In this document: positions 1-64,000 of the stretch, in pieces | How positions within the stretch are numbered: the first letter of the stretch is position 1 | Layout: each line of letters opens with the position of its first letter | From: Okamejei kenojei | Lineage: Eukaryota | Direction of reading: 5' to 3' | Assembly: GCA_035221665.1 (NCBI GenBank) | Contig: CM069163.1 | Span: 16,120,001-16,184,000, forward strand | Length of the DNA stretch: 64,000 nt | The notes under the pieces: generated by a model | The model's input: the letters and a program-made list of their open reading frames with translations, nothing else | Database searches by the model: none | What the model was told of the DNA's origin: nothing | Program-made: the position numbers and the translations under genes

Positions 1-124
1 ATTTTTGTAGCCTGCGGGATCAGTGCTGAATTTTATACTGCACTTGATACTCCCACCCATAGCATTGCTCCTTTCATCTGACTACCAAAATATTCTTCGC
101 CCCTCCTGGAATCTTGTGCAGAAA

Positions 125-690
125 GAGTGCTAGAGAAACTCAACAGGACAGGTAGCATCTCTGGAGAACATGGCTACGTGACGTTACGGTTCAGGACCCT
201 TCTTCAGGCTGATAGTGGTGTGGGATGGGAATGAAAGCTGGAAGAGAGGCAGGGGGTAGTACTTAGCCTAGCGAGTAACAGGTGGATACGAGTGGGGGGG
301 GGGGGGGGGTGGTTGATTGGCAGATGGTTGGACAAAGCCCAGAGATGAAAGGACATAAAGTTGGGATAAGGATAGAAGAGTTGCAAATTGTGAAACAAAA
401 GGATTGTGAAGCCATATGTGGAAGGGGATGTCGGGAGGGGGAAAGGGAGAAATGGATGCCAATTCAGGGGGACACTGGGGGGGGGGGGGGGTATATTGTT
501 CGTAGGATGGCTGCATAATATTGGAGAATTCAATGTTAATACCATTAGGTTGTAAGCTACCTAAGCGGAATATGAGGTGCTGTTCTTACAGTTTGTTTGT
601 GGCCTCACTCTGGCAATGGAGGAGACCCAGAATCAGACAGTCAATTTAGGAAGGGGAGTTATAATGGTTAGCAACCGGCAGATCTAGCAG
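125..690 (-). mobile_element. Penelope-like element (PLE) 3' fragment
   Basis: The reverse strand encodes EQHLIFRLGSLQPNGINIEFS (GIY-YIG C-terminus), followed by a pyrimidine-rich UTR and the shared terminal repeat. Confidence 0.75.
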
Positions 691-1149
691 AATCTGAGTG
701 CAAATTTATGGCAAAATTGTTGTCTTGTCTATGCTTGGTTTCTCCAATGCAAATGCCAACATCTGCCCATCAAAACCACCCCTTCTCCCGCACCTGTATT
801 TTCCTCCCACCACAATCATTCTCAAGAAGGGTCCCAACTGGATACGTCACCTATTCATGTTCTCCAGAGATGCTGCCTGACCTGCTGAGTTACTCCAGCA
901 CTTTGTGTCTTTTTTTTTATATGAAGGTATGTGGATGTGGAGCTTAAGGATTTTAACAGTATACATTCCAAGTCTGGATGGTAAAAGGGGAGTAAGAGGC
1001 GGAGCATTGTCTTGCTGGATGTGCTCATGGTTGCTTCAATCATAGAATTGAACAGATATACAGCATGGAAAACTGCCCTTCAGCTCGTTGGGTCTGCATC
1101 AATCATCAATCTGTGACATTAAATGGAATTTACACCCATTTACAGTGGC

Positions 1150-1283
1150 ATCTTCTTCTTGCGTATGGCATGCACAACCTAAATTTGTAGGACAACCATT
1201 TGATCTTATTTGATTGTGCACGCCAGGTTGATTGCATTTGTCGAAACAGGGCGGACCACGTGAAGGTTGCAATCTCCCACCCT
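1150..1283 (-). mobile_element. Short non-autonomous retroelement with 5' HDV-like ribozyme, copy 1
   Basis: 12-bp TSD ATTTACAGTGGC (1138-1149, 1284-1295); tail CATACGCAAGAAGAAGA; homologous end to end with 26099-26232. Confidence 0.85.
1230..1283 (-). ncRNA. Minimal HDV/CPEB3-like ribozyme fold, catalytic C retained
   Basis: AGGGUGG-GA-GAUUGCA-ACC-UUCACGU-GGU-CCGCCCU-G-UUUCGA-CAAA-UGCAAUC: P1, P2, P3, L3, P1.1 and J4/2 all assignable. Confidence 0.8.
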
Positions 1284-2327
1284 ATTTACAGTGGCCAATT
1301 GACTTTACAAACTACATGTCTTTGGGATGTGGGAGGAAACACGAGCACCTTGAGGAAACCCAGGCAGTCACAGGGAGAACGTGCACAATCTACATTGTCA
1401 CCACCCAAGGCCAGGAGTGTACATCGAGATTCTGAGCTGTGAGGCAGTGGCTCTACATGCTATGCCACCCCGAAACACTACAGCCGAGTTACATGGTTGA
1501 TGAAGTGCTTAATGTCAAAGACGATTGCTTTTCCCTCGCTGTATCCAGATTATTGAATATTATAGCTGTACTCATCCTAGAAAATGGATAATGTTCCATT
1601 ACACTCCGCAATTATGTCGAGTAGATAGTGGTAAGGCATTGGTAATTTTGGGGTTCCCTCAAAAATAATTTCCAATTCTTATTGTAGCCAGAGTGTTTAT
1701 ATGGCTGGTCCAGTTAAGTTTCCAATTAACAATGTCCACTGGGATATTGATAGCAGGTGCTTTAATGATTATTAATTCCATTTAATGTCACACAGAGGTG
1801 ATTAGACATGCTCCTGTTGGATATGGTTATTGATTAGTATTTAAATGCTACTTGGCGCTCAGTAGGCAGGCCCTTGATGTTTAAGTCTTGTTATGCCTGG
1901 GCATTGCCTACTTCATTGTCAGAGGTATTGCAACTGAAATTGAGCAAAGTGCAATAGTCAGTCAAAATTTTAATTTCTGACAACCCGAGTTTCCAGTTTA
2001 AGCATTTATACAATTTCCCTCAATCCCTGTTGTGGCAGCAGATTCCACACTGGAGTTATCATTAACAGTCTGACACTGATATCCCCCAGTTTTGATCTTG
2101 TGCTGTTCAAGTGCAAATACTTTCTCTGCATTCAGTTGCACTATAGCTGTTAATGGGTAAGCTTCCAACAGGTAATGTTTTCAAAAGAGTTTTGAATTAA
2201 TTTCTCCCTTCACCCAAATGTACAGTCTAATCCAGTTATTATAGCAAGATATGCGAGTTAGTGTTTTACCACGCATCCAAGGTGGATATGTTTGTTTGCT
2301 TGCCTTCAGTACTTTAATCATTGCTGT

Positions 2328-2476
2328 GTAGGAAATAACTGCAGATGCTGGTTTAAATTGAAGGTAGACACAAAATGCTGGAATAACTCAGCGGGACAGG
2401 CAGCATTCCATCACCCATTTCGTCTCTCCAGAGATGCTGCCTGTCCCGTAGAGTTACTCCAGTATTTTGTGACTAC
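2328..2476. mobile_element. Fold-back PLE-terminus insertion
   Basis: Inverted arms of the PLE terminal repeat; 16-bp TSD CTTTAATCATTGCTGT (2312-2327, 2477-2492). Confidence 0.8.
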
Positions 2477-5127
2477 CTTTAATCATTGCTGTTTGAATGA
2501 ATACTTTACTGTGCATCATCTTGCACCAATCTGCTGTACTGCAAAGTTATCAAGATGAATGTTATTCTTGGAATTCCAAACATAAGCTGTAAATACTTTT
2601 GACTTCGTAAGTATAGTTTTCCAGGACACACGACACTTGATTGGTCTACAAAATGGTGGATGGACAGGAAGGCTAGTGAAGAACTTCTTAACTCGCATCT
2701 TACTTGAGCAGACTGCTGCAAGATTGCAATCCTACACCATGCGTCTCCCCCTCTCCCCAACCTAGCTCAACTCAACCCTCACCTCGACCAAGTGGCACAG
2801 ACATTATCAGCAGCTCCATGTGCGAGAGGTTTTGTGCATAAATCCTCCTCCTCCTTTGCCATTTTATTTTTGCCTTCTCAAAAGCAGAATGCCTGTGTTG
2901 CCAGGGTGGAGAGACAGGCTGAACACACAGGCGTGCTCGGCGGGGATCTCTTTGGCTGACATCACGCGATTATGTCCGCTTCATTGTTTCCCACAGCAAA
3001 TGGCTCACCTTCAAGACGCTACAGAGGAGCAATTAAAAGGCGATTATTTCTAAAAACCAATTTGTAGGGAAATCATAATACCAGGAACGTATCGAAGGAT
3101 AAATACACCAAGTGCTTACCTTTAAAGTAGGGTTTCCCGCTAAGTGGCTCCGATTCCTAAAAGTATGCCTGCATTTACTCTTTTATCACAACCTTTCCTT
3201 TCATGTGTTATGTGGTACATGTTTTGGTGATGATTATATAACCGACACAAATCCCCAAATACCCAGGAGGGGATAGGGAGAACAACATGTTGAAGAAACT
3301 TTAGTATTTATTTCTTAATTGTCCATTCATTCCAAGTACAAGATGTATGCTTGTATCACAAATCACTTGAATTACATTTTCTAGATTTAATTGTTGTGTA
3401 TCCACAATAGCATGGTATTAAGTGGTAATAAAACAGAAAATGCAGGTCTGTGGAAAGAGAGTGAGACAGTATATCATTCATCAGTTTTCAAACAAAAAGA
3501 TTTGATTTGAAGGATACAAGGTTATATAAAACATATATAAACTACTTCAAAATACTGTAGTTCATTGGTAATAAAATGCAACCAGTTCAGTTAATGTGGA
3601 CTCCAGAAGAACAGAGAGCACCTTCAAAGATTAAACAAAATTTAATTATTTCCCTAGCCACGATGGGTTAGCCTTCCATCAAAAGCAGTGGATGATTAAC
3701 GTTTTGAAAATTGAAAACCACCATGTTTGGATTAGAAAGAAACATTGACCATGTTTGGATTAGAGAGAGCTATGAACATTTTGGATGAAATTCCATCCAT
3801 TGTGATATTCCTGGACTGGCAAAAATACCACTGTGAAGGCAATAGATCAAGACTAAATAATGTTAGATGGAAGCCATGAGAAATTGTGCAAATAAGTGCA
3901 ATTTCAAGTCAATCAAAATATTTGCATGATTTCTACCTGGGCCAATTGACTTCAATCTTTGTAAATTGTGTTCTCCCTGCAGGAGATCTGGCTTGGAACA
4001 AATAAAGATCACATATAGGGTCATAATACCATAATGCCAGTTCTATAAATATTTATGCATTCTCAGTAGAAACCTTTAGTCAAATGGTGAATTTACCCTT
4101 AAACCAATTAAACCTTGTCGTTGTGCAGCGCCAGGTTGAACAGTTGAGCGTCACCGTGCGGTTGCCCAGCTCTCGTTTAAGTAGCAATTTCTAACTAGCT
4201 TCAGAGTTTGCAAATTTATTGAGTTGTACTTCAAAGATTTATTTTTATTGATCCTTATTTCACAAATTGTATGCAGTTACTTTTCCTTTATTCTACTTTT
4301 GTTATTGTAAGCAATAAATAATCCATAGGAAAAGGTCGTTTTTGGGCAATGCAGGTGAATTGATTAGATTGTTTTCTTCCACTGTAATGTTCTGCTACAC
4401 TTCTGAATTATTTATTTCAATGTTCAGGCTATTCTATGCAGTAGGAAACATTTGTGAAGCCTTATCTTTACTTGAAATCAAACATGAGATTAGCAGTTTC
4501 TTCCAGAAAACGGATGTAATTGGAACTCATGCTCTCCATGTTGGAAAGTTGAAGTGTATTACTTTAATTACTCAGATTTTTCTGAGAAATTAAGCTTCAG
4601 ACAGTAATTCCTGGACTGTCATCTCTCGTCTCCCCAGCATTTAATGTGCACTGCTGGAGCTCGGTATCTAGAGCAGCTGGGCTGGGCCTGCTACATTAAG
4701 CAGGTATCTGATGATTTTCTTTGTAATTGAATGCAGTATTGATTAATGAAATATTAAATTGATTATTTGGATGTGTTAAACCATCAAATGTTACCACTTC
4801 ATGGTGAAACATAAGTTGTCAAAGTGATAACTTAAAGTAAAGCTACATTTCAATAACTGGCATGTTACTGAAATACTGGATGCACTTTCCTGAAGAGCTT
4901 ATCACCAAATTACCAGATAACCAAATTAAATGCATTCATTTCATTATAAATTTGTTATTAAAGTGTTTTAATTAATTGTCATGGTATTTTTAAAAGAAAC
5001 TCAACATTGCAGTTGAGACCATTCAGCCTATTAAGTTGATGCTGGCTCCCTGTTTCCCCCATTCTTCCTCCAGACCTCTAAACTTTTGTTATTATATTGC
5101 CACACACTCTTTTAATTTAAATGACAG

Positions 5128-5257
5128 ATAGACACAAAATGCTGGAGTAACTCAGCGAGACAGGCAGCATCTCTGAAGAGAAGGAATGGGCAGCGTTTCC
5201 CATTCGTTTGTGTCTATCTTCGATTTAAACCAGCATCTGCAGTTCTTTCCTGCACAT
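5128..5257. mobile_element. Fold-back PLE-terminus insertion
   Basis: GATAGACACAAA...TTTGTGTCTATC inverted arms of the same repeat; TSD unclear. Confidence 0.7.
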
Positions 5258-8136
5258 AACAATGAGAGATTGTGAGTAAATAGGCATATGAGAGAAGGTG
5301 CAGATTGATAACATAGGTGTGGTAGATTACAGAATGTCCTGAAGGGAAGTAAGAAAGAAAATAAGAGGTAAAAAAGGGCACGAGAAAAGATGCACAGCAA
5401 ATATTGTTGGGAATCCAAAACTATCCTGCGGGCAAGTAATTGGGTAAAGTGTTGTGAGAGGCGAGGTGGGGGCAATCAGAGGCCAGAAAAGGGATCTGGT
5501 CAGGGAGGTAGAGTGACTGAAGTATGAAGCAAGTACTTGCATTATTCTTATCACCGATGATGAAGATAATACTCTGGGAGTCTCAGCAAAAGAAGACTTT
5601 AATATTTTAGAGGAGATAGTGGAAAGGGTTAATGCAGGGTTGAATGTTTCTGCACTATTTAAGTTATTCTCTTTAGATCAAAAATAGACCTAAGGTGATT
5701 ATACAGCAGTTAGTGTACTCTTAGGAACAACACAGCTTCTTGTGCATTTATATCGGAACCAAGTTTTTATTTTGAATTCTGCAAGTGTTTAGCTTAAACG
5801 ATTTAAATATTATTAGAAAAGGTCGGTAAATCCCGGCCTGGGCAGCTTGTAAGTGGACTCTTGCTATAATGTCAAATTTTATTTTGTGTTTTTGCTATAC
5901 ATTCTGGCAGATCATTCTATATTTCTCACTCATAAATGCATTTTAATGACAAATCTGTCACATGCAAGAGGATGAGTTATTATGCTGCCTCCTTGCACCA
6001 CTTTCTAATTGGTGAATGGAAAGTTCCACTTTGGAGTACTCTATCGTGCTCACCATTTCTGTGCACTGACCTGCTGGAGGAACTCGGTGAGACTATAAGA
6101 CATGGGAGCAGAATTACACCATTCTGCCCATCGAGTCTGCTTCGCCCTTCAATCATGGTTGATCTATTTTTCCCTCTCAACCCCATTTTCCTGCCATCTC
6201 CCCATTACCTTACTAACCTACTACAGCAGTAAAGCATTACACTGTCAATACTGTTGAACCAAGTGTGAGCTAAATAATGGTTCAAAAAGCAACGTACTTT
6301 CCATTTTGTTTAAATGACAAGTATGAATAACGTGTTCATTACTGTTACTCCGTAATTCATGACAACGCTGCTAGTGTGTGCTATCCTCCCCCCCCCCCCC
6401 CATGTATTCAGTTCCAATCACCACTGCTCCTTTTGTGGAAAGACAAGGCAGTTTCCAAGAGGGGCAAAATAAACATTAAGAACATCATTTCTGGCATTCT
6501 CGGATGCCACCTGCCATCCCCCTTGAGGCCTGGGCACTCACTTGACCCAAAACAGAAATAAAGATAATTACCAGGGAATAGGAAGATTGGATTGGACCAA
6601 CAGATACATTAAAACGGTAATTGCATTTTGTTTAGAATGCAGCTAATCATATTTCTCATGACACTGAAGGAGGTCATTTGGCCCAACATGTCAATGCCAG
6701 CTCTCCGAGCAATCCCATAAATCCTTTTCCCCACTTAATTCCTTGTAACATATTCTCGCTCACATGTTCATTAGCTCCATCCTGGGTCTCCTAACACCCA
6801 CTTACACCAGAAGTAATTTACAGTGACTAATTAACTTGCAATTCAATGCATCTTTGGGATATGGGAGTTCTTTCAGGAAGAATATGCAAATTCCACACCC
6901 AACACTGGAAGTCAGGATCAACTGGCATTGTGATTACTTCAGAAGATTTAATTTTCCTCCAAAATGAAAAACAAATTAATTTGTTAAGTAATTGTAGGGA
7001 GAAGTGAAAAAGCATCCATTTTGAATTCATGATCTCAAATCAAGGCGTTAATAAGATGTTGTGCAATATTATAGACTGCGGTGAAAATCTACCTTAACTA
7101 GGCCACAATGTGCTTTGTAAATCATGGTGTAAATGTTATGCTATGTTGCATCTTGCACTGGTGAATGTGCCATTGTCAGACTCATTCAAATCAGAATTGT
7201 GTGTGTGTCTTAAATTCCACTCTATATATCCCAGACAAATAACACTTGCAAGTCTGTAATTAGACCCGATTTCTACTGAAATCCACAGCAAGCTCTTGGC
7301 TTTTGGTGGAGCCCATCCTCAATATAGAAGTAGTTATTAGAATTCTCAGAGCTTTCCATCCGTCAACCCTCCTGATCTATTCGAAGACGTGGAACACATT
7401 GTATACAATATCGAGCTCGTGGTTTGGCAGCTGAATCTGTGTTTGTTCAGTGCTCATAAGGATTTCCACTCTTATTTGGTACTGGCCGCCGAGTTCAATC
7501 TCATGCCAGCAACTGTTACACTTTCTCATTAATTTTAAACAGTAAAAAGGAAAGAAAAAACATACCTTCCATTATTAAAACTTTATTCCTTTAATAACAT
7601 GATGCTGGGTCCTCAGGGAAAGGTCAATCATCCTCTAAAAAGTAATTTGACATTCATATTAAAAGCCAGGAAATTATTGGAGTGCTGGATAGAATCTATT
7701 GCCATCCACAAATAACACCAAGCTGTCTTATTCAACGTGATCTTTAGCTACATTATATTATTTCTTTTCAGTAAAATTGAAAGGATTAACCCTCATGGTC
7801 CTTTGTGATTATTCTGTAATTTTCTTGTTATTAAATCTGTTATAAACCCATCCATTATTTCTCACTGAAATGCTCCTTGTTTAGTTAACCCTTCCAGGTC
7901 TGCAGTGTTGTTTGTCAATTAGAATGAAAGATTAAATCTAATTATGATTTTTAGTTTTAAATGCGCACAGAGTACTGGCTGAAAAGATTTGGGGCTTCTC
8001 TGTAAATTTATTTTAGAAATGAGTTATTACCACAGATGTTGCAAGATGGATAACCCAGGTGTATTCTGCAAGTTTCAAAAATAAATGAACTTAAATAGTT
8101 AATGAGCTCCTTTTTTCCCCCCTTATGCACATACAG

Positions 8137-8245
8137 TTGGATGGTGCTATTTTGCAGGAAGTAAGGGAATCGGCAACAGCCTTGCAAAGAGTGTATGAGA
8201 CCTTTGTGCATTCAACCAAAGAAAATCTTCTGCAAGCTAAGAAAG
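8137..8245 (+). CDS. DDX31: DDX31 DEAD-box RNA helicase, third-to-last coding exon (LDGAILQEVRESATALQRVYETFVHSTKENLLQAKK)
   Basis: Pyrimidine tract and CAG acceptor at 8134-8136, donor GTCAGT at 8246. The peptide resembles human DDX31 [20 protein letters not shown]...WAKK as I recall it. The phase-1 end joins the next exon in frame. An alternative in-frame acceptor would start the exon at 8158. Confidence 0.88.
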
Positions 8246-9029
8246 GTCAGTTCACATCTACAGCTCTTTGGTATAACCCGGCGGACTCATTGGGTGGTTT
8301 TCATTAGCAAATGAGAGGTGCAGATTTTTAATAACTGGAGACTTTGGGTTATTGAAGAAACTAACACTCTCTTTCATAAACAAACAAAATGGGGAATGGT
8401 ATTAGTTTCTCAGCATTCTAAATCAAAAAAACTGAAGAGGGGACAATAAAAATTGTAATAAATTCACATCAGCACCAAACAGCTAATTAGTTAATTTAGA
8501 CTGATCTCATCAAATCTCTGGATACAGTCATTATTTGTTTAAGTCTTGTGGATTTCCCCCATCTTATATTGTTAGTACTGAATAAGCTGTTTGATTTATT
8601 GCTCAAATTACTCAACTGACAATTTTCGCAACTGAAGTACCTCAAATTACACAAAACGTCCTATTGGATTATACCTTAGTTATAATCTTTTGGCACATTG
8701 TGATCTAAATTGGAAGACTTTGTTTCTACACAGTGCAGGTAAGTCAAAGAAATTTATCTTGGTTTTTAAAATACAATAGCCGTGGAAGTTATAGAACATT
8801 CAACAGTACAGCACACAAACTGGTTATTTGACCCACAATGTCTGCCGAACATGGTGCTAATATAATCTAATATCATCTGTCTGCACATGCTCTATATATC
8901 TCCATTCCCTGCATATCTGTTAATGATCCAAGATGATTTTGTCATTTTTCTGTTTTATTTATTGTGCCAGCCAAAGAGCGAGAGAGAGAGACAAAATGAG
9001 AGGAAGGGATGCCAACTTTTTTAAAAAAA

Positions 9030-10880
9030 TTCTATAGCACATTTAAAAACAACTCTCATTGACCAAAGTGCTTTACATCAGTGCAGGTACTAACGTGCTA
9101 CAAACAATGGTACACAGATCTAACAATACATACATACAGCGCTCCCTCAGAGGACCTCAAGAAACGCATGTTAGTAGAAATAGGTTTTAAGTCTAGACTT
9201 AAAGGAGTTGATGGAGGGGGCAGTTCTGCTGGGAAGAGGGATGCTGTTCCACAGTCTAGGTGCTGCAACCGCAAAAGCGCGGTCGCCCCCGAGCTTAAAC
9301 CTGGACCACGGATAGTCAGTAGCCCAAATCGGCCGACCTGAGGGACCTGGAGGTAGAATGGTGGGTTAGAAGATTTTTGATATAGGTGGGGGCAAGCCCG
9401 TTAACGGAGTTGTATACATATAGGAGGAGCTTGAAGTTGATTCTGTACCGTACTGGGAGCCAGTGGAAAGAGGCCTGAATCGGGGTGATGTGGTCCCTTT
9501 TACGGGTACCCGTCAGAGGTCTCGCTGCGGCGTTTTGGGCCAATTGCAGGCTGATGCCAGTGTATAGGGAATTGCAGTAATCAAGGCGGGATAAGATGAA
9601 TACATGGATGATTTTTTCAAGGTAGTCAAATTAGACAATAGACAATAGGTGCAGGAGTAGACCATTTGGCCCTTCGAGCCAGCACCGCCACTCAATGTGG
9701 TCATGGTTGATCATCCCAAATCAGTACCCAGTTCCTGCCTTCTCCCCATATCCCCTGACGTTATTTTTAAGAGCCCTATCTAGCTCTCTCTTGAAAGCAT
9801 CCAGAGAACCTGCCTCTACGGCCCTCTGAGGCAGAGAATTCCACAAACTCACCACTCTCTGTGAGAAATAGTGTTGGAGGAATGGTTTGATTTTAGCTAT
9901 GGTACGAAGCTGGAAGAAGCTAGCTTTTACCACAGCATTGACTTATTTGTCAAACTTTAATGCGGAGTCAAATATCATTCCAAGGTTTTTGACGTGCGGT
10001 TTGAGTAAGGAGTTAGGCTTCCAAGGCTGCCTGCTATCATTTTGATGGAGTCCGAGGGGCCAAGTAGGATGACCTCAGACTTGCTCTCTTTTAGTTGGAG
10101 GAAGTTCTGAGCCATCCAACACTTTATATACTCGAGGCAGTGCATAAGGCTGAGTAGATTTGATCGGTTGTTGGGTTTCAGGGGGAGATAGAGCGGTGTA
10201 TCGCCTACATAGCAGTGGAAAGAAATGCCGTGCCTTTGAATGACTTGGCCGGGGGGGAGCATATACAGGGAGAAGAAAATGGGACCTAGGATGGAGCTTT
10301 GTGGAACCTCGCAACAAAGGCTAACTGGGGAAGAGAAAGAGTTGCCTATGTTGGTAGAGAAACTCCTATCTTTGAGGTAGGAAACGAACCAGCTCAGGGC
10401 AGTGCCATCACCATGAACCCCGTACTGGAGACGGTCAATTAGAATTGTGTGGTCCTCTGTACCAAACGCTGCGCTGAGGTCGAGAAGGAGCAGGATTGCA
10501 CAGTCGTCGGAGTTGATGGCGAGAAGCAGGTCATTGTGTACCTTCAACAAGGCAGACTCTGTGCTGCGCTGGGCCCTGAAACCAGATTGGAAACTTTCCA
10601 GGATGGTATTTTGGTGTAGGTAAGGCATTAGTTGATTTAGAATTACCTTTCAAGGACTTTTGAAAGGAAAGGCAGTTTGGAAATAGGTGGGGCTAGGTTA
10701 GGTTTTTTCAGGAGGGGCTGGACCACTGCGTGCTTGAAACAGGTTGGAACTGTGCCAGTTTCTAGAGAACTGTTGATGATAGAGAGGATGCTGGGAAGTA
10801 GGGGCAACGGAAGTAGAAGGGCAGCAGGGACAACGTCGAGGGGGCAGGTTGCAGGTTTCATAGTGGAGACCAGCTTTACG
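9030..10880 (-). mobile_element. L2-clade LINE, 5'-truncated RT and 3' tail
   Basis: QSGFRAQRSTESALLKVHNDLL..LLLDLSAAF, VPQSSILGP, YVGDT (decayed YADD), HITPI.ASFHWLPV, and the L2-type tail TGTAAAGCACTTTG...GTGCTATA. Confidence 0.9.
9630..9872 (-). mobile_element. CR1-type LINE 3' end nested in the L2
   Basis: FSQRVVSLWNSLPQRAVEA plus a tail ending in CTATTGT repeats; near-identical to 53140-53380. Confidence 0.85.
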
Positions 10881-10999
10881 AGGGACGGATCTTACCACCC
10901 CCCACCCCAACTTTGCACTTGGATATATATGGCTGATTACAGAGAGTCAGCATGGTTCTTTGAAGGAGAGATCGTGTCTTTGATTGCGTTTCTTGTATA

Positions 11000-12805
11000 A
11001 GGTTGACGAGAGCAAGCCCGTAGACATTGGCTATATGGACTTCAGCAAAGTCTTTGATAAGGTTCCATGTGGTGGGCTGCTCTGGAAGGTTAGATTGCAT
11101 GGATCCAGTCAGAGCTACTGACTGGATACACAATTAGCATCATTGAAGGAAGCAGATGGTGGTGGTAGAAAGTTGTTTTTCAGACTGGCGGCCTGTGACT
11201 AGTGATGTGCCTCAGGGATCGATGCTGGCCCCATTGCTGTTTGTGGTTTCCATTAATGATTTGGATGAGAAAGTACAAGGTATGAATAGTGAGTTTGAGA
11301 ATAGCATTAGAATAAGTGGTGTCATGGACAGTGAAGATGACTATCAAAATTATAGCAGGATCTTGATCAGCTGGGCAACCGGACTGAGAAATGACTAATG
11401 AAGTTTAATGTAGGAAAGTGCAAAATATTGCATTTGGAAAAGTCAAACCAGAGCAGGTGCTTCACAGTGAATGGTAGGGCACTGGGTAGTGTTATAGAGC
11501 AGAGACATATAGGACTACTGATGCATAGTTCCCTCAACGTTGCATCAATTGCAGATAGTGTGGTAAAGAAGGAGTCTGATACATTGGCCGTTAGTGTATT
11601 GAATAGAGAAATTGGAATGTTATCTTACAGTTGTGCGCGACATTGGTGAGGCAGCATTTGAAATACTGTGTTCAGTTTCAGTCACCCAGCTATAGGAAGA
11701 ATATCATTAAGCTAGAAAGAGTACAGAGAAGATTTACAAAGATGTTGAGGACATGAGTTATAGCGAGAAGTTGGGCAGACTAGAACTTGATTCCTTGGAG
11801 CGCAGGAGGATGACAGGTTATCTTATAGATATGTATAAAATCATGAGGGGAACAGATAGGGTGAATGCACAGAGTCTTTTCCGAGGGGCAGGGGAACCAT
11901 GAACCAGAGGACATGGGTTTAAGGTGAGAGTGGAAAGAGTTAATAGGAACCGGAGGAGCAACATTTCACTCAGACGGTGGTGTGTGTATGGAACGAGCTG
12001 CCACGGTGGCAGTTGAGGCAACTGCTATAACAGTATTTAAAAGGCACTTAGACAGATACATGGGTAGGAAAGGTTTAGAGGGATATGACCAAACACAGCC
12101 AAATCGGACTAGCTTAGGATTCAGAAGTCGGATGTGCAAAGAGACGCGGGAGGGCTAGTGCAGGATTCCCAAAAGGTTAATTTGCAGGTTGAATCAGTAG
12201 TAAGGAAGGCAAATGCAATGTTAGTATTCATTTCGAGAGGACTAGAATATAAAAGCAGGGATGTAAAGCATTAAAGCACATTTGGAGTATTTGAGCAGAT
12301 TTGGGCCCCATATTTGAGGAGGGTTCTGCTGGCATTAAAGAGGATCCAGAGGAGGTTTACGAGGATGACCCTGGGGATGATAGGGTTAATGTATGATAAG
12401 CGTTTGACAATTCTAGGCATGTACTCACTGGAAGGTTGAGGAGGAATCTCATAGAATCTCACCGTATAACGAAAGGCATGAATAGAGTGGATGTGGAGAG
12501 GATGTTTCCACTAGTGGGAGAGTCTAGGACCAGAGGACATGGCCTCAAAATAAAAGGATGTACCTTTAGAAAGGAGATAAGGAGGAATTTCTTCAGTCAG
12601 AGGGTGGTGAATCTGTGGAATTAATTACCACAGATGGCTAAAGAGGCCAAGTCTTTGGGTATTTTAAAGCGGAGATTAGCAGGTACTTAATTAGTAAGTG
12701 AGAAGGCAAGAGAATGGGGGGAGAAGAGGAAAAAAAAGATCAGCCATGATTGATTGGTGGAGTAGACTTGATGGGCCAAATAGACTAATTCTGCTCCTAT
12801 AACTT
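11000..12805 (+). mobile_element. Two tandem CR1/HER1-type LINE 3' fragments (~11000-12115, ~12140-12805)
   Basis: YMDFSKVFDKVP, VTSDVPQGSMLAPLLF..INDLD, FNVGKCKILH, RTRGHGLK..RRNFFSQRVVNLWN. Confidence 0.88.
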
Positions 12806-13984
12806 ATTGACAGAGGGGAAATCATGGACGTGTTGGGCTGAAGGGCCAGTTTCTGTGGCATATGACTCCTATGACTCCACCACCACCACATGGACAGTTT
12901 CAGTATAAAATCTCTTGAATTTAAACCAGTTGAGATCTTCTGCAAGTAATTTGATTTTTAGATGAGGTTGTGAAATAGAGGAGAAAATAAAACCACCAAG
13001 GTGGCACAGAAATGTAATTGCAATTACAATCAACTCAACAATATTTTTGATAGGATGCTGCACTAATTGATACGGGTCCATTCTTCTTGAGATTTGGACT
13101 CACAGATCACAGTTGGGGCTTCAGATTTGTGCTTTTTATGAAAATAATTTGGATGAAGGCATGCTTGCTAATTTTGTTGGTGACATGGTGATAGTTAGCA
13201 ATGTAAGTTGTGAAGAGGACATAAGCGATCTACAAAGAAATATAGGAACATTGAGATTTCAAGAGAATCAAGAGTGATTTGTTGTCATATATACAGAAAC
13301 AGACCAATTAAATTCTCTCGTGCAGCTGCACATTTAATCAAAGGCATAAAATCCTCACTGGAGGTATGGAGAGAATGATTCCTCTTGTGGAAGAATCTAG
13401 AAGGAATAAAGTGTTGCTGATTTATGACAGACGTTGGGTATGATTCCTTTAGAAAGCTGTGATTCTTCAAAGTTTCCCAAAAATGGTGGAAGCAAAGTTT
13501 TTAAATATTTTTAGCCAGTGGTAAATTGGTACTTGATTAGCATGAGAGTGAAGGATTTCCATGGATAGACAGGAATACCTATTAGATTAAAGTTGTACAT
13601 TGTTTAAGGTGTGTATTTATTCCTAAACAGCAAAACCCAGGGAAGACATTGCCTTTCAATTAAAAATACAAAATGCAAATGCTCAAAATCTAAAGTAAAA
13701 ACAGAAAATGCTGGAAATGCTCTGCAGATCATGCTGCATCTGTGGAATCAGAAACATAACCATCATTCCACTTTCCTTCCTCCCTCTTCCCTTTGCCATC
13801 TGACATATCTAGTGAGCTGACAGAAAAGAAAAACTAATTGTAACTTTTGCCCTCATGAATGAATTTCCTCCCAAAATACTCCTCTCATGTTCATGACACA
13901 GGCAAAGTGTAGAGTTCGTTTTGCAGCCCAGATGCTAAGACATACCGACATTGGACTGAGGCTGCAGACCAAATGAATGGTTCA

Positions 13985-14655
13985 TTTACGCATTAAACAC
14001 TTTATTATCCCAGAAAACCTAGCGTGCCTGATCCACCCGTTGAACAAACGTGCCCCCGCCGACCAAAACGGGCTCCAGTAGGCCCGACTTGCCCCACAGG
14101 CCTCCCAGGGGACTGCAGAAAAGCCAGGCAGCGAGGCCTGTCTGGGCCGAAGGAGCCTCGGTGGCGATGAGATCCTCGGCGGCAACGGGAGCCTTGAGGC
14201 CTTGCCATAGGCGGCATTGGGGCCTTGGCGGCAGCTTGAACCTCGGCAGCAATGGAAGCCTCGGCAGCGATGAGAGCCTCGGCTGCGGTGGGGCCTTGCG
14301 ATCGACCCGCGACCAGCGCTCGATGAGCATGAGGGGGGAAGGGAAGCCAATGGGGACCTGGCGTGGGGGGATCGTTGTCAAGAACAATGGGGACCCAGCA
14401 TGAGGGGACCACCCTGAGGGACGATGATAGAACAAAGGGGGACCCAGCGTGGGGAGGGGGGGGCACTCTAGTTTTGGAATCCTCTGCCCAGGGGTTCAGT
14501 CTGCGTTTGTTTTGTTTATTCGTTCCAGTTAAGGCGCTGTGCAAACGGCAGCCAGCCAACAGTAACTTGTCTTTTTTTCACTTTTAATTTCAAGTTTTTG
14601 TGACTGTTGGCAGACCAATTTCCCTCCGGGAATGAATAAAGTTTTATCGTATCGA
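13985..14655 (+). mobile_element. GC-rich non-coding insertion with an internal 18-bp minisatellite and a Rex1/Babar-like tail
   Basis: Abrupt GC/CpG rise; ends CAATTTCCCTCCGGGAATGAATAAAGTTTTATCGTATCG. Confidence 0.55.
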
Positions 14656-15344
14656 ATTCGCCACTAAAGGTGCATAAGCTAATATATTGGTAACTTAAAC
14701 CTGGTTATTTACTGTAAAGTGAAGTAAAGTTGAATTTGCTGGAAATTTGTTGTCTCTGCTGTCCCTTCTTGTAAAATCTGACTAGAAAATCGTTCACTTC
14801 TCATCCTGACCATCGCTTTCCTTAACGAGTGCATGTGTGCGATAAAAAGGTGAATGAATTATTTAAGTGCTTCGAAGGCAATGCAGCTTTAACTTGGATA
14901 GTATTGATCTGAAATAAGTACTCTTTTCCTTGTAAACTGAGCTTTAAAATATTCCCTGGGACCTGTCAGCCACAAATCCATAAAATGACACATTTTATTA
15001 CAGTTCATAAACACTGATGTGCTGCTACTCTCGCTCAATTCTACTTAAACTTTGTGCAAACAGGTATTCAGCTGAAGTTCTGTGCAGTAAAAATTGCCTG
15101 TGGCTATGGTCGATCTTTTATTGTTAATTGTGTTTTCTCAGTCTACTATTTAGACCCGATTTTCAACAAGCTGTTTCGTATTAATTTGTAGTTCTTTCTT
15201 ACTATAACTCTATCTCTAAAGCAGTGATCCATTTCACATTTAGAGGGATACTGAATTCCCTGAATTCTTCGTATTCCAGGCGTTTGTACTTTTACTAATT
15301 TACATTATTTACAGTTTTAATGTACGCAGTGCTCCAAGTGGTTA

Positions 15345-15975
15345 GACTGAACTTGGAGTAGTGTGTGCAGTTCAGGTTGCCATATTAAAGGAAGGATGTG
15401 GTTGTTCTGGAGATTCACCAGGATGTTGCCTGTATTTGAGGACTTGGTTATGGGAAAGCTTGGATAGACTGGGTTTATTTGCCCTGGAGCAAAAGAGCCT
15501 AACAGATGACCTGATGGAGGTATATAAAATTATATGAGGCATAGACCGGGTAAATAGGCAGAATATTTTTCCCATGAGGGAAGAAGATTAGACTTTATTG
15601 CCTTCCATCACAGCGAGGAATGTGGAATCCGCTGTGGTGGATGTTTATGTTAACTTTTATGTAGTTGTGTGTCTTGTTACTTTTTGTAGTATGGCTGTGT
15701 GGTAATTGAGTTTCACTGTACCTTAATTGGTACATGTGACAATAAACTGACCTTGAAATTTTATAACCTTGATATTAGTATCCAAAACGAGAGAACATAG
15801 GTGTAAAGTGAGGGGAAGGAGAGTTTTAAGGGAGTTTCTTTACAGTGAAAGTGGTTGATATCAGGAACTTATGCAAGAGGGGGTGGTGGAGAAGCTATGT
15901 TTGAGTCATTTAGCCACATATAGACAATGTGTAGAAGGATATGAACCTTGTGGGGGCAAATAGATTTGGTATAGA
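15345..15975 (+). mobile_element. Decayed CR1 fragment interrupted by a short element (~15590-15772)
   Basis: CR1 3' ORF2 similarity on both sides of the insert. Confidence 0.65.
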
Positions 15976-17124
15976 TGGGCAAAAAAATTGTGGATACTGC
16001 AAGAACAAGAATTTTTTTTTTCTTATACTATCGCACAATATTTGTGTGAATCTGCTTCAGGGATTCACTTACTGCGCTAGCAGGCATTTTTCCTTTGAAC
16101 AGGTAACATGGCCGGGTAATGTAAATTAACTATACACAGGGTGGGCTCTCCGCTGGAGACTCATTTGGTAGCTGATTTTCTACTAGTTTAGATTGTGACT
16201 TCAGATTACAAATAACTGGATTGATGCTTTAGTCCAATACCAATTTAGCAAGACTAAATCAATCAGGATTTTAATCCTATTTCAAATGACAAAGAAGGTG
16301 ACCATTTTGGCCCATCACGTCTGCAGAGATTTAAAGCCTCATAGCCTCACTAATTTTGTGTCCTGTAACCTATTGTTCCAATGTTCCCATGCACTCCCTT
16401 CAGATACTACCAGCCACCTGCACTAGTAGCAATATATAGTTGTCAATTAACCTACCAGCCCCCATGTATTTGGCATGTAAGGGAAAAACAATGCAATCAC
16501 AGGGAGACTGTGTAGACTCCACACAGACAGTACTAGATTGAACCTGTGACATAGAACTGTGAAGTTACAATGTAAAAAACAAATGCAGGAGAAGGCTGTT
16601 TTTCCCTTTCTACCTGTTTTACCATTTGTCAATATTATAGCTAATCTTTTATCTCAACACCATCTTCCCATACCTTCCCCCTATCCCTTAAATGAAATCA
16701 ATGGATTTCAGGATATTTTGAATGACACTAATGGCCAAACCTCCAAAGCCATTATGGGAATAGAATTTCAACAGTACACCACCTGCTGCATGAGGATATT
16801 TATCTCTCTTGTTCTGATTGGCCTACCCCTTATTATTGCTCCTACACTATTCAGTCAGGGAAATCTTCCTGTTTCCAGCTATTTGCCTTAATGGAATTTT
16901 GAACGTCTGACTGCTTCATCATTCTTTCAAACTCCTGAGGATACAAGCCTAGTTTACTTAATAATTCCATGTACGGAAAACCTGCCATCTCTTCACTGCA
17001 CTGCATTTAGGTAACGAGACCAAAACTGCATATGATATTTCAGTGTTTTCCCTCATCCATGCTTTGACAAATTCTAAAGTCCTCCCAATCCTTGAGCTAT
17101 TTTCTGCCTCTTCTTTCGTCTTGG

Positions 17125-18485
17125 AGTCATAGAACAAAATAGTACAGAGAACAAACCCTTCGACCCAATTCATCCATGCCAACCAAGATGACCCATCTAA
17201 GCTAATCCCATTTGCCCATGTTTGGCCCATATCACTCTAATCCTTTCCTATCCATGTACATCTCCAATTGTCTTTGAAATGCTGTTATAGTACCTTCCTC
17301 AACTGTCTCATCTGGCAGCTAGTTCCATGTACCCACCTCACTCTGAGTGAAAACGTTGCCTCGCATGTTCCTATTAACTCTTCCCTTTCTCACCTTAAAC
17401 TTATGTCCTCTGGTTCTTGAATTGCCTATCATAGGTAAAATACCCTCAAGGTTTTATACACCTCTATAAGATCGTCTCTCAGCCTCATGCTCACCAAAGA
17501 AGAAAGTTCTAGCCTTATTTCCTTGCCTATTGGTCGTACCAGTGACATTTTCCTCTGGAAATGCAATTGTTTTTAAACAAGTAGATTGGTGTTCCCTTAT
17601 TATTTCCAATACCAATTAATTCAAGATTTATGACTTTTCTGCCCTATGGAAACAAAATACTACATCCTGTGGGCATCTCTGAACTCTGAAAGACATACAG
17701 GCCATGCATTGTTCTGGGCAAAGAGAGCAATTCCAAAAGGAAACTGTTGAAAATGAAGTGGGTTTATTTTGTTTAATCTGCTACAAAAATAAATATACTG
17801 CTGGGTTTCTATTCCCTTTGTTTTTCCCATCTTTTGGCTTACTGTTTTAGTGTTCAGTAAATTATTTTGTGGAACTACAGTCCAGTCTGATTAGGAGCTA
17901 GTTGATTCCACCATTTGATGTTTTTGCTGCTATAGGGAATATTGTCCGAGAAAAAGGTTAAACAGGGAGAATCATCATCATACAGCATGGTGGCCAGTCC
18001 CTTTTGCACAACTTGTCCATGACGACCAAGCTGTCCCATATAAGCTAGTTCCATTTGCTTGTCCATATCCCTCGAAACCTCTCCTTTCCATCTATCTGTC
18101 CAAGTGTCTTTCAAATACTCTTATAGTATCTGCCTCAATTACTACCTCCAGCAGCTCGTTCCATATACCCTCTACCCTCTGAGTGTAAAAGTTGCACCTC
18201 AGGTTCATAGTAAATCTTCCCCATGTCACCTTAAACCTATCTCCTGTTTTTTTTTTAATTCACCAATCCCATTCACCCTATTTATTTATATTGTGTTTTT
18301 ATATGCATCTATAAGATCACCCCTCGGCTCTGACTAAAATCCTAGCCTGTCCAACCTCCCCCTATAGCTCAGCACCTCTAGTCCTACCTACGCCCTAGTA
18401 GATATTCTCTGCAGCTTAACGACATTCATCATATAGCATGGTGTCCAAAATCCAGCCTCGTCAATAACTTGTTGAGCTGCAACTT
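17125..18485 (-). mobile_element. Two CR1 3' fragments (~17125-17515, ~17975-18485)
   Basis: Reverse-complement similarity to the CR1 tail at 11800-12115. Confidence 0.7.
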
Positions 18486-18756
18486 AAGGTCAGGGACATT
18501 TTAGACCCAGACATACAGATATAATTTATTCCCCTTTTTAAAAGCCTTCATTTTGTCCATTTAAAAAAAAAAAAATCCTAATACAAATTACATGCCCTAA
18601 TTTATAATTTAGATTGTCTTATGTCATTTAGAATGGTGATTAAAAAAATTAAAATTGTCATTGCTGGGGAGCTTATATAGCAGAAATAAAGAGATACCAG
18701 ACATAACTTTTCCACAGTTGACTGATTCCTAATCGTATTTTTAAATTATTCTTCAG

Positions 18757-18940
18757 CATTGCAGTCATCTATCCGAGCATACGCCACGTATCCGGCAAAT
18801 CTGAAGCAGATCTTCCATGTGAAATCTCTTCACCTTGGGCACACTGCCAAAAGCTTTGGACTTCGAGATGCACCACAGAAGCTGAGTGTCACAATAATGG
18901 CCAATCAGCAGAAGAAGAATCTTAAAACAAAAATGAAGAG
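18757..18940 (+). CDS. DDX31: DDX31 penultimate coding exon ([40 protein letters not shown]...)
   Basis: TTCTTCAG acceptor and GTAAGG donor at 18941. Encodes the helicase C-terminal extension motif [28 protein letters not shown] typical of DDX31/Dbp7. Phases are consistent with both neighbouring exons. Confidence 0.95.
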
Positions 18941-21934
18941 GTAAGGTCCTTAACTGCTGGAGTTCATTTTTGTGATTACCTGTAGTTTGGGTATTGTGCA
19001 TTCATTGTGTAGGACTGTTTCAGATGTATCCAGTTGTCTGTAATAAACCAGGGCCGAAGCCATAAATTCAGTTGGAAATAAAACATTTTATTTTTGATCT
19101 ACTCAGGAAAATTAAATGTTGTTTCAGAATTTTTATTATTGTGTTATCAATGGAACCTTTCAGTTTTGAACAATCTAGTTTTGCACTTATGTCTATCCTA
19201 ATCAAATGAAATTGTTATCCTATTCCCGGGATTCATTTGAATGTGCTCTGAAATCTCTGTTTTTATCATCTCTGTTTAATTGTTACAAACCCAGTTGATA
19301 ATTTTGCTTGCCTACAACTCGCGGTGGCAAAGTAAATCATGAGATTTTTCTTTGTTCTGCATTCTGCAGGCTGTATTGTAACATTACATGCCTCGGGATG
19401 AAGAGAGTAAAAGCCCTCTGGATTTGAGTTCTCTGCTATTGTTTTGGCAGCATTTCCAATTGCACACATAAACGAGGGTTTTAGTTCAGTATCTACTAAA
19501 AGTCGGGGAAATTCTCTTCCAAGAGACTCTACTAACAATGACTGAACAGAGTACATTGAGGATATTCTCCCTTGTGCACATTTAAGATGGGTCGATATTC
19601 CTGCCCTGGGGCTAGGTGAAGGATTGCTGGTCATCTCTGTTATATCTAGCCACCCATATCTCCAGGAGAGAACTGTGGCAATTATGAGTGGAGTCCTTTT
19701 CTATCGGGATCCAGAATACCTGGAACTTACCAGTGTGAGCTGGAATGCACTTATTCTGACTTTCATACGTGTGTCATAGATGTTTTATGCACATGTTTAT
19801 GCCAGGCATGCTGATGAATTCAATAGCTGCTACAGTAAACACTCTGCTTGTCTGCAAGCAGTTGCAAACCTTTCTCCCTCCTGGATAGGCCTTACAGATC
19901 CATTATGGATTTGTTTTTTTTTTGTCATTTTTCAGTAGTAGATGTTAAATAAATGTATGAACTAAATAAATGTATGGCTGCCTTTGTCCTACAAGGGGAA
20001 AAGAAACAAGTGCCAAGACTAATTGGTGCAGGGGATTGGAATATTGCTCTTTCATTTCTGGGTTACTTACATTCAAGTGCAATCTAGATAGGGTTAATCA
20101 AAATCATAATCTTCCTATAAGTCTGAAATGTCATTCTTACTGAGTATGGCTCCATATTTCGATACAAGCATGTAACAAACTGCCATTCATTCAGAGCAAC
20201 TGCAACAGTTTTTTGTGGTCCAACGGTGAATGTTTTATTGTACCCGGGGTTAAAATCGATAACAGTTTTAGTGTCCACATCAGTGTTGATGCTACATGCC
20301 CAAAATCAAAATGCTCAATGTTCGTACCCGGAATGGCAAAAACCAACACAAAGAACTAATTCACAAAGTGACAGCCAAATTTGTGGTCAGGTGTACCTTG
20401 GAAGATACACATTTTTTTCTCGAGGCCTAGATATTGGAAACCATTTTTGTAATTCTTCTCCAATCTACAAAATGGAAAATACAGGAAACATTCAGCAAGG
20501 CAGGCAGCATTGGTGGAAAGAGAAATAGTTATTTTTCAGGTTGAGGACCCTTCGACATGAAACATTAACTCTGTTTCTAGTTCCAGGGGTGCTGCCTGAC
20601 CGGTTGGTGGCAGCATTTTCCGTTTCTCCAGTCTATTTTTAATTTGCATTTACAATTGGGCTATTTTAATTTTGCATACTCCAAAGTAACACCACAGATA
20701 GTTCTGCACTGCTACAAGCCAAATTTGGATTGAGTTACCTGACAGGGTAAACATTGATTTTTCTTTTACGTGGTTTTGCTTGGGTGGTAGAAGGCATAAT
20801 CATCCAGATGGAGATGTTCTACACTAGAGGACTATTCAAACTAGATTCATCACAGAGTCATACACTACGGGAACGAACCCTATCATCCAACTTAACCACG
20901 GTGACCAGGATGCTACATCTAAGTTAGTCCCACTTGTCCATGTTTGACCCATATCCCTCCAAACTTTTTCTATCCATTTACTATAGTGAATGAGAAAGTG
21001 GGGATACCATAGAACTAGGGTGAACGAGTGATCCATGGTCAGCGTGGACTGAAGGGCCTGTTTCCATGCTGAATCTCTAAACTAAACTAAAAAAACTACA
21101 ATGTATTCTGCCAATGATCACTGTGTTTGCTGTAGCACCATATACATCAGCATACCTAACATAAATATGTGCATAAAACATCTGCGAAGTAATGCCAGAA
21201 GTATAAATATCCCATTTCATATGCTCATCATGTGTCAAAAATCCACATTGAATTAAACTATTAGCAAATTGTATGGCTCAAATACTAAGGTGTGTAGCTT
21301 TAATGTGACAGGGGCAAAGTTTAAAGGAGATGTGCAGGGCAAATTATTTCACACAGAGGGTTGTGAGTAGCTGGAATGTACTGCCTTGAGTGGGGGTTGA
21401 AGCTGATATCATAGTGATGTTTAAGAGAATTTTTGGATGGGCATATGGAGATGCAGGAAATGGAAGGATATGGATTTTGTGCCAGCAGACAAGCATTGGT
21501 CTTGGCATTATATTTGTCACGGAAGTTGTGGGGCAATGGGCCTGTTCTTGTGCTGTACTTTATTACATTCTATGGTTTAATCACATCCTTTCTATAACGT
21601 GGCAACTAAAACTGTGCACAGCACTCCAACTATGTTCTCACTAGAGCCAGGATTTCATGCCTTTTTTGATGATTTCACAAGAATGCCCTTTTCACAAATG
21701 AGTGCCTAAATCAGCCTATTTTTGCCGTTTTGCTAAAAGGTTATGCTATTTTCTCTAGATGTACTGTAATTACAATGATATTTTCTATGTTAACACGTTA
21801 ATGTTGTTATTATTAACGTGTTAACATAGTATAACTTACAAGAAAACTTCCGCCACCGGGGCAAAACCGAGGGCGCCACCATCATTCATTCATTTGTGCC
21901 ACTGCCTGCTGGTTCAGTCTTCTCCAAGATCTAT

Positions 21935-22223
21935 TTAAGAAAGAACTGCAGATGCTGGAAAAATCTAACGTAGACATAAAATGCTGGAGGAACTCAGCGG
22001 GTGAGGCAGCATCAATGAAGAGAAGGAATAGGCGATGTTTCGGGTTGAGACTCTTCATCAGACTGATGGGGGGGGGGGGGGGGCGGGAAAAATAAAGGAA
22101 GAAGCTGAGACAGTAGGACAAGAAGGAGAGCTGGGAAGGGAGAGGAGGGAGAAGATGAGGGCTATCTAAAATTAGAGAAGTCAATGTTGATACCGCTGGG
22201 GTGTAGACTACCCAAGCAAAATA
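21935..22223 (-). mobile_element. PLE 3' fragment nested inside the hAT element
   Basis: Same terminal repeat plus the IFRLGSL-like segment (ATTTTGCTTGGGTAGTCTACACCCCAGCGG on -). Confidence 0.8.
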
Positions 22224-22224
22224 C

Positions 22225-23487
22225 CCAAACTTATAGCCTCACTACATTTACTGCTGGCTCCAGTCGCATATCTGAGTTTTCGAGTGATCTGTGCAAGGCA
22301 TTCATTGATGCTGGAATTCCACTGTGGAAATTGGAAAACAAATCTCTGAGGTTTTTTAGAGAAATACACAGAGGATCATATACCAAGCGAGTCATCGTTA
22401 CGGAAAAATTATGTTGACAGCAACTTCAACAATGAAAATTGGTGCAGAAAATTAAAGATGATGTTGCATGCAACAAAATATGGATCTCAATAGACGAGAC
22501 AACTTATGTTGTGGGGAGATATGTTGCCAATGTGGTCATTGGTACACTAGAGGCAGGTCAACCATCAAAGGAGTATTTGTTGACATTGGAAGTATTGGGG
22601 AAGTTAAACAGCTTAACTATTGCTCAGTTGTTTACATCTTCACTTGCTGTACTTCGGCCAGAAGGTATAATACACGAGAATGTTCTTCTGTTTGTGACTT
22701 ACAGTTTTATTCCGCAAAATGTTGCATTTGACATGCTTTGCTCAAGGACTTCATGGAATTGCCAAGCACATACGTAGCTTGTTTCCAAATGTCGATCGCC
22801 TTGTTTCCTATGTCAAGAAAATCTTCCTCAAAGCACGGTCACGTGTGCAGTTGTTCAAGGACATGGCACCCGAGATTCCGCTACCTTCCCAGCCGTGACT
22901 AGGTGGGGTACATGGCTAATTGACTAGGTGGGTACATGGCTCTCTGCTGTACTCTACTATGCTGCAAATTTTGAAAAGATAAAATAAATCGTCAACTGTT
23001 TTGAAGAAGAAGAATCTGCTGCAGCCAGGATTGTCAGTGAAACCTCCACCGTGATCCTCCACCGTGTGTTTATTGCTTCCAATTTTGCAAACTTCCCACA
23101 AGCCATCACTTCCCTTGAGAAACCTGGTGAAAAATTAGTGAATAACTTGCAGGTTTTCAACAAAGTAACTGACGATATTCGTAAAGTGCCTGGAGATTTA
23201 GGTAAAGACATACAAGGAAAATGTGAGAGAGAATTTTGGCTAACAAAGATCTTGAAGAAATAGAAAACATACCTAAAGTTCTCAAAGGTAGTTGTAATGC
23301 ACATGATATCGATATGAATATAGAGTCTGTAGCTTGTTTCAGGTATGCACCAGTGGCCTCAGCTGAGATAGAAATAAGTTTTTCACAACTGAAGCATATT
23401 CTGTCTGACAGACGGCATAGTTTTACACCAGATCATTTGAAAAAAATGCTAGTAATTATGTGCAACCAGGCAACTTTGGTCATTTAA
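22225..23487 (+). pseudogene. Frameshifted hAT transposase (CGGBP1-related type)
   Basis: Fragments include DLCKAFIDAGIPLWKLENKSLR, IWISIDETT (first catalytic D), a CxxH-like HLTCFAQGLH, TRWGTW, and the C-terminal dimerisation motif APVASAEIEISFSQLKHILSDRRHSF. Several frameshifts and a small internal duplication near 22895-22941. Confidence 0.88.
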
Positions 23488-23655
23488 TGTAGTATACCTT
23501 TATATCATCATTTTTAAACTATATTTTGGTGGTGGAAATAAATGCCTTTGCCTTTTTTGTCACTAAATGCCTTTTTCGTGCCTTTTTTGTAATTTTATCA
23601 TGCCTTTTTGCCTGCCCATTTCAGAGTTTTTTTGTGCCAAAACATCCTGGCTCTA

Positions 23656-24330
23656 GTTCTCACCAATGCCTTGTACAGCTGCAACATAACATCCTAACTC
23701 GTATACTCAGTGTCTCAATCGATAAGACCAAGAGTAATATGCCTTCTTTGTCTTCGTGTATAGATATTTTGCCAATTTAAACAAACTATGCACTTGTACC
23801 CTGGGATCTCTCTTATCTTGCAACACTCCCCAGGACCTGCCATTCACTGTGTATGTCCTGCCCTGGTTTAACTTTCCAAAATTATTCACTCTGCACTTGG
23901 CTGAGTTAAATTCCATCTGCCATTCCTTTGACCGCTTCCTCATTTGATCTGGATCCTATTGTAACCAGGGACAATTGTCTTCACTGCACACTACACTACT
24001 TTTTGGTGTCATCTTTGCAAGCTTGCTAATCATGCCATATACATTATCATGCAAACTGTTAGTATTTATAACAAACAGCAAAAGGACCCAGCACTGATCC
24101 CCAAAACACACCTCTGGTCGCAGGCCTCCAAACTGAAAATATAACTCTCCACGCCTACTTTCTGACTTCCACCGCTAGCCAATTTTTGAATCCAATTGGC
24201 TAGCTCATCCTGGTTCCCACGGGATCTAACCTTCCTCACCAGCCTGACCTTTTCATAGACCTTGATAAAGTCCATGTAGGTAACGTCTACCGCCCGGCAA
24301 TCCATTTGGTCACTCTTCAAAAAAGTCAAT
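23656..24330 (-). mobile_element. CR1 RT fragment; continues at ~21580-21641 across the hAT insertion
   Basis: WQMEFNSAKCRV..FG and DVTYMDFIKVYEKV; the flanks rejoin seamlessly when the hAT is removed. Confidence 0.8.
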
Positions 24331-26098
24331 TATGCAGGAGTTTGAACAGTTTGAGAAAAAGGCTATGATCTCTTTATACGTCACCTGAACATTCGTCTTG
24401 AATGAATGATGTCACCTCCAAATGTATAAAGTAGCAAAATATTAAACCACGACCTCTACACTGAACAGAAGTGTCATCAGAGATTGAGTCCTGAGATCTT
24501 GAGGAGTAATTACATCAGCTACAAGTTCAGAGAGATGTTTATATTCAGCAGAAGTCACACTATTCCTATTTTTAAAAAGTTAAGTGAGTTAAAAAATTTC
24601 AGGAGTATTTTATCCAGATCTCGCACAAATGAACACGAAGTTTTCCTCACTGCCATGCTGTGGAAATACAATTGCTCTGAATGAATTCACAAACTAAAGA
24701 GAAGCTAGCAACAAAAATACCTCTCCAAGGAGCATATTACACCTCACATCAAAGGAGATCTTTCATACTGGGTAAGTACTTCTGAAGAAAACCCAAGCTG
24801 GTTCTGAACATGCTGGTACAGAATACTAATTATTTCTTTCACCTGAAGAGGGGTGAGAAGAGAAAATCGCCTATGTTCCATCAGTCTGATAATCTGTTCA
24901 CTGGTTCCAGCTTGGAAACTTTGACTGTCATGACAACCTCTTTACTGCCTATGACAATCACTGACAATTAGCTCTTGTCTATCATAAGGCATTGTCATGT
25001 ATTCGATTTACTCACAGGCCGCCAGCCATAACTCTGTTTTAAAAACAGTGCATTTCCTGCCTAAAATGCATATTGAGAAGACGTAATGCAAAAACATTTC
25101 AAGACACTAGTTGGTCTCCCATAGTGTTGCACAGGAGGTGCCCAGAGCAAGTGTGCTCTTTATATAGAATGGGAATGAGAAGCAGTGCATAATTGGCCCA
25201 GGGTTACACATTTTAAAATTGTACAATTTATTCTTACTTTTGTTATTATTTTAATATAATTTCACTCCATGTGAGCTGTCAAGTCGTAATGCACTTTCCC
25301 ATTTTAAAGTCATTCTTGCTTGAAAGCTGAGAGTAAATATTGGTTGGAGCAGGTAGATTTTATGGAGAACAGCGCTGAGATGGTGGAATATGACTGCTAG
25401 TAGAGGAGATTGTAATTAATAGCATTGCATCTTAATGTAAATGATTTCCATTATAACTGGGCTGCTGATGGGAAAAAATGGCATTGTGACAAAAATGTCA
25501 CAGTGCTGGAGTGGCCAGAACATGCACACATTGAGAGATTCCCTGAAATTGGAATGTTACAAGCTTGTTGTCCCACACTTGTTCACTATTTATGACAAGG
25601 ATAAATAACATTTTTCTTAGTTATGTTGATCTTTTATGATTTGCATCTTTCATTTCCAATTGACTTCCATCTTTCTGGCCTCCAGGCAATTAATTGATTA
25701 GTGAGGTGAATGGAAGAACAAAGGAGTATAGTTTAAATACTCCAAAACTGCAATGTCTGTTTCATCCTGTGCATCAATGTGAATGGTGATTTCTTTGTTT
25801 ATTTTTGTTTTGCTGTACAAAATTTTATGCATTATTTTGTTCAAAATTAATCATTCTTCAATGGCAATTGCACAGAATGACAGTCTGGTTCATCTTTGGT
25901 GGTTAGAAGGCACAATATATTTTGATCATTGTATGCTGATGTAATTTGGTTCCCAATTTGGTAATACAGTTTTTTAGTTTATTGGAATATTACACTATTT
26001 ATCCCGTGGACCATGGTACATGCACAATTCAAAGGGCCACAATGTCACCTCTGGTAGGAAGGTTTGATTATATTGTTAACATAAGCAATCAGCATTAT

Positions 26099-26152
26099 GG
26101 GGTGGGAGATTGCAACCTTCACGTGGTCCACTTTGTTTCGATGAATGTAATC
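26099..26152 (+). ncRNA. Minimal HDV-like ribozyme fold, probably inactive (catalytic C>U at 26142)
   Basis: GGGGUGG-GA-GAUUGCA-ACC-UUCACGU-GGU-CCACUUU-G-UUUCGA-UGAA-UGUAAUC. Confidence 0.75.
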
Positions 26153-26232
26153 AACCCGACGTGCACACACAAGTCGATCAAATATTACAAGTTGACCTAC
26201 AACTTTAAGCTGTGCACGCCATACGCAAGAAG
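26099..26232 (+). mobile_element. Short non-autonomous retroelement with 5' HDV-like ribozyme, copy 2
   Basis: 11-bp TSD ATCAGCATTAT (26088-26098, 26233-26243); same 5' start and same CATACGCAAGAAG tail as copy 1. Confidence 0.85.
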
Positions 26233-29200
26233 ATCAGCATTATAAATACAGGAATCCTCAATAGAATTATACACACAGGTAAAATATTTTTAATATCAGT
26301 GGTGTAAAGTGTTTGTGTCTGCATTTTTTTGTTCATGTATTGATATGTTGTTGTAATAACTGTTCCAACACATTGGACTTTTCGGGTCAGTAACTTCAAT
26401 GCAGATGTTGACCCATTCACGGGGATTATTTATTAGAATTCATAAAAGACTGATAGCCAGAAGAAAAATATTACCATCGTTGCAGAAAACATTTTTATAT
26501 GGAAGAGACACTGAGCCACGATTCATTATATCCAACCCTAAATGGAGAGATATCTGAGCAAACAAAACATTTGGGTACCTTCAAAACTATAACTTGAAAG
26601 CCTTTATTCTCAGTATATATTTTGTGGAGTATTTTGATAAGCAGTTTGGTACAGTCAAACTACAGGGATTCTGTGAACATTAAAATGTGCTCACAGAATA
26701 AATACAGGTGAATGTTTGTACGTTTTAGATCATATGTATTCTGTCCTTATTTTCATATAATTGATATAATTACACCTATCTCATTTTCATACCATTGTAT
26801 CGTGTATTTTATTGCCAAGCCACTAACCCAATATTGATGAGGTCTGAGTTTTCAGAATACTGCCAAGGACAATAACTAGAATTACCATATTTTCTTGAGT
26901 CTAGCCCTGATCACTGTTTATGGAATTGTGCGCACGTGTGGGTTATTAAGCGACATCAGACTTGGCCACAAAATTAAGTTGCCACAACAACTTAGTCATA
27001 TAGAGTCATATAACATGGAAACAGGCCATTCACCCCATCAAGTCAGCACTCTACTGATTCTATTTTATTCTCTCCACATTCCCAAAGTTCCCCCAGATTC
27101 TATGACTCACCCACATTAGGGGCAATTTCCAGCAGCCAATTAACCTACAAACAAGGGAGGAAACCAGATTGCCCAGAAGAAACCCGTGAAGTCACAGGGA
27201 GAATGTACAAACTCAACACCTGGCAATGGAAGGATTAACAACTACAATTTTAGACTTGAGATGTGGAGGCATGAATTGGTAAAAATTGAGTATCTTAGTA
27301 TTATCGGTATATAAGATTTGCCTCGTAACTGTGGGTGATGTTCTGTTGAGGCAGCCAGAAAGTGAGAACCGAATAGAGTATAAATATTACATATTCTTGG
27401 ATAGACTCAGTCACTGTAGAGAGAGGAACTCTGTACCAGAGTTACCCTGGTTATTGCTGGGAACGAGCAAGGCTGCTGTCACAAAGTTTCACAAATGAAG
27501 AGAGCAATTGTAAGATTAATTCTATCAAATGATAAGAAGTTACAGTACTTTGAGAGTAAGTTAGGGAGGGCCATATCAGGAGAATGGAAGCATATCAAAG
27601 TTTTTTTAACTAATTCTTGTATTTGAGCTGAGCTGGCAAACTCACCATTAATTGCCTATCCCTGGTTGCCCTGAAAAGGTTGCACTTAGGCTGGAGACCG
27701 GAGAGGTGTTGAGACCCATGATATTATGCTCAGCTTGAACCATTGGCCTCAATATTTAATCAGGACTGGGAAAAGGCTGGATGGAAAGAATTCTGGATGG
27801 GGATCTCGGAAGTTTAGGTTTCCCAGACTCCTTGCTGAGATTGACTGCATGATATTTTATAACTGTTCTCGGAAGGTTTCTGCCCAGTGGGTAACCAGCT
27901 TGGCAGACTGGCTGCCTGTTGGGCATGAAAACGGATGCCGGGTATGAGAGTTCAGGGAGAGAAAGGCATGGTGGCGATTGATGAGAAGTCTGATGTTCCT
28001 TGGAGGAGGAGGAGGAGGTGGGGGGGGGGGGGGAGTGTGAACGAGGGCATGTTGAAAACCATGGTGGAGGGAGAAGTTTTTAGGTCACTGGTTGTGGTAA
28101 AGATTGCCAGGGATTGTGGGGAATGTGCACACAGTGGGGGGGGAAGGGGGGTCGTATGGGAGGGTGTTTGTCAGGAGAGTCGGAGGTGAAGGGTTATGGC
28201 AGGAGAGGCATGGGTTGTGAAGTGAGGCGGAGGTGACTGTTTGTGAAAGGGAGCATCAAGAATGTTAGATTGTGTCTGCAGAGGCAATGGTTGAATTGGG
28301 TAGTTGGAGATGGCAAGGTTGTTGGGGGGGGGGGGGGGGGGGATGTCTGGGTCGGCAGAGGTTGTGATAAGAGTCCGTGGTGATAGGATGGTGGAATGAT
28401 GATGAGCATTTTCTGTCATGGCAGAAGATGATAATGCATCAAACGTCCTGCCTTGGAAAGCATTTGGAGATTATTTCAGGGGGAGAATAGAGTTTTATAT
28501 GTAATCCTGCACAGATACAATTCTTCATGTTTGTTTCACCACAACTCCTAATTGCCTATGCCACTATATTGAGGCTAGAATTCAAAGACCACTATCAACA
28601 GAAATACAAGCTCTGTGTAGCCCCAATTGCTGCTCTCTCCTTGTCAAACTGAGTAATGCTAATTAAAAGGGTCTATTTTTAAACTGTCTGTTTACTGACG
28701 ATAACTATCTTTATTATTATCTGTAATGTCTCTAGTAATGTGTCAGATCACAGCTTGTGCTGCAATTATTAGAATAGACAACAATTTAAACTTGACCCGA
28801 TTGAAAGCACTCGCTTGTCTCTCTCTGTGTCAGGGGATTGCTTTGGAGTTGGGGGGGGGGGTTGGTTAGTTGCTAGTGCAGTAAACAGCTGCTACTTAGT
28901 ACAATAAACAAAAAGAGGTTTGTGTAAATTGAGCACCTGTTAGACAAGGGATGCTCCTGTCAGCTGGCAAGTTGGGATTCTTTCTTTTGAGTGAAACTTC
29001 CCATTGTCATTTGGTTCTGCTGGGTTCCCTGGTAATAGCTCAACACTATGCCAAATCTCTTTTTGTTAAACAGATTATGTTTGAGTTGTATTAGAATTAG
29101 TTATTTCCCATATCACTGTGACTGTAAATTCACTAACTTAAAACTTGATTTATTTTTTAAGGATTTTATTTTGCCTTTAATTGTATTTGTAATTATTTGG

Positions 29201-29395
29201 TGTGACTCTTGCTAAGTTACAGGGCTCCTTTGGAAACTAAATCATGCTGATCTCATTATTTACTAGCTTGTGTAGATTTGACCTATTGATCTATACTTAA
29301 CCTCAGTGTAGAAGTTTTAAATGATCTGGTGATTTTGTTTTAAAAACTGTCAATTTGGTTATTAGCTTGTTTCTCTCATTTATTATTCCAACCCG

Positions 29396-29447
<52 letters not shown>
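29396..29447. repeat. 52-nt poly(C) run
   Basis: Direct observation. Confidence 0.95.
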
Positions 29448-29450
<3 letters not shown>

Positions 29451-30024
29451 TCCGCAATAATTTGGACACACACTCACAGGCTTTTTGGCAATGACTTTCT
29501 GAGTTGACATTACTCTCTGACACAGCAGACCTCACTTTTGAAGGTTTATATTGACCTACTATTTCAACCTCTTAACCAAAGCCTTCACTTTTCACAGCTT
29601 TGCACCATTACTGCTGATGCCTTTGGTCACTTGGGTTTGACACTGGAATTCATTCTCTATGTCTTACCCTCTCTCCCATGCTTTGAACTCTTTCAAAACC
29701 CACAACATTGAAGGGTTGAAGGGTTCTTCTGATAGCTCTTCTGCAAAGCATTTCTTTTAACATGATGAGAATTATCGAGAGACTGGAAAATAATGTAAAA
29801 ACCTGCCAGGATGGGCGAGTAGTTGGCAAATGCCAAGCACTCTACTTAACCAAGGTGCAGTTTTTAATATACTTGGAAGTGAGAATAAGGAAAGAAAAAA
29901 TTGCTCAATTGGTAATAGCTTAAATGAGAAAGTAAATAACAGGAATTTGGCTAGTTGTTGCGCAAGTTAAGTAGGGTAGTTTGAGTATATGAGGCTGCAA
30001 CATGGCCAAATTAAGTCTGTTTTA

Positions 30025-30303
30025 GTGCTGAAACAGGCCCTTTCGGCACACAGAGTCAGCGCACACTAACACTATCCTACATACACTAGGGATATTTTAC
30101 AAGCCAATTATACCAAGCCAATTAACCTACAAACCTGTACGTCTTTGGAGTGTCTTAGGAAACCTGAGATCCCGGAAAAAAAGACTCACGCAAGTCATGG
30201 GGAGAACGTACAAACTCTGTGCAGAGAAGCAACCGTAGACAGGATTGAACCCGGATCTCTGGCACTGTAAGGCAGCAACTAAACCGCGCCGCCACCGTGC
30301 GCC
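30025..30303 (-). mobile_element. tRNA-derived V-SINE (HE1-like); more decayed copies at ~1296-1470, 6820-6930, 16440-16560, 27120-27225
   Basis: Head GGCGCACGGTGGCGGCGCGG, B-box GGGTTCAATCC, V-domain-like GAGTTTGTACGTTCTCCCC..GCGTG, and CR1-like tail CCGAAAGGGCCTGTTTC. Confidence 0.75.
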
Positions 30304-30720
30304 CACAATGGAGCTGAATAAGTTACCAAACCTGATTTGGTTCAGAATAGTAATTGTTGCTGTTGTTGAACACAATAGTAAAATGAAATCATAAATGAAA
30401 GAAACTCAAAAAGTGGAAATTAGAAAATAATTATTACGAAGGATAGTGCGAAAGTGGCATTCTCAGCCAGATAAAATGGCTGAAGCTGTCCATTGATACT
30501 TTAGACTTGGATTAAACTGGGTTACTCATCAGGGAAAAAAATCACCAGTGGAGACTTGATGAACGAATCCAGACTTGTAATATTCTGTAGATAGAATGGG
30601 ATCTTCTGGATGCAGTTATGAACCTGTTGTGAGATGAATTCGTTTTGTTCTTTATCTTTTTGCATTGATTCAGTTCAGTCGTCTAATCTTTAACTTTAGC
30701 TGACTGTTCTCCTGAGCTTG

Positions 30721-30875
30721 TGTAGGAAAGAACTGCAGATGCTGGTTTAAATCGAAGGTAGACACAAAATGCTGTAGTAACTCAGCAGGACAGGCAGCAT
30801 CTCTGGAGAGAAGGAGAGAAATCTCTCCAGAGATGCTGCCTGTCCCCCTGAGTTACTCCAGCATTTTGTGTCTAC
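30721..30875. mobile_element. Fold-back PLE-terminus insertion
   Basis: ~54-bp near-perfect inverted arms; 17-bp TSD CTGTTCTCCTGAGCTTG (30704-30720, 30876-30892). Confidence 0.85.
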
Positions 30876-33846
30876 CTGTTCTCCTGAGCTTGCCTTGCTC
30901 AAGCAAAATATTTATCTTAATTATGGTCTTTATACATTTAATTTTGAACTGTCTCATCTGGTCACTTAGTCAGGCGGTGCCTGTCATTCAGCATTAAGAC
31001 AATAAGCAGATTTGAATCTCGCCCAATGTTTGGTCGGATATCCTGACTCTTTAGGGCATTTCACTAATTCTTGATTAATCTGGTAGGTGGAGTGCCAGAG
31101 TAAATGTTGCGTTACTTGAATTGCACCTCCTATTAGCTGAATTTAGAACAAGATGTGGAGAGGTAGGTGGTCCAAATTGTATTGAACGAAAACCTGTAGC
31201 AAAGAGCCTGCAAGGCGCACAAATCAGTGATCAAACGAGGACGGCGAGAACAAAACAAATGTGGCTTAGGGTGGTTGCTCCTCATGTAAGCGAACAACTG
31301 CCTCCCATTCAGCTGATCAGATTGTATTTAGCTTCTCATACTGCTGTCTGTTTGAGAATGGTGCGCGCGCGCTCTGTTGCAGAGATGCCCAAGGGGTTAT
31401 TCTATAATCTTTACAACAGGAACAGTGGGGAACCATTTTCTCATGTAGCTGCCTTTCTTTCAAGTTTCATGGCTGTTGTGCTTTGACTGGCAGCAGTTTT
31501 GGAGTCTAGATTTATTGACTTTGTATCAATTCAACTTTTTCTTCTTCAAGTACAGGGATAAATGTTCTGACATTTCCCATTAGAGCCACATTATTTTAGT
31601 TGAGAAGTAGCCTCTATTTGTGCTACACATTGTGTTTAAAAGTTCCTTTTCATTACGAAGAAAGTTAAACCAATAAAATTGTCAGCAGCTGCTAAAGCAT
31701 ATTAATAGAGTTATCGTTCATCATATCTTGTGTTGTATTTTGATAAGATTATTTTCATTATTGCTGGCATACTCTGAATTCGGCTTAACTCTGGCAGTAC
31801 ACACCAAAGGTTGAAATTTACTTCTGTGTTGGATGAGTTGTGGGAATTATCACCTCGCCCTTCTGACAGAGCAGTGACCAACGCAATATGATGGGCCACA
31901 GGAGACATGTGCCTCACGTCTGTCCAGCATAAAACAATGTTGAAGACAGCCAGGCACAACCAGCAGCTTTTCTTGCCCATTTGTCCCATAATCTCATTTG
32001 AAAGTGGAAGCGTGACGAAGTAAAGCAGCATCACGCTTTGGTAGTGGCCCATGGCTTGAATTTATTTTTCAAGGGTGAGGCATCTGCATCTTCTAGGAAG
32101 GAGGCTGGGGAAGGGGTTACAATTTCCAGTTTCCCCACATAGATATATATGATGACAAATTGTTTCTTAAATGTGAAGGTAATATGTCAAGGTGCAAACC
32201 AGTAATGTAATAATTCATTACAAAAACTAAATCTCTGCAAGAGCTGTAATTCTAAAGTATTTTCTCCCTGGTATATGGCCACTGAGAAACATTTGAAAAA
32301 CAAACATATGGCCATGTAATCTCTGCATTCAGCCCTTTGATGTCAGCATGCATATATTTATAGAATCTGTGAGTGGCATCTACTGGCAGTAAAAGAACGG
32401 TCCATGCTCCAATCACTCCCTGTGTTTACAGGCCAGCTCCTGACTCTCGTTCATGCAGCATGAAACCGTCTGCAGACAATTCTCATCATGGACACTGACG
32501 TTTGCTTTTTGCATTCCTTTTCCACATATCATTGTGTTTTTCCGGCAAGTGGGGATAATTTTATTTTAATCAAGCGTCTTGGGAATAGGAGGAATAGAAG
32601 AAGAAATGACTTGGTTTTGAAAGTAACATGCAAAGTTTGAGCTTTAAAAGCCCGGTCTATATCGTGAATGGGTTTACAATTTTGTTACAATTGGAAATTT
32701 GCTGTGCCATGCAATGAATTTGCCAGTTAGAAGGCCTACAAAATTATTAAAACAACAGACAGATAGTTTGCTCAGCCATGTAACCAAACAGCGACACTAC
32801 TACAAAAAATAGTAGATGTAAAGCTAAACAATGAACTGATTTGGTACCTCTGACATATAGCATTTTGAAAACTTAATCTGCAGTTTGCATGAAGAACAAA
32901 AACCAAATTATTCCGACTTGATGTTTGTAATGGTAACATCTAGTATACTAGTTTCACCAATTTCATAAACTAACGTCACCATGATTTCTTAATTGTATTT
33001 TAAGTTTAATTCGCTCTCAGCATTCATCAATGTGTCTGAAATGCTAAGAAGAAAGTAGTGGCAGGGACTAGACTTCCCTGGAGAAACCACCAGGGCAAGA
33101 GGCTGTATGCTGTTGCTTGACCCTTACCGGCAGATGGCCATCAGGAATCAAATACCCATGTGCTGGGAGATAGGGAGAGGATTTAGCAGGGTGATTATTC
33201 AGAGATGAATAGAGTGATTAACTGATAAAGAGCATGTGAGACAGGGTTGGTGGCTTTGATCCTCAGTAATAATGCACTGACTGTTGTTAGTGCAGTGGGA
33301 TGCTCCATAACAAGAAGGGACACCAATGTATTACAGGATTACACAGTTTGCTGTTGCGTTTAACCCTGTGTTAGCCAGTAACTATTTATATTCTGAACAT
33401 AATTCTAACCTGATTTTTGCAGGAGTTTAATTGGGCTTAATGCCTGGCTTTAGGAGAGAGGTTTTTTTTCAGTCAACCCATCCATTGGTGGGGTGGCAGG
33501 GCGGGGGGGCAAAGGCAAACTCAAACAGTACACTATAACTGTACACTGAAAGACATTACTGCTATGCAATGCCAATGAATCATCTCCCAAGAGTGACCTT
33601 TGTTTCTCATGAGTGAAAGAGCAATTAGAAGGTGCTATTTTGCAGGGTAAATATGTTCTCTAGCATTATCAGCTTCTTAAAGTGGTTTCTTAGCATTTTA
33701 CTTCAACAGTCTTATATCGTACTGAGATGAGGTGGAAAGGGCAGTGAATTTACTCAGATCATATAGGGCCCAGGTGAGATTTCATCTGGAATATTATAAA
33801 CCGGTTAGGTCTCCCTGACGAAGGAACAGTATACTTGTGACACCAA

Positions 33847-34084
33847 TGTGTAAGAAGGAACTGCAGATGCTGATTTAAACCAAAGAAAGACACAGAAAGC
33901 TGGAGTAACTCGGCGAGACAGGCAGTATCTCTGGAGAGAAGGAATGGGTGACATTTCTGGTCGAGTCTGTTGAAGGGTCTTGACCCAAAATGTCGCCCTT
34001 TCCTTCTCTCCAGAGATGTCGCCCTTTCCTTCTCTCCAGAGATGCTGCCTGTCCCGCTGAGTTGCTCCAGCTTTTTGTGCTACA
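33847..34084. mobile_element. Fold-back PLE-terminus insertion
   Basis: Inverted arms with an internal ~26-bp tandem duplication; 11-bp TSD TGTGACACCAA (33836-33846, 34085-34095). Confidence 0.8.
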
Positions 34085-34095
34085 TGTGACACCAA

Positions 34096-35400
34096 GATTA
34101 ATTACTGGAATGCAAGTTTTGTCATATGAAGAGAAATCAAGGAGGTTAGGCCAATGCAGCCTTGTGTTCAGAAAAATGAGAGGTGAAGGGTTTAATAATT
34201 AGGTTCCTGTTTCCCCTGGCCAGGATGTCTAGGATCAGAGGTCACAGTTACAAAATTATGAGGGTGGCCATTCAGGACAAAAATGAAGAGAAAATTCTTA
34301 AACAAAAGAAAAGTGAATCCTCTAAGCTCTCTGCCCAGAAGGGCTACGGAGACAGTTGCTGAGAATATTCAAGATTGAGATTAATTGATATTTATTTATT
34401 GAAAGATTGAAAAAAATGGAGATTATTGCAGGAAAATAGCTGAGGTAAAAGATTAGCACAGCAGAACGAGGGGTTAAATGGACTATTTTTGCATCTATTT
34501 CTTGTGCCTTTAACTCACAGATAAAACCAGGGAACCAAGCGTGTTGAATACGAGCACTTCCTGGTGGCTTGTTACACTACTGTATCGTTAAATTGTGCTG
34601 AGCTCAGTACCACAAGAACAGGGGAGTGTTTGGAAAATAACTTGAACTATCTCGCCTCAAGTAGATTTACAGTTAGCGAGTTCTGGAAACGTTATTACAT
34701 TGACATATAGTCACGTTGCCAGAGTTACAACAACATCCTTTCTTGTTTGGAAATATTATTAAAAGTGTATTTGTGGATAATTAATTGGCAGATAGGAACA
34801 GTTTTCAGCCAGTCAGGCAACTCAAGAGTGAGAGTTTGAGTCAGTCAGTCATAGAGATTTATATAGAGTCATACACCACAGAAACAGTCCCTTCAGCACA
34901 ACTCATCCATGCTCCCTCACCAAGAGGCCCAATCTAAGCTCGTCCCCATATGCCCACATTTGGTCCATATCCCTCTAAACCTTTCCTTGCCATGTACCTG
35001 TTGGAGTATATTTTAAATGCTGTTATAACACATGCCTCAACTACCTCCTCTGGCAGCTCATCCTGAAGCAGGATTAGGCCATTCAGCCCATCGAGTCTAC
35101 TCCACCATTCGATCATAGCTGATCGATTATTTTTCTTTTCAACCCCATTCTCCTGCCTTCCCCCTGTAACCTTTGACACCCTTACTAATCAAGAACCTAT
35201 CAATCTTGGCTTTAAAAATACCCAATGTCTTGGCCTCCGCAGCCGTCAATGAATTCCACAGATTGACCACCCTCTGGCTAAAGAAATTCCTCCTCATCTT
35301 CATTCTAAAGGTTTGTCTTTTCATTCTGGGGCTGTGCCCTCTGGTTCTCAACATTACTGGAAACATCCTTTCCATGTCTACACTATTTAGGCCTTTCAAT
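34096..35400. mobile_element. CR1 fragments (~34096-34505 +, ~34860-35400 -)
   Basis: RTRGHS.R...MRRNFFSQRVVNLWNSL on -; older decayed copy on +. Confidence 0.75.
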
Positions 35401-37989
35401 ATTTGAGTATTAGTTCAATATGGTTCCCACTTTCAAATAGGAGAAACCAGGTAGATGGTGTGGTTGCACTAATTCAATTTGCTAGAATTTTCAACAAGGC
35501 GCCTATCTTTAATGACTTGCATCACAAATCTTAAGACTATGTAGGACAATTTACAAAGTGATAGTACCTGAAAATAATCTTTCACTGTAACTTTTACTTG
35601 ATTCCACTCTTAACACAGGCCAAAATAAAACATAAATCTAAAATATGACAGATCAACAGATGCATGCATGGCTATGTGATTGACATAATGGGTCAATTAA
35701 TCCCACTGTGGTTTGCCTGATTCTGAGCACTCCTGGAACTGGTGCCACTATTTCTGTGTACCATCTTCCAGTTTCCTTTTCTCGCTGCCTTCTAGAGACT
35801 CGCATGTCGCACTAGAGACCTGCCATCCGAAAGTAAGATCTCAAACTCTGCTTTTTAGAATTTTATCTGGAAATCTGATGGCCCTTAAACATGTGGGGAT
35901 AAATTAAATCAGTGTCATTTAGCAATTGCATTAAATTCTTTAGTAATACAAAACTAAAACAAGAAGCATCATTTGCTTCCTCTTTCAAGAATTCCCCCTG
36001 TCCAAAATTCCCTGCCTATTAGCAGTGCTAATGACCAGTTTATTAGAGACTTCCATGGACTAATTGCAGGTGTGCGTTAAGTTGATAAGGTCTGTCAATG
36101 CTCTACGCTCTCACAACTGCTAATTATTGAGCTGGACCGTTCTAAAAAGGTGATTACGCAGCCAATCATTTACAAACCTGTCACCTGGGCCACTGGAACA
36201 CGGCTATCATTGAATCCCAGTGAATGTCATTAAGATGCTGATCAAATGCATTTTTAAATATTGTTTCAAGCTCATGAAGTGTACAAGATATAGAGTGCAC
36301 CTTGATCACTCATACATGACACAATATGTAAGTTACCTCTCGAGTTTATAATACAAGTGATTATAAATGTATAAGCAAATCATAATGTACAAAGTGCAGC
36401 AGCTAAATATCAATTGTCTCATATTCAGGCTCTCTAATCCAGCATCTGCAGTTCCTTCTTTAACAACTCTCTAATCTGTCGCCATTGATTTGATCAGAAT
36501 CACCTCTTTCTTGGTCAGAAAACTGGTAGCAAAATGTGCTTGCAATTCCACAAAGGTTTGCCTGGTCAATTGCAAGAACACATCCCAGCAAGTGGTTATG
36601 AGTGAATGTCCGCTATTATATTCCTAAGCTGCAAGTTCAGGGTGAAAACAAAATGTCTCAAATGTTACTGAAGTGTCCGGGGGTTATTCAGTGCATTGAT
36701 TTGACCCGACAATTCCCAGGGTATAAGAATAGGATTGTATTTTACATTTTATGAGTATGCAAATGTTGCGACAATACATTTTATGAACAGTTTTACTTGT
36801 TATTTAAGAAAGTGATATATGCTGTCGCATGTATGATCACTAAGTCAAGGATGTTTTATTCACTATTTTCTATGAAGTAACCTGTACTACATTCCTGAAC
36901 AATTTTTCTTTATCAGTGAAAGTTATGTTGCACGTCTTCTAATGTTGATCTCTGCAGCACAGTCGGCAGAAGTTGGTACTAGAAGAACCCCACTCTTTTA
37001 GTTTATAAAGAAAGTCTTTATTCCTTTGGTGACTCAATGTAATGGGTCAAAGAGCTAAGCTCTGGCGACATCAGTGTCTCTCTGGTGCTATCAGGGTAAC
37101 TATTGATTAAGTACTAACCTCTTTTATCTGTCGGATCACCAACCAGAATGTTTAAGATGACTTGGTGTCCTTGCTGTGTTACAAAATGTTCTTGCACTGT
37201 TACAATTCAAAAGCTTTATTTTGCAACCTTGTGAGTAAAAGAAAGCTGTAAAGATATTAAGGATGCCCAGCATATATAAAGCAAGCTTAGGGATTTCAAA
37301 ACATCTTTCAGAAGTGGTAATTGAGACCCACATCATTGCTTCCTCCAGTGAAGTCCTCATAACCTAGATAGACTTGTGTTATTTCATTCCCCACCTTTGA
37401 AGATCAGTGCATTGATTTATTTTTATTTAAAACTAAAATTTCTCACAGTCAATCTTCCATAATAAAATTAAAAATAAGCATTGCAAAGTGCAGACCAAGG
37501 TACTCTTGGGAAATGTTCCTACGCCAGGCAGGCATCCGCATAGCAAGGAATCATTACCTTAAAGCAAATATTATTTGTTAAAGCCTTCAAACTGCAGCCT
37601 GTTCTCGCTACCAAGACCCATTCTCCCCCTCCTCTCTCAACACACCACTGCTCTCCAATATTTCCTCTGCCTCCTTCTCAAACAAATTTCCCAAATGTAT
37701 TTCTTCTTTAAGATATATAAATAATGGATACAAGCAAAATTCTTATGTTCCACACTGAACTTTTCTTAATTCGAAGACTGAGTGCAGAAGTTTGCTCCAC
37801 CCATATTTGTATCTCTTATGGGACGAAGTATAAAAGAGCCGAGTTTTCTTCTAATCTTTAAGGTGGTTGTGCATGAATATCTAATGTAGGCTTGGGACTT
37901 GAGCTCTTGGTCTGTGCATGATGTATTGATGTACAAGTATGCATTAGACAATTTTACAACTTAAAATATTTGCTGTATTTTTAAGTATG

Positions 37990-38410
37990 AACATACAAAT
38001 TAGGAGTGGGAGGAAACCACTCAGCTCCTGGAGTCTGCTCAGCTATTCAATAAGATGATGACTAACCTAGTTGTAACCTCAACACCCTGTTCCTACCTAT
38101 CCTTTTCATAACCTTTCAACCGCTTGGTTGACAATCTCAGCCTTAAATATTCAAAATACTCCACTTCCATTGCCCTTGGGCAACTGTGTTCCAAAGAGTT
38201 GCAGCCTCAGAAGTGAAAATAAATCACGTTATCTCTGTCTTAAATGGCGACCCCTGATTTTTAAACTGTGATCATGTCCAGATTCTCCAGCAAGAGGAAC
38301 AGCCTCTCCACAGCCACTATTTGAGCACTTGTCAGGATCTGGCTGGATTCAATGACGTCCCCTGTCACTCTTCTAAACTCCAGCTGTTAGGAGCTTTGCC
38401 TGTCCAATCT
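37990..38410 (-). mobile_element. Old CR1 3' fragment
   Basis: Degenerate similarity to the other CR1 tails in the window. Confidence 0.55.
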
Positions 38411-39230
38411 TTTCTGCCCATTGGTACAAACGGGGAATTGCAGATGCAAGTTTACACAAAAAGACACAAAGTGTTGGATTAACTCCAGCACTGTCTTTCC
38501 ATTAACATCACATTTACTTTTTTTTTGTTATTCTCCTTGCAGTATTCCCAATGTCTGATGGATTACCTATACGTCTGACACGTAACCTCCATTCTAATTA
38601 TAATAAACACTGACATGCTGTTTGCTTTCCTTATAACCTTACTGCACCTGTGCCCTACTAACCTACTGTAACAAATGCACTAAGACACCCAGATTCCTCT
38701 ACACCTCTTTATGTTTAGATGATAAGATTTTAAAAATTTTCCCTACCAAAACGGACAGTCTCCCATTTCCCATATACTATGCATTTGCAACATCTTTCTT
38801 TACTCTTGCACTTCACTGTGTCACCTCAACTTCACAGCTTAATATTCTAACTAGCATTGTCATGCCCAAATTTAATAACTGCACTTGAGGGCCATGCATG
38901 TATCCCTGTAGCACACCACTCACATTTATGCCAACTCTGTTCCCTATTACCCCTCCAGCTACACCAAAAAATTACCTTCTACACCTATTTCCCACACCAA
39001 TCTTTGATGTTGCATGTTATCCATTTATACATTGCATATGTTACGAGTAAATTGATTCAATGTGATTTTGGTCAAATTGGAAGTTGTTGCAGTGAATTTG
39101 TAGGGCACCAAGGTCACACATCAATGTTTACCGCTTGCTGCACCAGGTGGCCTTATGTCTTGTGAACATTTTATTCTCTAAACTCGCACATAGTAAAGAA
39201 TTGTTACTGATACTTTGCTCTCTTCTTCAG

Positions 39231-39381
39231 GTCTGGATTGGGCACGAATCTTTCTGCGAAGGCCCAAGTAACTTTGAAACTGCGATCTGAATATGCAAGT
39301 GGACTCGGAGAAAAATTTTATAAGGTAAAGAAGAAGCGAAAGTCTTTAAGAGGTTGGAGGCCCCAGTTGGAAAGTTCCTGA
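39231..39381 (+). CDS. DDX31: DDX31 terminal coding exon (..SGLGTNLSAKAQVTLKLRSEYASGLGEKFYKVKKKRKSLRGWRPQLESS*)
   Basis: Strong acceptor CTCTCTTCTTCAG at 39218-39230, and the phase-2 junction completes an Arg codon. LRSEYASG matches the DDX31 LRSEYSSG motif, followed by a basic NLS-like KVKKKRK and TGA at 39379-39381. Not in the ORF track because it has no start codon. Confidence 0.88.
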
Positions 39382-39575
39382 AATGAGCCACCAAACTCTG
39401 CAGACACTGTCAAAGGCTCTGCTAGCAATGCTGCTCGAGAGACATTAAAATTAAGTTCATAGCACTGAGCAGCAGGTTGCACAATGCAATGGGCAAACTG
39501 ACCCACTGTGTCCGCTGAAACTGTGTTTTTAAGATGATACCAAATTGTGTGTAATTTATATTTTGGACAGTGGAG

Positions 39576-39581
39576 AATAAA
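39576..39581 (+). terminator. Candidate DDX31 polyadenylation signal AATAAA
   Basis: Canonical hexamer about 195 nt after the stop codon, with ATTAAA shortly downstream. Confidence 0.5.
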
Positions 39582-39989
39582 ATAGTTTTAGATTCAAATT
39601 AAAACAGATTTAAACATAGAAAGTAAAACTCTTTGTTACTGCAAAACAAGAGCACGGAAAACATCATGACAGTGGAATAAGTTTGTAGTTCCATTTTACC
39701 TTTATGCCCTCGGACCTTATTGTGCCCCAGTATTCTCTGGGCCCTATCCTAACTGAACAATTGCCCAATCTTCCTTCCAAATCCTCGCAAAAGGCGAAAT
39801 AATTAATAGTTCCCCTTCAAAAATGTAATCCTGGATTCCTTCTGTAATCGCTTTCCCTCCCACATTCTAGAATCTTTTATATCTTTTCCAAATCCATATT
39901 CATCATTCGCAGAAATTCTTGTTTGATTCTTTACTATTCTGTTTCAGCCACAATACAACGTACTATCAAGGTTAATAATAAACCCTTTG

Positions 39990-40790
39990 TGGCTGTAATA
40001 ATGTCCCCTCTCGCCATTCTCAACCCTTGTGCAGTCTTTGCCATGACTGACGATGCGGTTCTCCATGCCTCCCATCATGCTTCAGCTGGATGTGTCTGCA
40101 GTCACCTGGTTCCACTCTTATCTATCGTTCCCTCCTATTTCCCAATCCACTCAATCTGCTCCAAGACAACAGTATCGGATTCAAATGTACTGTGGCATAA
40201 TCCAGCACCATCTCACCACTACTTTTTTCCAACCTGCCCATCTATGCTTCTCTCAAATTACAACATCCAGTAATGGATGAACAGAGATCTCCTCTGATCA
40301 AATGAAAACAAAATAATGACCATCAATACCACCAGTAGCTGTAAACCGTCATCTGTGGCTGAACCAGATTGGGCTCAATCTTTGTGTCACATTTGATCTT
40401 TGGGCCACACATTCAAACTATCAAAGATTATCTATGACCATCTCAATAGTATCGTCTGTTAAAATCCTTACCCATATATTTGTTACCTTAGTCCTTGAGT
40501 ATTCCAACACATGCCTTTCCAGCTTCCCTCAGTTTATAAATTTGATCTTGTCCAAGACAATATCATCTCAAACCTGTTCAACCACCACTGGTCTTCATTG
40601 GCACATATTCCTCGTTCACTCATGGACAACCATGGCTTTAATCTCTGGAGTTTCCTCCCTTAATCTTCTCCACCTCTTTTAATTATTTCCTTACAATCTA
40701 CCTATTGTTACCTGCCCTAGATTCCATTGCTAGTCTAATTGGATATCTGGTATATTTTGCTACATTAATTGTGCTATATAAATGAACTAT
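39990..40790 (+). mobile_element. Ancient L2 remnant
   Basis: Decayed WFHSYLS and THIFVTLVLEYSN (HAFVTSRLDYCN-like) segments, with tail GTGCTATATAAATG. Confidence 0.5.
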
Positions 40791-40795
40791 AATCC

Positions 40796-41530
40796 TCCAA
40801 AATTTCTACCACCTCGAATGTGATCCCACCACTAGCCACATTTTCCCATCTCCAACCCTTTCCCCAGAGACCGTTCCCTCTGCAACTCCCTGGTTAATTC
40901 ATCCCTTCCCACCCAAACCAACCCCTCTCCAGGAACCTTCCCATCCAACACCTGTCGCTATACCTCCTCCCTCGACTCTGACCAGGGACCCTGACAGTCC
41001 TTTCAGGTTAGGCAGAGGTTTACTTGCACCTCCTCCAACCTCATCTACTGTATCCGTTCAAGATGTGGACTCAGACATCGGCGAGACCAAACGTAGACTG
41101 GGTGATCGTTTCGCAGAACATCGGATCTCCTGGTTGCTGGACACTTTAATGCTCCTTCCCATTCCTATGCAGATCTTTCTGTCCTAGGTCTCCTCCATTT
41201 TCAGAGTGAGGCTAAATGCAAATTGGAGGAACAGCATCTCATATTTCGCTTGGGCAGCTTACAGCCCAGTTGTATGAATATTGATTTCTCTCACCAGGCA
41301 GCCCTGGCATTCCCTCTCTCTCTATCCCTTTCCCACCCAAGATGCACTAGCTTATTTTTTGCATATCTTTCATTCATTGTTCTTTATCTCTCCACATCAC
41401 AGTCTATATCTCTCATTTCCCTTATCCCTAACCAGTCTGAAGAAGGGTCTCGGCCTGAACCGTCACCTATTCCTTCTCTCCAGAGCCTGTCCCGCTTTGT
41501 TACTCCTGCTTTTTGTGTCGATCTTCAGTA
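40796..41530 (+). mobile_element. Penelope-like element 3' portion with GIY-YIG endonuclease remnant
   Basis: Decayed SNLIYCIR..CGL..IGETKRRLGDRFAEH and KLEEQHLIFRLGSLQP.CMNIDFS, then UTR and terminal repeat with a hammerhead-like motif (41433-41467). Confidence 0.85.
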
Positions 41531-44094
41531 TAAGTAGCTGTTGTAATCCAAGAATTGCATCCAAATCAAAATAATAATAAATTTCACTATGTCCACCAGA
41601 TAATAGGTAGCTGGCAAAGGCAAGAATCTAACAAACCAAACCAAAGAAATGTGAGAGAGATGAGGGCTATGGGGCCATGGCCATATTGAATGGTGGGGCA
41701 GGCTTGAAATGGACGAGTGAACTACTCCTGCTCCTGAGGTTTTACATGCTTATCTCAATCATTTCGGCAGGTTATCAATCATCACCTGAAGCGTCAGCCA
41801 TCCCGCTCCCTCCACCAGTGTTGCTTGCCTTGCCGAGTTTCTCGGTCAGTTTTTGTTTTGCTATCAGATGGCAAAGTATTATGTTTGTCCACTTGTTAAC
41901 AGTTTGGGTTTCGGCATGTTTGTTAACAACTCGGTGCATGATGCTCTGTTTTGCACCTGAGGTGAAGATGACTTCCCCCCCCCCCCCCAAGAAGCTACTG
42001 GTGATGGACTTCCTGTTTCTCAGCCCAAGTAAAGGAGGCTTGATTTAATACATCCTACAGCAGGTTGAAGTTCCTTTAACCAGACCAAAAAAACAGGCGA
42101 AAGATGAACCTACAAGTGAAATTTTGCCAATCACATTTATTTAGTTGTAGTCAGGGTGCAATGAAAATCTGCAAACAAAATTGTTTTAGGAATTACAGCA
42201 CCAGGAAAGGTTGTATGGTTGTTTTTTTTTAATCAACATTTAAGGTTGTCATTTTACATACAATAAACAGTGTCTTCAATTTTTATTTGTTGCTGTTTTT
42301 ATTGACGCCAAAAATAAATCTAATTGGTGCAGTTGTTGTCAGAGGATAGAAGAAGCTGATGATTGTTTGATCCATTTCCGTTGTAGGCCAGTTTTAAGTG
42401 ATGGATCTTCATAGATCTAGTCTTTTATGACACTAAAATTTTCCTCAGCTACACTGTCTGATGTTATATACATTATATATTTTTAAAGCCATCGGGTTAA
42501 TATTGCAACTCATTAAAAACAAAGAAAGGCAAATTAATCTTCAGATTTTAATTACAGGTTATTTTCAAAAGTCATCCAGTTGAGAGGCAGTTTTTTTTGC
42601 TCTTTGAGATAGATTATAAATTTAATTTAAAGAAACTTAGTTGTGCCCTTATTTCGTTTCATTATTAAGCAATGAGATTATGAAACCTCTCATTATCCCC
42701 TGGGTTTAAGTCAATCCTTGCCGAATCCTCTCGTTTTGTTGTGCAGCCTTTTTGTTCGGAGAGTCCCTGCCTGTCACTTCATTAACCCCGAGTCCTCTTC
42801 AAGGCGGGTCGGATTTGCCAGACCCTTTCACACGCCAACAAGCAAAGATAAACAGCCGACTTTCTGCAAATAAACAAATACAAATAAAATATATATATGG
42901 CAAACTTCGTGAATTAATCAGCTCCCTGCACTCTGCCCCAACTCCACCCTCAGCTCTCACTTCGCCCGTGGAGCGCTGCAGGAGTCCGCCTGCGCCGATG
43001 TAAACACAGATCCTTTCCCCTTCTCTCCTGGCAAAATAATTGGCCATGTCCCCAACGAATTGTACAGGTGCATTCTGAAGTTTGCAAAATTATTTGAAAA
43101 AGTCCAAAGTGAACTACCCGGGTTAGATTATTTTCAATATATTTCTGGAAATCATTATCAACGTTTCCTTTCGAGACCAAATTGTATTCAGTATAACATC
43201 AAAGCCGCCATCAGTATATTCAAATTACCGCTGAAAAGTGACTGTTGAGAAGACATAATTAGAAAAATTAACATAAGGAGCGGGCACGGAGCTCTGCTAC
43301 ATAATTCACGCGGGGTCTGGGCTGGACGGAGCAGGAACTGTGGCCGGGTTATAGATTCTGTGGAAAATAGACACAAAATGCTGGAGTAACTCAGCGGGTT
43401 CAACAGCATCTCTGGAGAAAAGGGAGAGTGACGTTAGGGTCCAGACCCTTCTTCAGACTGATTCTTCAGATAGATCTTGTGCTCTTATCGCGAACTTGAA
43501 GCTCCTGTCTTGGACAGAGTGGGGGGTGGGGGGTGGGGGGGGGGGGGAGGTGAGGATCTGCCGATAAATTCACAATGCCAAGACGGGAGCAATTCTCGGT
43601 CATCCAGCCTCCTGTCCAGATTATGGTCTACTCTGAAAGTTCTTGTTGGCAGAGACAAGGAAAGGTTTGAGGTTTGTTGGGCGAATAGAATCAGCAGAAG
43701 GTTCCCACCACACGGGGTTGAATGAAGCAAACTAGACGTGGATAGGTGACACTGGGCAAATGCTCCAGCCTCCGATGGGAGAGGACCGTGAGTCTGGGAG
43801 TCATAGAACTATTGGGTCAAACAACACAGAAACAGGCCCAACAAGTCCACGCCGTGTGTGAAGCGAGACCGAGGGAGTTTACCATTGAAGCCGTCCCCAT
43901 TGAAGCAGAACGCGTCTCCGCACCTCCTCCCCACGGCGGACATTTCTTCATATGAATGACCTTTTTGAAACGCAGTTGCTTTCCTCCCGGTCCCAATTCT
44001 CTCAGTTCCAGGAAACTGTAACTTTTCCTGGGCCACAACTGACTTCGCGGGGAGCGGTGACATTTCACCGGCCTAACAAAGATCGCCTTTTGCA

Positions 44095-44285
44095 TATCCT
44101 TAATTCCTATGTACCGTCAATATCTCTCTGTTCCCCCTCCCCTGACACTCAGTCTGAAGTAGGGTCTCGACCCGAAACGCCACCTATTCCTTTTCTCCAG
44201 AGGTGCTGCCTGACCCGCTGAGTTACCCCAGCGTTTTGTGTCTGTCTTCGGTTTAAACCAACATCAACAGTTCCTTCATTCATAC
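44095..44285 (+). mobile_element. PLE terminal repeat copy (others at ~820-910, 43365-43462, 44745-44870, 45487-45600, 53820-53910, 54030-54140, 55850-55980, 59700-59791)
   Basis: Shared consensus CTGAAGAAGGGTCTCGACCCGAAACGTCACC..TCTCCAGAGATGCTGCCTG..CCGCTGAGTTACTCCAGC. Confidence 0.8.
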
Positions 44286-44999
44286 ATCACCACTCGGGGT
44301 CACGCAGGAGGCCCTTCGGCCCACTGTATCCATGTTCTGCCAATGAAGGAGCAGTTTCTTAACATCACGGCTGAGGTTTCAGTGCCTGGTCTTGGACCGA
44401 GTAGGTGTTCCAACAAGTACGTTATAATTAGCTACATTTCTCCGCGCCTGACATCCTCCTAAATCTCCTCTTTGTTGCGATTACAACCTTCCAGTAACAC
44501 CCTAACCTGAAATGAACGGGCGCTTTCTCTGTGATTCCACCTTATCCCATTCTCTCTACATCGACCAGAAAGCTCAATTTTAACCAACTCACTTCGCCCC
44601 CCCCTCACTATCTGAAGAGATGAGGAGAGTCGCACTCTGTTCCTCGATATTTCTCAATATCCTGACGAGTATTTAATGTCCCAAGCCTACTTTGCCCTTC
44701 TCAAAAAGACACATGTGCGGATCAGTCTCGCTTCGCCACTGGAGACATAAGAAACTGCAGATGCTGGAATCCTCAGCATAAAAAAACAAAGTGCGAGAGA
44801 ACCTCAGCAGGTCAGGCAGCATCTGTGGAGGGGGTGAACAGACGACGGCATGACCCTTATTCAGACTGATGTGTCCAGACCACCAAACTGGGTGTAAACT
44901 TTAAGTATCTGCGGAATAAGTACTTAGGAGCCACCATTGCTGCATTATGTGGGGTCGGTATCTGTGAGAGTGGGAGGAGATTGAGATTGTGAATGAGGC

Positions 45000-45480
45000 A
45001 GTGCAGCGTAGGTTCACGAGATTGATCCCTGGGATGGCGGGACTGTCATATGAGGAAAGATTGAAAAGGCTAGACTTGTATACACATGAGTTTAGAAGGA
45101 TGAGGGGGTACTTATAGAAACATATAACATTATAAATGCACTGGACAAGCTAGATGCAGGGAAAATGTTCCCAATGTTGGGCGAGTCCAGAACCAGCGGC
45201 CACAGTCTTAGAATAAAGGGGAGGTCATTTAAGACTGAGGTGAGAAAAAACGTTTTCACCCAGAGAGTTGTGAATTTAATGGAATTCCCTGCCACAGAGG
45301 GCAGTGGAGGCCAAGTCACTGGATGGATTTAAGAGAGAGTTAGATAGACCTCTAGGGGCTAGTGGAGTCAAGGGATATGGAGAGAAGGCAGGCACGGGTT
45401 ATTGATAGGGGACGATCAGCCATGATCACAATGAATGGCGGTGCTGGCCTCGAAGGGCCGAATGGACATTTTCTATGTCT
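45000..45480 (+). mobile_element. Young CR1 3' fragment
   Basis: QRRFTRLIPGMAGLSYEERL..., same subfamily as 53140-53785. Confidence 0.85.
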
Positions 45481-46779
45481 ATGGGAGACTGAAGAGGGGT
45501 CCAGACCCGTAACGTCACGCATCCATGTTCTCCAGAAAAGCTGCCTGACGCGCTGAGTTCTTTCATCATTTTGTGTAAACCAGCATATGCAGTTCCTTGT
45601 CTCTACTCTTTTTTTTTTTGGGGGGGGGGTGGTGACTATAATTTCATGCCTGGTCTAAGTTAAACATATCTCCACCGTTTAAATCGTCAATTAAATTGCG
45701 AATAGGTGGATTGGGGAGAGTTGTTCCTTAAACATCAGGTCCAAGTAGCAGTAAGTCCAAGATGCATCTCTCTGCGACTATATTCAAAAATCGATTCTCA
45801 CTCCTGATATGTCATTCTTGTCTTTACTGGGCCATCGGTGGTAAATCGCTGCTCTGAGATGCATTCGGCACTGACACGTTCGGATTAGTAGCTTCCTATT
45901 GTCCTACACATTCTACTGTTAATGGTGTTTGTATAATCTTATTGCTCATCAGCGATGATCAGGCCACCTAACTAAAAAAGGCATATTATTTTAAAGTATG
46001 GATTTGAAGAACCGCGGTTTATTTTAATGCTTAATGTCTTCTGGCGTTCATCAGAAAGGGGGATTTTCATATCAGTAATTTGCATCTGGAGCAGAAATCA
46101 AAGATATCGGTCATTTAAAAATAAATCTGAAGTAGTAAAAAATATTGAAGCTGCAACTTTTAAAATTGTGTTTATTTTACACATTCTATCCCTCCACGAT
46201 TTTTAAATGATAAATCTAGAAGCTGTGATTATGAAACGGGATTATGCTCTTAAATAAGGATGTCCGTCAAAAAACCCTCCCTGTGTCTCTCTCGCTTTAG
46301 TGATGGTGTCGACTTAATCATTGTAATCGGGCGAAGGATGGGAATTTCGGTCGGTCGACTGAAGGTATAATTGAGTCGTTTCAGTCTGCCGTAATTTTAG
46401 TCACATTAGAGTTCAAATGTGAGCCTCCGCTTTGTATCGGGTCACAGGCGGTTCTGTTACATCCACTGTAAACAAACACGATGCAGGTACACCTCACGGG
46501 CTCGTTCACACCGGTGACACAAATTGGTGCTCTCGTTCCCGAGTGACATTTACTGGATGCGTTTCCACACAAAACTGCGCTTAAAGTCTGAAAAATCCGA
46601 AATCACACCAGTCTGGATTTTATACCCGCTGACGTTGACAGTTGAGAGACGCAATCCCATCGCATAATGTACAGAAATATGTTTTAACCGAGTGATCAGA
46701 TGCAATTTATTCGTTCGCGGGATAAGTCAGTCGCTGCACAACCGCTGCTTATTGTCCAATTGGTCACTGAACGGCGAGG

Positions 46780-46990
46780 TCGCTGGGTCAATTTACAGGG
46801 CATTGGGGTATCACGTCCACACCAGACCAAGTTAGTATACCCTGAAGGACATCGGTGAATGTGTTCGTAAGAAAATTAAGTAGTTCCATGTTCACTAGCA
46901 TTGATATTAGGTTTTTAAGCCAAATGATTTAATTAATTAAAATTAATTTCCCCAACGTCTGTGATGACACCGGGTCTCGTGTACAGGGAC
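46780..46990 (-). mobile_element. Old SINE remnant (Deu-SINE/SacSINE-like)
   Basis: CCAGACCA...CCCTGAAGGACATCGGTGAA...GTAGTTCCATG.TCAC resembles shark SINE sequence from memory; highly decayed. Confidence 0.4.
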
Positions 46991-47869
46991 CAACAAGTCC
47001 TCTTATCCGGTCCATTATATTGAACTCTATATTATTTACTGTAGAATAAGAACCAGTTTACTGCCTTTACATAAATTTCGTACAAAAGCCAGAGTCGCTA
47101 AAATGTGCCGTGAGGGGAGGAAGTTGAGGAGCAGCCTGTGTGTGTCACGTCAATTAAACTCTGAAGTATTCCGTTGAAAAGATCAACGTTCTGGAGGGTT
47201 TGTAAACTTATTCTGCCTCTCGCCACTGGCAACCCAAATCCTTCGAAATTTCCAGATATAAAATACAGTACGTGCTGATTTTTCTTTTTTACCGACAATT
47301 CAAGGCTTTGAAGATATCGTCTTAATTATGGTTTTTGGTTCAATATGCCCGTCAAACCCACCAGTGGGAAAGCCAGGATGTCAAACGCCTCGTCGACAGT
47401 GATGTACAGTGATGTACAGTGGGTACATTGGAGAAACGTCAATAATTTTATTGGTTTACAAAACACGTTTTCCCCATAATTGTAACTATTTGGAAATAAA
47501 TTATTGCCCTTTGTAAAATTCGGAATTTCCAAAGTCTGTTAATTTATCGTTTGAAATAAAAAAAAACTCTTTCGGGGCATGTTTCAGGTTCGATAGCGAA
47601 GCAGTTCATCAATTAGATTATTATGTTGAAATTAAATTGAATTTCCTGTCACATTCTGTATCTAATACATTTTCAACATTGGGCATGCTCGTGGTTCTGT
47701 GATACTTTGCACACCTTCTATAGTATTTTGGTGTCCAAATGCTGTGACAAATTGCAAGTAGTGTCCTGATCTTTGTTAATCTGTGATTTAAAAAACACCG
47801 AACCACAATTTTATAGACTTTTGCTGATCTAAAAAATATCAAATAAAGGCGACATGGGTTCACTAGGTA

Positions 47870-47871
47870 CA

Positions 47872-47924
<53 letters not shown>

Positions 47925-48385
47925 GCAAAGACACAGGCGCACACAGACTCACAGACATACAGACACAGAGAACCATGCAGAGCCACACACGCACACACAG
48001 AGGNNNNNNNNNNNNNNNNNNNNNNNNNNNNNNNNNNNNNNNNNNNNNNNNNNNNNNNNNNNNNNNNNNNNNNNNNNNNNNNNNNNNNNNNNNNNNNNNN
48101 NNNNNNNNNNNNNNNNNNNNNNNNNNNNNNNNNNNNNNNNNNNNNNNNNNNNNNNNNNNNNNNNNNNNNNNNNNNNNNNNNNNNNNNNNNNNNCACACAC
48201 ACGGATACACATATACACATAACACACACACACTAAAGCAAATATCGACACATACTCACACACACATAGGCACACACACTAACTTACAAATACACACACA
48301 CACTCACGCACACGTAAACACACATACACTAACGCACAAATACAGACACACAAACGCACACACATATACCCGTACGCACACACAA
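47870..48385. repeat. (CA)n and degenerate CA microsatellite spanning an assembly gap (N 48004-48193)
   Basis: Direct observation. Confidence 0.97.
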
Positions 48386-49364
48386 TTAAACATTGTCCAC
48401 TGGGCTCATTAAAACGTATTAATTCTCACCCGGTGGCAAGTAATATCGATGGAGCCTGTGTCGAAATTACTTGCACCAAAAAAAAGAAAGTTTATTTGAA
48501 TGAGACGGTCAGTAATTCTCAAATTGTCCCAAAAGCAATCTGTTTCTCTCGGCGCATTCTGCCTGGGTGATTTACCACACATCATTCGCTTTGTGACTCG
48601 GATGATCCCATCGAGTTTTACCACCATTACTGCTGATCTCGACTTGCCACAAATATTCCCTCTGCTGCCCACCGTTGTTTCCGTCTGACCTCTGGAGCAG
48701 CGAAAAACTTTACATAAAGACAACCTCCAGTCTAAGTGAAGATCGCGGCTTCTCTCAAATTGAGCTGTCTTTAAATCAACAGGCATTATCCAACTATTAA
48801 TTGTCAGAAATTGACCAAACCTCATAATCAACATTAACAACGAATACCATCTGATAATAATGTAATGTTTAAATGAAAGGCGGGATAATAGTATTCGTCC
48901 CTCAAATTCGCACTTAACTGCCTTAATGCGATTCAGGTTGTTGGCCTTGTTCTGGTGTATCCAGAACTCTTCAGAACGCTGCCTTCCCTTTCCCCAGTTA
49001 AATCCCAACCCGGGGGTTAAGACAAATCTCCCCACAACCCCATTGCCCGTATCCGCTCACGATTAACTGAGTATTGGCTGCAAAAAGATTATCTGCTCAT
49101 CTTGCTGTTCAGAAGGGCCAAGACGTGGCGAACAAGTTGCCATGGGATGAAAGTGTAAAAGAGTTGGTCAGACACCCATCTTGGGGGCTTCTAAAACAGG
49201 AAACGTGCCCCCGAGCTACGACCTAGTATCCACCTCACACTTTATTCTTCAACGTCTGAATTTTCAACCATGGAAACCGACAATTTAAAGGTTTCTAGAA
49301 TTTATTTTAAAAAAGCGTTTAAGTTCTGCTAGTAAACTTTTTTTTAATAAATAAGAGCGAATCC

Positions 49365-50781
49365 TTTATTGACTGAAATATAATTTTAAAAAAATGGAGC
49401 CATGTTGAGCATTCTTTGAATATATTACAAATGACAGATGCAAACATAAATAGAAGATATTTGAACAGCTATTGTGGAATTGCTTGAAAGGAAATGTATC
49501 GACGTTGAAATTCTCCATTGACAAACTATCGGTATAAAAAATAACGCTTCCAAACTCTTGAAACAGAATATCAGACATTGAATCTCGGCCTCTCGTTCTT
49601 CCATTGATGCTGCATTCAGTTCCGATTAAATGGAATACTGACGTGACTGACAGCTACAGGAATTCACATTTAAGCTCACCGCTCTAAAGGACAGTCGTTC
49701 CATTTAAACTGCAATCAAACTTTTTTGTAACAATTATTGTACAGACTGTTGCGAGACGTGCTGTAAAATGATACAATTAGAGCTGTAAATATTTTTTAAA
49801 TCTGTCATTGAAATGGAGGAGTGTCACTAAATAGGAATTTAAAAAATATAAGTCCTGAGACAACGTAGCAGGTAAGGGTGTAGATAGAAATGGATTGAGT
49901 TTGAGAATCGTTCCACGCACTTATTCGTATCAACCTCGCAATGATGACTTGTTGAGTTTAGGTAGAAGAAACCGAATGGGTTCTGGATTGGGTTTTTTTT
50001 TCTCTCTCTCTCTCTCTGTCCGAATGTAGATCCTTTATTTCTTTGTTTCCCGCTGAGGGCGCCGGGGACGCCAGGATCCGCTCTCCATCTGTCGGGCTCC
50101 CGAATCGGGGGCGCCGCTCCCCGGCTGCCGCCGTAACAGCTGCCGCTCCAGCCTCAGCGCTCGCTGCCTTCAATAAATAATCATATCTGTACAACTCGGC
50201 GAGGTGTTGAGGGGGGGGGGGGGGGGGTAGCGCTGGGAAACGGGGGGGGTAGTCATCTCTCCGTCTTCAATCCACACCCACAGAAAAATCAAAAACACAA
50301 CAAGAAACTACAAAATGTGCCACCGATGAAACAATACACTCACGTGGTATATATCTACACTATAGTACAGAGCATTTGTCGATCGTCATAAGTTACGTTC
50401 AAAATAAATAAATTGTACAATTTAAATGCTTAATAGCAACAAAAAGTATTTTAAATAGTGCAACGTCACCAATTACTGTTTTCATACCATGAAGTTGATT
50501 TCCGTTTTGTAAAAAACTATAAATTTTTAAATGAAAAATAATAAACTATAGATGTCGAGGATGAATTAAAACATTCTTTTTAAATTAAGACTATGTTTCA
50601 CAGTTAAAAACCTCTCACTTTTTACACAAAAAAGTTTGAAGATAAAGACCATAAATACAGTAGAATACAATCTTTCTTAAAAATTGTTTTACTTTTTTTT
50701 TTAAATACTGAAGCTTTTTTTTTAAATTAGTTTGATTTCAGTTGTCGCTTCCACGTAAGTCCGAGCGGGGGCCGGGGCGCC
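49365..50781 (-). other. BARHL1: BARHL1 3' UTR (end uncertain); candidate AATAAA signals at 50034-50039 and 49365-49370
   Basis: AU-rich, repeat-free sequence after the stop codon with UAUUUAU and UGUA motifs; both hexamers read on the - strand. Confidence 0.45.
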
Positions 50782-51073
50782 TCACCGTGGCTGCGGCGGC
50801 CGGGGAAGGACGCCCGCCAGGCCGGGCAGAGGCGGAGGTTGTTCGCCCCCCGCTGCCAGTCCGTGGATGAGCACTCGGGGGACGATGGGCCGCTGGATGA
50901 CCGGGTGCGGGGCGGCGGGACCCCGGTACATGTACATGGCAGTCGGGTCCAGGTTCGAGACGACGTTGGGGTGGTAGAAATAAGGTGATGGGAACATGCG
51001 CTGCAAAGCTGAGTAGTTGCCGGCCTCGGCCAAGAGTTCCAGCCCCACCGCCGTTTGCCTCTTCCACTTCGTC
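50782..51073 (-). CDS. BARHL1: BARHL1 coding exon 3
   Basis: TKWKRQTAVGLELLAEAGNYSALQRMFPSPYFY...LAGVLPRPPQPR*, acceptor CCAACAG. The three exons total 966 nt = 321 aa plus stop. Confidence 0.97.
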
Positions 51074-52669
51074 CTGTTGGGGAGGGGAACAGTGTTAATT
51101 GTACAAGCGTGGCTGAATCGGGGTTAACACCCGTGTATTCTCAACAAGGCTAAGAACCAAACTCTAGATTGATCCACAGATTGTCTGGCCTCGGCCGGGT
51201 GAGACGGTCAGGTCAGTATTGCCAGACACCCGGCAGCGGGCAGTGGGTCCGACGGCTCCGGACACAGTTCAGGAGGTAAATAATGAGCCTAATCTTTGCG
51301 CTTGTGTCGTGAAACCGCGACCGTACAACTTGTGAGTATTATTAAACATTGTGTATTAAAACATCTTGCTCAAGGGGTGAATGAAAGCTCGATGTGTGCG
51401 TGTTATGTCTCAATTAGAATCAGAAGCAGCTGGATTTTAACTCCAGAGTCTCGCATTTTTGGACGGAGACTGGAAGTGACTCCATAAGCTTTGACAATAC
51501 TGACTGAACTCATTCCCACAAACTTCCAGTCGTTGGATGAGTGGGATCCAGGAACAGGGGACGGGAAAGAGACATCGGGTCTGAAGCCCAACTTTAACAA
51601 CCCCCAATCCTCCAGAAGGAGGATTTTGTCCCTTGAGATGAAGATCTCTCTCACCTTCACTGTTGTTTAAATATTTTCTTTAATATCAGGTTCAGGGTGC
51701 TTGATGGCACAACGGAAGTTGTATTTCTTTTCAGTCCAGAATCATAATGAAATGGAAGAGTAAACTTCACGATTGGCAGTCCATCGGGCGATGCAGAGAG
51801 CGGGATCCCGTGGAGATTGCTCTCATTCATCTACTGCTTTCTGTCATCCGCGGAACATTCGTTACATTTCTCATCGCTGCAATCTCGGATTATCCACAGC
51901 ACGTTTTGTGTCCTGTTCTGAGATTTGGAATACCTCAGTCACATTAGCTGCCCGGGGTCGATTAGTTCCGTCCTTCCCAAAACCCCAAACGTTTTCTCCA
52001 GGTCCTCCAAGTCCTTCTTCGATTAATGCTCCCGGTCGCTCCAACGCGACAACCAGGTTGACTTCCCGAAAGAGGAATTTGTTTTGAGGGAAACACTAAA
52101 AAACTTCGAGGGCGTGTTTAAGGAAGGGGAGGGGGGTGTTTACTTGATAAAAGTTTGGTTTTCTTCCTTGTAATGTGCTGTAATGTCCCAGAAAGAGAGA
52201 TTTGCTGTTTAAAGGCGGGATAGAACAGAATGTGCTATTCTGTGCCAGAATGGGCGTCCGACCAAGGATTTAGAACCCGTCACCAATTATCTTTTGATTA
52301 TCTTTTAATTATGTTCCACTTCCCACTCTTCTACAACCCAGAATAGCGGCTCCGATGGTGAATATCGGGCCTGGGAGCTGATTGGGACTGAATTTGTACC
52401 GAACCTTTCTCCTTCTCCCACGAGACTAGAACAAGTATGAGAAAAGCTCGCTCTCAATTTATCTCGGTATTACCAGAAAGTTGTAGGTTAGTATTGCGCG
52501 CCGGACCCTCAACTGAACTGTGTCCACTGCCCGGATACATACCAGTGGTCACCGAACAAATCTAGGGAGAACGGCCCGAAAAATTGTTTAGATCAGTTAC
52601 CGCCAATAATACAGGCGGGGATAGCGAGGGTCAAGATATTCCAGGCACTGTTTGCATCGAGCAATCCCC

Positions 52670-52813
52670 NNNNNNNNNNNNNNNNNNNNNNNNNNNNNNN
52701 NNNNNNNNNNNNNNNNNNNNNNNNNNNNNNNNNNNNNNNNNNNNNNNNNNNNNNNNNNNNNNNNNNNNNNNNNNNNNNNNNNNNNNNNNNNNNNNNNNNN
52801 NNNNNNNNNNNNN
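52670..52813. other. Assembly gap (N run) in BARHL1 intron 2
   Basis: Direct observation. Confidence 0.99.
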
Positions 52814-53139
52814 TAAGTTAGGGGGGTCAGAAATCGCCGCATTTCCCTGCACCAAATCTGTTCCATCAAATTACAAAATCTCGGATCTGATTACTGTAAC
52901 GGCCCGTTCATCCACTGCAAACGGAGCAAGTGAGACCTGGGGAATAGTGCAAGAGCTGATCTCTGCAATAATGTAGAATTAGGAACTTTATGCAATACTG
53001 CAATTCGAATTCACACCCAGAGTCCCACAAATAACTGATCTGAGCGTGAAGGTTGGGGCGGGGAGAAGGTTTTGTGATCACATCAGATTTTTGCAGGTTA
53101 TATCTCCATAAACTATGGCTTTTAACTATGGCTATAAAC

Positions 53140-53785
53140 AATAGACAACAGACGATAGGTGGAGGAGTAGGCCATTCGGCCCTTCGAGCCAGCACCGCCA
53201 TTCAATGTGATCATGGCTGATCATCCCCAATCAGTACCCCGTTCCTGCCTTCTCTCCATATCCCCTGACTCCGCTATCTTTAAGAGCGCTATCTAGCTCT
53301 CTCGAAAGTATCCAAAGAACCGGCCTCCACCGCCCTGAGGCAGAGAACTCCACAGACTCACAACTCTCTGTGAGAAAAAGTGTTTCCTCGTCTCCGTTTT
53401 ACATGGCGTACCCCTTATTCTTAAACTGTGGCCCCTGGTTCTGGACTCCCCCAATATCGGGAACATGTTTCCTGCCTCTAGCGTGTCCAAACCCTTAACA
53501 ATCTTACATGTTTCAATAAGATCCCCTCTCATCCTTCTAAGGTCCAGTGTGTACAAGCCCAGCCGCTCCATTCTCTCAGCATATGCCAGTCCCGCCATCC
53601 CGGGAATTAACCTTGTAAACCTACGCTACACTCCCTCAATAGCAAGAATGTCCTTCCTCAAATTAGGGGACCAAAACTGCACACAATACTCCAGGTGTGG
53701 TCTCACTAGGGCCCTGTACAACTGCGCAAGGACCTCTTTGCTCCTATACTCGACTCCTCTTGTTATGAAGGCCAACGTGCCATTC
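53140..53785 (-). mobile_element. Young CR1 3' fragment in BARHL1 intron 2
   Basis: ORF 53293-53598 MAGLAYAERMERLGLYTL..RRMRGDLIE..RTRGHSLRI..FFSQRVV. Confidence 0.88.
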
Positions 53786-56268
53786 TCTATGGCTGATCAC
53801 GACATTTATCTTGAAATTGTGGGTACACAAAATGCTGGAGAAACTGAGCGGGTGCAGCAGCATCTATGGAGCGAAGGAGATAGGTAACGTTTCGGGCCGA
53901 AACCCTTCAATTGTTGATTTTAGACAATCCGAGAGAACCACAAAGCATCTGAACGTGGCTAAGACGTTAATGAAACGCTGTGAATAGGGAGAGTTATTTG
54001 CTTTACTATATCACAATCTAGGCTTAATGTGTGTGCAAAGCACAAATTCTGCAGCAACTCAGCCTAAACATTCCGCTTAGTTCCTCCAGCATTTTGTGTT
54101 TTGCTCAAGATCCCAGCATCTTTAGTTCCTTGTGTTTCCTTAATTGTTCTGGTTTTATTTCTTATGAACCTGTAATTATGCGCGCGTATGTTGTGATGTG
54201 TGTACACAACATACACATAAGATCAGCCGCACACACGTTGGCATTTGCCCGTCTGAGTTATAAATAGCGCAGGGACTACTGTGTAAACTCTGTCTGAAGT
54301 GTAGCCCACCCCTGGCAGAATTCTCTGCCTCGGTTAGTCTGACAGCTTTATGTAACTTCGCCTCAGGTTGCTCCGAGATAATGGCTTATCTTTGCGTTAT
54401 ATCTTATCAGCAGACGGGCTTCGTCATCTCCTCTGCTGGCCCCAGTTTCGAGAATAGTTTGAATGATGTTCAGTCGTAATTGCAGCTCCTAGTGTGGATA
54501 ACCCCCGGACCAACAACCTTGCCTGAATCCATTGCGCCCTTTCCTATGGGACTGAACCAAAGTGATTGTTTAAGTAACGTGGTTTGTGAATCCTGACTAA
54601 GTCTTTAATACCCAAACTGGACGACAAATTCGTCTTGATAATTGTTGCTTAAGTGTAGGTTCCCAGTTTAGGTACATACGTGCTACGAGCTCTGGGCGGT
54701 GGGAGGGAAGCGGGGGCCGTGTGGGGGCGTCTCAGTGACAGGTGTCTGCTAATCCGAAAGCAAACTCGCGTGATTAAAAAAGCTGCTATTTCTAATTATT
54801 TTCTGAACTGTGTAGGTGTTAACAGGACGCTAAGAAATTGGATATTGCAACGTGCTGTACCTATACTAAGACCCGACAGTTCAATCATTGATTATTCTAT
54901 CATCTCAGGAAGTCTACCTTATATTTGGATCAAATTGAGCAAACTTAACAGGTGAACGCAGGCAGATAGCGCCGGGACGGGCCACGCTTCTAGAAACTTG
55001 CGCAATCAAAATCGCACATAAAATCCAACGAAATCTCCTCTGCGTTGGGGTTGATTGCAGAGACACGCTGCTGGGAGAGCAAACCTGCCCAGTGCTTGTG
55101 CATGCAGATGTTGAGGGATGATGCAGATGTTGACGGGACGGGGCAGGTTGAGTTGAGGTTTGGTGCCCCCCCCCCCCCTCCTTAGGACCAGATACTTTGG
55201 ATTGAGCGGATTCTTAGTTTGGACTTTAAAACAACATTATCTCCGGAATATTTATTTAAATGTATTTTTGGCAGACACCCCCCCCCCCCCCCATGTACTA
55301 CCCATGGGGCAACTGCAACATCGCACATATCTGCAGTGGGTTCCAGGTGAAGTGATGTACGCCGCCTTTTGCCAATGTTCTCGCTCGGCATCTATCTCGA
55401 GACAGCACAATTGACCTTGTTCGTTGTATACAGTTAAGGGTAGCTTATTATTCGATTGATTCTGACCGTACAAACCTCAAATGAGTGCTTGCATAGAGAG
55501 AGAGAGTGTTCACCTTGTTAAACCCAGAGTTCGTGCGAGTTGGATTATTTCGGTTCTGTTTGTGTTCCAGGTGTGTGGTTTGGTTCATGCTGAGGGCTTT
55601 GAATGCGGTTCCATCCAGTAACTGGCCCCAGGTGTTAGAACTGTCACTGCGCGGGTGGGATTGATCATCCAATGGCCCTCAGCCGCCGGTGCTCAAGAAA
55701 TGGTTCACACTTTCCTCGCCCCACCTCATAATAAATGGTAACCTTATGGCACCATCAAGCCCCCCCCCCCCCCCGCCCCCTTTCTTCCCTCCCACTTTCT
55801 CTCCAGTCCTGAGACACTAAGTTGCCAACCCTGAGTCCGACTTGTTGATCAGACTGAAGAAGGGTTTTGGCCCGAAACGTTGTCTATTTCCTTCGCTCCA
55901 TAGATGCTGCTGCACCCGCTGAGTTTATCCAGCATTGTTGTCTACCTTCGATATTCTAGCATCTGCAGTTGCTTCTTAAACTCTCATTGACACTGCTGCG
56001 ATTCATACTCGCACCTGCAACTTCCTGACTTTTCCGTTTATGACTTTCTCTTTGAGGGTCGTTCCCCATGCCCAGATTGTATTTTTGTGACCAGTCTGAT
56101 CCGAGGGTCGGCGAATGGTTGGGAACAGCACTAGTCCCATTTCACATTCGGCTGAATAGGCTGATTTTCAACCATATAACAGCGGCATCCCAATTAAATA
56201 CCTCCCGGTGTGTGATCATTTCTCACTCGCGGGCTTTGTGCGCGGTAGTTGTGGTTCTGTGTGTCTCA

Positions 56269-56532
<264 letters not shown>

Positions 56533-57896
56533 TCAGACCCAACGCTAACATTGCCCTGAGCCAGCGGTGCCCCCCCGCCACCGGCTCTTGCCTCTTGCCA
56601 TTGCAAACTCCCCGTTTGTGATCGGGAGAACTTGGGAAAGTTTCGCCTCTCCTCGGGGACTCAGCTCACACACAATCTACACATGGTGATGTTCTCAAAC
56701 GTTGATCATCGCCAGCAACAATAATAACTCCTGGTCGGAAGCTGGAGATTGTCAGCTTCCCTTAAAGTGAGTGTACATCCTTGGCCACTGCCCATTCATT
56801 GAGAAGCCCAGGGTTACACGATCAGTTCTGAATTCACAGCGGGGAATCTGGTAAATTGTCGGAACACAGACACCAGGCCGGCGCTCCATTCCATCCCCTC
56901 TCCCAGCGGTGCCGTGGACTTGCTCCCATTATCCCCAACCTAGTTTATAATTACTGGACACTTCTCGCCATCTCATGCTCGCTATCTGACTGTGTCTCAA
57001 TCTCTCCCCCACTCGCTCCAGTAAGTTGCAACCCCCGTTAGTAGCGATTTTTCCGTCTGCTATTATGAGACTGACACGTTAATTATAAGGCTGTCTGGGT
57101 TAAGCGCCACTCGGCCGCTGCCGCTGGCCATTGAGGAAGCTGAGGTTGTGGGGTGCCGGCAGGTGGGATGTAAAGGACACATCCAGTCGGTCTTTGTTTG
57201 CGTTCACCGTGTGGCGGTTGTTGTTCAGAGAGAAGGGAGGAGAGGGCAGAAAGGAGAGAGATTCAGAGATCTAATTCCACGGGCCAGGAAGGAAATAATC
57301 CATTTAATTGAGTCACCAGGGAAGACTCAAACAGCAAGTCGGCCGATTAGAGACTCATTCTTTGAACTACCCTTAAAAAAAAAGAACTGATCACCGGATT
57401 ACCTAGCGAGTTTACACCGATCGCTTGAAGCTGACTGCGTCGATTAGCCATAGAAAAGTGGGGGATCCACTTGTTTTTACAAATTAAATCGCACCCGTCC
57501 CCTCAGAAACTAACAAAGCCGATTAACGCCAGAATCCTTCGAAATAAAACTGATCATAGGATTATCTCGCAAATTAAAAGTGAAACCTAAACGGGTCGGC
57601 GAGGCGACCACAATAATGTGAAGGGTCGGTCTGAACTGCAACATATTCCACCTAAACCCCAGCTCGGTGTTTCGGCTGACAGCGAGCGGTGATTTCTGCA
57701 GCGATTTGCCGCCGCCTCGTTTCTTCACAGACTCTACGGCTAGAAGTGCGTTTACATGGCGTACTCAGACTTTAGCTGCCTACAAACATACAAACACAGA
57801 CTGACGCAAATATTTCTCCCCTGAAACTGAGCATGCAGCCCGACACAACACGCTCCCTGCGCTAACTGCGCACAGTTCCAACAGCCAAAGTTCCAC

Positions 57897-57900
57897 GCAC

Positions 57901-57935
<35 letters not shown>

Positions 57936-57939
57936 CACA

Positions 57940-57978
<39 letters not shown>
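57897..57978. repeat. (CA)n microsatellite in BARHL1 intron 1
   Basis: Direct observation. Confidence 0.97.
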
Positions 57979-57981
<3 letters not shown>

Positions 57982-60692
57982 AGGCGATCAGAACCCCGGT
58001 GCACAGAAAGAGGTGAACCGATGCAATGATCATCAGTCAACGTGTTTTCAGTCGGTTAAACGTACGTGGGAAGAACTCTTTCCGTGGAACAAATGCCGGA
58101 CCACCTCAGGCAAAACAAAATTTAGGGTTAAAGTAACAGCCTCTTAAAACTTAAAATAATTGCTATTGATTTCACCAAAGCAAACGCCGCTCCAGTGCCC
58201 GAATCTGAAGGTTCTAGTTACCGAATTAGTTGCAATATTTCGGTTTAGCGACAAGGAGAGGAACCGGTGATTATCTTCCAGAAAAAATAAAAGTTTACAT
58301 GCAAATATGTTCAGGAGCCAAATAAATTCATCGCATTTATTTTATTAATGTACCAGAACTACAAAAATAAAAGGTTTTTATTCAATTATTGAAAAATAAT
58401 ATTACACTCCCATTCATTTTTTTCTCCTTCCAATGCTTCAGCCCACGCACTGACCCAACACGGCGAGTGATGACTATGTGTGGGCGCCACTGCAGCCGCC
58501 GCCAGCTCAGTGAAAGCTGCAAGTTATCCCGAGCCAGGCGCCGGGAAAAAGCTCCACAAGAAACATTTCGTTTCAGCGTGGCGCGGCAGCGACGGCCAGA
58601 CAATTGATGTTTACATTTATTTGAGTCCAAAGAGTCCACTTTTTTTTTTAGAATTTTCCAAATACCTGGATTATTATTAACATCTTTTCATCTTTTTAAA
58701 ATATTTTTTTAAAAACAGAAAAAAAAACCCGAAACCAGGTGAAATATTTTAAGTTTTGGTCTAAATAAATATAAACGTAATATTACAATTTGAAGGTTTA
58801 ATTCCTGAATTTGTGGGGTTTTTTTAAAGACAACAAACTTCGATCAAAGTTTAGACTGGAGCTTTAGACTTTAAAGATCGATGATAGAAAATCGGCTCAC
58901 ATTTGAAAGCAGGGCTCGAAACTAAACCTGCAGCCGCAGAAACGAAGTTATAGTTTCTCGAGAACAGCCACATTTCCCCCCTGTTGTTGAGACTGGCCTT
59001 GGGAAGTTTTCCGTTTCCTCGTCGTTCTGTTTGAATCATATCACAATGAGCTCTGGTCCAGTGTAACTCACTGGTCTGGAATGATTCTTTTGATTCATGT
59101 TAAGCTGCGCCAACGTTGACAGGTTATCGTTTGAGTCCGACATTCGTTTATTCTGGGCCCTCAGCTGATCGAAAGCCACTGATGCAGTTTAACGTCTCTC
59201 GCGCTGGGAGCGCGGGGCTCAATATCCACTATTTTTTTTAATGTTTGCTACCATCTGTACTTTTAATAACTCCCTCTCACACACGGGCACGTTTTTATTT
59301 ATTGATGCCGGTTTGCAAGAAACTCATTCATCTCAGCCCTGATGAATGAGTTCTGACTGTGCCAGCTATCTCTCAAGCCCCCTCGTACCACACACCTCGC
59401 AGACACCAGTCTGTCTCACTCCTTCTGACCTTACCCCCTTTTCCGCTTTACACTACATCTGCTCACTTCCCACTCGTAAGATTTTAACTTGGGAAATATT
59501 GTTTTTAAAAAAAATCCGAAGTACGCAAAGCACAACATCCACATTTAGAACCGCTCTCGTGTTAAAAAAAAAATACAAGGCATGTATTTTAAATAACTTT
59601 TAGGTCCCTGGCCTCCGCTTAGTGGTCACGGGACCCCGAACACACAGTGTCGGGGCAATGGAATTTGTCGTTTCTTTGACACGTTTCTTTGACTGACGAT
59701 GGATACAAAATGCTGGAGTAACTCAGCGGGTCTGGCAGCGCCTCTGGAGAGAAGGAAGGGTGAAGTTTCGGGTCGAGACCCTTCTTCAGACAGTTGATCC
59801 AGTTCAAAACAAATAGGCGTAGATTAACTTAGTTAGTACAATCTCGCAGAAATGCAACTAACTGCGACTTTTTAAGGACACGTTTAAAATCTTCCCGTTA
59901 TATTAAAGTCTGCCACCCTCATTTTACATTTTTCGGGAAACGACGCCTTGATGAACAAACTATATTTTAATACTGTTTCCTGAAAGTAACTGTTTAGATT
60001 TTCTGACAAATAAACTCTAAATAAAATAAAGTTATTTATTACATTATTAACATGTTATTCAAGAGATGTCACGGTACTTGCTCGTTGACAGAGGAACCGC
60101 CCAGCATAGACGGTCTATTTAGGAATATTTGTTTATTAAACCGACGCGAAGGAGATCGTCAACTATTTTCGTTCTATTATTCTTTTGCTAAATAATTGCG
60201 ATGGAAACCAGTGCCGTAGTTATCCCCCGATAGTCACACGTGGGGTCAGACAGCACCACGATCATCGGCGGGTTGACTCTGCCCTGCTGACTTTGACCTG
60301 AAAGTTAGTGGCGGAAAGGGAACAAAAGATTCGGCAATTGCGGATTCCACTCTCAATGCTACTTTAGTGTGAAAGGCGGCCGTTGCGTTACACCTCCGTC
60401 CAAACCACTTGAATTGTGTGCAAAAAATAAATAAAAATAACGATCACATTTTAACACGGATAGATTGCCCGAGAAATAAAAAGCAAACACGCTCACTGGT
60501 CGATATCCAAGCCCAGGCCGCTGCCATCCACTAAACTGTGGTCGCTTTAATATATAGAAAGGAACATGATATGTGGAGTTCTCCCCACTCTCAGCATTTG
60601 TGCCGACTTATTCTAACTATATGCCTAATATTAGCAGAAAATCGAGTTTGAATTATTTCTTATTTGTGGAGTCCGACCAGCTGTCGGCTTAC

Positions 60693-61143
60693 CTTTATAT
60701 TCCGTGTCCGAGGAAGAATTCTCCCTTTTGTCCAGTTTCTCTCTGAATTCTTCTCCCTGTTTGTGCGTCGTTTCCTGGGGCGTTTGGCCGCTGCTGGAAT
60801 ACGGGGCGCAGGCCGCCAAAGGTTTGCACTCGCCCAGAATGTCTCTGATGAGGAAGGATGAAGTGGCAGTCCTCGCCTGGGGCACGGCACACAGCTGCCC
60901 CGGGTGCGGCCGCGAGTCCAGCCCGCCAGCGGCGCCCGGCAGCGGCGGTGGCATCTCGCCGCACTCGGTCCCGGGCGAGGATTGGGAATCGTGCTCGCTG
61001 CCCACGTCCGACACTGGGCTCAGAGCGCCTTTCATCTCTGGCGGCGAACTGCAGTCGCCTATCAACGAATCTCCTTTGGCCAGGACCGGGCTAACTGGCC
61101 TGTGGGATAAGATCGAGTCAATCCCGAAACTGGAGCCTTCCAT
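60693..61143 (-). CDS. BARHL1: BARHL1 (BarH-like homeobox 1) coding exon 1
   Basis: MEGSSFGIDSILSHR... contains two FIL/eh1 motifs (FGIDSIL, SSFLIRDIL), CKPLAACAPYSSSGQ and SSDTEYK. Donor GTAAGC at 60692. The short N-terminus and DDX31 synteny favour BARHL1 over BARHL2. Confidence 0.96.
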
Positions 61144-62050
61144 GTCTCACCTTAAATGGTCATTTGGAACAAAGTTGGCTGGAACTCGGCGGCGAAATCC
61201 TTCCGCTTCCAAACAGCGATCCCGGGCAATGAAACTCTTGACTTCAATCTCCAATAGAAAGTTGGTGCAAAATCTGAATCTCTTTGTGGCTTGAAACAGG
61301 GTCTAGATTCTAGTTGGGATGTCGTTTGGACGGCGAATGCGTTTCAGAACCGTGGACAGGGGCAGACCGCTCCTCCAAGGATCGTTCTCCGCGCACCAGA
61401 ATCCCGCCCTCCCCGCGACACTTTTGGACTAAAATGCACTTCTGTCACTTTGCAAGGGATTTTTTTCCTCTCTTTTTTTTTAATGTGTCCGTAACACGTG
61501 CCCGAGCAAGAGCGTTTCTGATTGGGGCTTCTGCCTGACATCACAGTGACTGCGAACCGACCCTGTTAGTCGAAATGAGAGGAACTGGAATGGATGACGC
61601 CAGGAACGCCGGCACTTTCCGCAGTTTGTTTAGATAAAGCAATTGTGGATCAGGGTGGCGGGGAGGAGGGGTGTTGCTGATGCAGAGACACTTAACCTCA
61701 GCAAAATTCTGCTTCACTTTCCCGGAATTTTATGGAGGGAAGCAGTTGCCATAAAGTTGTCCAATTACAGTCTGCGGCCAAATTTCTGGGAATTCTGCGT
61801 CTTAAAGCGATGTCCAGCTGTCTCAGTGTCTCAAATATTATTGTGGTTGTCCGCGGGCAGGGTTCACAGGGTGAAATATCGAGTCTTTTGCTGACATCAC
61901 GGGTGAAGTTCTTTACATTTTCCAGACCATTCCAGCAAGTCACTCCAGTTCAAAGGCCGCATACATTACAAGTTTACCTGACTTTGTGTAATTCATAATG
62001 TCATTATTTTCGCTCATTGATCACGAGAAATTAACCTTTTAATCGGGAAA
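61144..62050 (-). promoter_or_regulatory. BARHL1 5' UTR and proximal promoter
   Basis: CpG-rich and repeat-free. CCAAT box on - (ATTGG at 61521-61525), GC-box-like CCCGCCCTCCCC near 61403, two TGACATCAC motifs (~61536, ~61892) and TAATTG on - at 61762-61767. TSS not determinable. Confidence 0.6.
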
Positions 62051-63865
62051 TAAAGTACAGCCAGGAAAAAGGTACAGAACACTCTACACATTAATAACGG
62101 AAGCAGATATTTTAAGACGATCCATTATTCACAACGATAAGCGAGGCAGAGTCAGTGTGCCCAGTTAATATCTACACGAACCCAATGTTCCCGATGCTTC
62201 TAAGCTCCGGTTCGCATTGGTTTGGGGAGGGAGCTGGGAAGCAGGGGGGGGGGGGGGGGGGGGGGGGGGGGGAATGGGATGAGAGTGTCCTTGCGATAGT
62301 GGCATCTTGGCGGCTCAACTTTCGCTCGCTGCCTGTTGCACCGAGAAACACGCGAACAAGTGTATGAGAGACTCTGAAATGTGTCTTCAATATCGCGCTG
62401 GCGGCTCCACATTCGCTGTCACACTTCCACTAATTGTCATTAATCACGGATGAACTTGTTCTCAGACACGCCACTTAAGGTACACCGCACCACATGTAAC
62501 ATAATCACACTAGTTATAGGCAGAGCAACTATTTAAATCGCTTCATTCTGACAGCCATCAGCTCCGAGTGGAACCGCTACTACTTTCAGTAAAACCTTTT
62601 GCTGTCCCTCGGTCTTCTTGCCCGAGGCCGATTGTAAATCGCGTTGCTTGAATCTGTTCCCCTCTCTATCCAGAGGTCCTGTTGTGTTTTCTTTAATGTC
62701 TCTCGTTTATTGTCTAATTTCTGGGTTTCAGCAATCAGCGAAGTCGTTCTCTTTTGTTTTAGAAACTTCCCACGACTCCCACAAAGTTGCACATAGTTTT
62801 TTTTTACCAGGGGGAACATAAACGGTGCCTCCTGCATTCACCAGGGAGACTGCTGGCAGCAGGTAATGTAACCTGGGGAATTGACTGCTAGACGCGGACT
62901 CACCTGGGGGCCGAGCTGGTTCACAGTATATGAACCAGAGGGGGCAGCTGGCATCAGCTACATTAACTAGGCGGGTTAGCTAGTACCAACTGCATTCACG
63001 AGGTTATTTCATACCGACCACACTCCCCAAATGAAATAATGAAACCTGGGACATTGTCAGCGACCTTACCTGAGATCGCTCATACCCATGGAACCACAAT
63101 TGTGCGCAGTCAGACGGGTGTAGTCAGCAATCCCAGGGAAATCAGTTTGATCGGTGTGGGCATGGGCACGGCGCACATTCATCTCAATGTAAAGCCCACG
63201 GTCTGTGCGGCGAATGTTCTGGAACGATGCTGTCAACCGGTCCATCACCAGAGAGCTACAACTCAACTGGCTAAAATCTGTCTGCGTTCCTGCTGCCCTG
63301 TCCGTTGCATTCAGAAGCAAAGTATTGTAGAATTCTCCAGTCACTCGCAGCCTATTCATAATTGTTTAATATTTTTTCCATATCCATTTTACTCACTGTC
63401 GCTCAGACAATGTGTTCCCCTACTCACTGTGCGCCGGGCCAAATGATCCTGAATATTGAGTATATGTATCATGTATGCGAATGCGTTACTGTATCGGGGA
63501 ATTACACATTCCCCCATCTCCGTTATTAGAATCTCCATCTCCCTTACATAGTACATTGGTTAATAGCATTCACGGCGTTTGCGGTCAATATGCACCCTCG
63601 CATCTAATTCGTTTGGTATAAGTTGTGATGGGACTGTTACCGGTTAAAACAAGCTCACAGTTGTCGTGAGCACAGATATCACTGATGTCAAGGGTTGGGA
63701 GGCCGGGGATAAGGGTGAGCGCTCTGACTCGATTACAGAAATATTGATAATTTGCTACAATTCTAAGCGAACCTCCACGGGCAACGAATGGCCGGACTGA
63801 ATATCCTCGCCACTCCTTCCCCAAACTCAGAAAAAAAATGCATGTTCAACTTGCAGAAATTTAAA

Positions 63866-63959
63866 GTGTTAGAGAAGGAACTGCAGATGCTGGAAAATCG
63901 AGGGCACACAAAAATCTGCTGCTGCACCCGCTGAGTTTCTCCAGCTTTTTGTGTACCCC
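63866..63959. mobile_element. Short inverted PLE-terminus insertion
   Basis: 14-bp flanking repeat TGC(A/T)GAAATTTAAA at 63852-63865 and 63960-63973. Confidence 0.7.
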
Positions 63960-64000
63960 TGCTGAAATTTAAAACATGTTTCTATTTTTCCGGATTGACT

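Follow-up and report, generated by a model that had tools for sequence, protein, structure and literature searches.

How does a dispersed element of little more than a hundred bases, which encodes nothing and opens on what reads as a self-cleaving ribozyme, arise and multiply? The window, by which we mean the whole stretch of 64,000 nucleotides analysed here, raises this question with two copies, one on each strand (Table 1). Their coordinates, common ends and flanking target-site duplications (12 and 11 bp) are as an earlier note on this DNA had given them, and a 23-base pattern of the head matches exactly these two places in the window, with 0 matches expected by chance. Both copies bear marks of decay. 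Copy 1 has A for G at base 1 and A for G at the second base of J4/2, and copy 2 is predicted to be inactive because it has U in place of the catalytic C; neither has the CGAA that the earlier note had read as the J4/2 consensus. That note had also taken the differences between the copies in P1 and P2 as pair-preserving; most prove to be one-sided C-to-T decay, and the P1 U-G/U-A change alone stands, as a subfamily character (36 and 20 of 60 full-length copies).

A tRNA-derived SINE (1296-1470 on the minus strand, and 1050-1137) surrounds copy 1; from its looks it is probably a V-SINE. Elsewhere in the window lie an L2-like reverse transcriptase (RT) fragment (9975-10649, minus strand) and an open frame (60631-61146, minus strand) that presumably resembles the first exon of a BarH-like homeobox gene.

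Table 1. Positions in the window of the two element copies and of their parts
Feature	Position	Strand	Remarks
Copy 1, whole element	1150-1283	-	12-bp target-site duplication on both sides
Copy 1, upstream target-site duplication	1284-1295	-	12 bp
Copy 1, predicted HDV-like fold	1230-1283	-	54 nt; P1, P2, P3, L3, one-pair P1.1
Copy 1, details of predicted fold			5-nt loop replaces P4; catalytic C at 1240; base 1 is A, not G
Copy 1, fold and next part			88% match to parent nt 2-77
Copy 1, ATG across J4/2 and P2 3' strand	1235-1237	-
Copy 1, closing stem, 5' arm	1215-1225	-	z -4.1 for 3' half
Copy 1, linker without alignment to parent	1191-1206	-
Copy 1, last codons of parent, stop and 18-nt 3' UTR	1161-1190	-	stop at 1179-1181
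Copy 1, closing stem, 3' arm	1166-1176	-	within the 1161-1190 part
Copy 1, (AAG)n tail	1150-1160	-
Copy 1, downstream target-site duplication	1138-1149	-
Copy 2, whole element	26099-26232	+	11-bp target-site duplication on both sides
Copy 2, upstream target-site duplication	26088-26098	+	11 bp
Copy 2, predicted HDV-like fold	26099-26152	+	catalytic C to T at 26142; parent nt 1-80 at 84%
Copy 2, closing stem, 5' arm	26158-26167	+
Copy 2, last codons of parent, stop and 3' UTR	26200-26226	+	parent nt 3008-3041, 94%
Copy 2, closing stem, 3' arm	26211-26220	+	within the 26200-26226 part
Copy 2, (AAG)n tail	26227-26232	+
Copy 2, downstream target-site duplication	26233-26243	+

Results

A predicted HDV-like fold begins at the first base

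The head of the element is predicted to form the nested double pseudoknot of HDV-like ribozymes, with P1, P2, P3 and P1.1 in the right order, and the predicted fold begins at the first base of the element, as had been proposed from copies 1 and 2. A strict descriptor (P1 and P2 of 7 bp each, P3 of 3 bp, 7-nt L3, P1.1, J4/2 beginning with C) matches copy 1 only in the window, and gave 0 matches in 60 dinucleotide-shuffled windows and 0 in 20,000 shuffled heads. The fold joins two weakening features, a P1.1 of one pair and a missing P4 helix, the latter replaced by a 5-nt loop in the element, in its parent (see below) and in one sister family (H). Minimum-energy folding of the whole copies (z = -1.3 and +0.7) is uninformative for a pseudoknot. 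Against Rfam, the window matched no family at the gathering score and the element matched none of the ribozyme models, including the CPEB3 ribozyme model RF00622 (the element locus L011 was among those scanned), and a tRNA gene search of the window returned none. The lack of a Pol III head that the earlier note had described is thus borne out, the head being the 5' end of a LINE.

Thousands of copies share a fixed first base

A DNA search of the 2.76-Gb genome with the element returned 2,083 candidates, of which the 40 scored are 91-93% identical to it (the copy itself excluded), and a 21-base pattern of the 3' end has at least 3,762 exact occurrences, against 0 for the reversed control. To the question of whether genomic copies have random 5' ends, which the earlier note had raised, the 3' pattern gives an answer, since we took the first 70 of its places on contig 1 and disregarded the 5' end in the choice: the first base is shared in 60 of the 70, where the head is reached (48 align from base 1 and 12 from bases 2-5), and the other 10 are truncated. 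Target-site duplications of 7-15 bp flank 48 of the 70. Of the full-length copies, 45 have a recognised duplication, which stops within one base of G1 in 29 of them; immediately before G1, 29 of the 60 have T and only 8 have G.

The core of the predicted ribozyme is largely retained in these 60 copies, with G1-U in 46, U20 of L3 in 59, G25 in 53, the catalytic C in 51 and the P1.1 pair in 58; only 10 are intact at all pairs and core bases, as expected if copies decay. Variants are commonest in J1/2, in the U-G/U-A pair of P1, in the P4 loop and at the second J4/2 base. The element thus described is a family of several thousand dispersed copies, 105-136 bases long without the tail, which has no coding capacity and has undergone amplification of its own with target-site duplications; median pairwise identity is 0.89 among 23 copies. 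Words of the element are also present in sequencing runs of seven organisms from 13 studies, and in contigs from two of these (organisms B and C) base 1 is again where similarity ends, with the same deletion spanned.

Just 5' of the stop codon, in the element or its parent, one and the same TTTA/TTAA-like site has repeatedly taken insertions of a small inverted-repeat element (L082, L096, L099, L100, L104, L111, L517).

The element consists of the two ends of a Vingi-type LINE

The earlier note had suggested looking for long APE-RT elements that carry both ends, and one was found. Protein search, followed by fetching of 20 weaker matches, led to a parent of 3,034 bases (L485, G000:C7:50578304-50581337, minus strand), which has the element's head with the same 5-nt P4 loop and the same 3' UTR and tail, all inside one duplication; negated sequence patterns gave no LINE among the matches read (30 of 55 and 30 of 67). 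The 5' part of the element corresponds to parent nt 1-77 to 1-96 (84-89% identity) and the 3' part to nt 3008-3043 (94-97%), with junctions at parent nt 77, 85, 91 and 96. In a shorter subfamily nt 91 is joined directly to nt 3013, and the main form has a linker of about 22 bases that is common to copies and does not align to the parent. In copy 1, as in most copies, this linker holds two short reverse complements of the parent's last codons with their order swapped. A reading of the linker as the start of the endonuclease was rejected, since the pattern derived from it gave only two interrupted short copies and the codons are the last of the ORF; a looser version of the pattern led to the sister family A.

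Searching for the parent family gave 782 candidates, of which 40 were scored and are 79-95% identical to L485. Among 30 fetched parent loci, 24 finish in the element's 3' sequence, and the element's stop codon closes their ORF. All parent frames read are broken, including the endonuclease and RT frame of L485, whose pieces are 46-79% identical to the database protein P0109 (1,019 aa; APE and RT families, no RNase H family). In one parent copy (L517) a reading frame interrupted by one stop links the ATG across J4/2 and P2 to the endonuclease, and the equivalent ATG position opens an intact ORF of 1,034 aa in a metagenome contig (L318). Some short copies lie inside or beside parent copies (L495, L496, L489) and would be useful for relative dating.

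With a length of 3.03 kb and a nearest database protein that has APE and RT without RNase H, the parent fits at the sequence level the layout given for Vingi in the accessible text of PMC13708176, which is a compact single ORF with APE and RT and no RNase H. A 36-row RT tree, built without named Vingi or Ingi references, groups the parent with P0109 (97/92); the two stand beside a clade of families A-E, G, I and J (100/96), and the RTE outgroup is on a long branch. A structure search returned no solved structure closer than LINE-1 ORF2. Of the two kinds of helper that the earlier note had named, RTE or Ingi/Vingi-type, the parent supports only the latter. An RTE partner was considered and rejected: the DUF6451 RTE of this genome ends in (AAG)n too, but 0 of 20 loci share the element's 3' sequence or head. 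Some of the ribozymes reported under the Ingi label (Ruminski 2011) may be of Vingi type. The label SINE-like, also used in the earlier note, does not hold, as the element is an internally deleted LINE; by its sequence it falls in a known class, the short internally deleted elements (SIDEs) or bipartite non-autonomous LINEs.

Sister families keep the fold while changing its stems

Further families of the same type (A-J) are present in the genome, each starting with an HDV-like fold recognised by eye or by descriptor. The youngest is family A, with a median pairwise identity of 0.99 and open frames of up to 778 aa (L127-L136, L138-L167); its P1.1 has two G-C pairs, like HDV, and its head reaches 32.1 of 44 bits on RF02682.

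When the descriptor was run at up to 2 mismatches on 15 representative heads, 9 passed and 6 failed, both parent copies among the latter. In the nine passing families pairing holds in 63 of 63 cells of P2, 27 of 27 of P3 and 59 of 63 of P1, each position of P2 showing two to four kinds of pair, and the first base of J4/2 is C in 9 of 9; P1.1 turns from C-G to U-A in family C. These counts are partly circular because the heads were selected by descriptor, although the heads of the compared families had been located independently of it, at insertion junctions. The covariation for which the earlier note had proposed a test is therefore present between families, but not between the two window copies.

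Several sister loci are of note in their own right. Family H is a second short element of about 165-180 bases (L289-L292, L294, L296; e.g. G000:C1:8173675), with a head that scores on the CPEB3 model, a 5-nt loop as P4, a 12-bp closing stem and an (AAG)n tail. A single copy of an even shorter derivative, in which only about 20 bases separate a family E-type head from the tail, was seen at L283 (G000:C24:11947458). Family B heads also occur within a larger repeated unit with a common upstream flank, many on small contigs (L198-L210, L231), and a metagenome Vingi-type head (L350:430-600) has a large insert after L3, unlike the compact heads.

The two ends are complementary

In families A-D and the element we first noticed that the two ends can pair in a helix which starts at the fifth or sixth base after the ribozyme, that base pairing with base 5-7 before the tail. 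Families E and G, family H and three metagenome elements, all read later, fitted this prediction, and families I and J and the parent fit it by eye only. On an anchored score across 11 families, six of which played no part in setting the anchor, the top-scoring partner is the family's own 3' end for all 11 rows and for 10 of the 11 columns, and 0 of 100,000 permutations matched ends as well as observed, in a set where A, B and L388 are related and where the ends of B, C and D were taken from different copies. Stem sequences differ from family to family. Shuffled 3' ends equalled the real score in at most 4 of 150 cases for nine families; for the other two of the 11 the per-family result is not significant (A, 15 of 150; H, 11 of 150). 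A loose, unanchored duplex test is weak (z from -4.1 to +0.2). In the main subfamily of the element, two bases differ from the parent and lengthen the stem to 11 pairs.

Heads of sister families resemble the CPEB3 ribozyme

The earlier note had likened the element's L3 loop to that of the CPEB3 ribozyme. The likeness goes deeper than the loop, by way of the sister-family heads. A search of the genome with RF00622 gave 42 matches among 59 scored candidates, of which 30 exceed the cut-off of 35 bits (best 66.8), and the same search of 14 control genomes gave no match. Families E (12), F (7), G (5) and H (6) account for these 30 heads, which are dispersed, have unrelated flanks and are not the single-copy CPEB3 intron 2. 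Counted by eye, 44 of the first 46 ribozyme bases of one of them (L269) agree with the Rfam consensus. Two heads (L303 and L315) run into Vingi-type frames, a sense frame being found in only 2 of 20 extended CPEB3-like loci, and 8 of the 30 heads face away from a C-terminal fragment, as in 5'-inverted insertions. Outside this genome, the 5' end of the crocodilian Vingi-2_Gav, given in the supplement of PMC5786205, agrees by eye with the CPEB3 consensus at 52 of the 54 bases that lie outside the tip of P4; the heads of families E, F and G tie these families to it, also by eye. The accessible text of PMC5786205 does not mention CPEB3.

The element itself shares with the CPEB3 ribozyme (RF00622; comparison sources PMC8233481 and bioRxiv 2022.09.22.508989, as far as accessible) the same L3 and J1/4, a P1.1 of one G-C plus U-U, the G1-U wobble and a catalytic C first in J4/2. 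It differs in its stems, in having no RF00622 score and no P4, and in being dispersed, whereas the CPEB3 ribozyme is single-copy, intronic and conserved.

The resemblance of the sister heads might instead reflect convergence on a constrained fold, or a retroelement that captured the mammalian ribozyme, and either seems unlikely. Convergence of cores has a precedent in the R2 ribozyme, 21 of whose 27 core bases equal those of HDV according to the accessible part of PMC8256844, and no tail, stem or duplication was seen at CPEB3, whose intron flanks lay outside the comparison. The identity, however, extends over P1, J1/2, P2, P3 and the base of P4, where the other families are free to differ from one another, and the dispersed CPEB3-like heads lead into Vingi-type frames and obey the closing-stem rule. 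They are found, moreover, in this genome and in the crocodilian Vingi-2_Gav, while the CPEB3 ribozyme is reported, in the accessible text of PMC8233481, from mammals only. We infer common descent of the sister-family heads and the CPEB3 ribozyme, most simply by insertion of a Vingi-type element into early mammalian CPEB3; a Vingi fossil, X12_LINE, is recorded in human DNA (PMC5753468, accessible part).

Discussion

How the element may spread

Most probably, then, the element is the first 77-96 and last 30 or so bases of a 3.03-kb Vingi-type LINE, and is likely to spread by means of that LINE's protein after its HDV-like head has, as is likely, freed the RNA at base 1. A longer transcript, host-driven or self-started, would run through a copy; the head would fold and cleave 5' of G1; the closing stem would join both ends into a compact unit of ribozyme, stem, terminal motif and (AAG)n; and the LINE protein would recognise this two-ended unit, its endonuclease nicking DNA and its reverse transcriptase copying from the tail, so as to leave the 7-15-bp duplications. 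Cleavage at base 1 followed by target-primed copying by a LINE protein is suggested by analogy with R2 SIDEs (PMC3414825) and trypanosomatid elements (PMC4035085), each as far as accessible. A recognition signal made of both ends would leave everything between them deletable, and would thereby explain why two-part miniatures keep arising in this LINE group.

It is improbable that the parent supplied only the ends and another LINE, either a sister Vingi-type family or an (AAG)n-ended RTE, the protein. The genome holds at least ten Vingi-type families that end in (AAG)n-type sequence, of which B, D and H are similar in age to the element, and the youngest, family A, shares with it the last seven bases before the tail. 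Yet the parent has the entire 3' end in common with the element and matches it in age, the median identity of 0.89 among element copies overlapping with the 79-95% of parent copies to L485, and the RTE loci share no 3' sequence (0 of 20).

Alternatively, transcription might start at base 1 from an internal Pol II promoter in the head, and the ribozyme fold, once deprived of P4, might be a weak or dead passenger. In L1Tc, Pr77 is both promoter and ribozyme (accessible parts of PMC3383444 and PMC4035085); moreover, the alignment of 12 of the 60 full-length copies starts 1-4 bases in, only 29 of 45 duplications stop within a base of G1, P4 is missing and P1.1 has a single pair. We consider this distinctly unlikely, as pairing and the catalytic C are kept in families whose stem sequences differ freely, a constraint that a DNA promoter would have no use for, and as HDV-like ribozymes without P4 are active in phages (PMC10879173, accessible part); nor are the roles of promoter and ribozyme exclusive. 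That the short copies are repeated internal deletions made during parent insertion, and no self-propagating family, is scarcely credible despite the several junctions, as the linker common to copies of the main form largely refutes it and short copies far outnumber parent heads (3,762 exact 3' words, 0 parents in 70 sampled).

Relation to known elements

The element belongs to a class of ribozyme-headed short LINE derivatives already described in R2 SIDEs, NARTc, RIME and SIDER. By the accessible text of Eickbush and Eickbush (2012, PMC3414825), the R2 SIDEs of Drosophila are, like the element, non-coding, with both ends of a parent LINE, an HDV-like ribozyme at base 1 and a middle of unknown origin, and those with HDV-like heads self-cleave in vitro. 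They are about 0.5 kb long, rare and confined to 28S rDNA, whereas the element is short, dispersed and present in thousands of copies, has an APE-type parent, lacks P4 and has a closing 5'-3' stem. NARTc, RIME and SIDER of trypanosomatids (PMC4035085 and PMC3383444, accessible parts) are also short derivatives with an HDV-like ribozyme head, derived from Ingi-clade LINEs, the ribozyme being active in vitro in several cases. They differ in their protist hosts, in the 77-nt Pr77 with its shown promoter activity and in parents with RNase H, and no closing stem is seen in the structure described in the accessible part of PMC4035085. The minimal or theta HDV-like ribozymes of Kienbeck (2024, PMC10879173, accessible part) have P4 replaced by a short loop, as in the element; nearly 99% of them are in phages, whereas the element's heads belong to an animal retroelement and its parent LINE.

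According to the accessible text of Kojima (2018, PMC5786205), bipartite non-autonomous elements are reported only from RTE, Ingi, Vingi and R2, and Vingi-1_EE yields many of them. By eye, the part of SINE2-1_AMi labelled "3' unknown" there can be read as a closing hairpin together with family G's terminal motif. In the literature searched, largely open access and in part accessible, we found no description of this family, of the closing stem or of a P4-less head in an animal retroelement, nor any proposal of a Vingi origin for the CPEB3 ribozyme; the accessible parts of PMC6765202, PMC10274809, PMC8256844, PMC12415542 and PMC10879173 likewise lack these features.

Implications

We lean towards a general design of Vingi-type elements, in which base 1 opens an HDV-like ribozyme, often with the start codon inside it, and a stem joins the bases behind the ribozyme to the 3' UTR; the element would be its minimum, the CPEB3 ribozyme a domesticated 5' end and the sister families the outgroup reported as missing. 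The sister heads likely reveal where the CPEB3 ribozyme came from. They name a concrete source for a ribozyme that has been studied for its link to memory and reported as mammal-only (PMC8233481, accessible part), and provide natural relatives to test. A two-ended signal would give a testable answer to the open question of why few LINE clades yield two-part miniatures, as posed in the accessible text of PMC5786205. Vingi-1 is in development as a means of inserting genes from RNA alone, with a template that carries both UTRs (PMC13708176, accessible part), and a required 5'-3' stem and a minimal unit of about 130 bases would bear on the design of such templates. The element would also be an instance of a P4-less HDV-like ribozyme in an animal genome.
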